In this document: piece by piece, positions 1-64,000 of the stretch
How positions within the stretch are numbered: position 1 is the first letter of the stretch
How the letters are laid out: every line of letters begins with the position of its first letter
Source: Octopus vulgaris
Lineage: Eukaryota
NCBI GenBank assembly: GCA_951406725.2
Contig: OX597822.1
Location: forward strand, 12,772,001-12,836,000
Length of the DNA stretch: 64,000 bases
Reading direction: 5' to 3'
The notes under the pieces: generated by a model
Databases searched by the model: none
What the model saw: only the letters and a program-made list of their open reading frames with translations
Told to the model about the DNA's origin: nothing
Program-made: the position numbers and the translations under genes

Positions 1-329
1 CAGTTTGCCGCCACCGTAATGATGCTGAGGATTTCAAACATTAGCAAATAGTCATCAATTTAGGCTTATTGGCCGGTCAATACAAGTGGAAAGCGAATGC
101 TGCAGATACTTTTAACTATCAGTGACTGATGAAAGGTAAAGTCAACTACAGCAAGGTTTGAGCTCAAAATATAAAATAGCGTAATTAAATAGTAGAAGGT
201 CTTTTCAGTTATTATCTATCGCGTTTGCTTTCCATTGGCTTTAGTAATAATAACTTACAAATGCACCAAATCTACTCTAAGAATAGATAAATTAATTAAA
301 ACCGAGATCATTAAATTAGATCCAAACAC

Positions 330-1140
330 TGAAATCAGGGAATTAAAGTAGGATACAAACTAGCCATCCCAATAATTATCTTCAGCACCGACGTAATAAA
401 TTTAAAGTGAACTGCAGAGATTAGACAGGAAAGTTTGGAAACTATTGAAAGCGTTGAGGTACGGCAATCATAAAGCCGATATACATAAGATATATCTGTA
501 AAATATATCTATCACCACTGCTGAGAGAAGGCTGTGTTTGATGCAAATGTAGTGTTCTTTTAAATTAAATTCATTGAGTCTGGAAAATAGTTTGAAGCAA
601 ACGAACTGAAAATGATTAGTATAATACGGGAAGATGGATGAAATGACTAAAGTTAAGTTTCTCACTATTATTATATACGATGAAATTACAATTGGGAACT
701 TATTGAAAAGGAAAGAAAAAAGCATTTTATAAATCAGTAAAAATATATGAACAAATAAAACAGAATACAAAATAGAAATTTCTACTCCATGATATACTAA
801 AGAAAGTGCTAGAAAGAGAATCGTTTCCTGACCAACACGATTGAAAACTGGAAAGGGAGAAAGTTTTAATGTCAACAAGAGTGCAATGTTCTTCAGCGGC
901 TGCAAAAGAGATGTGTTTCACAGCTCTCACAGTTCTCAGCTAGGAATCTCTGAAAAAGGCCTGGCTTACCATATGATAAAGATATATTTTCGACCATATT
1001 GACAGGAAATCATGTAAAGAGGAAACCAAATGTGAATCAAACGGGAGACAACAAATATGAGATATCCAGTTTTTTTCAGAAGGATTGAAACACTAATAGC
1101 AGATAGATCAACTGAGAATCGAAACCGACTTAGAGACATT
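330..1140 (+). pseudogene. Decayed R4/Dong-clade non-LTR retrotransposon fragment (RT thumb region)
   Basis: Broken translation gives KLAIPIIIFS...ELQRLDRKVWKLLKALRYGNHKADIHKIYL, resembling the R4/Dong motif 'LDRKTRKLL..HPKADVDRLY'. Many stops and frameshifts; boundaries approximate. Confidence 0.65.
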
Positions 1141-2363
1141 CCAGTTCTTGTCTACGCTATAGCGTTAACCATTCAATACAGCTAACTCGTAGACAACCTG
1201 CAAGAAGTAACAGTTAAATCTCTCTAAAATAATATCCTACAGTAGTCACGATATGGACACATGCGATGTGATCATAGATACGGTGGATGGGAGAAAAGAA
1301 ATAAACAAAAATAATAGAATTTATTAATGACAATCATAATATGCTATAAAGTATATTAAACGCTTTTATAAGTCGATACTATAATCTACTGTGTTAGCAG
1401 TGCTATTACAGCATTTCTTAAGGCTGTCTCTACAGATATTATATATAGATTAATAACCAGCCCTAATTTTCGTTACGATGTTAGTTATCAGCGACGTCAG
1501 TTGTGAACAAACACAGAAATAGAAGAAGGCAATCGGGTAATGGGTGTATATGCTCTTTTTTCAGTAGGTTTTGCACCTCCGATGACAATGTACGGAATGC
1601 AATGTGAACATTGGTGTCATTCTGTCAGAACTAAAACAGCGTGCACATACAAATGCTGTTTAAATATCCATCGGTACGGGCTCACCTCAGCTGCTAAAAA
1701 GAACAATGACATCCGATTAAAATCGCAGATTCGAATATGTTTTGCCTGAGAAATGTTGTCCTACATAAAAGACATTGGTTATAGCTAGAAAGTCTTTGTT
1801 CATCTTGCTGAGGTAACTTTGAGCTAAACAACAGCAGATGACAAGTAATATGTATAAACATTTAGTTAAATGCAGGCGCAAACGGGGCTGTGTAATAAGA
1901 GATCGACCTCCAAAGCATACAACAGAGTTCCTGATTTGGGGTAAAATAAAATGCAGGAGGATCAGTTTATTATAATTTTATTCATCATACACTGTTCTCG
2001 GATTCACACACTTATTGCATCAGTCCTTCAGTTCTTTTCAGCCCTGTAAAAGAATTCGGAAGTTTGGGCCTCCAATTACACCTTTCGCAATAACCTTAAA
2101 GACAGGAAACTTTCTGCACCGCTTGAATGGTTTCGGCCTCTGTCCAACTGGATAGTATCTTTGGCAGGTATTATCTACTGCTACCCTGGGATGACTACAC
2201 CTTGTAGGTGGATTTGATTGGCAAAATCAGGCTGAAAGACACCCACCGTATACACACACACACACACACACACGCACATATGAGTGTTTATGCGTATGTG
2301 TGTGTGTGTTACTTTTTGTTTGCCATCCATCCCATTTTAACAGCCGCTGATTGCTTGTTTACG

Positions 2364-2641
2364 TCCCAGTAATTTAGCCATCCGGCAAAACGAGAGGTGT
2401 ATAATAAGTACAAGGGATAGAAACAAGTGTAAAAGAACAACAAAGATGTATTTAAATACAAACACACACATATATATATAAATATACGTATATATATATA
2501 TATATATATATATATACGTATATTTATATATATATGTGTGTGTTTGTATTTAAATACATCTTTGTTGTTCTTTTACACTTGTTTCTATCCCTTGTACTTA
2601 TTATACACCTCTCGTTTTGCCGGATGGCTAAATTACTGGGA
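2364..2641. repeat. Perfect 278-bp palindrome (inverted duplication of a decayed SINE 3' half) centred on (TA)n
   Basis: tcccagtaatttagccatccgg... at 2364 is the exact reverse complement of ...ccggatggctaaattactggga ending at 2641. Centre 2502/2503, no spacer. Confidence 0.97.
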
Positions 2642-3310
2642 ATAAATGGAGTTTAACGCAGCTATAAATCAAATATTTTTACTTAGTTAGGAATATTTCA
2701 TTTAGATTATCTAAATTATCTGCTAATGTTGATACTTTCAATGATAACGCTGAATTTTATAACTCTGCCTTAATTAAAGCAGGTTATACCGAGAAAATTT
2801 TCTACATTGATTCAACTCAGTCTAATTGTAAATTCTATAATGTAGATAATATTCTAGTCTTAAAAGAATTATTGATAACAAACATAACTTATGCAACGAT
2901 ACAAAGCGATTGAAGGGAGATAACCCTTATTTAATCCCCTATTATCGTTCTAAAAGCAAATATAACACTTTCAAAATAATTACAATATAAATACTAGTAA
3001 AAATATTTGGTTAATAATTCCGTACGGGAGACAAATTAAATCTAATCTCCCACTGCTGTTTCGTCAAGCTATTGTTAAGAATTTTCCAAAATATTCTAGG
3101 TATTACTCTATTATCAATTCACATACGATTAGGATCGGTTTTTCCAACACAAAAAATATATTACAAATCATCGTTTCACATAATAACAAACTGTTAAATA
3201 TTAATACATTTACTAATACTAACATTAATTTAGCTAATACTATCCAGCCCTCTAGAGATATTAAGAACAAGGTCATTGTATCTGAAGTCAATTCCAATAG
3301 AATTAAGTTT

Positions 3311-3700
3311 ATGTCAAGTAACTCTAAGATTAAAAATTCTATATACCAGTGTATAATCAGTACTCGTAATAAAGTACGATTTTACATTGGAAGCACATCG
3401 TTAGAGCTATCTAAAAGAATTTCTATCCATTACTCAACATTTAGAGATAGAAATAAGCGTAATAGTACCGGTCTCAGCAAATTAATTTGGGATCTAAAAG
3501 ACCACAATGAACAATTTCATTTAGAATGGTTGATTCTCTCAATCACGATACCTTATGACAAAGGCAAGGAGTTCTGTCTTCTCTGTAATTCTGAGCTACT
3601 TTTCATTATTTATGCTAAAAATCCCCTAGTAAACACGGTTATAGAGCGAGCATACAGATGTAAACATTGGCAAAAACACACTTTTAGTGCATATAAGTAG
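3311..3700 (+). CDS. GIY-YIG endonuclease domain of the Penelope-like element (fragment of a disrupted ORF)
   Basis: SIYQC...FYIGST..LSKRISIH..TF...STGLSKLIWDLK...W.I...PY...CLLC..E...N...E...CKH: GIY-YIG core plus the CxxC/CxH tail seen in PLE endonucleases. Confidence 0.88.
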   Translation: MSSNSKIKNSIYQCIISTRNKVRFYIGSTSLELSKRISIHYSTFRDRNKRNSTGLSKLIWDLKDHNEQFHLEWLILSITIPYDKGKEFCLLCNSELLFIIYAKNPLVNTVIERAYRCKHWQKHTFSAYK

Positions 3701-3709
3701 TCTCTATCA

Positions 3710-5165
3710 TCACTCTCTATATAAACGGCAGTTTGTCTGTCTGTGTGTCTGTGTGTCTGTCAGGGTGTACCCTCACCCTGACCACAGCTTTCAACCGATT
3801 CTGATGAAACTTGACACACACATAGCCCAATGTCATAATTCAAAACTAACGCAGCGAAAACTTTGAAAAGTTCGCCCAGTTCTGAAGAAGATTGATAAAT
3901 TCGACATAGGGTCGAGAATCTAAGCTTTTTATATGCAACACATTTTCTGTTGTAGTTTTCGCAACTTGCAATCGATTTTCACCAAACTCATGGTGAAGCT
4001 TAATGTTACCCTAAGAAACTTAATTCTGACGTTAGTTTTCCATGCAATACCTTACCATCAGAAAAAATCGATAAAATCATGCCATTTTGGGAAATCGCGT
4101 TCAAATTCAAGATGATATATTTTCGACAATATCTTTCACAAATTGGCAGGAATTTTTTTTAAATTCACAGCGAGCATCATGTCTGCTCCAAGGAGCTATA
4201 TGGCCCTTTTTATTCCAATAGGATACTTTATTACTGGAAAAAATCGGTTAATTAAATCATATGTGGCACACATAGCAAACCGATTTGTGTATTAAACATA
4301 AACCACAGACTGTCTAGGGGAAGCAGCTCGACCTTTTTAACTCACTTTGCACCACTGTCGACACCCCTGCTAGCCTCCGGGACGCTGTCTTCCACGACCT
4401 ACAAAACAATTTACGCAACCTAAAATGGCTGGCAGGCAGAGCTATTCTCGCACCCAAAAATACAACCGTCAACTTCATCAATATACAGCTACTTGAAGCT
4501 ATTCCTGGTGATGTCCACGTCTACAAATCTATAGATAGGACAGCAGACCCCGTCGAGCTTGCCGATTATCCTGTTGAATTCCTGAATTCACTTGAACCGC
4601 CAGTCCTGCCGCCACACATCCTGAAGTTAAAAGTCGGTGCGCCCATTATGCTCATCAGGAATTTGGTTCCACCTAAACAGTGCAACGGCACACGTCTGGT
4701 TGTGAAACATTTGGCACCACATTTAATAACGGCCACAATACTTACCGGTTGTGGGAAGGGAGAGGACGTCTTCATTCCACGCATGCACCTTCAACCGTCG
4801 GGCGCTGACCTACCAATCCACTTCAGGCGTGCTCAGTTTCCTGTTAAACTCTGCTTCGCAATGTCCATCAATAAATCCCAAGGCCAAACGCTAAAAGTCG
4901 CTGGGTTACATTTGGGCGAACAGTGCTTCGCCCACGGTCAACTCTGCGTGGGCTGTTCAAGCGTTGGGAGGCGCAATGATGTTTTCATGTTTTCGCCCAA
5001 AGGGACAGCTAGGAACATCGTATACATAGAAGTGTTCGAGTGAAGAGAAGACATTGCAACCTACACATGCGCCTTCGTTCCATAGATGGAAAGGACTAGA
5101 TTGGGATTAGTCGTTGCCTACTAGGGTCTCTTACATACCCGGGCAACGCCGGGCTATGCTGCTAG
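3710..5165 (+). mobile_element. Internally deleted Helitron
   Basis: 5' A|TC(actctctatataaacggc). 3' GC hairpin cccgggcaacgccggg (5138-5153) followed by CTAG|T (5162-5166). No TSD; inserted between A and T. Carries a helicase C-terminus. Confidence 0.92.
4318..5043 (+). CDS. Helitron RepHel PIF1-like SF1 helicase, C-terminal ~240 codons
   Basis: Stop-free frame containing RAILAPKN...YPVEFLNSLEPP.LPPHILKLKVGAPIMLIRNL...CNGTRL...RAQFPVKLCFAMSINKSQGQTL...FAHGQL. No native start codon; the track's 4648 ATG is internal. Confidence 0.93.
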   Translation, partial: GKQLDLFNSLCTTVDTPASLRDAVFHDLQNNLRNLKWLAGRAILAPKNTTVNFINIQLLEAIPGDVHVYKSIDRTADPVELADYPVEFLNSLEPPVLPPHILKLKVGAPIMLIRNLVPPKQCNGTRLVVKHLAPHLITATILTGCGKGEDVFIPRMHLQPSGADLPIHFRRAQFPVKLCFAMSINKSQGQTLKVAGLHLGEQCFAHGQLCVGCSSVGRRNDVFMFSPKGTARNIVYIEVFE

Positions 5166-5390
5166 TTATATATAATTTAAACTTTAATTTCCTTTATATT
5201 TAACATTCACTATTAATATCCCTACTCTTTCTGTAAGCTACTTCTGACGTTATATCATATAACGTCTTTTTAAACAATATTAATAGCGTTCAGTTAATCG
5301 CTTTACAAATTCATCATTTTTTGCTAAAATGTATTACTGATGAGTTTCGTTTTTTAACTTTCGTTTTTAGAAAAAATAATGTGTATATAT

Positions 5391-5477
<87 letters not shown>

Positions 5478-5537
5478 TATGTGTGTATATATATACACAC
5501 ACACGCACGCACATACACATCCACACACACGCACACA

Positions 5538-5598
<61 letters not shown>

Positions 5599-7049
5599 GA
5601 TATGATATGTCCTGTTTATTGTCGCTTTCGTGGTTGGTTCTACAATTTTTCCTGTTTCTGTTGTCGCTCTTTTTATTGCTGTTGTTGTTGTTGTTGTTTC
5701 TGGTCTCTTATTCCTGGCGTTGCTGTGAATGTTTCTATAGTTTTAACAGATCAATAAACGTACACGCGTTAAACCCAATCCAAAATTAATTCAAACGTTA
5801 GCCCCAAATCGAATCGATATTTTTATTGAACTGACCTCCATCGTCAACATGCAACACCAAAAGAAAGTAGTACCACTTTTCCACTCCTACCACTACTACT
5901 ACCAGCACCGTCACCGATCAAAATGCTACACCGAATACCACCAATCAATAATACTACCTTCACTACTACAACCGCTACTACCATCATCACAGTCTGGTAA
6001 AGTATCATTTGAATCTGTTGAAAAACTTGTTATTGCCATCACCGACGCGAACTCCTCCACCCTCTGTCCCCCACCACCACCGCCATTACCCTGACCACCA
6101 CCACCAACACTTCAATAACTGACGTAACTTTTGGTGAGAGTTTGAAAGAATTCTTCCTTTTCCCACAGCTCCTCCTTCTCCATCTTCCTTCTCTTCCACC
6201 TTCCCCTTCTTTTCTTCCTTCTTCCTCCGCACTCACTTCCTCCTTCTTCCTCCCTCCTCTTCCTCCCCATCTTCCTTCTCTTCTTCCTACTCCTTCTCAT
6301 TTATCTCCTCCTCTCTCCTCCTCCTCCTCATCATCATCCCTCCATCTCCCCCTCCACCTCCTCAACTCTCCCTTTACTCCTCATCTCTCCATCTCCTTAT
6401 CCATCCCTATAACTTCTCCTCCTCCTCCTCTCCCCCCTCCTTCTCTTCCCCATCCCTCCCTCTCCACCTCATGTAATTCGTGTTAATCTAATTACAACAG
6501 GCGCAGATATTCTGTGGTTGATGGTGCTCAGGTACGCCTTCAGCCTGAAATATCTACAGACTGAACAGTCGGTAAGCAGGTGTGATCACCGACCGCGAGA
6601 CACGATTACGTAAGACTCTTGTCATTGACAGGACTCCTGACTTGAATCAAATGAGCTGAAAATTTTGATGCCTGACGTCTGGTCCATTGTCAGGGGTTAA
6701 CAGGTCTCTGTTTGTTAGAGAATGCAGCTTGTGGTACACAAAATTTCAATCAAGAACGATGCCTTTCTCTGAAATATTGTGGGCGTTAATTAGTGTCATT
6801 TATACAGACAACATTGCAGATATAATCTGAATCGTGGCTGTCACCATTTGACAGCAAGTCGTTTGGTGGATAAAACTCAAAGCGCTAAAGAGAGGCGCAT
6901 TTCTTTTTAGTCTATCTCTATCGATTCCTTCAAGACAAATTAGTGAGGAAAGAATGGTGCTGTCTTCACTAATTTCGCTGAATGCTTGGTTAAGTGTATG
7001 TGCAGTAAAGGATTTTCTTGAGTGTAGGTCAAGGAAGGACACAACATGA

Positions 7050-7441
7050 TATGTCTTTTATCATTAACTTGCTTCAATCATTAAACTACAGCCATGCTGG
7101 AGCACCGCCTCGAAGAATTTTGGTTGAACGAATCGATCCCAGTATTTCTTTCTTTAAGCATGGTAATTATTTTATCAGTCACTTTTACCGGACTGCTAAG
7201 TTATAGGAACGTAAACTCACCAAAACTTGTCAATTAGTGGTGTGAAAGACAAGCACAGAGAAACATTAGACACACACAACGGGCTTCCTCCAGTTTCCTT
7301 CTACCAAATCCAAGCACAAAGGATTTGGCTGGCTCGAGGCTTTAGTAGGAAACATTTGCGCAAGTTGCCACGCATCGGGACTGAACTCGGAACCAAGTCG
7401 ATGGGAAGCAATTGTCTTACCACACAACCTCACCTGCACCT
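7050..7441 (-). mobile_element. tRNA-headed SINE family A, diverged copy
   Basis: Reverse-strand match to 25157-25565 and 41464-41880 (gccatgctggagcaccgcc...ctaccaaatcc...ggactgaactcgg). Confidence 0.85.
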
Positions 7442-7520
7442 ATGGCGTAGTGGTTAAGAGCGCGGGTTACTCACTCCAAGATTCTGAGTTTGATTCCAGG
7501 CAGTGACCTGAATAATAATA

Positions 7521-7586
<66 letters not shown>

Positions 7587-7775
7587 TCGAAAAATACCAT
7601 AGGAATGAGAAACCAGATTCGAAATTTCCCCAAGACACCCGATGAAAGCTGGCGGGTAAGGGTATATCAGCCGAAACGTTGTGCTAACAACAAACAAGAT
7701 GGGGACAAATATCCGTCAAATGTAAATATTATAAATAATGTAACTAATGTACATAATTCCTCTTCTCTTAAATAT
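7442..7775 (+). mobile_element. Putative pol III (tRNA-headed) element with internal (TAA)n and a hammerhead-like tail
   Basis: Box A-like TGGCGTAGTGG (7443-7453), box B-like GAGTTTGATTCC (7486-7497), (TAA)n at 7511-7583, HHR-like motif at 7634-7685. Confidence 0.7.
7634..7685 (+). ncRNA. Minimal type-I hammerhead ribozyme motif (mutated core)
   Basis: gacac-CCGATGA-a-agctg...cagcc-GAAA-cgtt-gtgct. Stem I cac/gtg, stem II gctg/cagc, palindromic aacgtt stem III. U4 is C in this copy. Confidence 0.65.
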
Positions 7776-8429
7776 TGCACTGTATTTTTACTCTGTTCCT
7801 CATTGATACTGTCCCGAATCAGATTGCCTTCGAAATTTATTCCTATAAACTTCCCGTCCTATGTTGCTTCCATTACAAACATGTTATTATTTCGGTGGCG
7901 GACTACTGGTAGAACCATTAGTTCGCCGAACCAAAGGCTTTGCGGCATTACTTCCGACACTTTATGTTCTGAGTTTAAATGCTGCCAAGGACAACATTGG
8001 CTTTCATCTAATCGGGATCGATATAATAAAATACAAATCAGGCAGTGGGTCGATGGCATCGATTATTATCCCCAACCCTACCTTCACTCAAAAATTACTG
8101 GCTTTGTGTCATAAATTGAAACAATTGTTCTGGCAGTGTCGTTAGCACGTCAGAGAAATTGATTTATTCTATGGGTTCCGACATTAAGAGCAAAGAAGTC
8201 TGACTTTAAAAATCCAACGGAGCTCTTCTTAAAGTCGATTAAATCGAATATTTCCCTCGCCTACAGAGAGACAAGATGATAATCACCGTTATAAACCATC
8301 CCCTGCCTCCTCCTCCTCCTCCTCCACCTCATCATCATCATCCATCAACAGCAGCAGCAGTAGTAGTTGTTGTTGTTGTGGCCCTTTTGTAGAGAAAGTT
8401 TGTTTCACTTTTACGCCCTAGGGTTCGAG

Positions 8430-9480
8430 TCATAACCGATCAACAAAAATCCTTTCAGATTCTTCCATCAGCCCAATTTCGAGAAGTTTGTTTGGGTTCA
8501 TTAAAGTTCTTAATGTCGTGGTTTTCTATAAAATACATCTGTTCGAATTTCTGTCCCAATCTTTTCCAACCATAAAAGTTCATGTCTTTCCTTATTGTAA
8601 TATCATTACCCTCTTATATCAATTCTACAATCGATTCCAGTTCCTTTTCCCAGTTCTTGGTATTTCTGTATTTTTCACAAATATTTTCACCAGTCGAGTG
8701 TCATTCAACAGTGGCATCATGCTATATCGATTATTGAGATTTCTTTCATTTGTGTTTACGATTACGATGTGCAGTTTTCATGCCTTGATCAGGTGATAAG
8801 GGTGACCTATACATCCGCATCTTCAACCTCTCAGCTCGATTGTTGGTTATACCACCTTTCAGTTCCCTCTAAATTATATCTTTTACATATGGTTCCAATG
8901 AACAATGCGTTCAATATTGATGTGTGCCTTCTCTTGTATTCTCTTTGCTCATATTAACTGTATTTTTCTCGTTATGTAGCGAAGACTTACGCCATTTTCA
9001 GAAAGAAATCAAAACAGGACTAATTCGACGCTATCGTTGTCACACTTCTTATAATTTCTTCTATGAACTTCATCTCTTTGCAGCACAGATCAAAGCTTCA
9101 CTTCCCAAATTTTAATATGTTCCTTGCTTCTTCACCCAGGTCTCTAGTTTATATTCACGATAACAATGTACAGTTTTCATGCCTCGAAAAGGTGATAATA
9201 ATTAACTGTTGACATTTTACGTTTTCATGTCAGCACATCAATTTTACTTCCATTCTGATCCTCTTGTTGCCATCTTTATCTAAGTATTCCATTATCCGAA
9301 CGATAATGGAGACATTTACACCATTCGAGAGTGTTGCCCTCAATTTTCATACATTTCTCGCCGCTCTCAAAACTCTTTAACCATTTTATCCGGAGCAGGT
9401 AAACCTGATAATTCTCAGTTTTCAAGAAGTCTTTGGCATTGTCATTAATTCCTTCTTTCGAACCTATGGAGATCTACCCT
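8430..9480 (-). pseudogene. Decayed R4/Dong-clade LINE 3' fragment (zinc finger/RLE region)
   Basis: Minus-strand pieces SEALICAA and EQREYKRRH...ICKRYNLEGTERWYNQQS resemble R4/Dong 'ETEALICAAQEQ...EYKRRHD...CKKY...KWYEH'. Confidence 0.7.
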
Positions 9481-9822
9481 ATTCCATTTGCGTATCTCTC
9501 CTCCATTCAATCCAAGAAGCTTCCATAAGTTCACTGATATTATCTTATTTTGCAATGATTATAATTTTTTTTTTATTGTTTCAGTCATGTCACTGCAGCC
9601 ATGCTGGAGCACCGCCTTGAAAGGTTTAATCGAAGAAATCAATCCCAAGACTTATTCCTTGGCAGCTTAGGACTAATTCTATCGGTCTCTTTTGCCGAAC
9701 CACTAGATTAAAGGGGACGTAAAGACACCAGCAACGGTTGTCAAGCGATGGTGGGGGTGACAAACACAAACACAAAGGCAGGCACACACACGCACGCTGC
9801 GTCTATCTCATATCTGAATATA

Positions 9823-10261
9823 CAGGCGTGGCTGTGGCGGGGTTCAATCCAACTGCTGGGCACCATAGGAAAGTATCTTCTACTATAGGCTCGGACTGAC
9901 CAAATCTTGTGAGTGGATTTGGTAGATGGAAACTGAAAGAAGCTCGTCATATATATATACATATATATGTATATATATATTTTTTTTAATTGCCCACAGG
10001 GGGCTAAACACAGAGAGACAAACAAAGGGATTAAGTCGATTACATCGACCCCAGTGCGTAACTGGTACTTATTCAATCGACTCCGAAAGGATGAAGAGCA
10101 AAGTCGACCTCGGTGGAATTTGAAGTCAGAACGTAATGGCAGACGAAATACCGCTGAGCATTTGGCCCAGCGTGCTAACGATTCTGCCAGCTCGCTGCCT
10201 TGTATATGTGTGGGTGTATATACAAACATATATACACGCACACAATCAAGTGTGTGAGTGT

Positions 10262-10331
<70 letters not shown>

Positions 10332-10555
10332 TTTTCGTGTCTGCTTCTGTCCCCTACCAGTGCTGGCATGTTTAGGTCTCACTGAATTAGTGTTCGGTAA
10401 AAGAGTCCGATAGGAGAGAGGCCAGGCTTTGAAATGTCAATACATGGGTCGATAGATTCGACGAAAATACTTTAAGATAATACTCCAGACTGACCGCAGC
10501 TGCACCAGCATGTCCACAATCAAATGACTGAAACAAGTAACAGAGTAAAAGAGCA
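9823..10555 (+). mobile_element. SINE A split at its internal microsatellite by an antisense family-E SINE
   Basis: 5' half at 9823-9950, 3' half at ~10330-10555, family-E copy at ~9985-10200 between them. Confidence 0.75.
9985..10200 (-). mobile_element. tRNA-headed SINE family E (Deu/Nin-like core)
   Basis: Minus strand reads aggcagcgagctggcagaatcgttagcacg...aattccaccgaggtcgactttgctcttcatcctttcggagtcgattgaataagtaccag. Related copies near 7905-8120, 21090-21300, 32625-32785, 36690-36915, 37015-37145, 55190-55395. The core assignment is from memory of the domain consensus. Confidence 0.8.
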
Positions 10556-10556
10556 G

Positions 10557-10608
<52 letters not shown>

Positions 10609-11329
10609 CTGTATACATTTACATATTATGTAAATACCAATACATATACATGTATTTGTGTGTATCTATGTATATATCGATATCTATTTATATATATATC
10701 TATGTATGTATGTATATATATATATATATCTATGTATGTATGTATATATATATATATACATATATGCTTGTGTGTGCATATTTGTGCTTTTATATGAAAG
10801 CTTTTATGCGAAACATTAAATAACATTATTTGCCAATTTTCGTTGAGAATACCAGGGGTGTATTTTCTGTGTTTGGAATTAAAAACTTTGAAACCATAAA
10901 CGACTTCCTGGCTATTTTGGGACGTATATTTCTCCATTAACCTGTGATTCTCATCTCGGAAATTTACTAAAATGTTTATAATTCTTCCGTTTCAGTTATT
11001 TCTCTAAAACGGTTTTCCTAGAGGAAAAATAAAATATTTACTTGTAACTAAAATGGATATTTGGTAATTTTATCAATTCTAACGTAATTTGTGATTCTGG
11101 TTAGCCTTCAGTCAATTCAAGAGTAACCCCAGACGTAGAGTGCACGTGCGCATATTTAGTTTACAAATACACATCTACCAGTAATATTTACCAGTAATAT
11201 TTACCAGCGTCAAGTACCGAAAAATTGTATATGTATATTTACACAATTATTGAAAATTTGTATACCTATATATGTATGTATGTATGTATGTATGTACCTA
11301 TCTATCTATATATTTGTATGAATATATAT

Positions 11330-11640
11330 ACATTGGTAGAAGGAAACAGAAAGAAGCCCGTCGTATATATGTATATATATAAATATAAACATATATATAT
11401 ATATATATGCATGTGTGTGTGTGTGTGTTTGTGGATCTCTGTTTGCCCCATCAACATCACCTGACAACCGATGCTGGTGTGTTTACGTCCTCGTTATTTA
11501 GTGGTTCGGCAAAAGAGACGGATAGAATGAGTACTAGGCTTACAAAGAATAAGTCTTCGGGTCGATTTCCTCGAATAAAAAAGGCGGTTCCCCAGTATGG
11601 CCACAGTAAAATGACTGAAAGAAGCAAAAGAGTAAAGAGA
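11330..11640 (+). mobile_element. SINE family A, 5'-truncated
   Basis: Contains tgacaaccgatgctggtgtgtttacgtcc...ggttcggcaaaagagac...aatgactgaaa. Confidence 0.85.
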
Positions 11641-11648
11641 TTAAAGTG

Positions 11649-11704
<56 letters not shown>

Positions 11705-12154
11705 AACGTGCAAAACGCCCCCCGACCAATGGACGGTGCTGAGTTGTCAAACATTTAAACCAAATTTTCTCAAAACAACTTGTCAGACTGTCCCATAGTC
11801 CTACCCTTTGAGAAACACTGATTTAACCTAAATTTGAGACACTAGCAGAAGATATAAAGATAGACATTCTTTCTAATCCAAAGAAAAACGATTTTAGTCA
11901 CACAAATATGCAACCGAAGAGTTTAAAGTATCACTAAGTACATCGCAACGGCTGATGTACTTGCGCGTACAAATGCACGTTTCCGCGGATTTATCGATTG
12001 CATTCTCACCTGGAATCGATTTTTGTAATTTTTTTCAAGACTTATACACACCCTGTTACCGTCGGTATCTATATATCAAATTTGAGTGCAATCGGATGGA
12101 GGATGCCCGAGATCCTAGAAGACACACACACACAGAACGGATTTTATATAATAG

Positions 12155-12223
<69 letters not shown>

Positions 12224-12321
12224 ACTCTGGTGTTTTAAACTGTCATGAAATGATCTGAAATGTAATATGTAACTTATGTTAAAGATTATATATGTATGTG
12301 TGTTTGTGTGTGAGTGCGTGT

Positions 12322-12705
12322 GGAGGCGCAATGGCCCAGTGGTTAGGGCAGCGGACTCGCGGTCATAGGATCGCGGTTTCGATTCCCAGAGCGGGCGTTG
12401 TGGGTGTTTATTGAGCGAAAACACCTAAAAGTTCCACGAGGCTCCGGCAGGGGATGGTGGTGATCCCTGCTGTACTCTATCACCACAACTTTCTCTCACT
12501 CTTACTTCCTGTTTCTGTTGTACCTGTATTTCAAAGTGCCAGCCTTGTCACTTTCTGTGTCACGCTGAATATCCCCGAGAACTACGTTAAGGGTACACGT
12601 GTCTGTGGAGTGCTCAGCCACTTACACGTTAATTTCACGAGCAGGCTGTTCCGTTGATTCGGATCAACCGGAACCCTCGTCGTCGTAACCGAGGGCGTGC
12701 TTCCA
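12322..12705 (+). mobile_element. tRNA-derived SINE family B, full length
   Basis: Head ggaggcgcaatggcccagtggttagggcagcggactcgcggtc...ggtttcgattccc with boxes A and B. Near-identical to 46862-47243. Confidence 0.92.
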
Positions 12706-13125
12706 TCCATTGTTGTTGTTGTTGCTGTTTTGGTTTTGTATGTTTGTGTTGCTGTTGTTTGTCGTGTTGTGTTGCTGTTGTTTGTCGTAGCGTCCATCTT
12801 ATCCGTTTTTAAATAAGGTTTTTTTCATTCTCAGAGAGTCATTCTTATATGAAGCAAATTTTGGTGGTAACTATAAAACTTGTCTTTCATCAATATCTAG
12901 TTGAACTGCACCATGTATTCCAGGCGTGCAATTGTTGTTGTTGGTAGTTGTGGTGGCGGTATTGTTTTTCGGTGCCCTGGAGCCGAAGTCCTCTAGTCGT
13001 TCCCAATCCAACATGACGATCCTGTCGATATTTCTTAGGGACTCGTGTAGAATCACACCATGCTGAGATCGTTGATGTTTCATCCACAAAAGTGTTTGTT
13101 ATTGGCATGGCTTACTCAGCGGCAT

Positions 13126-13200
<75 letters not shown>

Positions 13201-13206
<6 letters not shown>

Positions 13207-13484
13207 CAATGGCCCAATGGTTAGGGAAGCGGACTCGAACCCAGACCGGGCATGGTGAGTGTTTATTGAACGAAAACACCTAAAACTCCACCAGGCTCTG
13301 GCAGGGGTGAGAGCGATCCCTGCTGTACTCTTTCGCCAAAACTTCCACTCACTCTTTCGTCTGTTGGCCTGCTCGCTTAGCCAGCGGGGTGGCGTCATTT
13401 GAAGCCTAAAAGAATGCGAAGCGCATTGTGACCAGCGATGTGTAGCAACATCTGATAGCCTGGTCGGTCATGGCGATCACGGTG

Positions 13485-13487
<3 letters not shown>
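13201..13487 (+). mobile_element. SINE with B-type head and alternative tail C
   Basis: Head matches 12322. The tail gttggcctgctcgcttagccagcggggtgg...ctggtcggtca recurs antisense at 38378-38493. Confidence 0.8.
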
Positions 13488-13539
<52 letters not shown>

Positions 13540-13542
<3 letters not shown>

Positions 13543-14590
13543 GAAAGTTAAATTGAAAGCTAGTATAGTATATTTATTATTATTATTATAATAAAATGTT
13601 AAAATTTGAAAAATATAGGAATACTCACAATTTTTATTTAAAGTATTTAAACGTTGGGGTTGTGGAATGTATGCAAGATTTCACCGACTCCAGACGATTA
13701 TTCAACAGATTTATATTACTCTGATGTTTTAAAATTTCATAAGTTTCCCTAGAATCAACCTAAAATGGGATATAGTTAGAAGGCCGAAACCTTATAGAAA
13801 TAGTAGGGAAGGTTGTCAGCTTTGTTCTATGGAAACTTATGAAATTTTAAAACATCAGAGTAATATAAATCTGTTGAATAATCGTCTGTAGTCGGGAGTA
13901 TCTTGCATACATTCCACAAGCCGAACGTTTAAATACTTTAATAAAAATTGTGAGTATTCCTATATTTTTCAAATTTTAACTTTTTATTATAATAATAATA
14001 AGAAATATACTATACTTGGTTTCAATTTAACTTTCATAGATGACTAAAGAACTTCACTGTAAACTTGAAATTGGAATTTTTTCTAAATCTAATCTAGTTT
14101 TAAAATTAAGAAAGATCTCCCCCTGTTATAAAATACTATACCTACTCATAAAAATTAATAAGAGTTTTTTCCCTACTCTCTGTAAAGGGGATTAATGACC
14201 TTTTGACACTGACCTAGTTCCTCTCACCAAATAGCAGTAATTGGCATTTTGTTAGTGGCAACTTGAATTCCTTTTATGGTATTCTGAAACCTCCCCTACT
14301 CATTCCTACAACTAAAAATCTTTATTACATCTATTCTTATAGCAGTCAGACACAACCATAGCTTGATCAGTCAGTGGCTGGACTTCACAACCTCAGATGT
14401 TCTTAAAATTTAAATCTACATTTTTATCTGTATATCTACCTTCTCTATAGTGTTACTACTTGATTTGAAAGCCCTTGTACTATTGTATAATTGACTGATG
14501 AGCACTCAGCATCTTAAATCTGCTGTAATACTTACAACTTTTAATAAAATGATGTAGTGCAAACCAATTGTACCAAATTACCTGGAGTCA
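13540..14590 (+). mobile_element. Penelope-like 3' fragment with an inverted 5' copy
   Basis: From ~13755 the frame reads INLKWDIVRRPKPYRNSREGCQLCSMETYEILKHQSNINLLNNRL*..SCIH (GIY-YIG tail). 13540-13754 is an inverted copy of 13825-14038. Decayed HHR at 14491-14576. Flanked by (TA)n. Confidence 0.85.
14491..14576 (+). ncRNA. Degenerate hammerhead motif
   Basis: ttga-CTGATGA-gcact...agtgc-AAAC-caattg-TA-ccaa. Stem II and the palindromic stem III are retained; the GAAA core is mutated. Confidence 0.6.
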
Positions 14591-14609
14591 TTCTTGTTGC
14601 TTATTTTTG

Positions 14610-14646
<37 letters not shown>

Positions 14647-14659
14647 GTATATATATATG

Positions 14660-15205
14660 GAGTTGTAAGGTACCGCACGAGTGGAATTATATATGAAAGA
14701 AGGTTTGAAAATGCAATTTTAAAAGATGTTTATTTACTTTACCGGTTTCACTTTTTAGAAAAAGTTTGTCAAAAGTAACATGTAAAAGTTTGGTTGTGTT
14801 AATTATTGGTTGTCACAAAATGCTACAATACATATATACATTCTTTGGAAAGAAGAACAAGTTAAGAACATAAAAAAGTTTAACAAGTTCATTAAAATAT
14901 TGGGCACAAAATATTACAACATATATATACATTCTCAAGAAAATGTTAAAGATAGTTTCCAGAAGGAATTATTGAAAAGTTCAGTGGAATATTGGTATTG
15001 TATCCGTATATACATACACACACAGAATATTATAAATTCAAAAACGTTTACATTATAGTAGTAGGGTAGCTTAAACTGACCTGGTCCACCATGTTATCGT
15101 AAAAGACTATTTTCTATTTCAAGGGACACTGTAGGTGTGTTTGGGTGGGGGGAAGGAAGAGTAATATGGAACTGTATGGAATTTTTTTTGTCTCTAAGAT
15201 ACTTA
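14660..15205 (-). mobile_element. PLE-type 3' end with degenerate hammerhead (14734-14778)
   Basis: Minus strand: ttactt-TTGACAA-acttttt-ct-aaaaagt-GAAA-ccgg-TA-aagtaa. Stems are perfect but the first core is decayed. Bounded by TA-rich tracts. Confidence 0.6.
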
Positions 15206-15240
15206 TATATACGCATACTTATATATATTTATATGTATAT

Positions 15241-15277
<37 letters not shown>

Positions 15278-15490
15278 GTTAATCCAAACATGAAAACACA
15301 AAGAGAAAACACAACAACGCGAGGACGTGGAACAAATATAGTATTATTGGACGCTGACGAAGGAAATGAAGAAGGAGGGTTTAACGTTTCGAGCGGAGCG
15401 CTTCGTCAGAAACATAGGAAAAGGAAAGATCCAGAGAAGGGAAGACGGAGGAAAGAAATCGCCAACGGTACACACGCGGTCACATTTTGA
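15278..15490 (-). mobile_element. ~200-bp non-coding HHR mini-element (copy 1)
   Basis: Homologous to 30397-30596 in the opposite orientation. (TA)n on both sides. Confidence 0.85.
15379..15413 (-). ncRNA. Minimal type-I hammerhead ribozyme
   Basis: gttt-CTGACGA-a-gcgc-tcc-gctc-GAAA-cgtt-aaac. Intact core, stem I gttt/aaac, palindromic stem III, one stem II mismatch. Confidence 0.8.
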
Positions 15491-15510
15491 ATATATATAT
15501 ATATATATAT

Positions 15511-15642
15511 ATTTATTATATAGAAGGAGCTTCTACAGGACTAGTACTGTTTCATTCAAGAGAAATCTTCAGGAAGCTTCCTGAAGATTTCTCTTGAATG
15601 AAACAGTACTAGTCCTGTAGAAGCTCCTTCTATATAATAAAT
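15511..15642. repeat. Perfect 132-bp palindrome containing an HHR-like core
   Basis: Centre gaag|cttc at 15576/15577. Right arm reads CTGAAGA-t-ttc-tctt-gaa-t-GAAA-c-agtact-a-GTC. The element continues to 15710, then (TA)n. Confidence 0.93.
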
Positions 15643-15707
15643 TAATTTTACTCTGCTATGTATTGAGTACCTTACTTACTGTGGTTAACCCCGAATCAAC
15701 CCGGGAC

Positions 15708-15812
<105 letters not shown>

Positions 15813-16150
15813 ATACAAGTATCTGTATATATAAGTATCTGTATATATAAGTATATGCATACGAACAAAGAGACATGCATACATACATTTATGCATCACA
15901 AAATGCTGAGCACAGCTTTTATTATACAACGCCAAAGCGATTGCAGTACGAGATGTTATCAGATATGTACACGCAGGTGTAGGAAATGATTTTTGTATAT
16001 CTCCTTCGGGTCCCTACAAAACCCCTTTCCATTCCACATAAAGTACATTTTTGATAACATTGCAGATAGCTTCACAGCATTGATGCATGAACACATAACC
16101 ACGGATAAAACAAATACATACATACGTACGTACATACATACTTATATACG

Positions 16151-16181
<31 letters not shown>

Positions 16182-16349
16182 ATTTATGTAAACATACATG
16201 CATATATATATACATATTTATGCCTATATATATATACATATATTTATATACATACATACATACATACACACACACATATATATATATATATGTATCTATA
16301 TATATATACATACATATATATAAATATATATATATATACATATATATAA

Positions 16350-16380
<31 letters not shown>

Positions 16381-16383
16381 CAT

Positions 16384-16444
<61 letters not shown>

Positions 16445-17142
16445 CCTTTATATATACATTTACTTAAGTATGTATGTATCCTTTGAGGTTCTGTGAATTA
16501 ATGCTGCAGTGTGTGTGTCGTTCATGAAGCATTCGTATCTGTGTTCTTGTTCTTGTGAAGCTTTCTTCTAAACAACGTCGTGAAATAACTGTTTCTATGA
16601 TACATACATTAACTTCATGCATATATGTCTGTGTGCGTGTGTGTGTGTGTGTTTGCATGTGAATGTGTGCGTGCTTATGTGTGTGGATTTATTTATATTT
16701 CTACCTATATAACTGTAGCTATCGCTTAATTCATCACCATTGCCAAGTTTTTACACGTGAGGAGATTAGTGTTGAGAATGAGAAAGTGAGAGAGAGAGAG
16801 AGAGGGTGTGTGTGTGTGTGTATGTGAGGGATATATCTAACTCTGAAATCAGAAAAGAATTCCAACATGCATTTAAACGCGAACACATGCATACACATAT
16901 ATCAAACAGCTATATGCAAACACATTCACATCAATACTTACGCACACAGATAAATGTGCATATATATACATAAGTGTGTTTGTGTATGTGTGTGTGTTTG
17001 TATGCATATATATATTTGTACTCATTTTTCTATTTGCATATATATATATATATTGTCACAAATATATATCTTTCTTTGACAATTTGTACTTATCTGAAAA
17101 TCACAAGGTATGCGTGTGTATGTGTATATCTGTATACATACA

Positions 17143-17250
<108 letters not shown>

Positions 17251-17488
17251 CATATATATATACACACATATTTATATATACATATATATATATACACATA
17301 TATACATATATATATATACACACATATATATGTATGTATATATACATATATACATATATATAGGTGTATATATACATCTACATGTATATATGTATGTATA
17401 TATATATATATATATATTTGTATGTATATATATATTTATGTGTGTGTGTGTATATACATATATATATACACACACACGCATATATTTT

Positions 17489-17532
<44 letters not shown>

Positions 17533-17533
<1 letters not shown>

Positions 17534-17638
17534 TGTTGAAAATGGTTAAAACGAATTATTTTTCTTATGAACACCTGAGCACATTTCGCACATTCTCGTC
17601 TTTTTGTTTTCTGTCTTCCGATATACATTAACACATGC

Positions 17639-17675
<37 letters not shown>

Positions 17676-17795
17676 TATAAATGCATGTGTTAATGTATAT
17701 CGGAAGACAGAAAACAAAAAGACGAGAATGTGCGAAATGTGCTCAGGTGTTCATAAGAAAAATAATTCGAGCTTTATTTTAACCATTTTCAACAA
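17533..17795. repeat. Inverted duplication (~110-bp arms) centred on (TA)n
   Basis: The arms are reverse complements except for a 7-bp indel. Centre TA tract at ~17641-17680. Confidence 0.95.
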
Positions 17796-18214
17796 GTTCC
17801 TTACAATTGCTGAAAGAGATAAGTAAGATTAAATGTTCCAACATGAAAATATACTGCAAAAATGCTGTTTGTCACTTCATTGATTCAAAAAAAATATTAA
17901 ATAGAGAAAAAATAAATCTAAATTGAAAATAATATAATAACTGCAGCAAGTGTACCAGTTGGCAGAATTCTTCAAAGGAAAATGCAACGGCGCCATAATT
18001 TCGGTATATTTATTTATTTGTCAATCCCTTTCTTCTTTTTCATTACAACCGTTAATATAACGATGACTATCAGCTTTATTACTGTTAAAGCTTTTGTCAT
18101 GTGTGTGAATGTGTGTGTTTACATGCATACAAATGTGCATGCTTGTATGTATGTATTTATATGTATATATACCTATGTGTGTCTATATATACACACACAT
18201 ATACATATTCTTTT

Positions 18215-18561
18215 ATTCTTTTGTTCTTTTAATTGTTTCAGTCATTTGGCTGCGGCCATGCTGGAGCACCGCCTTTAGTCCACCAAATCTTACACATGAC
18301 TTACTCTTTGTAAGCCTGGTACTTATTCTATCGGATTCTTTTGCCGAACCGCTAAATTACGGCTACGTAAACACATCAACTTCGGTTGTCAAGTGTATCT
18401 ATACGACAGGCTTCTTTCAGTTTCCGTCTACCAAATCCACTCACAAAGCTTTGGTTGAACCGAAGCTAGAGAAGAAAACACTTGTCCAAAGTGCCATGCG
18501 GTGTGACTGAAACCGAGACCATGTGGTTGCTAAGCAAGCTATTTACCACAAAGCTACGCCT

Positions 18562-18565
<4 letters not shown>
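18215..18565 (-). mobile_element. SINE family A
   Basis: Reverse match to 41464-41880. Confidence 0.88.
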
Positions 18566-18632
<67 letters not shown>

Positions 18633-18894
18633 AAATATGGAATAAACAAAGATTATATATCTTTTTTAACTCTCCGTTTGATGAGCAATGGGAAATTGGT
18701 CCTTATTTCAATTATGTTGAAAGAAGAAAACCTTATTTTGTACAAACTTGTATATCTTTATTATCGAGGCTCTAATATAGTCTTAAATCCCGTAAAACAA
18801 ATCTGTAGTTTTTATCTTTTCCCTTTCTCTATCTCTATCCACCACTAAGATATTTTCTACTTTAATATGTGACAATTATTCAGTTTCTATAATA

Positions 18895-18953
18895 ATAAGA
18901 CTCCAAGTTTCGGATGTCGGGATCGAAACTTGCTCCGGCATCTCGTCAGTTAT
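18895..18953 (-). ncRNA. Type-I hammerhead ribozyme in a PLE-like 3' end (~18640-19035)
   Basis: ataa-CTGACGA-gatgccgg...ccgacatc-c-GAAA-cttgga-GTC-ttat. Intact core and GUC site. Same family as 38597-38800. Confidence 0.8.
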
Positions 18954-19161
18954 CGAGGCAATCGAACAATGACCGTTAAGTAAGGGGAAAAAACGGAGAG
19001 AAAGGAAGAAGTAAAAATTCTGATAGCAATCGCGTGTGTGCGTATGTACATGCATACACATACCGGCGCGCAAACCCACGTACATGTGCCTATGAGCATA
19101 TGCTCACTCACACTCGCATCGAACGCCAAGAAATGCATATATATATATATATGTATGTATA

Positions 19162-19459
19162 TGGAGGCGCATATGGATAGGGCAGCGGACTCGCGGTCGG
19201 AGGATCGCGGTTTCGATTCCCAGACCGGGCGTTGTGTGTGTTTATTGAGCGGAAACACCTAAAAGCCCCACAAAGCTCCGGCAGGGGTGGGGGTGACCCC
19301 TGTTGTACTTTTTCGCCACAACTTTCTCTCACTCTTCCTGTTTCTTGAGTAACGCTGCGATGGACTGGCGTCCCATCCAGCTGGGGGAAACACATACGCG
19401 ACAGAAACCGGGAAACCGGGCCCACGAGCCTGCCTAGGCTTGATAACGGCGACGTTGAT

Positions 19460-19463
<4 letters not shown>
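19162..19463 (+). mobile_element. SINE with B-type head and tail D (V/Meta-like gctgcgatggactggcgtcccatccag motif)
   Basis: Head matches 12322/46862 up to ...ctctcactcttcctgtttct, then diverges. Confidence 0.8.
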
Positions 19464-19536
<73 letters not shown>

Positions 19537-19566
19537 TATTTTTATATATATATATAAATATATATA

Positions 19567-19602
<36 letters not shown>

Positions 19603-19626
19603 TGTGTATATACATGTTTATATGTT

Positions 19627-19674
<48 letters not shown>

Positions 19675-21951
19675 CACACACATATATTTTATATACTTTA
19701 GCACAATGTGGTGCCTATTTACACGCAGATGGACAGAGCCAGAATTGATAAGGATGTTACATGTCCATGGCTATAAGAGTCCATAGGTGAAAGATTAGAT
19801 ACAAGCTGCTGAAATTTCCTCGATTAAACCAACACGCTGTCCACCCATCACCCTTTTATTTTTACTTCATCTCAACAAATCGCCTATCATTTTGAATAAT
19901 GTTTTTGCATTGCCCAAAGTTAAATTTGAACGTGAGGTTCACAATCAACTGGTTAAGGTATTTAATAATTTTCTACGCCATTTGTTCCTTTTGTAGTATT
20001 CTAATAAATTCAGATATTCAAATAACTATGTAATCCGTAGTTGTTCACTCTCACACTTAATTGGGTTCCTAATAAACCTCTTCCTTTCTTTCTGTTGTTC
20101 TTTCCCTTTCACTCCAGCATATTTTCCGTTCTCACTTTTCCGCTTAACAAACCAAGCCCGCAGATCTAAAGGAAATTTGCATGCTGAAGTTGAGCGCTCG
20201 TTTAGCTTTGAAGCGAGCATAACAATATCAGAGCAGACGAATAGCGCACTGAGGGTGACGGAGCGCTGCATAACAAGGTATGTAACTAAATACGTTATAG
20301 AATTTGGTTTTCTCCCTCGGGGTCCAGGGTTCTAAATTTTCTTCTCTCGATTTTGGTGTTCCTTCTTACAGTTCCCGATTAAATGAGTGCTAATAATGTA
20401 CATGAGCAATTTCCTTTTGATCGTTTATACAGCTTCTTAACAAAAATGCTCACTACCTATGAAACAAATCGGTTTTATAACGGTAAAGAAATCGATAATA
20501 ATTTTTAATTTCAGTCAGTTTCATTTTATATACATCGTTAAGAATATCTAAGAACGGAATGAGATTGGGAAACTTCGATTTTGATGATGTCTACATGTCG
20601 AAAATATAAGGGTGAGCAAAAATATTGTAACGTGTGGGTCTGTTGCATAAAGACGCACACTCGTCTATTTACACGCATATGGCATGGACACACACACACG
20701 CACACACACCCAAATAAACTGAAAAGGCATACACACGCACATAGACATATTACCATTTTCTATAATATATGAATATGAATATGAAAAACAAAAATCAATA
20801 TTTCGAAACACATTCCCGTATATCTGTAGATGTTCATATATTTATTGCAGCCTGTTTAACTCTCACCAACATACAGTATAAGATGTGGTAAGTGTTCGTC
20901 TGATTGTTTCATCTCTGTTTCACAACCAGTGTTAGTTTCTTTAATCCCCATCATTTTAGCGGTTCAGTAACCGAAATCATTAGAAAAAGAACCAAACTTT
21001 AAAAGTATACACTGGAGTTAATTTCTTGCACTCCAAAGCGGTGCTATAGAATGGTTGCAGTCCAATGACTGAAATAAATAAACGTTAGGATATTGATTTC
21101 AAATTTTGATTCAAGAACAGCAAGTTGAGGGCAGCGTGGTAAATCGATTGCATCGACCTCAGTGCTCCACTGGTATTTATTTTATCGACCCTCAAAAGAT
21201 GAAAGTTGGTGGAAATTGAATTCGCAACATAAAGACAGACGAAATGGTGCTAAGCATTGTGCCCAGAGTGCTAACGGTTCTACCATCTAGCCGCCGTAGT
21301 AAACAATTAAATATTTAAAAGATAAAGGATAAAAGCCTGAAGTGTGGGAAAGATAAGCGAGAGGCATTTGATTGAAGAAAGTGGTTAGAGCTACATGCGA
21401 ATGCGTTAGAGGGACATGCGAACGTCAGACCGTGTTGCGAGGTAATATTTTGCACGAGGAGAGATGTGCAACCACAGGAGCAGATGCAGATAAAGTTTGC
21501 AGCATGTTTGAGGTAAGGTGTGAAAGAAATGAGGATGAGGATCACCAATGTCGAGTTCGCGTCAAAAGAACGCCAGTGTTTGTTAAGGAAATTTGGGGTA
21601 AGCGGCTTGGACGGAAGTGATTTGGTTGAGAGGCAATTCTGACGCGTGGTGGTGCTGGTAGTGGTGTTGTGGGTGGGGTTGAAGTCCACTCAATAGGTAT
21701 GGTGTGATAGCGAGAGTAATTGGCAAATAGGTAACCACATGGAAGAGTGGTACTCCGTCGGTTACGACGACGAGCGTTCCAGTTGATCCCCATACAAGAT
21801 AAAAATAGACCATTTAGTGGAATTTAATCTCGAAATCAGAAACACTTGCTGTGGAGGAGAGGAATTGAGAAAAGCGAATAAGTGAGTTGATCTGGGCTTG
21901 AAACAGATACCGATGGTACAAGCTATGTGTGATGTGGTTAATTGAAGTGGT

Positions 21952-22272
21952 GAAGGCGCGTAATTTAGTGGTTAATGTATTCGGCTCACAGTCGGAAGGT
22001 GGTGAGTTCGATTCCCGGTGGAGCGTTGTGATCTTGAGCAAGACACTTTATTTCACGTTGCCCCAGTTCACTCAGCTGACAAACATGAGTTGTAGGTGTA
22101 ATTCAAAGGGCCATCCTTGTCGTATTCTATGTCACGCTGAATCTTCCTGGGAAGTACGTTAAAGGTACTCCTGTCTATGGGATGTTCAGCCATTTGCACG
22201 TTAATTTCACGAGCAGGCTCTTTTGTTGTCGGATCAACTAGAATCCTCGTGGTTACAAAGGGTGGAGTGCCG
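21952..22272 (+). mobile_element. SINE with C-type head and B-type tail
   Basis: gaaggcgcgtaatttagtgg...gagttcgattccc...ttgagcaagacactttatttcacgttg, then the family-B tail. Homolog at 30696-31017; antisense copies at ~27000-27225 and ~39615-39925. Confidence 0.8.
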
Positions 22273-22699
22273 GTATTCTTTGGGGTTTTTTTCGGAAGGA
22301 ATGTGAGAAAACGTGTTGTGCTGGTATGAGATCTAGGTATTATTGGGGACACAAACACTTCTACAAAATACGATACACACAACCCAATTTTATACTAGAA
22401 CGTAGAAACCAAAGTGACCGTTGGAGCACCTCGCCACATGCGAAGCAGCAAAAACCCAGTCTTGGTCTTTGGTCGAAGGTGTGCACCCTCCATTGTCCTA
22501 GATAGTCAAATGTTAAATCTGAGGGGCAATCATACTCGATTCCGAAGGATATTGACAATGATAGATAATGGTGAACGTAGCTTTAAATATCTGTATCAAA
22601 TAACATCGACACATATTGATAGTAACTACTTCGCCATATTTTAGAGAGTGTACCTGTAAATGTATAACGTGTGCTTGAATAAATGAGCTTCTATCTTTT

Positions 22700-23125
22700 A
22701 TAGTTTACTTGTGTCGGTCATTGGAACGCGGCAATAATGGAGCACAGCCTCGAAGTAGATTTGCCGGAAAATCTACCCCAATACTTATTAGATTTTTAGC
22801 CTGGTACTTATTTTATTGATCTGTTTTGGTGGACTGCCAGGTTAAGAGGACGTAAACAAACCAACACCAGTGCTCGATCGGTGTTGGGGACAGACACAAA
22901 CACCGATTTACATATATATACTTCTATACTTCTATATATGTGCGTGTGTGCTTGTGTGTATGTATGTGTGGGGGGCTTCTCTTAGTTTCCGTCCATCAAA
23001 ACCATTGACAAGGTTTTGTCGGCCAGGGCAATTGTAGAAGATAGCTGCCCATGGTGCCATGCTGTGGATAAAACCCAGAATCATGTGGTTGGGAAGCAAG
23101 TTGGTTAACACAAAAACACGCCTGC
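22700..23125 (-). mobile_element. SINE family A, old copy
   Basis: Diverged reverse match along its full length. Confidence 0.75.
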
Positions 23126-23609
23126 CTCTGGATCATTACTACAAAGATCCACGCATGCGCCAAGGATCACAGCTTCCAGTCTTATATAAAGGGAGGCTGA
23201 CATATCGAATGGTAGCATTTTGGACTCACTTTACATGAAAAAATAAACAAGCAAAAAAAAGAGATCTGGTCCAATGGGACAGACTCGTTTCTAAATAACA
23301 ACAACAACAACAACAGCAACAACACGAAGTATAACATCATCAACAACAGCAGCGTTTTGTCTCTGCAATTTATAACAGAAAGGGTTTTATATTTAAAGAA
23401 AAGAAATGGCTTGCATAGTGCTGTTACTGATTCAGACAGAATTATTAATTTAATCTATCACTCATCCGCACTCTCTCTTTCCACATACATACATACATAC
23501 ATACATACATACATACATACACAGAGACACACACATATGTATGCAAATATTCGTATCTGCGTATGTATGTTCCTGTATGTGAGTGTATACATATATATCT
23601 TTGCCTGTC

Positions 23610-23697
<88 letters not shown>

Positions 23698-24500
23698 ATA
23701 TGTATGTATCTGGAATCATAGCCGCACAGAAATATACTCACTTTTCCTGTCCACATACGTTTGTATACAGATCATGGAAAGGAGAGCGTATTACCGAGTA
23801 CATAAGCCAGTTCTTGTCAATAAGAATTATTCTTTAGACATGTTACTCTCAGACTCCCACTTTCCCCCAGTCTTTCTCTCTCCCTCCATCTCCCTTCCCA
23901 TCTCTCTCGCCTCCTCTCACTCTCTCTCCTCGTTGATTGCATTAAATTTCAGCGAACGAGTCATGTCTACGAAAATGATGAATATCCTATTATTGTTTTA
24001 AGAGAATAGAATGAAACGGAGGGAAAATGCTTCCGGTGTTTTGTCACAAGTTGTCATCTCGAGTCTCGACATAGATTCTGATACTTGTCAAAGTGTCTGA
24101 CAATGGAATTCAACAGAACCGATGTCACTTGAAACTAGATGGAACATATCAGGAAAAATTATTTTTCTCGATCGCAATATCAAATATTTCCCTCACATCT
24201 ACACACACTGACTGTTCATCCACTCACTCACATGCATACATACAAACACACATACATACATACATACAAACATACATACATGCTTCTATACATACATACA
24301 CATAAAACATACGCAGAAATATATGCGTGTGTCTGCATGTATATGATTATCAACATATCCATACTTATATACACACATATATGTGTGCATATATCTATAC
24401 ACGTATATGTATCTATGTATATATACATACAGAAATATATACACATAACATATATACATACGTGTGTGTGTCTTTATATATATATATATATATATATATA

Positions 24501-24893
24501 CTAGCAGTATCGCCCGGCGTTGCTCGGGTTTCTAAGGGAAATAACTATATAAGCATTTTTAGAGATGTAAAGTATAATAGCCATCTCAATATGGCTAACC
24601 ACAAAGGCGGGGGGTGTTACTGTAGCTTTTTACGTTCTGAGATTTAATAATAAATTTTTGGAGAGTTACTTCCCTTATATATGCCAAAAATGCATTAAAA
24701 ATGGGAAAAGTTGATGGTAATTTTTTTTTAAATCGTAGACTCATCGTAGACGCGCGCTAATACCCAGAAGGGCTCGATATGAATCACGACTATAAGATAC
24801 CCGGTTTTGGTTAAACTGCACCGCAAAATGTGGGAGTAGTTAAGAATCTAAATCGTAGGAGACAGCACACAACCTCTCTTTTATATATAAAGA
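24501..24893 (-). mobile_element. Non-autonomous Helitron (393 bp)
   Basis: Minus strand begins A|TCTTTATATATAAAAG and ends with hairpin cccgagcaacgccggg, then cgatactgCTAG|T in a TA tract. The 3' end resembles 5138-5165. Confidence 0.9.
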
Positions 24894-25126
24894 TATTAAC
24901 ATGTATATGAGTGGATGATATCTTGATTGACAGGAGCTATGTGTACAAAATATAAATGCGTACGTGTATGTGTGTGTGTGTGAAAATGTGTAGTGATGTA
25001 TGTATGTGTTTATGTGTAATTTCTCTGTCTCACGTGTTCGTCTTACTAAAATTGTACATAGGACCAATAGAGTATTTACAAATATAAATACCGAGTCATA
25101 TACAAATACATGCACACACACAGATA

Positions 25127-25900
25127 TATAAACATTCTATAATTATAAACGTAATAGGCGCAGGAGTGGCTGTGTGGTAAGTAGCTTGTTTACCAGCCAC
25201 ATGGTTCCGGGTTCAGTCCCACTGCGTGGCACTTTGGGCAAGTGTCTTCTACTATAGCCTCGGGCCGACCAAAGCCTTGTGAGTGGATTTGGTAGACGGA
25301 AACTGAAAGAAGCCTGTCGTATATATGTATATATATATGCGTGTGTGTGTTTGTGTGAGTTTGTTTGTCCTCCTAGCATTGCTTGACAACCGATGCTGGT
25401 GTGTTTTATGTCCCCGTTACTTAGCGGTTCGGCAAAAGAGACCGATAGAATAAGTACTGGGCTTACAAAAGAATAAGTCCCGGGGTCGAGTTGCTCGATT
25501 AAAGGCGGTGCTCCAGCATGGCCGCAGTCAAATGACTGAAACAAATAAAAGAGTAAAGAGTAAGAGTAATAATAATTAGGAGCCAGCTAATTGCTTCACC
25601 ATACACCGAATTTAGAAATAGGAGTTTAAAATTCCTTTTCTACAATCGTAAGGATCTCCCAGGCATTAACACTTTTTTACGTAGGCAAAGAGAAAAATAA
25701 TGAATCAACAGACTCTGATTAGCCACAGACGCGTTTCGAAATTAAAGCATTTAATTTACTTATTTCCCGATGCCTGCGTAAAAAAGGGTGTTACTGTCCG
25801 GGAGACTCTTGCGGTAGTAGAAAAGGAATTTTAAACTCCTATTTCTAAATTAGCTGACTCCTAATTGTAATTATGTTTATAATTATAGAATATTTGTATA
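25127..25900. repeat. Older inverted repeat (~130-bp arms); left arm interrupted by a SINE A
   Basis: 25127-25155 plus 25571-25687 are the reverse complement of ~25770-25900. The spacer holds the HHR half gaaacgcgtc on the minus strand. Confidence 0.8.
25157..25565 (+). mobile_element. SINE family A, full length and young
   Basis: ggcgcaggagtggctgtgtggtaag (box A), ggttcagtccc (box B), internal TA/TG microsatellite, tail aaatgactgaaacaaataaaagagtaaagag. Confidence 0.93.
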
Positions 25901-26002
25901 ATTTTACCAATAAAGGTTATTTTAACGTACCGATATGCTTCGTAAAATTATTAATTAATTGATTGATTAATTAATTAATAAGATTAATTAATTTTACCCT
26001 TT

Positions 26003-26114
<112 letters not shown>

Positions 26115-28195
26115 GTGCCTTTATGTGTGTATACATATGCGGAAGTGAATGTTTCAGTGGTTAAGCTGTTTCACTCATGACTTTAACATTGTGGTTTCGA
26201 TTCCTGGACAGGGTGATGCGTTGCATTTTTGACAAAAAGCTTCATTTCATATTCCTCCAGCCCACTCACCTGTCAAAATGAGTATTCCTGTGACAGACCG
26301 GCGTCTCGTCCAAGGAAGGGGAAGGATATATACCTGACAGAATCATTCTGCTAAAATTAGGAATAATTATATTGGACACAGTGTTGAAATCGCATGGACA
26401 TGGATTAATTTCAGAAAGTGTCAAAGAGAAAATTTCATCGACATCAATTCTACGTTCTGTAATGCTTTTAATAATCTAATCTCTCTAAATAATCGCCATA
26501 TTTTACCTGTTAAATTTGTAAAGACAAATTCCAGCTTTCCATCTAAAAAGTAAGAAACTAAATAGGAAGTTATCCATTATGAGACTGGCGTATTACAAAT
26601 GTAATGCTGAGAATAAGACACATAGTTTCTTTTCTACTCTACATCTAGATGGACGTGTCCATTCAATCCTAGGTGTGCAGGTAACTCGGGATATTCGAAA
26701 ATCTAAATTGTTTGTCAAAGATACAATGGTACAGCATGATCTTGCAAAGTAACGTTTCTTTTTTCTGTTACTTGTTTCACACTTCATATTGCGGCCAGGC
26801 TGGGGCACCATCTTCATCAGTTTAACCCCAGTATATATTTTTTCATCAGGGGAACTTATTCTCTCGTTCCATTTCTCCCTGTTTTGCCCAACCACTATGT
26901 TACGATGAGGTAAAGAAACCGAAACCGGTTGCCAAGCAGTGTCGGGGGACAAGTGTAAACACAAAAATTCACACGGTTAAAGGTGAAGGTTCCATTTGAT
27001 CCGATCAACGAAACAGCCGGCTTATGAAATTAACGTACATATGGCTGAGTATTCCTTAAACACACTGAGTGTGACAAGGCCGGCTCCATTGAATTACAGG
27101 TACAATACATTTTTGCCAGCTGAGTGGACTGGGGCAACGTGAAATAATGTGTCTTGCTCAAGGAAATAAAACAGCTGTGGATCGAACACCTGATACTACG
27201 GTCGGAAGCCGAATAGCCAACCACTCCCAAATCTATTTATAATGGTTTCGCCGGCCTGGGCCTATAATGAAATAGACTTCCACAAGGTGTCACGCGGTGG
27301 GACAGAACTCACTAGTATGTAACTGAAAGGCAAACTTCTTACAACACAACCGAGCAATATTTCTTTCCTCGAGCTCTTAAATACGCCATTCGTTCCACTA
27401 CTTACATATAAGCTAAACGCATTTAACCACAGAGGTAGTAACCTCTGGAAATGGCCGACCCAGACGCAATCGTATCGCCCATTTTCACTGCATTGCTTGT
27501 TACTCTGACAATATTTGCTTTTCTCTAGTTTTATTCATGTCGTACACACGAGCTTTGCATATTCAAATGAAAGCGAAGTTTCATTTCAACGCAATAAATC
27601 TTTTTATCCGATTCAATGATGATGTTGTTATCAAACTAGCAAAACAATTTAAATACACGCACAATTCAAAAAATATATTTGCGTTAAATACATAACAAAA
27701 TACTGAGTGAAGAATGGGAAATTTTGTAAACTAACAATTTTATGGATAAATTGTATTTTAATGAAAACCAATTTATAACAGTTACTGTCAAAAAAGAAGA
27801 TAAAACCATAGAGAAAGAAAATTCTATATTATAAACAAAATTATTTAAATACGCCAAAAGAAAAACTGTAATCAAAATATATAAGACAGAAATCCAAAAT
27901 ATATATATATGTATGTGTGTGTATGCGTGTATATATATATATACAAAGAGAGAGAGATTTATATACACATATATACATATATACACATATATATATATAT
28001 GTACACACACATATATATATACATATATATACATATGTATATATGTATATATAAATGTATATATACAAATGCATATAAATATATATATATGTATGTGTGT
28101 GTGTATGTATATATATATATGCATATACATATATATGCATATATTTATATCTGTATATATAAGCATCTCTCTCCGTCCCTTTATGTTGCTATGCC

Positions 28196-28301
<106 letters not shown>

Positions 28302-28371
28302 ATATATATATATATTTATGTGTATGTAAATATATACACACATATACTTATAAGCGTGTGTGCGTGAACGA

Positions 28372-28421
<50 letters not shown>

Positions 28422-28886
28422 TTCTTTTGGCTTTTGCATAATGCTAAAGGTGTAAATAAGTTACTTTCTTTTTTCAATATATATATCTATATTATATATT
28501 TGTTTTTTTTTTTATATTTTGAAAAGAAAAAAAACGAAAAAACGAAATTGTCTGTGGATAATAGCTTGGTTCGAATTGATAATAACTTTTTCTGTATATA
28601 CAATTCCACCGAGCAAAGATATGACAAGAATGAAGGAAAAAAAAAGTACAGAATGACTGGATGTACTCCACCTGAGTGTGTATCTCAATGTGAATGTGAA
28701 GGTTTTACTTTTCCCAGTTAATATGTCAATGTGTGTGTGTGTGTGTGTGAGAGAGAGAGTTTGTGTAACGTGTGTGTTATGTATACGCTGTGCTTCTTAG
28801 ATGTGTGGGTGGCTAGATTTCTATGTGTATGTGTTTTTGTGTGTGTGGGTGTATATGTGTGTATAATATATGCACATATATACATA

Positions 28887-28966
<80 letters not shown>

Positions 28967-29717
28967 TGTTGATATGTAGAGATATTTATATATGTGTATA
29001 TGTTTACGTGACCATGTATATATATATATATATATATGTCTATGTCATTTATAGTGTGTGTGTCTGTGTCTGCGTGTGTATGCGTTTTATTTAACACGAT
29101 GCATATATGTGTGTGTATGTGCCCGTATATGCCTGTCTAAATATTCCACAATTTGTGTAAGTTTTTCAATGACTCTAATAGCTCCGAGGCAGGTACAAAT
29201 GTCCTTGTTGCATGTAGAGACACTCAGTCTATATGTATATACGTCGTCTTTCTTACTTCTCTCCTTATTTCTCTTCTTTTCGTGTATTTGTTCTTGTTTT
29301 TTTCTTCCGCATCACATTGATCTCATTGTGTCTCCAGATTTTACTCCCCACCACCACCACCACCACCACCAACAGACTCACGAGTTTCGTCTCAATCTTC
29401 TGCCTCCATTCTTATTCTGAAAATCTGCCTCTGTCACTTTTTTCAGTTCCTCACTCCTTGTCCTTTTCTATCTCTCTTTCTCCCTCTCTTTCGACATTTT
29501 TCCTCTTTTAACGCGGTTCTTCAGCGTTTCCATGTATCTCCCCAATCACACGCACGCTACACATACACACACACACACACACACGTCGCAACACACACAC
29601 ACACACACACACACAGAATTGCACGCACATACAGATATTTTTCACATTCTCTCTTTCTTCTACTCACGCTCCCCATCCATCTATTTCTCTCTCTCTGTCT
29701 CTCTCTCTCTACACCTC

Positions 29718-29776
<59 letters not shown>

Positions 29777-30324
29777 ACACCTCTCTCTCTCTCTCTCTCT
29801 CTCAGATTCTCTCTGTCTCTCTCTACAAATACATCTTTCCCACATTCATTACCCCTGTCTCTCATTCTTTGCCGATGTCTCTCTCTTCCTAACCCTCTTT
29901 CTCCCTCTACTTACTCCTCTTCCCCCACACTACTCCCTCTCTCTGTTCTCACTACAAACACACTCACTCCCTATATTTCTTTCTCTGTATCGCATTCTCT
30001 CACGCTCCTACTTCTCTCCCTTCCTCCAGCTCAAACAACACACACCGTTTCTCTGTATGTCTGTCTGTCTGTCTGTCTAACTGTCTGTCTGTCTGTCTGT
30101 CTCTATTTGTATTTCACCTTTCGAATACTCACTGTTTATGAAAAGACACATGGACTTCACCCTTCTCCTTCACTCACTATCACTCTCTATCCCTCTCTTT
30201 CACATGGTTCCAGGTTCAGTCCCGTTGCGTGGCACCTCGGACAAGTGTCTTCTACAATAGACTGTGACCGACCAAAGCCTTGTGAGTGGATTTGGTAGAC
30301 GGAAACTGAAACAAGCCTGTCATC

Positions 30325-30374
<50 letters not shown>

Positions 30375-30396
30375 CATACATACATATATATATATA

Positions 30397-30594
30397 TGAC
30401 CGTCTGTGTACCGTTGGCGATTTTTTTCCTTCTGTCTTCCCTTCTCTGGATCTTTCATTCTCCTATGTTTCCGACGAAGAGCTCCGCTCGAAACGTTAAA
30501 CCCTCCTTCTTTCCTTGTTTCCTGAGCATCCAATAATACTTTATTTGTTCCATGTCCTTACGTTGTTGTGTTTTTTGTGCTTTCATGTTTGGAT

Positions 30595-30596
<2 letters not shown>
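30397..30596 (+). mobile_element. ~200-bp HHR mini-element (copy 2)
   Basis: HHR at 30467-30501: gttt-CCGACGA-a-gagc-tcc-gctc-GAAA-cgtt-aaac. (TA)n on both sides. Confidence 0.85.
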
Positions 30597-30626
<30 letters not shown>

Positions 30627-30654
30627 ATATACAGTACACAGGCGGTCATATATA

Positions 30655-30695
<41 letters not shown>

Positions 30696-30698
<3 letters not shown>

Positions 30699-31017
30699 GA
30701 CGCGTGGCTTAGTGGTTAGGGGCACTCGGCTCTTGATCATAAGGTCGTGAGTTTAATTCCCGGCGGCGCGTTGTGTCGTTGAGCAAGACACTTTATTTCA
30801 CGTTGCTCCAGTCCACTCAGCTGGCAAGAATGAATAATACCTGTAATTCGAAGGGCAAGCCTTATCACACTCTGTGCTACACTGAATCGCCCCGAGAACT
30901 ACGTTAAGGGTACACGTGTCTGTGGAATGCTCAGCCACATACACGTTAATTACACGAGCAAGCTGTTTCGTTGACCGTATCAGCTGGGCCCCTCGTCGTC
31001 TCAACCGGCGGAATGCT
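30696..31017 (+). mobile_element. SINE with C-type head and B-type tail
   Basis: Homologous to 21952-22272. Shares its 3' ~170 bp with family B. Confidence 0.85.
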
Positions 31018-31054
31018 CCTCCTCTCTCTCTGTATATATATATATAAATGTATG

Positions 31055-31126
<72 letters not shown>

Positions 31127-31141
31127 TGCATGTATATATAT

Positions 31142-31320
31142 GACCGGTTCGCGGAACACCTTCGTGACATCTTGGAACGACACACCGGTCTCTCATTTCT
31201 CCACCGGTCTCTTGTATACACAGAGGCCATATTCCCGTTTGCGCCGTGAACAGGAATTAATCTTCTCTCTTGCTCTTATACGCCATTTGGTCTCAACTCT
31301 CCGCCCCTCCTCATCTAACT
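31142..31320 (+). pseudogene. Penelope-like GIY-YIG C-terminal fragment of a second PLE subgroup
   Basis: Frameshifted pieces [20 protein letters not shown] and YTPFGLNS match the PLE 'RF.EH...E...I..L....P.GLN' signature. Starts directly after (TA)n. Confidence 0.75.
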
Positions 31321-31626
31321 CCCTCTCCCCCATCCTCAATGACCCTACTTCTTCAGTCCTTCATCCTTTCACCCCTACTCCCCTTCCCTTCTTCCCTCTT
31401 TCTCCCTCCCTCCTTCCCTCTTCCCTTCCTCTGCTCCCTCACTCCCTTCTCTCTCCCCCTCTCCCTCTTTCCTCCTTCCTCCTCCCTCTTCCTCCCCTTC
31501 CTTTCTCTCTCTCTCTCTCCCTATCTCCCCATCTCTCCTCCCTTCATTTCCTCCCCTCTTATCCCCCCCCTTCTCCTCTCTCATACTACCACACGACTTT
31601 ACACACCACATCATATATGATGTGCC

Positions 31627-31900
31627 ATACTAATACATACACCAACCCTATATACGTCCAGACCTCTATGCACTAATACTCTCTCATACACACACACACA
31701 CACACACACCCTATACATACTATACGTACTAATACATACTAATACATACTAATACATACACCAACCCTATACATACGTCCAGACCTCTCATACGCATTAA
31801 TACTCTCTCATACACACACACACACACACACACCCTTATACATACTAATACATATAATACATACACCAACCCTATACATACACACGTCCAGACCTCTCAT
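31627..31900 (+). repeat. Three ~115-bp tandem units
   Basis: The motif atacatacaccaaccctata...cgtccagacctct recurs at ~31633, 31752 and 31857. Confidence 0.85.
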
Positions 31901-31902
31901 GT

Positions 31903-31941
<39 letters not shown>

Positions 31942-31969
31942 CTCGAAACACAGAGAGAGAGCTTCCCGT

Positions 31970-32061
<92 letters not shown>

Positions 32062-32534
32062 GAGGTTGATAGGTTTAAGATACAGAATCACCCTCAAGCA
32101 ACTCAATCATCATTGAATGACATTATCCACATAGGTACATATATAATACATATATAATACAGTGAGTAATTCATTTTCGTACCACTACATTGAACTTCTC
32201 TCCCCTGTGGACTCGGAAATAGCTTCCTTAATATTAATATTAATTATTATTAATATTATATATATATTTCTGTGTATATGTTTGTGTGTCTGTTTTCCCT
32301 CGTCACCGCTTGACAACCGGTGTTGATGTGTTTATGTCCTCGTAACTTAGCGGTTCGGCAAAATACATTAATATACTAAGTACTAGGCTTTAAAAACTTA
32401 AATCGTGAGGTTAACTTGTTCGACTAAAAAACTCATTAAGGCGGCGCCCCAGCATGACCGCTGTCAATAACTGAAACAAGGAAAAGAATAAAAAAACACA
32501 CACATACACACACACGTATATATGTGTATATTCA

Positions 32535-32585
<51 letters not shown>

Positions 32586-32908
32586 GCTACCTACATACCA
32601 AGCTATCCTATTTCAATATGTACCTCTCGGTATTTCGTGCTGAGTTCAAATTTCGCCGAGGTCGACTTTGCCTTTCACCCTTTCGAGGTCGATAAATTAA
32701 GTACCAGTTGCGTACTGGGGTCAATCTAATCGACTGCACACCTCCCTAAAAATGTCGGGCCTTATGCTTGGAGTAGAAATGAATATATTCCTCTCTGTCT
32801 GTCTATTTTCGCGTCTGTCAGTCAACTACATCTGTCGACCTCTTCCTATCAATCTAAGTATTTTTCTCTCTCAAGCTCTTCTCTCTCCTGCTCTATATGT
32901 TACCTTGA

Positions 32909-32944
<36 letters not shown>

Positions 32945-32955
32945 AAGCGCACACA

Positions 32956-32996
<41 letters not shown>

Positions 32997-33165
32997 TTTC
33001 TCTCTCCTCTATTCCTCTTTCCCGTGTGTCTTCACGCTGCCTGTCTATTCTTTAACTTCCACAATATCTTTCCGGCTCCTTTTTTCTTTCTTCCATCACC
33101 GACCCTTCCAATTTATCTCTGTGTTCCGTCTTCACTCTTTCACATACACAATGTATCTCTCCCTT

Positions 33166-33201
<36 letters not shown>

Positions 33202-33282
33202 ACTCACATTCAAAACCTACCTCATTCTAACCCTCACAGTGCGTCCATGTCACTTTTTCGCCTGCAACCTTAGACACTCTCA

Positions 33283-33343
<61 letters not shown>

Positions 33344-33860
33344 ACCAGTTTACTATCTCTTTCCTTCTTAATGTCTCTACCTTTCATACTTCGTATATCA
33401 CGATATATATTTTTTTTATCCCTTTGTATCACGTGCCTACATTACTTCTCCTTCTCTCCCCATCACTGTTTGTCATCTGTCCCTTTTCTGTCACTCTTCC
33501 TTTTCGCATATTTCCTCTCCTTCCCCTCTTCCCTCTCTCTCTCTCTCTCTCTCTTTGTATATCTATACTCTTCTTTCACCGACATCACTAGCCCCTCTCT
33601 CTGTATCTGTATAGATTTTTGTCATTACTCTCTCCCTTCTCTTTATCTCTATTTCTCTCCACTTGTTTCTGCATCTCTCTCTTTTTCTCTCTTTGCCTCT
33701 TCGTATACTTTTACACTCTCGCTCTCTCGTCGCCTCATTAACATGTATTTATGTCTTTCTGTGTCTCATTTTATCTAGATCACCTCATTTTCTCCATTTT
33801 CATTTCCTCCAATATATATATATATATATATATATAGTTGAATAAAATAGAATAAAGTCG

Positions 33861-33910
<50 letters not shown>

Positions 33911-33936
33911 TTGAATAAAATATAATAAAGTCGATA

Positions 33937-33981
<45 letters not shown>

Positions 33982-34746
33982 ATTTAATAATTTAATATAT
34001 ATATATATATATATGTGTATATATATATGTATATCAATTTATATATATTTATATACATACATATATATGTGTGTGTGTGTATGTATGTATGCATACATAC
34101 TCAATGTATAATATTGTACATTTAAACACAAGAGAAAACTACCTTTAACAAGTAACTTTACACGCAAGAAGGAGCAGTCAAAACGACCAAAGCCACATTT
34201 TCTCCCCTTCCTCTCGATCTCTTTCTTTCAGTCAAAATGTTTTCTGATGATTCGCCAGACAATGCTACATCACTAGCTTTTTCTGTACGCCTATGTTCTC
34301 TTTCAAATATTTTGCCTATCTGTCTCAATGAAGGGCAGGAACAGAAAACTCGAGAAGCAAAGCAAAATGTTTTCTAGAGAAAGTGTTACATATATGATGT
34401 GAATGCAATGGACAAAACAATGAAAAGAGAAAAAGACGAAAAGAAACGAATTTACTTTGTGATGAAGAACTAGCATCTGAAACGTTAAAAATATCTCACT
34501 TTCATATCGAGATTTAAACTGATGCAATATATATTTAAACATGTGGCTTTTGCTCTTTTTCTTATTTGTCTTCATTGCTTTCGCTTATGATTATTTCATT
34601 GTTTCTTGTGCGGCAACTAATCTCATGCTGCATTTTCCCTCTTCTTTATTTTTATTTTTCTCTTCATATTTATTTCTCTTTTCCTCTTCTTTTCATTTTT
34701 TACATTTTATCATGCTCTTCTTTGAAATTTCTTCTCTATCGTTCTT

Positions 34747-34800
34747 CTGCTGAAGGTCTAACGTCCGAAAAGTCTTTATGAGCGTTAGACCAATATGTTT
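34747..34800 (+). ncRNA. Degenerate hammerhead-like motif
   Basis: CTGCTGA-a-ggtctaacg...cgttagacc-AATA. Perfect 9-bp stem II, but both core segments are mutated. Confidence 0.4.
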
Positions 34801-35117
34801 ACTTATCAATATGCATATCCCTCCGCGGTGTTGTACGTTTCTTCTTGATTTTGATCGTTAGTTTCACACCGTATATATACATATGTGTGTGTGTGTGGGG
34901 GTGCTTTCATGCACACACACTCATATATACATATGCATACACACACATAGTACACACACACACACACATATATATATAAAGGGAGAGAGAGAAGTAGAGA
35001 GGGAGAGATGATAAAATGATAGTTATCCTGGCTTTAAATGAGAACGTAAAGGACCCAAAAAGAATGATGTTAAGTTTTTTGTCCGGCGCTTTAACGAATC
35101 TGACAGCTCGCAGCCTT

Positions 35118-35172
35118 AATAATACTAATACTAATACTACTACTTTAACTAATAATAATAATAATAATAATA

Positions 35173-35229
<57 letters not shown>

Positions 35230-35238
35230 ATAATAATG

Positions 35239-35272
<34 letters not shown>

Positions 35273-35307
35273 TGATGATGATGATAATAATAATAATGAT
35301 AATAATG

Positions 35308-35349
<42 letters not shown>

Positions 35350-35382
35350 TTAATAATAATAATAATAATAATGATAATAATG

Positions 35383-35440
<58 letters not shown>

Positions 35441-36072
35441 TAATAATGATAATATAGTGATGATGGGGATGATGACGATGATGGTGATGATGATGATGTT
35501 ATTGTGTTGTTCATGATGTTGACGAATGGTGATACATAGAGTGAGAATTTGAATTTAAAAAAAAGGTAAAAATCAATCAAGATTATATCTGGTACAATTA
35601 ATCGGTCATTTAAAAGTGCGATGATGCAGGATAAGAGTTAATTAATTCAATTTCTGCGTTTGCCTGAGGGTTCGAAATAAAATGCAATGCAGTTAATTCA
35701 TTGTAGCATGAGACAGTGGGAAGGCGTTAAGAAGACCATCCACAACAAGAACAACAACGAAAACAAGGAGGGAGAGGAGAGAAGGGAAAACGCGGGCACA
35801 TTCACTCTCACTCTCTCTCTCTCTCTCTCACATGCACACATTGATACAAAAGAATAATTAGTTAAATCCAAAACAGAATTTAAATCAAAACAATCTCCGA
35901 CGTCATGCTGAAATTAATGATGAAGACGACAGCAGCAAAGGCAACGACTATGATGACGACGACTACGAGGGAAATGATTGGAGACAACCACGCCGAAGAG
36001 AACGGCGCTAATAATAATAACTAATAATAATAATAATAATAACTAATAATAATAACAAATAATAATAATAAC

Positions 36073-36120
<48 letters not shown>

Positions 36121-36172
36121 TAATAATAATAACTAATAATAATAATAATAATAACAATAATAATAATAACTG

Positions 36173-36208
<36 letters not shown>

Positions 36209-36333
36209 TTAATAATAATAATAATAATAATAACTAATAATAATAATAATAATAATAACTAATGACAATAATAATAATAATAACTAATAACAATAATAAT
36301 TATAATACTACTACTAATAATAATAGTAATAAA

Positions 36334-36374
<41 letters not shown>

Positions 36375-36472
36375 TAATAATAATAATAACTAATAATAAT
36401 AACTAATAATAATAATAGTAATAACAATAATAATAATAGTAATAACAATAATAATAACAATACTAATAATAA

Positions 36473-36533
<61 letters not shown>

Positions 36534-36546
36534 CAATAATGATAAT

Positions 36547-36598
<52 letters not shown>

Positions 36599-36612
36599 TT
36601 AACAGCAGAAAC

Positions 36613-36676
<64 letters not shown>
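35118..36676. repeat. Long (AAT)n/(ATT)n/(GAT)n microsatellite fields
   Basis: Blocks at 35118-35500 and 36010-36676. Confidence 0.97.
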
Positions 36677-36925
36677 TCTACTCTAGGCACATGGCTCAAC
36701 ATTTTTGAGGAGGGAGCCAGTGGATTACATCAACCTCATTACACAGCTGGTACTTAATGTTCTCTACTCGGAAAAGATGAAAGGCAAAGACGACCTCGGC
36801 GGAATTTGAATTTAGAACGTAAAAACAGACGAAATATCAATTTCTTTATTACCCACAAGGGGCTAAACATAGAGGGGACAAACAAGGACAGATATAGGTA
36901 GTAAGTCGATTATATGATAATGATG

Positions 36926-36959
<34 letters not shown>

Positions 36960-37147
36960 TAACAATATTAAAATGTTAGGAAACCTTGGGTTAAGGATAG
37001 CAGCTTCAGGGAAAGAGACAAGTCGATTACATCAATCCGAATGAATGCTCCATTTTTATTTCATCGACGCGGAAAGGCTGCAAAGCAAAGTCGACCTCGG
37101 TTGAATTTGAACTCAGAACGTATAGACGTGCCAGCTCGTTGTCTTAA

Positions 37148-37690
37148 TGATACTCATGGCTTCTGATCTTAACTGATACGAGGTGTTATCATGTACATTG
37201 TTTTTTCTTGGTATAAAAGATGGGCTACAGCAAATATTCTACTCAATACCACAGATTTGCTTGTCAGTTGTTTGACCTTAAACAGCTGAGCATGTCCCTT
37301 GGTGGCTGACGATATGTGCATCTCTAATCACAAGCAGAAGTAGTGGGGGAGCATCATAGCCATGTGGTGAGAGGAATTCTTTGGGGTTTGAATAATTCAC
37401 CTCTGGGAACATGGGTGTTTTGTTGAACATCCTTAAAATAAATTTTATTCAAGGACCTTTTTTTCGGGATGAGCTACTCGACTAGAAGAAAATTTTAACT
37501 GGACCCCACCTGTAAGGTCATGTGCTGTTTATCTTGATATGACATCACCGTGTCACGCAGATATGGTTGTGATGCATGTGCCTGGTGTACCTTTTTGAGA
37601 CAGGGAGTCAAATGGGTATATTCAGCTCCGTATATTTTACCCCAGGGTCACTTTGATGGAGTGCACTGCTGTCTCACTCTATAATAATAA
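37148..37690 (+). mobile_element. Possible LINE 3' UTR-type repeat ending in (TAA)n
   Basis: Complex non-coding block ending ctgtctcactct-ataataataa. A TAA end would fit Dong-type elements; no coding evidence. Confidence 0.4.
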
Positions 37691-38285
37691 TTATTATAAT
37701 TATAATGTTTTATACTATAGGCAAAAGACGTAAAATTTTGTGAAAGAGGACAAATAAATTATATCGACACTATTAGTCAACTAGTATTTCTATTACTGAC
37801 AGGGAGAGGATAAAAGACAAAATGGGCAGAATTTGAATACAGAAATTAAAGAACGTAAAAAAATGTAAGTTTTTTTGGACCGTGATATTTGTTAACATTG
37901 TGCATTTTCTTTAACATAATTCTGAAACAATACATGTGTATACGTGCGTGCATGCACGCGTGCTTACGTGCGTGCATGTATGCTATATTAAGGACTTTTA
38001 AAATATATATTGGGAAAATAGATATTGATTCCATGCACATAGACAAAAATGTTAGTAGTATCAGCTAGTAAGTTAAATGTATGTACTCCAGAAGATTGAT
38101 GTATAAAGTCAAATTCGTATTTCAACTAAGATCGTCAAAGAATTACACCAGATGCATTATATTAATGATATTAATGCATTTTATTGTCAGAATTCTTGAA
38201 ATTATTTTACCAAATTATTTGATTAGATATTGTCTATTGGAAGAAACAGGGATGCAATGTCACTGTGTATAAAATCAGTTATATG

Positions 38286-38345
<60 letters not shown>

Positions 38346-38490
38346 CACACACACACATACACACACATATATATATCTCGTGACTCGTGACCGACCAGAC
38401 CATCGGATGTTGCTACCCATCGCTAGTCACAATGCGTTCGCATTGTTTTAGCCTTCGAATGACACCACCCCGCTGGCTAAGCGAGCAGGC

Positions 38491-38836
<346 letters not shown>

Positions 38837-38845
38837 TATATATAT

Positions 38846-38937
<92 letters not shown>

Positions 38938-39378
38938 GTTTAAGTGACAGAATCACCCTCACGCTACTCAATCATCATTGAATGACATCGTCCACAATAT
39001 ATATATATATATAGGACTAAATATTAAAATTATTTTAGGTTTAACAGGGCTAGCATTGATTTCATGCGGAGAGCCAACTCTGAAAAATTATCAAGTGTGT
39101 CACACGGAAATTGCTACTCGTCTACATTTTGGATGAGAATACACGAGTCTCCACGAGACTGCACTTCGAACATTTCTGCTTTCGAGATCTGTAGTCAAGT
39201 GCACATAACATTACAGTACAATGAAAGATCTTGAGAAAAATATTCCTAACTAGACGCTGAGTAGGAAGAGTCATTCGACAGCAGACAAGACTTTCTGTGA
39301 CGCAGACATTGAAGTGCTATGATGAGCAAAACAGCCGTCAGAGATTTCTGTGAGGTGAGACCTATATTAGAATGACTA

Positions 39379-39447
<69 letters not shown>

Positions 39448-39477
39448 AAGAAGAAGAAGAAGAAGAAGAAGAAGAAG

Positions 39478-39509
<32 letters not shown>

Positions 39510-40134
39510 GTAGTAGGAGTAGTAGTAGAAGTAGCAGGAGCAGTTGCAGTGGCTTTCCTTACATGAAAAGAATATTTTAACAAAATTCACTAGATTTCAT
39601 AGAATAACAAGGTCTCCGTCGTATGCGACTCCGAGAGTTCCAGATGATACGATCAATAGAATAGCCTGCTTGTGGGAATAAAGTACCAGTGGCTGAGCAC
39701 TCCTCAGATACGCTACCCTCAATGTAGTTCCCTGGCAATTTTGGCATAACACAGGATGGGGCAAGGTTGGCCTTTTGAAATATAGTTGCAGTCATTTTTT
39801 CTAGCCAAGTGGACTGGATCAACGTGAAATAAAGTGTTTTGCTCCAGGACAGAACGCACCGCCGGCGATCGAACTCTCGGCCATACGATCACGTGCCAAA
39901 TATGCTAATCACCTAGCAACGCGCCTTCGCAGACTCGAAAGAATACAAGTCAGGGAAACGGACAAGTTCAGCCCACCTCGGATGTTTTCTTCCTTCCACG
40001 TGTCGCCTCTGATCAGTTAAGACCTCCGGGTGAACAAAAACGATAACAACAACAGCGAAAATAGCGAAAGGAAATTGATTAAAGAAATTGAAAGACAAAA
40101 GAGAAACCAAAAACAAGCCAAAAAGAAATGCCTC

Positions 40135-40183
<49 letters not shown>

Positions 40184-40606
40184 CAATAAATTAGAAAATA
40201 AATTTAAAAGTAATAAGATTTTATCCGGTGACAAACTGTCTTGTCATTGGTTGCAGATTTATTTCTCTCCTCAATATATGGCAATTACAATCCGGAAAAA
40301 GTTGAGATGATATAATAATTGAAATGCAAATAGTGTGGACAGAAAGCAATTGTGAGTCTTCACAAATGGCATATTTATTTGACATATTTAATATATTCTG
40401 TGCACCTGATGATTAAATATTGTTATTAAGTACTGGTCATCCGGCTGTTTTGTATGTGGATGTATATACACTCGCTCACACACAAACATGCACATGTAAA
40501 TCGTTTATGAATGCTTGTGTGCGTATGCGTATATATACTACGTACATACGTATGTATGCATGTATATATATATATATACATATATTTATATATGCATATA
40601 TATATG

Positions 40607-40641
<35 letters not shown>

Positions 40642-40663
40642 TATATATATATATATTTATATA

Positions 40664-40697
<34 letters not shown>

Positions 40698-41463
40698 TAT
40701 ATATTATGCGTATGTATTTATCATGTGTACACACATACATATGAAAGTATGTTTTACATTTGTGCACGTATGAATATATAAGTTTAAATAACTATATCAA
40801 TAAGGAGATGTACATTCATGTGTGTATGTATATATGCCCGTATATACATATATTAGAATATATGTGTGTGTGTGCAGAAATAGTTATACATACAATATAC
40901 ACAGACACTCATAAATGGTTTGTATGTTTGTGTGTATGTGTGTGTGTATGTGTGTGTGTGTGTGTGCGTGTGTATGTATGTTTGTGTGAGCGTACAACTG
41001 TATCTGAAGACACTTGGACGTTAAACTGGAGGTTCAGGATCATTCAATGCTTTGGAGTAGAGTTGCAGATTTAGTTTCACGAGAAAAATAGTTGACTGTA
41101 ACTTCGAACTTACGGAACCTTTCCGTTGGCAGACGCACACAAACTTTCATAAGCCTTGCATATTTATCTCTCTATCTCTCTATCTATCTGTCTATCCATC
41201 CATCCATCCATCCATCCATCCATCCATCCATCCATCCATCTGTCTCTCTTTCTGTCTGTCAAGACTACTGAAAAGGTTGCAAAACGCAACAAAAGTTTTA
41301 GGAAAATAAAAAAAAAAAATAAGTGAAAATGTTACCGGTGCGTGTGTTATATTATGAGGCACAAAAAGGAAATGACTTTCCCAAAACACATCTATGAATA
41401 TTACTTACAGAATTGTAAAAAATCGACACCGCTTAACAAAACCACTCACATGTATATATATAC

Positions 41464-41880
41464 AGGCGCAGGAGTGGCTGTGTGGTAAGTAGCTTGCTAA
41501 CCAACCACATGGTTCCGGGTTCAGTCCCACTGCGTGGCATCTTGGGCAAGTGTCTTCTGCTATAGCCCCGGACCGACCAATGCCTTGTGAGTGGATTTGG
41601 TAGACGGAAACTGAAAGAAGCCTGTCGTATATATGTATATATATGTATATATGTATGTGTGTGTGTGTGTGTGTGTGTTTGTGTGTCTGTGTTTGTCCCC
41701 CTAGCATTGCTTGACAACCGATGCTGGTGTGTTTACTTCTCTGTCACTTAGCGGTTCGGCAAAAGAGACCGATAGAATAAGTACTGGGCTTACAAAGAAT
41801 AGGTCCCGGGGTCGATTTGCTCGACTAAAGGCGGTGCTCCAGCATGGCCGCAGTCAAATGACTGAAACAACTAAAAGAGA
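41464..41880 (+). mobile_element. SINE family A, full length
   Basis: Near-identical to 25157-25565. Confidence 0.93.
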
Positions 41881-42112
41881 GAAATATATATATATATATG
41901 TATGTATATATGTATGTATGTATGTATGCGTGAGTGTGTGTGTGTGCTTTATCTTCTATACAACACATACCTTGGATAATGGAACTACAACTGTAACATC
42001 TAACATGTTTTTAATTTCATATTTCCCTTTATATTTCTGATATCTCTCCCTTTCCAAAATATCTTCTTATATTGTACTCTATTATTTCCTTCGATTTAAC
42101 TCTCTCATATCG

Positions 42113-42158
42113 TCTCTGATGATGGGATATCTTTTATATCCCTGAAACAGCTATAAGG
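42113..42158 (+). ncRNA. Minimal type-I hammerhead ribozyme
   Basis: tct-CTGATGA-t-gggatat-ctttt-atatccc-t-GAAA-cagcta-TA-agg. Intact core and 7-bp stem II; stem III has one substitution relative to 59667-59740. Confidence 0.75.
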
Positions 42159-42255
42159 CTACCTTTCGCTTCTTATATGTTCTAGAAATTGCACACTGGC
42201 TTGGCTTTGTTGTCTCATTTTATCTAACACAAATCCCTTACACCCACGCACACAG

Positions 42256-42314
<59 letters not shown>

Positions 42315-42499
42315 TACATATATATATTGCATATACACAAATACATACACACACATAATATACATCCTGTTAGATAGAGAAATAGATAGACAGAGAGATG
42401 GAGAGAGAGAGAGAAAGACACAGGACGGCAGGCAGACAGACAGATATGACAAACAGATAGATAGACAGATAAATAGATAGATAGCTAAATAAAGAGATT

Positions 42500-42679
<180 letters not shown>

Positions 42680-43158
42680 TATAGAGAGATAGATATACAG
42701 ATAGACAGTTCGATCGGTTGATATTCATTGACAAACGCAAAACTTTTTGAGACTTCCGTCGATTGTATATATATATATATATGTATATATATACACTTCC
42801 ATATGTGCATACATACATGCATATATATGTGTGTGTGTGTGTGTTTATGGGTATGTGTATATGTATGTATGGAGATCTAATAACTGACTATTTACATAAA
42901 CTATCTCGGAATGATCGGAAGAAACCATTAGAGAAATTTCCCGGCATTTCATTCACCATTCTCTTTAATAGGATATGTTTATGGATATTTTCACTTAATA
43001 TATGTATATCATCTCCGAGCTCACTAAATCGTAAATACATAATCTTATAGACATCACACACGAGCGTAGATGCACCGACACATGCATATGCACGCTCAGA
43101 CGCACAAACACAGACTTACCTCCATTGTTTTAGTACACACACATATATATATAAATAT

Positions 43159-44312
<1,154 letters not shown>

Positions 44313-44599
44313 TCTTCTTACCAGTTTCCCATTGGTGAATCTTACATATTCCATGCAAAGTTTTCTAGTTAGAATATCTCAAACTTTGATTAGTATATTT
44401 ATAGTTATTTTCAATACATATAGATTTCTGTACGTTTCAAGAACAATTCTTTAGGCAAACTTTTGTTACAATTATAGACTTATTCAAATCTGAGAAACGT
44501 GTTTGAAATGCTTGTTCCTTTGATGAAGGAATTTCTAGTTATTCCTTTCTCGTTTCGAATACGTACAAGTATACAACATATAATTTTGTCACATATAAT

Positions 44600-44642
<43 letters not shown>

Positions 44643-45148
44643 AATGATTATAACGATAGAGAGCATCGAGACTGGTACATCCTCAAAATTTATTTCCTTT
44701 TAATTTACGTTATGTCATACAGAATATTTTTATGCTACGTCAACCTAAACGTCTTTCCGCTGCTCAGAATCTGGGCAGTGTCATGGGCAATCGGGCGTAA
44801 TTTTCTGTGTAGTTTCTTTCAGGATCTTTCGCTCAAGAAGATAGGAAAAGGCTTCAGAGAATCGAACATTCCGCAGTTCGGGTGAGTGGCTTTTACGTCA
44901 TCCGCAATTCATAAATGCCTCACAAACAACATCCGTACACACATAGAGATATGCAGGTATATGCATAGATTATCCGATACTGGGTTATCCATTTACCTAA
45001 TGTTCTTCCTAGAAGTAAGTTTTATGAAAGTTTTATGTTCGCTACCTGCTCACATCTTTGCCAATATATATACAGTGAAGCATTACTATAGTGTCGTAAA
45101 ATTATCGACTGCTATTTCCAGTAAACATTGGTGCCTTGTTGTACCACT

Positions 45149-45209
<61 letters not shown>

Positions 45210-45440
45210 CATATCAAGTGGCGACCATGGCAAGAAAAACTCATAGGTAATAATTATTATTAAAATTATAACTTAGTGTATCTAAATACTACCATGCTAG
45301 AAATGCAGCCAAAGTTTCGTCCAGTAACCTAACTCAAATTAGCTCTCCGAGAGCGGCCGATAGTGGGACCGAAATCCTCTGGTGATTCGCAAGGAATGCA
45401 GTTTCTAGGTATTGACCTATAAGCAGATACACATACATAT

Positions 45441-45493
<53 letters not shown>

Positions 45494-45503
45494 CACATAT
45501 ACA

Positions 45504-45585
<82 letters not shown>

Positions 45586-45604
45586 TACACATATATATAT
45601 ATAT

Positions 45605-45671
<67 letters not shown>

Positions 45672-46139
45672 TATATATATACATATATATATATACATAC
45701 ATACATACATATACATACACCTTGCGATGGATACATTATCACCATTTTATAGTTTTAATTTCGCGCATGAGCATTGTGTGTTTTAGATTTTGTCGACTAC
45801 ACAGTATAGTGGGGTAAGTCGGACACCATCTGCGAGAAACACAGTACCATGACGCGATTCGCACTACAATACATATGGAAACGACATGCTGTATAACTTA
45901 GCATTCGTGCCGGAAGGTCCAATACGGACATTTCCAGTTTTTCTTTTAAATACAAGAGTAACTAGTGATTAATGGAATATTATCCAACGACTAAACCCAA
46001 ATGACCGTCAATAACTAAAAGTCTGAAGATATGCGAACGATTGGGGCAAACTTTTGAAAATACTTTTTACAGGCAGAGGGTTAAAATGGAAGCGTGCGCT
46101 TCATAATGTTGACATAAATATGTGATATCGGGCAAAACA

Positions 46140-46185
<46 letters not shown>

Positions 46186-46775
46186 CACGATATTTTGAAT
46201 ACTAGAAGGATTTTTGCTGTAGCTTTGCTTGATCTGTGCTGATCTGGGGTTAACAACAACAGCTATAAACTATGAAATAATGCTTTCCTTTAACCTTCCT
46301 CGCCACCAGTGTATTCAATGTCAACGCAACGACCACACAGGGACCGCCTTTTCTTCCTTTAACCAAATAATAAAAGGAAATGAAAACACATTTCACCTCT
46401 GTGATCTTCGATTCCACTGCTTGTACTAGACTATTACAAATAACGCACAAGACATTACATTCTCGTCTATTGTGTTTTATTATATCATATTATATTATAG
46501 CATTTTATATTGTATAATGACATTACATTGTATTTGATACTATTGTTAACACTACAAATAGAGAAGATATCTACCGACACATTATGATACTTAAAAATAT
46601 CAACAAAAAAAATTCAGTACGTACTGAAATCAAATGAAATTATTAAATAAAAGCGTGTGTGTGAGTGCTAGCAAATGATAGCGTGTTAGTACGTGTATAT
46701 TACGTATGATTATCTATGATAGAAATCAGTTTACACACACATATATATATATATTCATATATATATATATATATA

Positions 46776-46836
<61 letters not shown>

Positions 46837-46861
46837 AGATGTAGATATACTTATATATATA

Positions 46862-47243
46862 GGAGGCGCAATGGCCCAGTGGTTAGGGCAGCGGACTCGC
46901 GGTCGTAGGATCGCGGTTTCGATTCCCAGACCGGGCGTTGTAAGTGTTTATTGAGCGAAAACACCTAAAGCTCCACGAGGCTCCGGCAGGGGGTGGTGGC
47001 GGTCCCTGCTGTACTCTTTCACCACCGCTTTCTCTCACTCTTACTTCCTGTTTCTGTTGTACCTGTATTTCAAAGGGCCGGCCTTGTCACTCTCTGTGTC
47101 ACGCTGAATATCCCCGAGAACTACGTTAAGGGTACACGTGTCTGTGGAGTGCTCAGCCACTTACACGTTAATTTCACGAGCAGGCTGTTCCGTTGATTCG
47201 GATCAACCGGAACCCTCGTCGTCGTAACCGACGGAGTGCTTCC
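46862..47243 (+). mobile_element. SINE family B, full length
   Basis: Near-identical to 12322-12705. Confidence 0.93.
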
Positions 47244-47854
47244 GATATATATAGTTTCACATATATATGTATATATAATATGCATGTATATGTATATATG
47301 TATGTGTATATCCATGTCTACCTATCGATATGTGTGTGTGTTTGTGTTCGTGTGTGCGTATGTGTGCGTGCGTACCACTTAGTAACGTACATCAATCTAC
47401 AATTTATAGTCTGGGAAAAAAACCTTTTCTATATATAAATTAAGAATTACACTAACATTACAGTGTCTGGGGAATATTCGGCCACATTGCACGCTGATTC
47501 AGTAATTAGGCTGAACAGTAAATATGTTGAACTCGACAGATGAGCGGTCATTTTTTTGCGATTTGAGTATAAAGAAGTGGAAGGTGCATGTCTTAGTGTT
47601 AGGGTAACGCACTCAAGATTGTAGTTTCGATTCCTGGACCGTGATATACGTTGGAATTTTTAGCGAAGCACTTCATTTCATGTTGGTCTAATCAACACAG
47701 CGACTAAAAATGAGAAATTCAGCGTCAGACCAGCGCAGTGTCCATGGGACGGAAATGCTATAAATACGCTAGAGAATACTGGAAATCGGTCCACCGGTCC
47801 TACGCACTTTAATGACTAACCCGGACTGGTTATATATGTATTTTGTATTCTTTT

Positions 47855-48242
47855 TTCTTTTATTCCTTTACTTGTTTCAGTCATCTGACAGCGGCCATAC
47901 TGAAGCACCGCCTTTAGTCGAACAATTCCACCCCAGGACTTACTCTTTCTAAGCCTAGTACTTATTCTATCGGTCTTTTTTGCGGAACTGCTAAAATACG
48001 AGGATGTAAACACACCAAATCACTTGACAAGCGATGGTGGAGGAAAACACTGACACACAAAGACATACATACACATATACGACGGGCTTCTTTCAGTTTC
48101 CGTCTACCAAATCATTCACAAGGCTTTGGTCAGCCCGAGGCTATAGGAGAAGACACTTGCCCAAGATGCAAGATGTCACGTGGTGGGACTGAACCCGGAA
48201 TCTTGTGGTTGGGAAGCAAGCTTATCACACAGCCACTCCTGC
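47855..48242 (-). mobile_element. SINE family A
   Basis: Full-length reverse match. Confidence 0.9.
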
Positions 48243-49279
48243 TAATGTATGTATATTATAAGTAATATTAGAAATAATATCTAATAATATTCTATGGATG
48301 TGTTGAGGTAGGCCCATAAAAATACATGTCATGCCGAAACATATGTACCAATGCATTAATAAAAAGGCAAAAATCTCAAGTCGTGGATTTGTATAATTGC
48401 AACACCATATGAGCACAAATGCGCCTGAAACAATTGTACAGTTACGAGCACCAGGCTACCTTTGCAAAATTGACGCCTCAAACACCACCACCACAACCAG
48501 TAATAACATCAACAACATCAATAGCAACAACGATGCAAACATCGCCCCACCATCACCTTAGTAATAATAAGAACGACAAATTTTACTGCAGCCAGCGACA
48601 CCTAACGCCAATAATGTTAGCAAAGGTGAAAGCAACAAGGATATCAACAGCATCACCACCCTATGTGGTCAGTCTCACCCTACCAACAACACCAGATTCA
48701 CTTCGACTACGCCACTACCAACAACAACCCCACCGCAGATATTTACATTACCGTTGCCACTGCCATGGCGTATGCGTTTCAGTTTATGTCCTGAAGCGAA
48801 GAGAATCAGAGTAAACTGATAAGCGATTCAATAATCATTAGTAGATCGATATAATGATATCAGTGAGACTGTAATGAAAAGGTGAACGAGGGCATGTATT
48901 GCATCACATCTTGCCAAACTATCAGATTCACTGAATGGTTTAATACGCAATCATAACGCATTCCTCGACCCTACTCGTCTAAAAACTTCATAAATTTTAT
49001 CATCCTCTATTCTCTGTGATCTTTGTGTACTTATGCGGGCAGACACGAGTGTGTGTGTGTTTGTGATTTGTAGGTGTGACAGTGTGTGAGTGTATGCGTG
49101 TACACACACACAAACACGCACGCACACGCACGCACACACATATACATATTTAATCTTGTATTTTTTTTTTCAGTTATTGGACTTTGCCATGCTGGGGCAC
49201 ATCGTTGGTATATTTAGTCGAACAAATTACCCCACCACTTAATTCAGTCGTTTAAACTAATAGACTACCCGTTACATAC

Positions 49280-49315
<36 letters not shown>

Positions 49316-51053
49316 TCACATGTCCGACGAACGGGAACGTGAAACTCTCAGTAACAGCTTTTGATATAATTCTGCTACTTTTAAATAAAGTATATATACA
49401 CATATACATATACATATGTGAGTGTATGCACTTGTGTATAAGCATATATATAATAAATGCATACATTAGATATATGCATTATTAGTGCTAAATTTGATTT
49501 TTGTATGTCGCCCTTCGTCATTTACATTGAGATTGGATGTGGTAAATGAAAAATAAAAAGCCCTCCAGATATATTTCATGTGTGTGTGTGACGTCTTTAG
49601 ATTGTATTTCTGCGCTCTTTCGCGTGTAGGGCAAACACTGTATTCGTAGCTGAGGAGTCGAATGAATGCTTAGCTAGCATTTGACGAAAGTAATGCTACT
49701 AAGAAATTTGTTTGCCGATAATGAATCAAGTGCAGCTGAGGACAGCAATGAAGCATTTGGTTTCAGCATTGCATCAAATTTCAAAATTGCTTGATAATAG
49801 ATTTTACTGAGATGCTGACCTTGCAGTCATACGGTCTTACGCCATCCAAAATCCCATATATCACACAATTAAACAAAAGATTTAATTATCAATTTCACGT
49901 TGCTTAGCCTTAATAACAGTCATCAATGGCAGAAACAGATGCAAATTTCCACTGACGTCACAGCTACAGTCCGGTTGATTATCGATCATAGAGAAAGGTG
50001 ACGGAGAAGACAATGAATATGATTATATATTCCAACCTCATTCCCAATGTATTTTAATAATTAATTAATAAGTGCAAGAATAATTAGTGATCCTGGAGAT
50101 GAGGAGGGTAGTTATTACGTTAATGCATCGAAATTGTGTGACTCTTCAGAGAATTTCGTTTTCTTAAATAAATGTACGAAGTAGCGAGATAGACCAAGAA
50201 AGCTTGACATCATCTGGTTTAACGACGCCTTCAGCAAAAGTGTGAAGTCAAATGTAGTCAAAGTCAGCTGAAACTACAACACAATGCTTCACAACAATAA
50301 TCTAAAATTTAGTTACAGCTGTCTGGAAAACATTACTAGTATTATAATGATTAATCTTTGAATATCCAAGTAAATGAACATCCAGAAATAAATGCAAGCC
50401 AAAGTTGGCCGCTCTTTGCTATGGAATAAATTGTCTACGTAAAGAGCATAACAAGTCGTGTGGATAGAATGGAAAAAATAGATATTCATAATAGTATGTG
50501 CGAAGGCGAATTAAAGGTCCACCTCCTCAATCGCCAGTACACTTATAGGAATATATGTCACATAAATGTATTTTATTCAACGTTGCTTCGTGCGACTTTA
50601 TTTCTATGATTCTAGCTTCAACAAGACTTAAGCACATCCGCAAATATACCGTTTGATGTTCTAGTCGTATATGGGCGAACCATCTCTATCGGTCTGTTGA
50701 GAACAGAATAGGGCTCGACATCGGGAAAGAACAGAGAAACATATATGCGTCTTGTATATAACCTTATACCGTCTATCAGTAGCGATTAAAAACACTGTAT
50801 CGAACATTACGATTTTAGTTGGTTAATAATCGAATACACCCACCACCTATATAACATTAGGAAATACTGCAGCGTTCTGCAGAGAAACACCACGCAATAA
50901 CGAATCAAACTGATTCCATAGACAAACTATCAGAAATAAAATATGAACAGAACACTATGAAGAAAATAAATTCTAACAGGGAAACTTGAATACCAGAATG
51001 GAAACTGACTGATCTACCAGACAAACAGAAAAAACAAATGAAAATACATAAAT

Positions 51054-51218
51054 AAGTGACTTCAAGGTATCAACCCAAAAGTGATTTCAAAGCGTCAAGA
51101 CAGAAGCGATTTTAAGCCATTAAGATAGAAGTGATTTCAAAACCCAGCATTAGGCATTAAGATAGAAGTGATTTCAAAGCATCAACACAGAAGTGGTTTC
51201 AAAACGTCAAGATAGAAA
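51054..51218 (+). repeat. ~25-bp minisatellite, about 6 degenerate units
   Basis: Unit approximately aagtgatttcaaagcgtcaagatag. Confidence 0.85.
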
Positions 51219-51534
51219 TCGAAAACAGAGATGATCCAGTGTGTATGCGTTATCTGAGGATTTGCTCAACAGTGAAAACCTGAAGTCATCAAATTTAATA
51301 AAAATACATACATATTTAGCAACAATATGATTAATATAACTGCCGAATTGGTTATTTCTTATTTTATTCGTGTAAATACATGGAAACATAATACTATTTC
51401 TAAAATTCAAAACGCACATTGTTTAAGATATTGAGTTCATTTTCCTTCTTATCGTTTCTATGTACTTAATAGTACCATACACCTCCATATATAAATAAAT
51501 GTGTGTATGTATGTATATACATATGTCTATATAA

Positions 51535-51601
<67 letters not shown>

Positions 51602-51666
51602 TGTATGCGTATGTATATGTGAGTTTTGTTAGCATGCATGTATATACACACATTATTACATACATG

Positions 51667-51741
<75 letters not shown>

Positions 51742-51819
51742 TTATTTATATTTATTTATTTATATTTATATATATATATAATCTCTGCTAAAAATTGAAA
51801 TGTTGTGTACATATGTTTT

Positions 51820-52174
51820 TATTACCTTCGCCTTCGCTAAGGCGGACGTATTGTTTTCAGTCGTGTTTGTCCTTGGACAAGATGTCTCAAGAACCGCTGG
51901 ATGAATTCGAATAAAACTGTCAGGGATACTTGGCCTCGTGACTGACACAAACTGATTAGATTTTGGGATCAATCCAGTACCGGAAAAGGATTCTGAATTG
52001 ATTTTCCTGTCTTTTTTTTTTTTTTTACTTAATTTCTGAGAATGGTCGGGTTCATTTTTAGTATCCTTGTTTGTGGGAGCAGTCGAGTTTATTTCAGTTT
52101 TTCTCATTTTAAAAATCATCTCTGGCTAATCATTGAGAGGACTTTGGTGTTGCCTTGGCGGAGGTTTGTGCTCT
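51820..52174 (+). mobile_element. Non-autonomous Helentron/HINE-like element
   Basis: Starts in a T-run with attaccttcgccttcgctaaggc and ends with the sub-terminal inverted copy gccttggcggaggt, then ttgtgctct. Confidence 0.65.
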
Positions 52175-53168
52175 TATTTTATCATTATTATTTTTCTTTT
52201 TGATTTTATACGCATGTGTGTTTTCTGCCTTAATATATGTGTGCGTGCGTGTGCATGTTTACGTGTGCTACTATATAACATAGTCGTTTTTCAAATAATT
52301 CAAATGGTTTGTCTTTATTGTTTCTAGAGTTTTTTTAAGTGCGTTTTCTTTTACCTTACGTATTGATATCCATCTTATGACGTCATACATAAGATAGACT
52401 ACACCAAGCAGGTGCTGCATCGCCTACCATTGTTTTAAAGCTGATCCGAACTTCACTGTAGACATAGCCATGCATATATAAAATCATTGATAAATAACAT
52501 GATATTTAGCGTCGAAACTCATTTTTATCTTTGTTTATGTACACAGAAATAGTTCACACATTTTCTTTTTGTCATATTAGGAAATGTTAATGTCTTAAAT
52601 ATTATATTGCAAGTCTTCGCTTATTTTCTTTTTGTACAATAATAACATTCACATATTTATAACGATAATGAAAATATAACAACAGATGCTTATGTTGTGT
52701 GATCCCAGCTCAATTCTGAGCGAATTTATTGTTTTAGGAACTTATAAGAACAATATTTTTTTACGTGTCCTTAAATTATTTAAGACGTAAGGATATCCTT
52801 TATAAAAAGAATATTTGCTGCTATTTCTAGTGGGTCTAGCAAACACCCGGATGTTCTTTCCATTGGTTTAGGGTATTTTCCTTTAATGTTACTAGCCCCA
52901 GATCAATTAGCCCCAGATCAATTTTGATCGAGTAGAGCTCATACTGGTTCAAACGTTTGGCACAAGGTCAACAATTTATATATATATATATACATATTTC
53001 TCCACTTGAGCTTTCTTGGCGTAACACATGGACGAAACAGTCGTGTTACAGGAACAACAAGTATAATATTATAATTCTTACCGTCAGGTCAAACAGATCA
53101 GGTATAACAATTAATTACCATTAATGCGGCGATGGTCAAGGCAAGTATGATTTGATTTGCTTTGCTTC

Positions 53169-53240
53169 TAGTCTGATGAGTCGAGAACGGTGGAAGTAAT
53201 TATATAAATTTGTTGATGACTAAAACTGCAAAGAACTACT
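53169..53240 (+). ncRNA. Degenerate hammerhead-like motif
   Basis: tagt-CTGATGA-gtc...gac-TAAA-actgca...acta. Confidence 0.4.
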
Positions 53241-53799
53241 AAAAAACTAAAGAAAATGTGGGACTGAACAAAAACATTCAGGGTAAGCATTTATGCGTTG
53301 AGTGTATTGTTGCACCCCGACTTCGAATGCAAGAGTCGGTGTCTCATTAAGGCTTGAAGCTGCTCTCTTAATGTTTCGGCCCCTCCCACCACACGACATC
53401 AGAGCAGGCGGAGGCCACCTGTCGATGTGAGTACCATGAGTCCCTCACAATAGCATGAGCGTTGTTGAGTCACATGTTGCGACTCTTATCCAGAGGTTTC
53501 TAATAAACTGAATGTTTTCTTGTTTTATTTGATCATTACACCTTCATCCAGGTGTAATGGCTTGCTTTCTGACTGGATTCCGACAGTTTTGTTTCAGAAC
53601 ATCTCTTGTCTCCTTCGCAGCTGGTCGAAGACTCCTGAGCATCGGGTAAACCTTGGTTTCAACGAATCCTCTGAAACCTGTCGCAACCAGTTGGAAGTAA
53701 AAAGTAATTGGTGCGTGTATTACGCGAATATGAGATAAAGGACAAAATATTTCTCCTCTTTTTTTTGTATGAAAATAAGTAGAAAACAAGAAGTGAATA

Positions 53800-54620
53800 A
53801 TAGATAAGGACAATGACAGAAAAACGAAATGTTAGCAAAATAGTATTCTAAAATATACTAAGGAATATAAAAACAGAAAATCCGCTCCACGATCAATACT
53901 CTGCAAGACGTGAGAGAAAGGAAGTAAAACAGTGTGAAAGATAAGTTTGGCTCAAACGCTTTCGGCTAAATGCAGAAACAGAAATCTGATTTTGGTTGCA
54001 CAGGACCAATGCCTTGTCAGAAACAATTACGAAAATAAACTAATGAGATATGTGCTGACAGCGAGCGCAGACTGCTCAGCTACTACAACGAGAAAATTGA
54101 CTGCATCATTTATAGCCGCAAAGCCCTTGCTATGTCTGAATAAATTTAGAGCTGTGAACAAGTTGGTAGCGATGTCTGTTATGTAATATGCTAACATGAT
54201 GACCTGAAAACGAATGTAAAATTCTATTAACGTATACAAAACATTGTACAGGACGACGACCAAACTAGAATCTCCTGTGACTTGTCTGTTTGGTTGACAA
54301 GGAAATTGAGGCAAAAGGTCCACGTATAATTATTGAAATACCTGACAGCGTCATCCATTCTGAACAAAATAAAATTCTTTGAGAGGAAGTACGGAATCAG
54401 AATTTAATGATCTTCCATTTAAAAGAAGAAGGAACGTAGCATAGAAGTTAAAGTGATTCCAACAAAAATAGGAATACTGTGTTCTCTGAAGACCAAAATT
54501 ATACAAACTATTCTAAGGGTTCACAACGTTCTACGCAGTCCATGATATAGCTCTGCTAGATGCATCCCATCTTCCTTTTAATAACACAATTCAAATAGTA
54601 CGCCCTACACACTCATCCTT
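53800..54620 (+). pseudogene. Decayed R4/Dong-clade LINE 3' fragment
   Basis: PLHDQY and LILVAQDQCLVRNNY match R4/Dong 'PLHGQ...LILAAQDQ.L.TRNY'. Confidence 0.75.
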
Positions 54621-56589
54621 TTATAAAATAGCACAACCGACGCAGCACACAGACTGGAATTCTCCGCAGATGTTATAACCTGACTCTTGCTCTGTACAAT
54701 TGCGACCAACGTTATAACATAACTCGAACTCTTCAATAAAGCTGGGAATAGGAAAGATTCTTAAAGTGTTGAAGTGAACTCGCAGGATTTGTTCCGACTT
54801 ATTTCACTCTGATTTCAAATCCAGCCGAAGTCAATTTTGACTTTCATCCATTCTAGGTCAATAAAAGGTATGAATCCAAGATTGGGGTAACTGTTAAAGA
54901 GTGAGGCGAAGTTTCTTATGCTTGTTTGCGTTCTGACAGCAATAGTTGAGATGACACTAATGCTGATCAATATCGGCCCAAGTCGACGACATGGATACAC
55001 ACAGGAGCTGCGTGGAGAGAAAAGCCGGATAAACAACGGCTTGTTTTTCTCAATGAACATTTATAATGTCATATTTTGATGTTTCGCTCAATGGAGACAA
55101 TGCCGCTGAATGTATATATAAAATCGGGAACAAAGTCTAGAAAACCCTACGTGTATTTTGGTGGAATTTTGATGTGCAATAATTATTTCTACTATAAGAA
55201 AAAGGCCTGAAATTTAGGGGAAGGGACCAGTCGATTACATCGATCCCAATGTTTCACTGGTACTTAAATTATTGATCCTGAAAGTAGGAAAGGCAAAGTC
55301 GACCTCGGCTGAATTTGAACTCAGAACTTAAAGACCAACAAAATACCATGAAGATTTCGCCCGGTGAGCTAACGACTCAGCCAGCTCGCCGCCTTTTTCT
55401 GATTTACGATAACGACGGCACGTCCTAGTTGGTTCCCTAGCATTAAGCGTTATTGTAGCTCACCGGTAAATCAAATCCATTACCTCAAAGGAAATAATTT
55501 ATCTTACATCTTCTGATCTCTCCTTAACACTAGAAGATAGTACCACTGTGATCGCACTGCCTGAAGTTTGTGCAGCAGAGAATCCATTGAGACATTACAT
55601 GCAAATAAGTACATTCACCTAAACAAACAGATTGATGTAATCACTTTCGGCCTAAATAGTTTTTGAAGCATTTCATTTTGCCACAGAGAAGCCTGATGTT
55701 ACTGTATGAGTTACAAGTTCAAACCAGCGACGTATCTTATGTTTTATAACTCGCATTGTTTTGGATTTTCAAAACGAAAACATTTATGTCTAGCTAAAAA
55801 TAATTATGCGGTTGGGAAATAAAATATTAATCAAGCGTTAATATTATTTTCATTATGTTTCATACAAGACTCACTTTCTTTCCTATTACTGTCATCTCAG
55901 TATTGTAATTTAGCCATCAGCTATTTGTAGTAGCAATGATTAGTCAATTTCCTGTGTTGCTTCCTGCTTTCGACCCCCTCCCAATTTAAGTGTCAGTCAA
56001 TAATTAATATTGGTTAATTTATACTTGTCTTTTTTATATCAGTTGCTTTTATAAAGACCTACTCATTAAATATCGTAAACAAAAGTCCCCTGAACATTGC
56101 TGTTTCGAATCTTGGGACTCATAAGGCCTATTATCCTCTTTGCCAGTCCCTCATAGGGATTTTCCTTTACAGCTGAGTGGACTGGACCAACATGAAATTA
56201 AATGTTTTGCACAACGTACCGTCCGGTCCGGGAATCGAAACTCTGATTTTTCAATCTTGAGAGCAGCGCTCTCCTAGTTTGTCCAGGCACTTTCACCTCA
56301 TTAATTATATTTGTTTGAATCTAGTCACAAGGACTTTAAGGCAGTGACTGAAACAATCGTTACGGACAAAATGCATTTCAAGTTTTCTTCCGATTTTACA
56401 TTCTGAGATCGAATGCCACCATGGTTGACTTTGCTTTTTATCATTTCGGGATGAATGAAATAGCTACCAACATTTCTGGCTTTGTACCAAAAATCTGAAA
56501 CCTGTATAGTCACAAGGCCTAAAAGTTTGGGGCAGAGGGCTTGTCGATTACATGAAATATCAGAACCGAACAACCACTTCGGTTATCCA

Positions 56590-56699
56590 GGGATACAGGC
56601 ATCCAGCAACAGGACCTCCGTAATGCTATGATGGACCGTGAAGTCTGGCGCAACATGGTAAATTCCATTGTCTCGACCACGGTCGAACAATGATGATGA
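56590..56699 (+). mobile_element. Short 5'-truncated RTE-type LINE end with (GAT)n tail and TSD
   Basis: Encodes ...DTGIQQQDLRNAMMDREVWRNMVNSIVSTTVEQ*. Tail tgatgatgat. TSD cggttatcca at 56580-56589 and 56701-56710. Confidence 0.85.
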
Positions 56700-58499
56700 T
56701 CGGTTATCCACTTCGAATTGATGAAAGTCGATTACAGCAGAATTTGAAAACAGACGTGAAGATCTGGAAGAAATAACTAGAAGCATTTGTCTAGCAAGTT
56801 AGCGAGTCGTCTGCCAGCTCGTCTCATCAAACATAATTTCACGAAATTAATTCTTGTATCCTGTACCTAAACCGTCAATGATAATTCTCAGTTTCTAACA
56901 CCTCATCTATATTCCTAGGCACCTCTTTGTCCTTCATGAATCTGAGATTAGCTTATACTGAAACATATATTAGGTTGTGTGTCGTACTTGCCAAAAATCA
57001 AAACTAAAAAATAATAGCATTTTCTCCCTACGTGGCACAATTATTTCTAGTTTGGTTCCGGAAAATTTTAAGTGAGTCGAATGTTACCAAATAAAACATC
57101 ACCAGCGATAATAGTGTGGTTGGAGATGTTAAATTTAGTAAGCATTATTTATTGATTATATAGATTTCTATCTTCGACCTGGTTCATTCGCAGAAAACCA
57201 TATCTTGAAGGCTTTCTTTAATATCCGTGTCTGCAATGGTCGGATACTTTTATGCACAGCACATGACTCATTTCATCACACCTATTCACATATAGAAAGC
57301 AACTGTATTTTACACAAATACATGCAAAGAAGAACACTATGCACACGCGTACGAACACACACAAACAAACACACATACACACACGCACACACACACACAC
57401 GCACACATGCACACACATATATATATATGTGTGTGTGTGTGTGTTGAGAGAGAGAGAAAGAAATAAGGAGAGCAATATGCAATTTTATTAAAATAATATT
57501 GTATTTATATCTCTCCCTCTCTCTATTTCTCCTTCTCTCTCTCTCTCCCACACACACACACATACACACATATATACATATACATATACATATATTATAT
57601 TATATTATATTATATTATGTTATATTATATTATATTATATACATACGCATGAATACATACACACATACTCGTTGTCACTCACATACGCGCAAATACACAC
57701 GCATATATGGTCACGTGTGTTTATGTGTGTGAATACATGCGCATATTCACAAACACATGAATATTGCAAACGAGGTAGCGTGAGCGAGTCAGTGAAATAA
57801 CGGTGGGAAACAACGATTCGATGATGAATGTTTAATGAGAAATATTTCACTAAGAACATACAACTGCTTATCGGACTTATGTAACGAATAGAAATTTTAT
57901 CGTATTTCATTCTGGGATTATCTCAGAAATACAGAGATTGAGCAAAAGTATATGGTGGATGTTGGCATGCTGTATTGCGGTTCAGAAAATCAAGAATATA
58001 ACGAACGATTCAAAGCGGTTGCTGTGGCTAACATAACTTACCACCGAATAGAAGCCATCGAGTGACATCTATGGCTTCCTGTCTGGCGTTCGCGACTAAG
58101 ACATGCCAGAAACAACAACGTGCATCAAGCATTTTGTAGAAGGAAGTCCGATTGGCTAATTTTATCTTAGATGGCCTACAAGGGCATGGGTCCTTGGTTA
58201 AGAAACTCGATTTGTAACAATGTGGTTTCGAGTTGGATTCAACTGTGTGGAAACTTGGGCATGTGCCTTCCATAGACACACAGCAAGACCAATGCTGTGT
58301 GAGTGAATTTGGTAAACGGAAATTTTGTGTTAGCCCAGCGCGAGTGCGTATATACATATACATATACATACACACGTACGTATATATATATATATATATA
58401 TATAAAGAGAGAGAGAGAGAAAGAGAGGGGAGAGCACGGGACAGAAAGTGTGAGACAGAGTTGTATGTGTGTATGTACATATATATATATATATATATA

Positions 58500-59460
58500 T
58501 GTTTAAGTAGTTGAATGAATTATCCTAATATGGATAATTCGGTTAACCGATACCCGGGTAGCAAATTTACGTCAGAAATCACGGTTGAAGCTACATGCCA
58601 AGGGCAGAAATCACGTGCTTTCGTGTGGAAATTTGTGTGTTTTTTTACTATAGATAAATGAAAGAATGGAGTCGAACGACGATTTAACAAAATTCCTTTA
58701 TTCTCGACACATGTTTCAAAGACTGCATATTCTTAATTCCGAAGGAATAAAGGGTGCATTATGCCGTTTTCTCATCAGGAAAAACAAGGAACTTATGTCA
58801 GCATCATGACGAACAAAAATTCTTAGATGACTGCCCACACGGAGTCCATAGTAATAATGAGTGTTTCTTAAAAATATTCCGTTACAAGCAGTGACGTCAA
58901 AATTGGTTGGATGGATAAGATTCTAAAAGGTTCAAGATTTCAAGAATGGTTGGAAGTGGCAAGTACTAAGAATAGGGGGGTGACAAAGTGCAAGTCGTAT
59001 GTATGGTGATGCGTTGTTGTTTGCTTTTGCCAATGAGATTGAGTGCCTATGTATGTGTATGTCTATAACTGCATTCGTGCCTATGTGTGTGTATATGTGT
59101 GTGTGATTGTTTGTGTGGGAGGATCAATGCAAAATACAACTAGTGGTGGAGTGACAGGTTTGTGTCTGTGTGTTTGATTGTGCTTATGATAGAGAGAGAT
59201 GGAGAGAGAGAGGGGGGAGAGATAGAGAGACAAAGGTAGAACATACCTTAACGAATTTGGTAGTAGGCCTTCAAATAACGGAGTATAAAAAAAATTTTGT
59301 CTATGGTGTTGTTGTAGATGTGGAACCAAATTATTAAAATTAAGGAGGTTATCTATATTAACCATCATTCATATGAGTTGAAGGTGTGTTTCTGCCAGTG
59401 CATGAACCTATAGGATTTCTCTTCCATTGTGTTTTCCACCATAGGATTTCTCTACCATTC
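58500..59460 (-). mobile_element. Penelope-like 3' fragment (GIY-YIG end + 3' UTR + HHR)
   Basis: 59433->59365 reads NTMEEKSYRFMHWQKHTFNSYE*, homologous to NTVIERAYRCKHWQKHTFSAYK* of ORF 3311-3700. TA tracts at both ends. Confidence 0.82.
58701..58783 (-). ncRNA. Type-I hammerhead ribozyme with long stem II
   Basis: ttttc-CTGATGA-gaaaacggcata...tatgcagtcttt-GAAA-catgt-GTC-gagaa. Intact core, GUC site, acatgt palindrome in stem III. Confidence 0.85.
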
Positions 59461-59666
59461 TATATATATATAGAATATGAGGAGGCACATTGAGTAAGTG
59501 CTATAACTGCTCTTCCGTCATGTTCCAAGTTCCCACCTGAGGTTGGAGCTAGGGATCCGTATTAGGCTTCCGTATTAGCAGGTATATATTAGAGGGAAAA
59601 AGGACAACTAAAACCAAGGCAGCACGAGTGCCTCAACTCATTATTTAAGGTAAGCTGAATTTGTGG

Positions 59667-59740
59667 TCTTACAGCTGTTTCTGGGATATCACAAGTGATA
59701 GGCCAGCATATCCATACACTGGATATTCCGTCATCAGAGC
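59667..59740 (-). ncRNA. Type-I hammerhead ribozyme in a second PLE-type end (~59475-59755)
   Basis: ct-CTGATGA-c-ggaatatc...gatatccc-a-GAAA-cagctg-TA-ag. Palindromic cagctg stem III, GUA site. Confidence 0.8.
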
Positions 59741-59875
59741 ATTATGAAAGTGGTGTATGTATGTATGTTTGTATGTATGTATGTCCCATGATCGCTTGAC
59801 AACCGGTCCTAGTTTGCTTATGTCCACACAACCTAGCGGTTTGGATAAAGTGACTGATATATTAAGTACCTAATT

Positions 59876-59939
<64 letters not shown>

Positions 59940-60863
59940 ATATGGGCTAGATTGATTTGTTGCGCTAATCTCTTCAGGACAGTACCCCGTCATGGTTGTA
60001 TTACAATGACTAAATCATGTAAACGCTAAAAGAGCTAACAGTACGGAAAACAGACCAGAATCCCGTGACCGCCATATTTACTTTTAATCATATATCTTCT
60101 TTGATAATATTACGCGAAACAAACACAATGACAACAGCAAAAAACGTACAAATCCCAATTCGTTTCTCGTATCCATTAAAAGTAAACCTCACATGGTGAT
60201 TAGCCGAAATGTGAGCCTATTACTTTAGGCGACGAATACTTACTAGGAATTTCTGTTTCAAATGTGATTATCTTCCAGACTGCGACATTAACCGTGGCGT
60301 TACTGTGTTTTTTTTTTATAAACAGCCGACCTTCTTTGCAAAAGTCTGAGCACAGTGGATCTGTTGCCAATCTAGGTGGAGTCGGGTACGTTTCAGTTTG
60401 ATATTCAAAATTTATTCACTAGGATGTGCGCAGACTCCCTCGACGGTGTCGACTCCCACCAGCTCTCCATTTGTCTTTTCTTTTTTCTTTTACTTGTTTC
60501 AGTCATTTGACTGCGACCATGCTGGAGCACCGCCTTTAGTAGAGCAAATCGACCCCGGGACTTATTCTTTGTAAGCCCAGTACTTATTCTATCGGTCTCT
60601 TTTTGCCGAACAGCTAAGTGACGGGGACGTAAACACACCAGCATCTGTTATCAAGCAATGCTAGGGGGACAAACACAGAGAACACAAACATACACACATA
60701 CATATATATATATACATATATACGACAGGCTTCTTTCAGTTTCCGTCTACCAAATCCACTCACAGGGCTTTGGTCAGCCCGAGGCTATGGTAGAAGACAC
60801 TTGCCCAAGATGCCACGCAGTGGGACTGAACCCGGAACCATGTGGTTGGTTAGCAAGCTACTT

Positions 60864-63097
60864 TATTTCAAATCATTTGCCATAAAGGCAGTACACAGAT
60901 TAAGTTAGCTTTGCGGGCTGGACGAGGACATTAATGAGGTGAATGATAATGAAAGAAAGATGATAAGGATGGGAAAAGACAGAAAGCGCCCGCTGACTTT
61001 TGCTTCTCTAAAACATTGTTCTTTTTAAAAAGATAAACACAAAACGAGGTATTAAACCTCTTACAATTTTTCCAATTTTTGGACTTAGCAGTCCATTATT
61101 AATACAAAACGAGGTATTAATCCTCTTACAATTTTTCAATTTTTGGACTTAAGTCCATTACTAATAATACATATCGTCCTCGAAATAGCTTGTGCCCGCG
61201 CCCTCCACCATCAACCACGCCTCCCTCAGAACGTAGTCAAGTTCCGAGTTCGCGTCGCCCGGGACCAAGTTATAATCTTCATTGAGCTCCTTTAGCCCTA
61301 GCGTCATGTCGAACGCCACGGCCTCCACAGTTACCTGCGGAGGCCATTCGGGGTCCTGTGTGAAGGCTAAAGGTGCTCCCTTGTAGTGCTCTTCCATCAC
61401 TTTTTCAATTTCTCCTCCTCTATAGAAGAGGACCAATACATTCAGTTCTTTCGTTGGCGGCACAGTTTCCGCCAACGGTATTCCTTCTCTTGTCGGTGGC
61501 ACAACCCCAACCGACGTAGTTCCGCGACATTCCGGTGCTACACTGACAGCCGGTAATGTCCCGTTTTTCTTCCTCTTTTTCTTTTTTTTCCTTTTCAGCT
61601 GAGGGAGGGTGCGTCTCCTCCGTGGCTGGAAGATTCGCCTTCCTCTCCTCACCCCTATTATCCTTTGGTGAGCACCCATTGTTGCTCACCTTCCTCTTTC
61701 GGCCTCTGTTTGAGGAGTCCTCTGCTTTCTCGGCCGTTATCGTTCCCTCTTCTAGAGGGGTTTTACTTAACTGTTCCGGGATCCTATTTTGTTCCCGAGG
61801 ACAGTTCTTCTTTATGTGGCCGGACTCCAAGCACCGATGACACTTAGGGGGGCGACCCTCAAGCATCACCGGGTACCTGCACCCGGCCATTTTCATAAAA
61901 ACTGGAAGAACCAGATTGGCTGATTGGGTCCACAGGGTCAAAATTGCTTTTGACCCAACCCAAGCAGCCGCAGGAAGAACTTTTACATTGAGGAGCTTAG
62001 TTTCGCTGTCACCCAGACCCCGGCGGATAGTCTCCTCTATCCACTCGGGTTCTATGTCGGGTGGCAGTCCGCAGATCCAAGCTTTCATCAACTTCTTTTT
62101 TTGTACGTGGGCAGGAATAAGATTTCCTTACCCTCCAAGGGTTTGCTAGCAAATTTGCAAGCCTCTTCAAGGGTGTCAAACAGCAACCACACCGTTGCAT
62201 ATTTGACACCCCTGGAAATGAATTTAATTTTTGGCAAATACTCTTCCAACTCCTTTTCAATTGCCGTCTTTTCGAATAGGGCGATGGTGTCAAGTGCCTT
62301 GGAGTAGGTTCTCAACACCACCGTCCTATCTTCACGGTCTTTTAACCACTTTTTGGGTGGTATGATTTCCCACTCCAAAATTTTGTTATTTTTCATTGCC
62401 ATGTTTTTTTAAAAATATATTCAAATTAAACTCAAAAGCAGGAAGAAAAAGTTCAAAAGTCCAAATAAAATTTGATAGATTTTTGAAAAAACAAAAAGGA
62501 GAAAGCACAACAGAAGGGAAGAAATTAACAGAAAGTCGCAATAAAGAAAAAAAACAAAAGGGGGGGTAAATGAAGTTCAAAAGAAAGTTAATAAACAGAA
62601 AAAACACAGCAAAAATATTCTGGCCTTGCGGTACTCCCGGCCTGGGTGGAACATGGAACGCCGCAACTGCAACACAACCTCCACAAAAATGGGTCCGAAA
62701 GGTAATCCAATAGTGGCTTATTTTTATAATTTTCTTGCGAAGTACTCTGACAAGGGAATAAATTCAACAAACCCAAACACAGCACTGGCTACCGCCAACG
62801 GTAATTTTAACAGTAACTGTATTGAATTCTGAGGATACGCCCCTCCACTGTTTTTTCTTTTTTTTTTCAATGAACACAAAAACGGCAGCCGCCGAGAGCA
62901 GGTGAAATTGTCTCAGAGTTGGACACAACCTACTGAAATAATAATTGGCACGCAATAAATTATGCCCAACTCACAATAAACAAAATCACTTACCTCGACA
63001 ACTTTCCGTTTTGGTCTTTTTTCTTTAATTGGACAGAGCTGATTGACTCACGTCCACTCTGGCTGAACAGGAATTAGCTGACTAATTGCGCATGTGC
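60864..63097 (-). mobile_element. ORF1-only non-LTR retroelement (L1/Tx1-like, HAL1-type architecture), 2.23 kb, 15-bp TSD
   Basis: TSD gttagcaagctactt at 60849-60863 and 63098-63112. About 700-bp 5' UTR, one gag-like ORF, ~300-bp 3' UTR ending gaaata(aa). No RT or endonuclease. Confidence 0.85.
61161..62402 (-). pseudogene. Zinc-knuckle ORF1/gag-like protein (~410 aa) broken by two compensating frameshifts
   Basis: Track ORFs 62402-62088, 62091-61420 and 61679-61161 join; the first and last share a frame. Motif YPVMLEGRPPKCHRCLESGHIKKNC is a CX2CX4HX4C knuckle typical of L1/Tx1-type ORF1p. Confidence 0.8.
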
Positions 63098-63485
63098 GTT
63101 AGCAAGCTACTTACCACACAGCCACTCCTGCGCCTGTGTAGATCTCCATTAAAACCCGTCCTCGTTTCCAGCTTTTGATAACAAATCCTTTATCGTTGGT
63201 AAACCAGCCGACACATGGCACTGCTTTTCTAGTGCTCTAATTTCTTCGAGACCGAAAAGCAGAATATTTATGCAGTTACAGAAGTAGAATCCTTTGTTTA
63301 ACTCTGCTAAAAGCACGTCCACGTTGATCAGTAATGATTAATAATGATTAATAATACAATACCGGGAAGAGTCTTTTCACTCCCGACAACAGAAAGGAAC
63401 ACACAATGCCGTACACACCCCAGCAACAGGGAGGTGCAGCAGGGGATGCAGTAGAAATTTGCCTGAAACTAAAAAATGTTGAACA

Positions 63486-63543
63486 ATGATGATGATGATG
63501 ATGATGATGATCGCGGTGGTGGTGGTGGTGGTGGTGGTGGTGG

Positions 63544-63574
<31 letters not shown>

Positions 63575-63810
63575 GGTGATGATGATGATGATAGCGGTGG
63601 TGGTGTTGGTGGTTGTGATCGTGATGAGGATGATGGTGATGATGATGATGATAGCGGTGGTGGTGTTGGTGGTTGTGATCGTGATGAGGATGATGGTGAT
63701 GATGATGATAATAGCGGTGATGATGATGATGATAGCGGTGATGGTGTTGGTGGTTGTGATCGTGATGAGGATGATGGTGATGATGATGATGATAGCAGTG
63801 GTGGTGGTGG

Positions 63811-63858
<48 letters not shown>

Positions 63859-63915
63859 CGACGATGATGGTGGTGGTGGTGGTGGTGGTGGTGGTGGTGG
63901 CGGCGGCGGCGGCTA
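63486..63915. repeat. (GAT)/(GGT) microsatellite with three higher-order ~60-bp units
   Basis: gatagcggt(g/a)..ggtgttggtggttgtgatcgtgatgaggatgatggt recurs at ~63590, 63650 and 63731. Confidence 0.9.
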
Positions 63916-64000
63916 TGACGATGTTGATGATGCTGAGGATTCCAGAGTTGCGTAGCCCTACAAGGGCTAACAATCCTGATGTTGATACAAATATAACCCA

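Follow-up and report, generated by a model that had tools for sequence, protein, structure and literature searches.

Introduction

Penelope-like elements (PLEs) leave inverted, 5′-truncated copies and are biased towards microsatellites, with (TA)n as the target in Naiads and Hydra, according to Craig et al. (2021; PMC8557442). In the same account, the Hydra clade is set apart by the lack of CCHH, a change of the DKG motif to DKT, a modified CxC...C linker, a short length, and insertion into (TA)n, and it is further credited with a canonical hammerhead ribozyme in the pLTR. For the integration of PLEs, an in vitro system is called for there that could explain both the inverted structures and the microsatellite bias (PMC8557442). 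In the literature searched, we found no published link of Penelope-like elements with snap-back or fold-back synthesis.

Here, we describe a locus in Octopus vulgaris at which a perfect inverted duplication of host DNA abuts an insertion of this kind. The window, that is, the whole stretch of DNA that was analyzed, comprises 64,000 nucleotides of contig OX597822.1 (assembly GCA_951406725.2, positions 12,772,001 to 12,836,000, forward strand), and all positions below are counted from its first letter unless another locus is named.

A perfect palindrome of host DNA centred in (TA)n

A repeat search of the window placed the palindrome at 2364–2641 (278 bp), with two arms of 139 nt each (2364–2502 and 2503–2641) that are 100% complementary (0 of 139 differences), have a spacer of 0 nt, and meet in a pure (TA)14 at 2489–2516. 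The spacerless palindrome centred in (TA)n that had been noticed in the original prediction is thereby confirmed. The features of the locus are as follows:

2291..2427, no strand assigned: dispersed SINE-like host repeat of about 135 nt, with 70–78% partial matches to many genomic copies
2364..2502, forward strand: left (ancestral) arm, holding the host repeat's 3′ portion, unique sequence, (CA)5, (TA)5, and one half of the TA centre
2489..2516, no strand assigned: (TA)14 self-complementary centre, read from the sequence
2503..2641, reverse strand: right arm, exact inverted duplicate of 2364–2502
2640..2641, no strand assigned: GA common to the arm end and the element terminus, a 2-nt junction microhomology
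2642..2684, reverse strand: inverted 3′-terminal head of a Penelope-like element, its last 42–44 nt, ending in ...AAACTCCATTTATTC, the canonical terminus
2681..3710, forward strand: 5′-truncated direct body, with the end of the putative RT region and the predicted GIY-YIG endonuclease ORF
3711..5165, forward strand: nested non-autonomous Helitron-like unit of 1455 bp, with a Pif1-type helicase remnant, which splits the element
5166..~5375, forward strand: element 3′ UTR resumes, matching positions 2533–2722 of locus L014 at 92%
5376..5600, no strand assigned: compound (CA)n/(TA)n microsatellite, in place of the element 3′ end and the target

About 106–114 of the 139 letters of each arm lie outside TA or CA runs, and as a single strand, the 278 bases form one hairpin at −156 kcal/mol, with z = −39 relative to 100 shuffled versions. 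With more than 100 non-microsatellite letters per arm and a hairpin of this strength, chance is excluded as the origin of the palindrome. The assembly contains the palindrome, and at least one read set contains its outer junction.

Genome-wide searches were made in the octopus's own assembly (2.8 Gb, 227 sequences). The query 2300–2502 returned 68 matches, with 100% identity in the two arms only; the remaining matches were partial, at 71–91%, to the dispersed repeat of about 135 nt or to the CA/TA microsatellite part, and the arm sequence as a unit was found at this locus only in the genome. Alignments of the repeat cross the arm boundary at 2363/2364 without a break, and because the repeat is continuous there, the left arm is taken as the original context and the right arm as a local inverted duplicate. 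This continuity bears out the prediction that pre-existing host DNA had been duplicated, but its naming as a SINE is unconfirmed, as the Rfam search of the window gave no match to the arm repeat. We also considered that a larger palindrome might have been cut by the element and rejected this, since no inverted copy of 1–2363 is present anywhere in the window.

The element to the right of the palindrome

The element sequence starts directly after the right arm, within 0–2 nt, the GA at 2640–2641 being ambiguous between the two; this overlap was shown by aligning the reverse complement of 2600–2720 with four other element 3′ ends. The letters of the head include GAATAAATGG, and the stretch 2641–2684 matches positions 2852→2809 of L014 and the 3′ ends of other copies. 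The predicted weld of palindrome and element therefore exists to within 0–2 nt, but the partner in it is an inverted 3′-terminal head rather than the 5′ end of the element. At 2681, the direct body sets in, so that its first 4 nt (2681–2684) also belong to the head. Up to 3710, it is 92–94% identical to the 40 copies that were scored out of 3186 first-look candidates, and its ORF at 2966–3700 aligns with the C-terminus of a 584-aa ORF at locus L020.

The Helitron-like unit that splits the element contains a Pif1_2B domain (E 1.1e-15) and has eight other full-length copies with the same ends at 93–98% identity (2931 first-look candidates). Past the resumed 3′ UTR, homology to the element fades at about 5356–5375, the last 110–130 nt including the 3′ terminus are missing, and the compound microsatellite that follows has a pure TA run at 5408–5473 within it. 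At 6001–6500, the window also contains a C/T-rich low-complexity stretch with a GC skew of −0.78 and long Pro/Ser-rich open frames.

Family identity

The 584-aa ORF of L020, a better-preserved copy of the element, has 276 database relatives, and the named ones come from octopus and argonaut. The motifs FDIxxFYxSI, DVxMGSxD, and GLYRDDGL, which may be RT motifs A, B, and C, are kept in 24 homologues, and among the matches listed, the precomputed domain annotation of 2 of 120 homologues contains PF00078. Pfam searches of the 584-aa L020 ORF and of the window ORFs gave nothing beyond Pif1_2B, and a profile of 25 sequences found no credible match in the PDB. PF01541 matched 2 of the 25 aligned members, and in the relative P0083, it matched residues 583–652 with an E value of 3.7e-4 and a score of 21.2 bits, just under the cut-off of 22.6. 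The YIG, R, H, and CxxC-E positions are kept at the C-terminus, including in the window ORF at 2966–3700. Although the profile score is weak, alignment and position are clear, and the family is therefore predicted to encode a GIY-YIG endonuclease C-terminal to its putative RT.

Between the GIY-like and YIG motifs, L020, the window copy, and the 24 homologues are all without a pair of cysteines, and the clades Penelope/Poseidon, Neptune, and Nematis were set aside because their CCHH (two Cys between GIY and YIG) is absent. The DKT motif is found in 21 of 24 homologues and in the upstream frame of L020 (SDKTGNLY), while a CxC...CPLxGxC linker is present in 24 of 24 homologues and lost in the octopus-type copies (L020 768–2522, window 2966–3700). 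The longest copy seen measures at least 2.28 kb. Judged from these sequence traits, that is, DKT, the CxC...C linker of the relatives, the lack of the Cys pair, the short length, and the TA targeting, the element fits the Hydra clade of Penelope-like elements of Craig et al. (2021). No hammerhead ribozyme was matched at the gathering score in the window and four loci, among whose copies there is no full-length 5′ region, and none was found at E values up to 1 in three loci, where sub-threshold “miRNA” matches proved to be TA microsatellite.

The linker cysteines have been lost, yet near-identical young copies exist, and the family still sits in (TA)n. The retention of the (TA)n location despite this loss is relevant to a proposal in print, according to which TA targeting is directed by the linker.

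Insertion habits of the family and search for recurrence

The terminal 20-mer of the family has 587 exact occurrences genome-wide against 0 for the reversed control, and among the 100 places listed, there are 12 close pairs of termini on opposite strands, 11 of them within 1.5 kb and all of them tails-out. An inverted 3′-terminal head abutting a 5′-truncated direct copy recurs at 22 other distinct loci, with heads of 23–560 nt and head/body joints that range from an 11-nt overlap to a 7-nt gap, and the element 5′ ends lie at differing points among 11 copies. The family thus has the insertion habits of the Penelope type, namely 5′ truncation and an inverted truncated copy abutting a direct one. 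The 104 3′ ends that were sampled fall into 45 next to a TA run, 25 that run into more element sequence, and 34 of other kinds, with much of the sequence adjoining these last being TA- or CA-rich; the 45 ends that adjoin a TA run support the targeting of (TA)n by the family. Given the family-typical head, the truncation, and the (TA)n habit, everything to the right of 2641 is an ordinary insertion of the family, and only the inverted host segment is unusual.

At the 25 ends that run on (e.g., L015, L016, and L017), a conserved stretch, …TATATTATTCAAAATATTCC…ACGAAGTTTCTACC…, lies past the canonical terminus and probably represents the unit that follows in a partial tandem (pLTR). A further observation concerns very short back-to-back insertions that consist of two inverted 3′-terminal stumps only (L045, L052, and L063), with terminal 20-mers 20–100 nt apart and all tails-out.

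A host fold-back at the junction was found in 0 of the 103 other sampled 3′ ends and in 0 of 14 ends that abut a non-A base. The latter are all 13 genome-wide matches of one exact pattern, the canonical terminus before a non-A base, together with the sole other match of a second pattern, the shorter terminus variant of the window before a non-A base, which occurs twice genome-wide including the window's own. The idea that such fold-backs are a general footprint of this family's integration does not survive these counts.

Beside the TA tracts of this genome, TA-flanked palindromic elements of MITE-like form are common, with arms that are 87–99% identical, for example at L020 2859–3258, at L051, at L072 (1622–2110 and 2130–2421), and in the window at 13540–14038. 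The palindrome at L020 2859–3258 has 2482 first-look candidates genome-wide, and its arms are 99% alike to each other vs 90% to the best full-length copy elsewhere. High-identity palindromes near other element ends were set aside as separate elements, that of L020 being multi-copy genome-wide; those of L051, L054, and L056 were compared within the local locus set only. The window holds a second perfect spacerless palindrome at 15511–15642, with 66-nt arms and the centre AAGCTT, on the right-hand side of a TA run and close to it. The element to which it belongs is multi-copy and very young, with 40 of 40 scored places (446 first-look candidates, the window's own included) being 100% identical over 189 nt.

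Read evidence for the junction

Reads were consulted as Logan short-read contigs (k = 31 graph) from runs X1, X2, X16, and X4 (X4 being from organism B); X1 may be the assembly's own sample, and X2 is from another study. The centre of the palindrome is crossed by no contig, and parts that are uncovered carry no weight here. In X1, a contig of 101 nt (depth 33.8) covers 2612–2712 with 0 differences, reaching 30 letters to the left of the arm/head junction (one under the 31 rule) and 71 letters to its right. This contig overlaps the arm contig (depth 52, ending at 2641) by exactly 30 nt, that is, k − 1; such an overlap marks a real branch in the k = 31 graph, so that the arm/head junction exists in the X1 reads. 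Arm contigs of X1 and X2 cover 2560–2641 with 0 differences and end exactly at 2641, and the depth of that of X2 (16.8) is close to the 17.6 of the window letter at 2735. The stretch 2323–2363 had no contig in X1 or X2, no contig over the arm/head junction came from X2, X16, or X4, and X4 gave none on the arm. The contigs of X1, X2, X16, and X4 showed no allele that has the element and lacks the right arm.

A contig of X16 (217 nt, depth 32) covers 2295–2445, is unbroken at 2363/2364, and has 3 differences in 151 nt. A k = 31 graph with the arm/head junction would branch there, and the unbroken contig therefore hints that the palindrome is absent in the X16 sample, which differs by about 2% here and may be a distant lineage. 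Contigs with the window letter at 2735 have a summed depth of 45 in X16, 18 in X2, and 0 in X4, which weakly suggests that X16 and X2 carry the element copy.

Age of the element and age of the palindrome

The element copy of the window carries 27 private substitutions in 1216 sites, or 2.2% (sites covered by at least 10 other copies, with 14–46 per site), a count against 11 copies having given 39 of 1239. The head has one private substitution, at 2662, which occurs in 0 of 107 other ends. In X1, the window letters at 2735, 2814, and 2815 have depths of about 42, 31, and 31, compared with 33.8 for the junction contig; at such single-copy depth, they are private to the locus rather than inherited from a second copy. 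If the arms were as old as the element, with 2.2% change per lineage, about 6 arm differences would be expected where 0 are seen (P(0) of about 0.002 by our arithmetic). An origin of the inverted segment and the insertion in the same event would fit 0 of 139 in the arms against 27 of 1216 in the element and 1 of 44 in the head only if the arms have been homogenized, and the counts speak against the claim that the palindrome was produced together with the integration.

The nested 1455-bp unit and the lost 3′ end of 110–130 nt indicate that time has elapsed since integration, and the replacement of that end by microsatellite points to later instability at the TA tracts here. At L072, a spacerless palindrome of the element's own sequence, with 179-nt arms, has an arm identity of 96.9%; small palindromes at such loci can therefore diverge, and in this single case, there is no sign of a general arm homogenization. 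A second, younger stump insertion that brought the head along with the arm was likewise rejected, as the private substitution of the head, a single site, looks old.

How the palindrome may have arisen

The reading that we tentatively prefer, with a confidence that stops a little short of even, is a young snap-back inverted duplication of the host flank at the TA tract after the element had inserted. The locus consists of an old 5′-truncated Hydra-type element in (TA)n in its usual form, with the palindrome exactly between the remaining TA run and the head, and it has what a fold-back inverted duplication leaves behind, namely a spacer of 0 nt, (TA)14 as a seed, and a 2-nt GA overlap at the outer junction. 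A 3′ end would have arisen inside the self-complementary (TA)n, at a stalled fork, from breakage at a hairpin or cruciform of TA repeats, or through a later abortive cut by the TA-targeting endonuclease of active relatives. This end may have folded back on itself in the (TA)n and primed the copying of 139 nt of its own strand, with either a host polymerase or the element's reverse transcriptase as the copying enzyme. The new end could then have rejoined at the first non-TA letters, which are those of the element head, by way of the 2-nt GA microhomology, and the TA repeats between arm and head would have been lost on rejoining. That the accident was due to host replication or repair, or else to a later abortive endonuclease cut, we regard as nearly an even prospect. 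The nick, snap-back, and self-priming in (TA)n of the original prediction are retained here insofar as a spacerless fold-back of the host flank is seeded in (TA)n; the predicted synthesis of about 120 nt has to be corrected to arms of 139 nt, and the timing at integration is not favoured.

A later accident of this kind is favoured by the age mismatch (2.2% private in the element vs 0 of 139 in the arms), by the time and the TA-tract instability to which the Helitron-like insertion and the missing 3′ end point, by the irregularity of fold-back in the family (0 of 103 and 0 of 14 ends), by the divergence of the L072 palindrome to 96.9%, and by the X16 contig that runs unbroken through 2363/2364. 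Snap-back from short inverted repeats, like fold-back duplication through hairpins, is an established accident of repair and replication (PMC7999016; PMC7467729, PMC11724301). Yet the duplicate ends 0–2 nt from the exact 3′ terminus of the element, so that a later accident requires a chance rejoining at the first non-TA letters, whereas priming on the 3′ end of an RNA predicts this coincidence directly. TA tracts of at least 20 nt number 61 per 64 kb, against 587 exact terminal 20-mers, or hundreds to a few thousand family ends, genome-wide, and we roughly reckon that far fewer than 1% of TA tracts adjoin an end of the family; unless tracts flanked by the element break unusually easily or are cut again by its endonuclease, the adjacency would then be coincidental. 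In addition, old arms could stay identical if a palindrome with a TA centre is corrected from one arm to the other, and the support from X16 is one unbroken contig from a possibly distant lineage.

That adjacency needs no coincidence if the palindrome is a footprint of the integration itself, in which the 3′ end left in (TA)n by the endonuclease cut of the top strand would have snapped back and been extended by 139 nt, with the arms kept identical afterwards, a course of events that we think doubtful. The extended end would next have paired over 2 nt with the 3′ end of the element RNA and primed there, giving the 44-nt inverted head, a step that we likewise hold to be unlikely; and its joining to the other cDNA by the 4-nt microhomology, with the arms kept identical by hairpin-based correction, is to be viewed with the same reserve. 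Speaking for such a footprint, the right arm abuts the exact 3′ terminus, the usual start of top-strand priming in the family, and (TA)n directly precedes the same head elsewhere (45 of 104 ends; heads at 22 other loci). All 12 of the close opposite-strand terminus pairs, among the 100 places listed, are tails-out. Snap-back on cDNA, and less often on nearby target DNA, is described for R2 5′ junctions in PMC11371274, and inverted duplications at L1 targets are documented in PMC11702581. But 0 arm differences, set against 2.2% in the element and the change in the head, have a P of about 0.002 without homogenization, no second case was seen among the 103 and 14 other ends, and the X16 contig passes the arm boundary without a break. 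On the account given in PMC7999016, a perfect palindrome with a TA centre would also be expected to be short-lived.

Improbable, in our estimate, is an artefact of assembly or sequencing, whether by a mis-join in a TA run, the welding of two alleles, or an equalization of the arms by polishing. Sequencing is difficult in (TA)n tracts and in palindromes, the centre is crossed by none of the short-read contigs, the ratio of arm to junction depth in X1 (52 vs 33.8) is 1.5 where 2 would be expected, and X1 may be the assembly's own sample. Against this stand the X1 junction contig with its 0 differences and its k − 1 overlap with the arm contig, and the arm contig itself, which is unbroken over 121–122 nt in X1 and X2, so that no arm differences were polished away. 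A fold-back read would, besides, invert the whole remainder rather than 139 nt, and there is no N in the window. An insertion of a palindromic miniature transposon, of MITE or foldback type, into the TA tract would recall the TA-flanked multi-copy palindromes that are common here (L020 2859–3258, L051, L072, and window 13540–14038), but the arm unit is unique in the genome and the left arm is continuous with the host repeat upstream. We rejected this origin, which we consider extremely improbable, because the arm sequence is found at this locus only.

Significance and comparison with known systems

The locus can be read as a chain of junctions, from the host flank through its inverted copy and the inverted 3′ end of the element to the truncated body, with overlaps of 2 nt and 4 nt at the last two joints. 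TA tracts targeted by these elements would also seed palindromes of host DNA, which are potential fragile sites. Were the footprint reading true, Penelope integration itself would make perfect host-DNA palindromes that persist by arm-to-arm correction. The value of the locus is modest, as the evidence on timing points away from integration, and it offers a polymorphism that can be tested.

Compared with the PLEs described by Craig et al. (2021; PMC8557442), the element here is alike in being short, in having a single ORF of putative RT and C-terminal GIY-YIG, in lacking the CC pair, and in carrying DKT, and also in its (TA)n target, its 5′ truncation, and its inverted copy or head abutting a direct copy. 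The elements in that description invert their own sequence, whereas here, 139 nt of host flank are inverted too, outside the head. Unlike their homologues, the octopus-type copies are without the linker cysteines, and no hammerhead was found in the copies examined.

Inverted junction segments that arise when a 3′ end, ahead of the formation of the 5′ junction, primes DNA-templated synthesis on itself or on target DNA close by are also reported for the snap-back 5′ junctions of R2 in engineered retrotransposition (PMC11371274). In the R2 cases described there, it is the 3′ end of the cDNA that snaps back, mostly on cDNA, whereas here, the template copied is the target flank, with the turn in a TA microsatellite, and the timing relative to integration is doubtful. 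The fold-backs and inverted duplications reported for L1 (PMC11702581) are comparable in that ends made by an endonuclease become inverted duplications or fold-back junctions derived from hairpins, with reverse-transcribed sequence at some junctions; they are large somatic rearrangements in cultured cells, in contrast to a 278-bp germline palindrome.

In yeast, 3′ ends likewise self-prime on short inverted repeats in the hairpin-primed fold-backs of PMC7467729, PMC11724301, and PMC7999016, and (TA)n is an ideal seed for a fold-back of this sort. The templated insertions at yeast breaks in these reports are mostly of 5–34 nt, and the larger fold-backs are chromosome-scale, so that the interstitial case of 139 nt, rejoined through a 2-nt microhomology, falls between the two. 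As this type of accident is already known from R2, L1, and DNA-break repair, the single locus described here is likely a documented example and not a new mechanism. In its form, it resembles the human PATRRs as presented in PMC7999016, which are near-perfect, several hundred bp long, and AT-rich in the centre, and which undergo cruciform extrusion and breakage. The PATRRs are more than 90% AT throughout, whereas the palindrome at this locus has arms of mixed composition derived from a dispersed repeat.

Follow-up and report, generated by a model that had tools for sequence, protein, structure and literature searches.

HAL1 elements of mammals are non-autonomous, encode ORF1p only, arose several times, and long retained their coding capacity, as excerpts of two accounts describe them (PMC5753468, PMC3627910). 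Non-autonomous LINEs in which ORF1 is present are listed for the L1 (HAL1), Jockey (HeT-A), and CR1 (Ag-Sponge) clades in the excerpted text of a further source (PMC5786205). Target specificity is documented for the Tx1 elements, with Tx1L in Tx1D, Keno in U2 snRNA, Kibi and Koshi in microsatellites, and Tx1-Mar together with SINEU in Mariner-N4 (PMC4494074, excerpt). The SIDEs of R2 and R1 are site-specific non-autonomous elements that use the 3′ recognition of their helper (PMC3414825, excerpt), and the association of cDNA with the upstream target has been discussed for R1, R2, and L1 (PMC6895275, excerpt). For Octopus vulgaris, a repeat annotation reports 13 recently active L1-Tx1 families, and the words "target," "nested," "non-autonomous," and "ORF" do not occur in its main text (PMC13282606). 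No paper on a SINE-targeting Tx1 element or an ORF1-only Tx1 derivative was found in the literature searched.

Here we analyzed a 64,000-nucleotide stretch of the O. vulgaris genome (the window) and searched the whole assembly (2.8 Gb, 227 contigs) for relatives of a 2,234-bp unit on its minus strand. The unit is very probably a young ORF1-only non-LTR retrotransposon inserted at a fixed SINE site and copied in trans, likely by the endonuclease and reverse transcriptase (EN-RT) of an L1/Tx1-type family that uses the same site.

Structure, copy number, and open reading frame

The ends of the unit at 60864-63097 are shared by 28 full-length copies (94 to 100% identity, the window copy included, two of them in two pieces) among 40 candidates scored out of 3,277, which places a multi-copy family far beyond chance. 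The other 12 scored candidates match from position 354 onward. The last 22 bases of the family occur exactly 212 times genome-wide, against 0 for a reversed control. The family is young and multi-copy, with at least 212 copies, and has been retrotransposed as a unit. The 2.23-kb size, long 5′ untranslated region (UTR), and short 3′ UTR described in the initial annotation were all borne out, as was the absence of ORF2: there is no trace of it and no space for it within the unit, no continuation into ORF2 in the 30 loci examined, and no ORF2-sized frame in the element among the matches listed. The AATAAA-like, A-rich end did not hold up. The terminal GAAATA adjoins the target directly, AATAAA arises solely across this junction (boundary uncertain by about 3 nt), and a poly(A) tail is absent in 30 of 30 loci inspected.

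Table 1. Positions of the element, its parts, and the surrounding SINE sequence in the window.
Feature	Position	Strand	Remark
Element body	60864..63097	-	28 full-length copies, ends identical
5′ UTR, 695 nt	62403..63097	-	first ~350 nt exchanged in sister subfamily; putative internal promoter
ORF1	61161..62402	-	intact sisters encode 414 aa; this copy, as assembled, has frameshifts at two homopolymers
Predicted RRM 1, aa 27-98	62109..62324	-	AlphaFold of sister L055; Foldseek
A7 run, frameshift 1	62096..62102	-	A8 in open copies
Predicted RRM 2, aa 103-181	61861..62097	-	AlphaFold; Foldseek
CCHC zinc knuckle	61801..61842	-	PF00098; sequence
Purine run, frameshift 2	61564..61598	-	35 nt in this copy, against 37 in most open ones
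Small α/β C-terminal domain, aa 321-405	61191..61445	-	conserved across ORF1-only families
3′ UTR, 297 nt	60864..61160	-	internal 65-bp duplication at 61033-61144
Terminal ~36 nt	60864..60899	-	resembles 3′ ends of autonomous families (L037, L033); aligned with L032
TGCC-N5-GGCA hairpin	60878-60890	-	within terminal ~36 nt
5′ copy of AAGTAGCTTGCTAAC, TSD-like	63098..63112	-	CTAAC part element-borne in full-length copies
3′ target-site copy	60849..60863	-	begins downstream SINE part
SINE 5′ head, A-box-like TGGCTGTGTGG	63113..63134	-	10/11 to A-box consensus
SINE remainder, B-box-like GGTTCAGTCCC	60475..60848	-	left boundary approximate; once rejoined, the flanks match intact SINEs at 93-95% identity
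Two intact empty host SINEs	25157-25560, ~41465-41870	+	

In the DNA search, 12 copies align solely from position 354 on, and L067 is a mosaic. The first ~350 nt of the 5′ UTR are replaced in the subfamilies L029, L030, L067, L089, L090, and L096, and L089 runs at ~70% and then ~90% identity to L055, an intact sister copy. The motifs GCGCATG(C/T)GC and GACGTG recur right after the leader at the 5′ ends of many ORF1-only families (~63085-63097 in the window); we take them to resemble NRF1 and CRE/E-box sites, and they possibly form an internal promoter. Non-coding derivatives of 50 to 370 bp occupy the same SINE site. Those of 50 to 155 bp (L045, L075, L054, L098, L064, L071, and L124) include fusions of 5′ and 3′ parts of ~100 bp as well as 3′-only pieces, and two of the latter, each ~155 bp long, have nearly the same starting point. 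A further locus, L062 (G000:C1:111116890-111116969), consists of two inverted back-to-back 3′ ends with the target after each. Outside the element, a long GAT/GGT trinucleotide array at 63480-63920 gives rise to spurious low-complexity frames.

ORF1 of the window copy begins with the ATG at 62402 and its stop ends at 61161; two homopolymers (62096-62102 and 61564-61598) split it over three frames. L055 encodes 414 aa, in agreement with the single zinc-knuckle ORF1 of about 410 aa proposed initially. Most copies are frameshifted as assembled: when the C-terminal protein was used as the query, 21 of the top 150 matches lay in open frames, which are 416 to 473 aa long. Pfam PF00098 matches the knuckle with an E value of 0.003, slightly below the curated cut-off. 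The AlphaFold model of L055 ORF1 (9 sequences; mean pLDDT 50, ~55 to 82 in the RRM blocks) comprises two beta-alpha-beta-beta-alpha-beta units, the knuckle, a disordered linker, and a C-terminal alpha/beta unit. Its best Foldseek matches are the tandem-RRM proteins NONO/SFPQ, hnRNP A1/A2, and IMP3 (E values of 1e-4 to 1e-3, low TM). The protein is predicted to consist of two RRMs, a CCHC knuckle, a linker, and an alpha/beta domain, and would act as an RNA chaperone. Among 5.8 billion clusters, its sole database homologues come from Octopus sinensis, where two automatically predicted gene models show 65% and 63% identity.

The C-terminal region had been described as acidic, ~140 aa long, and unlike anything recognizable; its structured part is shorter (~85 to 95 aa), and it did stay without a clear match in searches. 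Modelled alone, this unit reaches a pLDDT of 75, and an alignment of 16 members shows it to be conserved, GG and W being invariant. Pfam returned a single weak unrelated match for the 16 members, the ESM Atlas nothing usable, and Foldseek none at an E value of 0.001, while the best VIA-align score was Z 5.0 (rmsd 5.2, 92 aligned) with many weak ferredoxin-like rows. One profile match among 1.84 billion representatives was a repeat protein scoring via 7 summed stretches and was not accepted. The ORF1s of autonomous elements hold a C-terminal domain similar in size, position, and pattern; profile comparisons with it are not significant (E values of 0.74 and 0.16).

A dN/dS comparison, proposed in the initial annotation, found purifying selection on both ORF1 domains. 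In five subfamily pairs (unfiltered; 5 of 8 pairs, with L089, L096, and the window copy left out), dN/dS is 0.11 to 0.25 for aa 1-205 and 0.12 to 0.25 for aa 320-414, with intervals below 1, and 0.65 to 0.94 for the linker. Changes common to at least 3 of 47 copies give 0.11 (30 synonymous, 11 not) and include no stop, versus 0.50 for private changes (51 synonymous, 87 not; P = 6e-5 against the shared ones); the linker of the 47 copies has no such contrast. Since the shared changes are strongly synonymous, ORF1 has been under selection in the lineages that transposed.

The frameshifts of the window copy bear on whether ORF1 matters to its youngest carriers. With the same element and helper, ORF1 could be dispensable in the youngest copies, which would travel as non-coding RNA riders with frameshifts inherited from masters or programmed at A7. 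Consistent with this, the first run reads A7 in 26 of 30 loci, the shifted frame terminates in a TGATG stop-start overlap, and the non-coding derivatives use the same site. However, the ranking behind these 30 loci was by resemblance to the window copy, and 19 copies picked by position give 11 A8 (in frame), 5 A7, 1 A6, and 2 without a match. Deviations at all three homopolymer runs are mostly base losses, and the same is seen in young helper copies. Short-read contigs that bridge the A7 run carry the extra base at full depth in two sets, X7 (195/195, one 243-nt contig) and X11 (72/72), although such contigs pool all copies, many ending inside the run, and are not specific to the window copy. 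The other sets have it at 995/3,664 (X9), 3,607/21,572 (X2), 2,321/36,853 (X1), and 0/6,529 (X5), and no short-read contig has a deletion at this run. The read check envisaged for both homopolymers covered the run at 62096-62102. Assembly under-calls are likely behind the frameshifts in many copies. Programmed frameshifting at A7 is not favored. Together with the synonymous, stop-free character of the shared changes, these results leave dispensability of ORF1 improbable.

The SINE target and the 5′ junction

The ORF1-only family targets GGT^AAGTAGCTTG within an abundant SINE of tRNA-like type. The site lies between the SINE's A box and its B box, with the nick one base past the A box. All 30 loci from a flank-blind search abut AAGTAGCT. 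When the flank was left free, 100 of 100 3′ ends lie within 1 mismatch of AAAGTAGCTTG (100 of the 212, among the matches listed). Upstream, the neighbor of the 28 full-length loci is the head of one repeat in 25 and the 3′ end of a related element in 3. The empty site has 53,176 exact occurrences in the genome. Removal of the element and one repeat from the window restores a repeat of ~400 bp that is 93% and 95% identical to the two intact SINEs of the window, and the Pol III A-box and B-box matches of this short, non-coding host repeat are 10/11 each against the consensus. It is probably a tRNA-derived SINE, an assignment made on its boxes, size, and abundance because Rfam (E value of 10) and ARAGORN recognized no tRNA in it. 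The SINE population varies at positions 10 to 15 of the site (GCTAAC, GCTTAC, and GTTTAC).

This variation helps to weigh the alternative that a composite SINE moves as a whole, with the insert as cargo, so that no site-specific endonuclease would be needed to account for the constant flanks. SINE sequence does stand on both sides of every copy, and the 5′ 15-mer is family-specific. The 3′ target copy, however, varies just as the SINE population does, 5′-truncated copies of many lengths start from the same nick with their own duplications, and unrelated families and tandem arrays occupy the site. The insertion moreover leaves the A and B boxes 2.2 kb apart. A composite SINE is accordingly a most unlikely vehicle, and site-specific insertion of the ORF1-only element into the SINE is preferred.

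The initial annotation read the repeat flanking the element as an exact 15-bp target site duplication (TSD). The direct repeat is indeed exact (60849-60863 and 63098-63112), but it is not a copy-specific TSD: the same SINE site flanks every copy, and the 5′ copy is partly element-borne. Many copies share the expected ORF1-3′ UTR junction, and, as the family inserts site-specifically into the SINE, their TSDs are not distinct. Since the two 15-mers of the window copy are identical, the evidence on the 5′ copy comes from its sisters. Among 19 full-length copies called as this family whose 3′ target is not GCTAAC, 16 have a discordant 5′ CTAAC and L015 alone is concordant, the remaining 2 being members of other families. 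The same discordant 5′ pattern is seen in 5 of 5 helper copies, and a sister subfamily carries a 5′ variant of its own. The truncated copies L064, L071, L072, L075, and L124 agree with the local target, and other truncated copies have duplications of 7 to 10 bp. In L003 the true duplication is followed in tandem by the element's version. The simplest reading, we infer, is that a target-like leader on the RNA guides the joining of the 5′ end. A family-specific 5′ "TSD" of this kind is evidence, drawn from genome sequence, that homology guides 5′ joining, which of all steps in LINE integration is the least understood. It is also a caution that, where an element is targeted, an exact TSD may have been encoded by the element itself.

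An autonomous family at the same site and the ancestry of the ORF1-only lineage

A looser junction pattern has 677 matches genome-wide and 0 in a control. Of the first 100, 3 are copies of the ORF1-only family; the other 97 junction loci divide into 23 with ORF2, 50 with ORF1 only, and 24 with neither. L032 represents an intact autonomous element of 5,455 bp, with an ORF1 of 467 aa and an ORF2 of 1,133 aa that holds Exo_endo_phos, RVT_1, and zf-RVT domains and has human L1 ORF2p as its nearest solved structure (E value of 8e-67). Its family has 113 exact 3′ ends, and 98 of 100 lie at the same SINE site, among the matches listed. The initial annotation had suggested looking for an autonomous L1/Tx1 element with shared termini; in this family the 3′ terminus is related and the target is the same. 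Its two ORFs, AP endonuclease, reverse transcriptase (RT), C-terminal zinc finger, TSD, and target preference correspond to the anatomy of Tx1; it appears to be L1/Tx1-type, the Tx1 label being taken from this anatomy.

The DNA that the ORF1-only element has in common with this family is restricted to the last ~36 nt, where blastn aligns 36 to 37 nt at 84 to 86% with L033 and L037; L032 itself has no blastn match to the element, and its end aligns solely in the multiple alignment. A TGCC-N5-GGCA stem with a variable loop is retained there, and this terminal segment with its hairpin is likely the recognition signal of the RT. The two families are of similar age, with nearest-neighbor distances of 0.7% (helper, n = 13) and 0.5% (ORF1-only, n = 47). 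Because both use the same SINE site and have related 3′ ends, the 5.45-kb autonomous family is likely the helper, and the shared target, 3′ end, and age point to mobilization in trans by its ORF2. The initial view of an independently evolved, non-autonomous L1/Tx1 derivative gains support from the copies, the same-target autonomous family, and the selection on ORF1.

Elsewhere in the genome, sister autonomous families end in AATAAAGAAAT and use other sites, e.g., (TATC)n. The 3′ ends of the young autonomous relatives L156, L158, L160, L171, L172, and L175 adjoin (TATC)n microsatellites in the manner of Kibi and Koshi, and head-to-tail arrays of autonomous relatives with ~5.3-kb spacing occur at L161, L163, L164, L173, and G000:C5:29180411-29207462.

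A cycle can be proposed from these data. An internal promoter would yield an RNA that starts with the target-like leader AAGTAGCTTGCTAAC, and the element's own ORF1 protein, with its two predicted RRMs and zinc knuckle, would coat this RNA. The helper ORF2 would then bind the hairpin-bearing 3′ end of ~36 nt that both families have, nick the SINE at GGT^AAGTAGC, and prime reverse transcription. The cDNA would end in the complement of the leader, which could anneal to the staggered top-strand overhang and close the 5′ junction; full-length copies would in this way show the element's version of the "TSD" and truncated copies a true duplication of 7 to 16 bp. Insertion would part the A and B boxes of the SINE and regenerate the target, and such regeneration would produce tandem arrays.

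The origin of the lineage was examined with a quick tree (37 rows) and a careful tree (19 rows, near-copies excluded), both unrooted. ORF1-only families at the SINE site range from ~33% to 100% identity to L055. A long branch (100/100) sets them, together with the O. sinensis protein, apart from three SINE-targeting autonomous families, and constraining them to join the helper ORF1s gives a weak rejection (p-AU of 0.041, with a long branch). Helper and ORF1-only ORF1s are 29% identical, and no DNA match to the helper extends beyond the 3′ tip. The search for an autonomous parent with a close ORF1 covered the 23 junctions that carry ORF2 as well as 20 other autonomous loci. Its best-scoring ORF1 belongs to L157 (37%), whose locus has no SINE target over the stretch examined. 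By these comparisons the ORF1-only lineage does not appear to be a simple deletion product of the present helper. On an unrooted tree with a branch of this length, the result suggests a separate origin or a helper switch. The autonomous parent may be extinct or unsampled. That the unit arose just once, when an autonomous element lost its interior, or that it is the processed pseudogene of some host gene, would agree with its one ORF, direct repeats, and lack of introns, but is refuted by copy number and selection: there are hundreds of copies with identical junctions, the ORF1 is homologous to retrotransposon ORF1s, its ORF1-only relatives reach down to that ~33% identity, and the only database homologues are the two O. 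sinensis gene models.

We tentatively raise a further possibility, which we regard as somewhat doubtful. The ORF1-only elements could be an old self-standing lineage that never derived from the present helper, kept its own selected ORF1, acquired the helper's 36-nt 3′ tag, outnumbers the helper about 2:1, and uses an element-borne target copy as a 5′ annealing leader. If so, these elements would be parasites of a retrotransposon which in turn preys on a SINE via the splitting of its promoter, and the first natural system to pair a cis-acting ORF1 and a trans-acting ORF2 from distant lineages.

A second ORF1-only family (L176-L187, ~1.7 kb) was also observed, with an open frame of 473 aa in L180 (G000:C14:53074401-53078463). 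Its members have duplications at unrelated sites, are often tandem, end in AATAAAGAAAT, and are not SINE-targeted. This family is separate on the tree, and a common origin with the SINE-site ORF1-only families is not rejected (p-AU of 0.31). Among other loci, L194 adjoins, ~1000 to 1500 upstream of ORF1, a putative histone H3 start, which we presume from the pattern, and L188 and L191 have a common flank with a TATA-like motif.

Comparison with known systems

Like HAL1, the octopus family encodes ORF1p only, is multi-copy, and has an ORF1 kept by selection. Mammalian L1 and HAL1 ORF1p is of the coiled-coil type, and HAL1 has a poly(A) tail. The octopus family, in contrast, resides in a mollusc, has an RRM-RRM-CCHC ORF1, targets strictly a single site, lacks poly(A), has a short structured 3′ end in common with its helper, and does not appear to be a plain deletion of it. 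It works like HAL1 but is not HAL1 in the strict sense, because its host is an octopus, its ORF1 is of the CCHC type, and no poly(A) was seen in any of the 30 loci.

HeT-A is target-restricted to telomeres. HeT-A and Ag-Sponge belong to other LINE clades, whereas the octopus family targets a site within a dispersed SINE, apparently opened by an endonuclease. Both likewise live outside mammals and are thought to use the proteins of an autonomous partner, as the excerpted text has it (PMC5786205), so the initial description of the HAL1 type as mainly mammalian does not extend to ORF1-only elements as a whole.

With the Tx1 elements, the octopus families have in common an L1-related EN-RT, multicopy targets including transposons, tandem insertions around the TSD, and a non-autonomous passenger deduced from a common target (PMC4494074, excerpt). 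In contrast, no SINE is among the targets given there, and SINEU, the passenger, is non-coding. The octopus specificity is 98 to 100% at one nucleotide, among the matches listed. The SIDEs differ in being non-coding and co-transcribed with 28S rRNA, whereas the octopus family keeps its protein; at the 5′ junction, the difference from R2 is that the octopus homology sits inside the duplicated target.

Young and present in many copies, the family is a natural test case for the retention of ORF1 by a non-autonomous LINE (a cis requirement), one that pairs a non-cognate helper ORF2 with non-coding mini-derivatives as controls. It also extends the range of targets known for AP-endonuclease retrotransposons to a SINE promoter, with a near-absolute single-site precision that is relevant to studies of target recognition and to site-specific insertion tools. 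ORF1-only elements and target-specific Tx1 elements are separately known; the octopus combination of an ORF1-only passenger, single-site targeting of a SINE, and an element-borne 5′ leader did not turn up in the literature searched.
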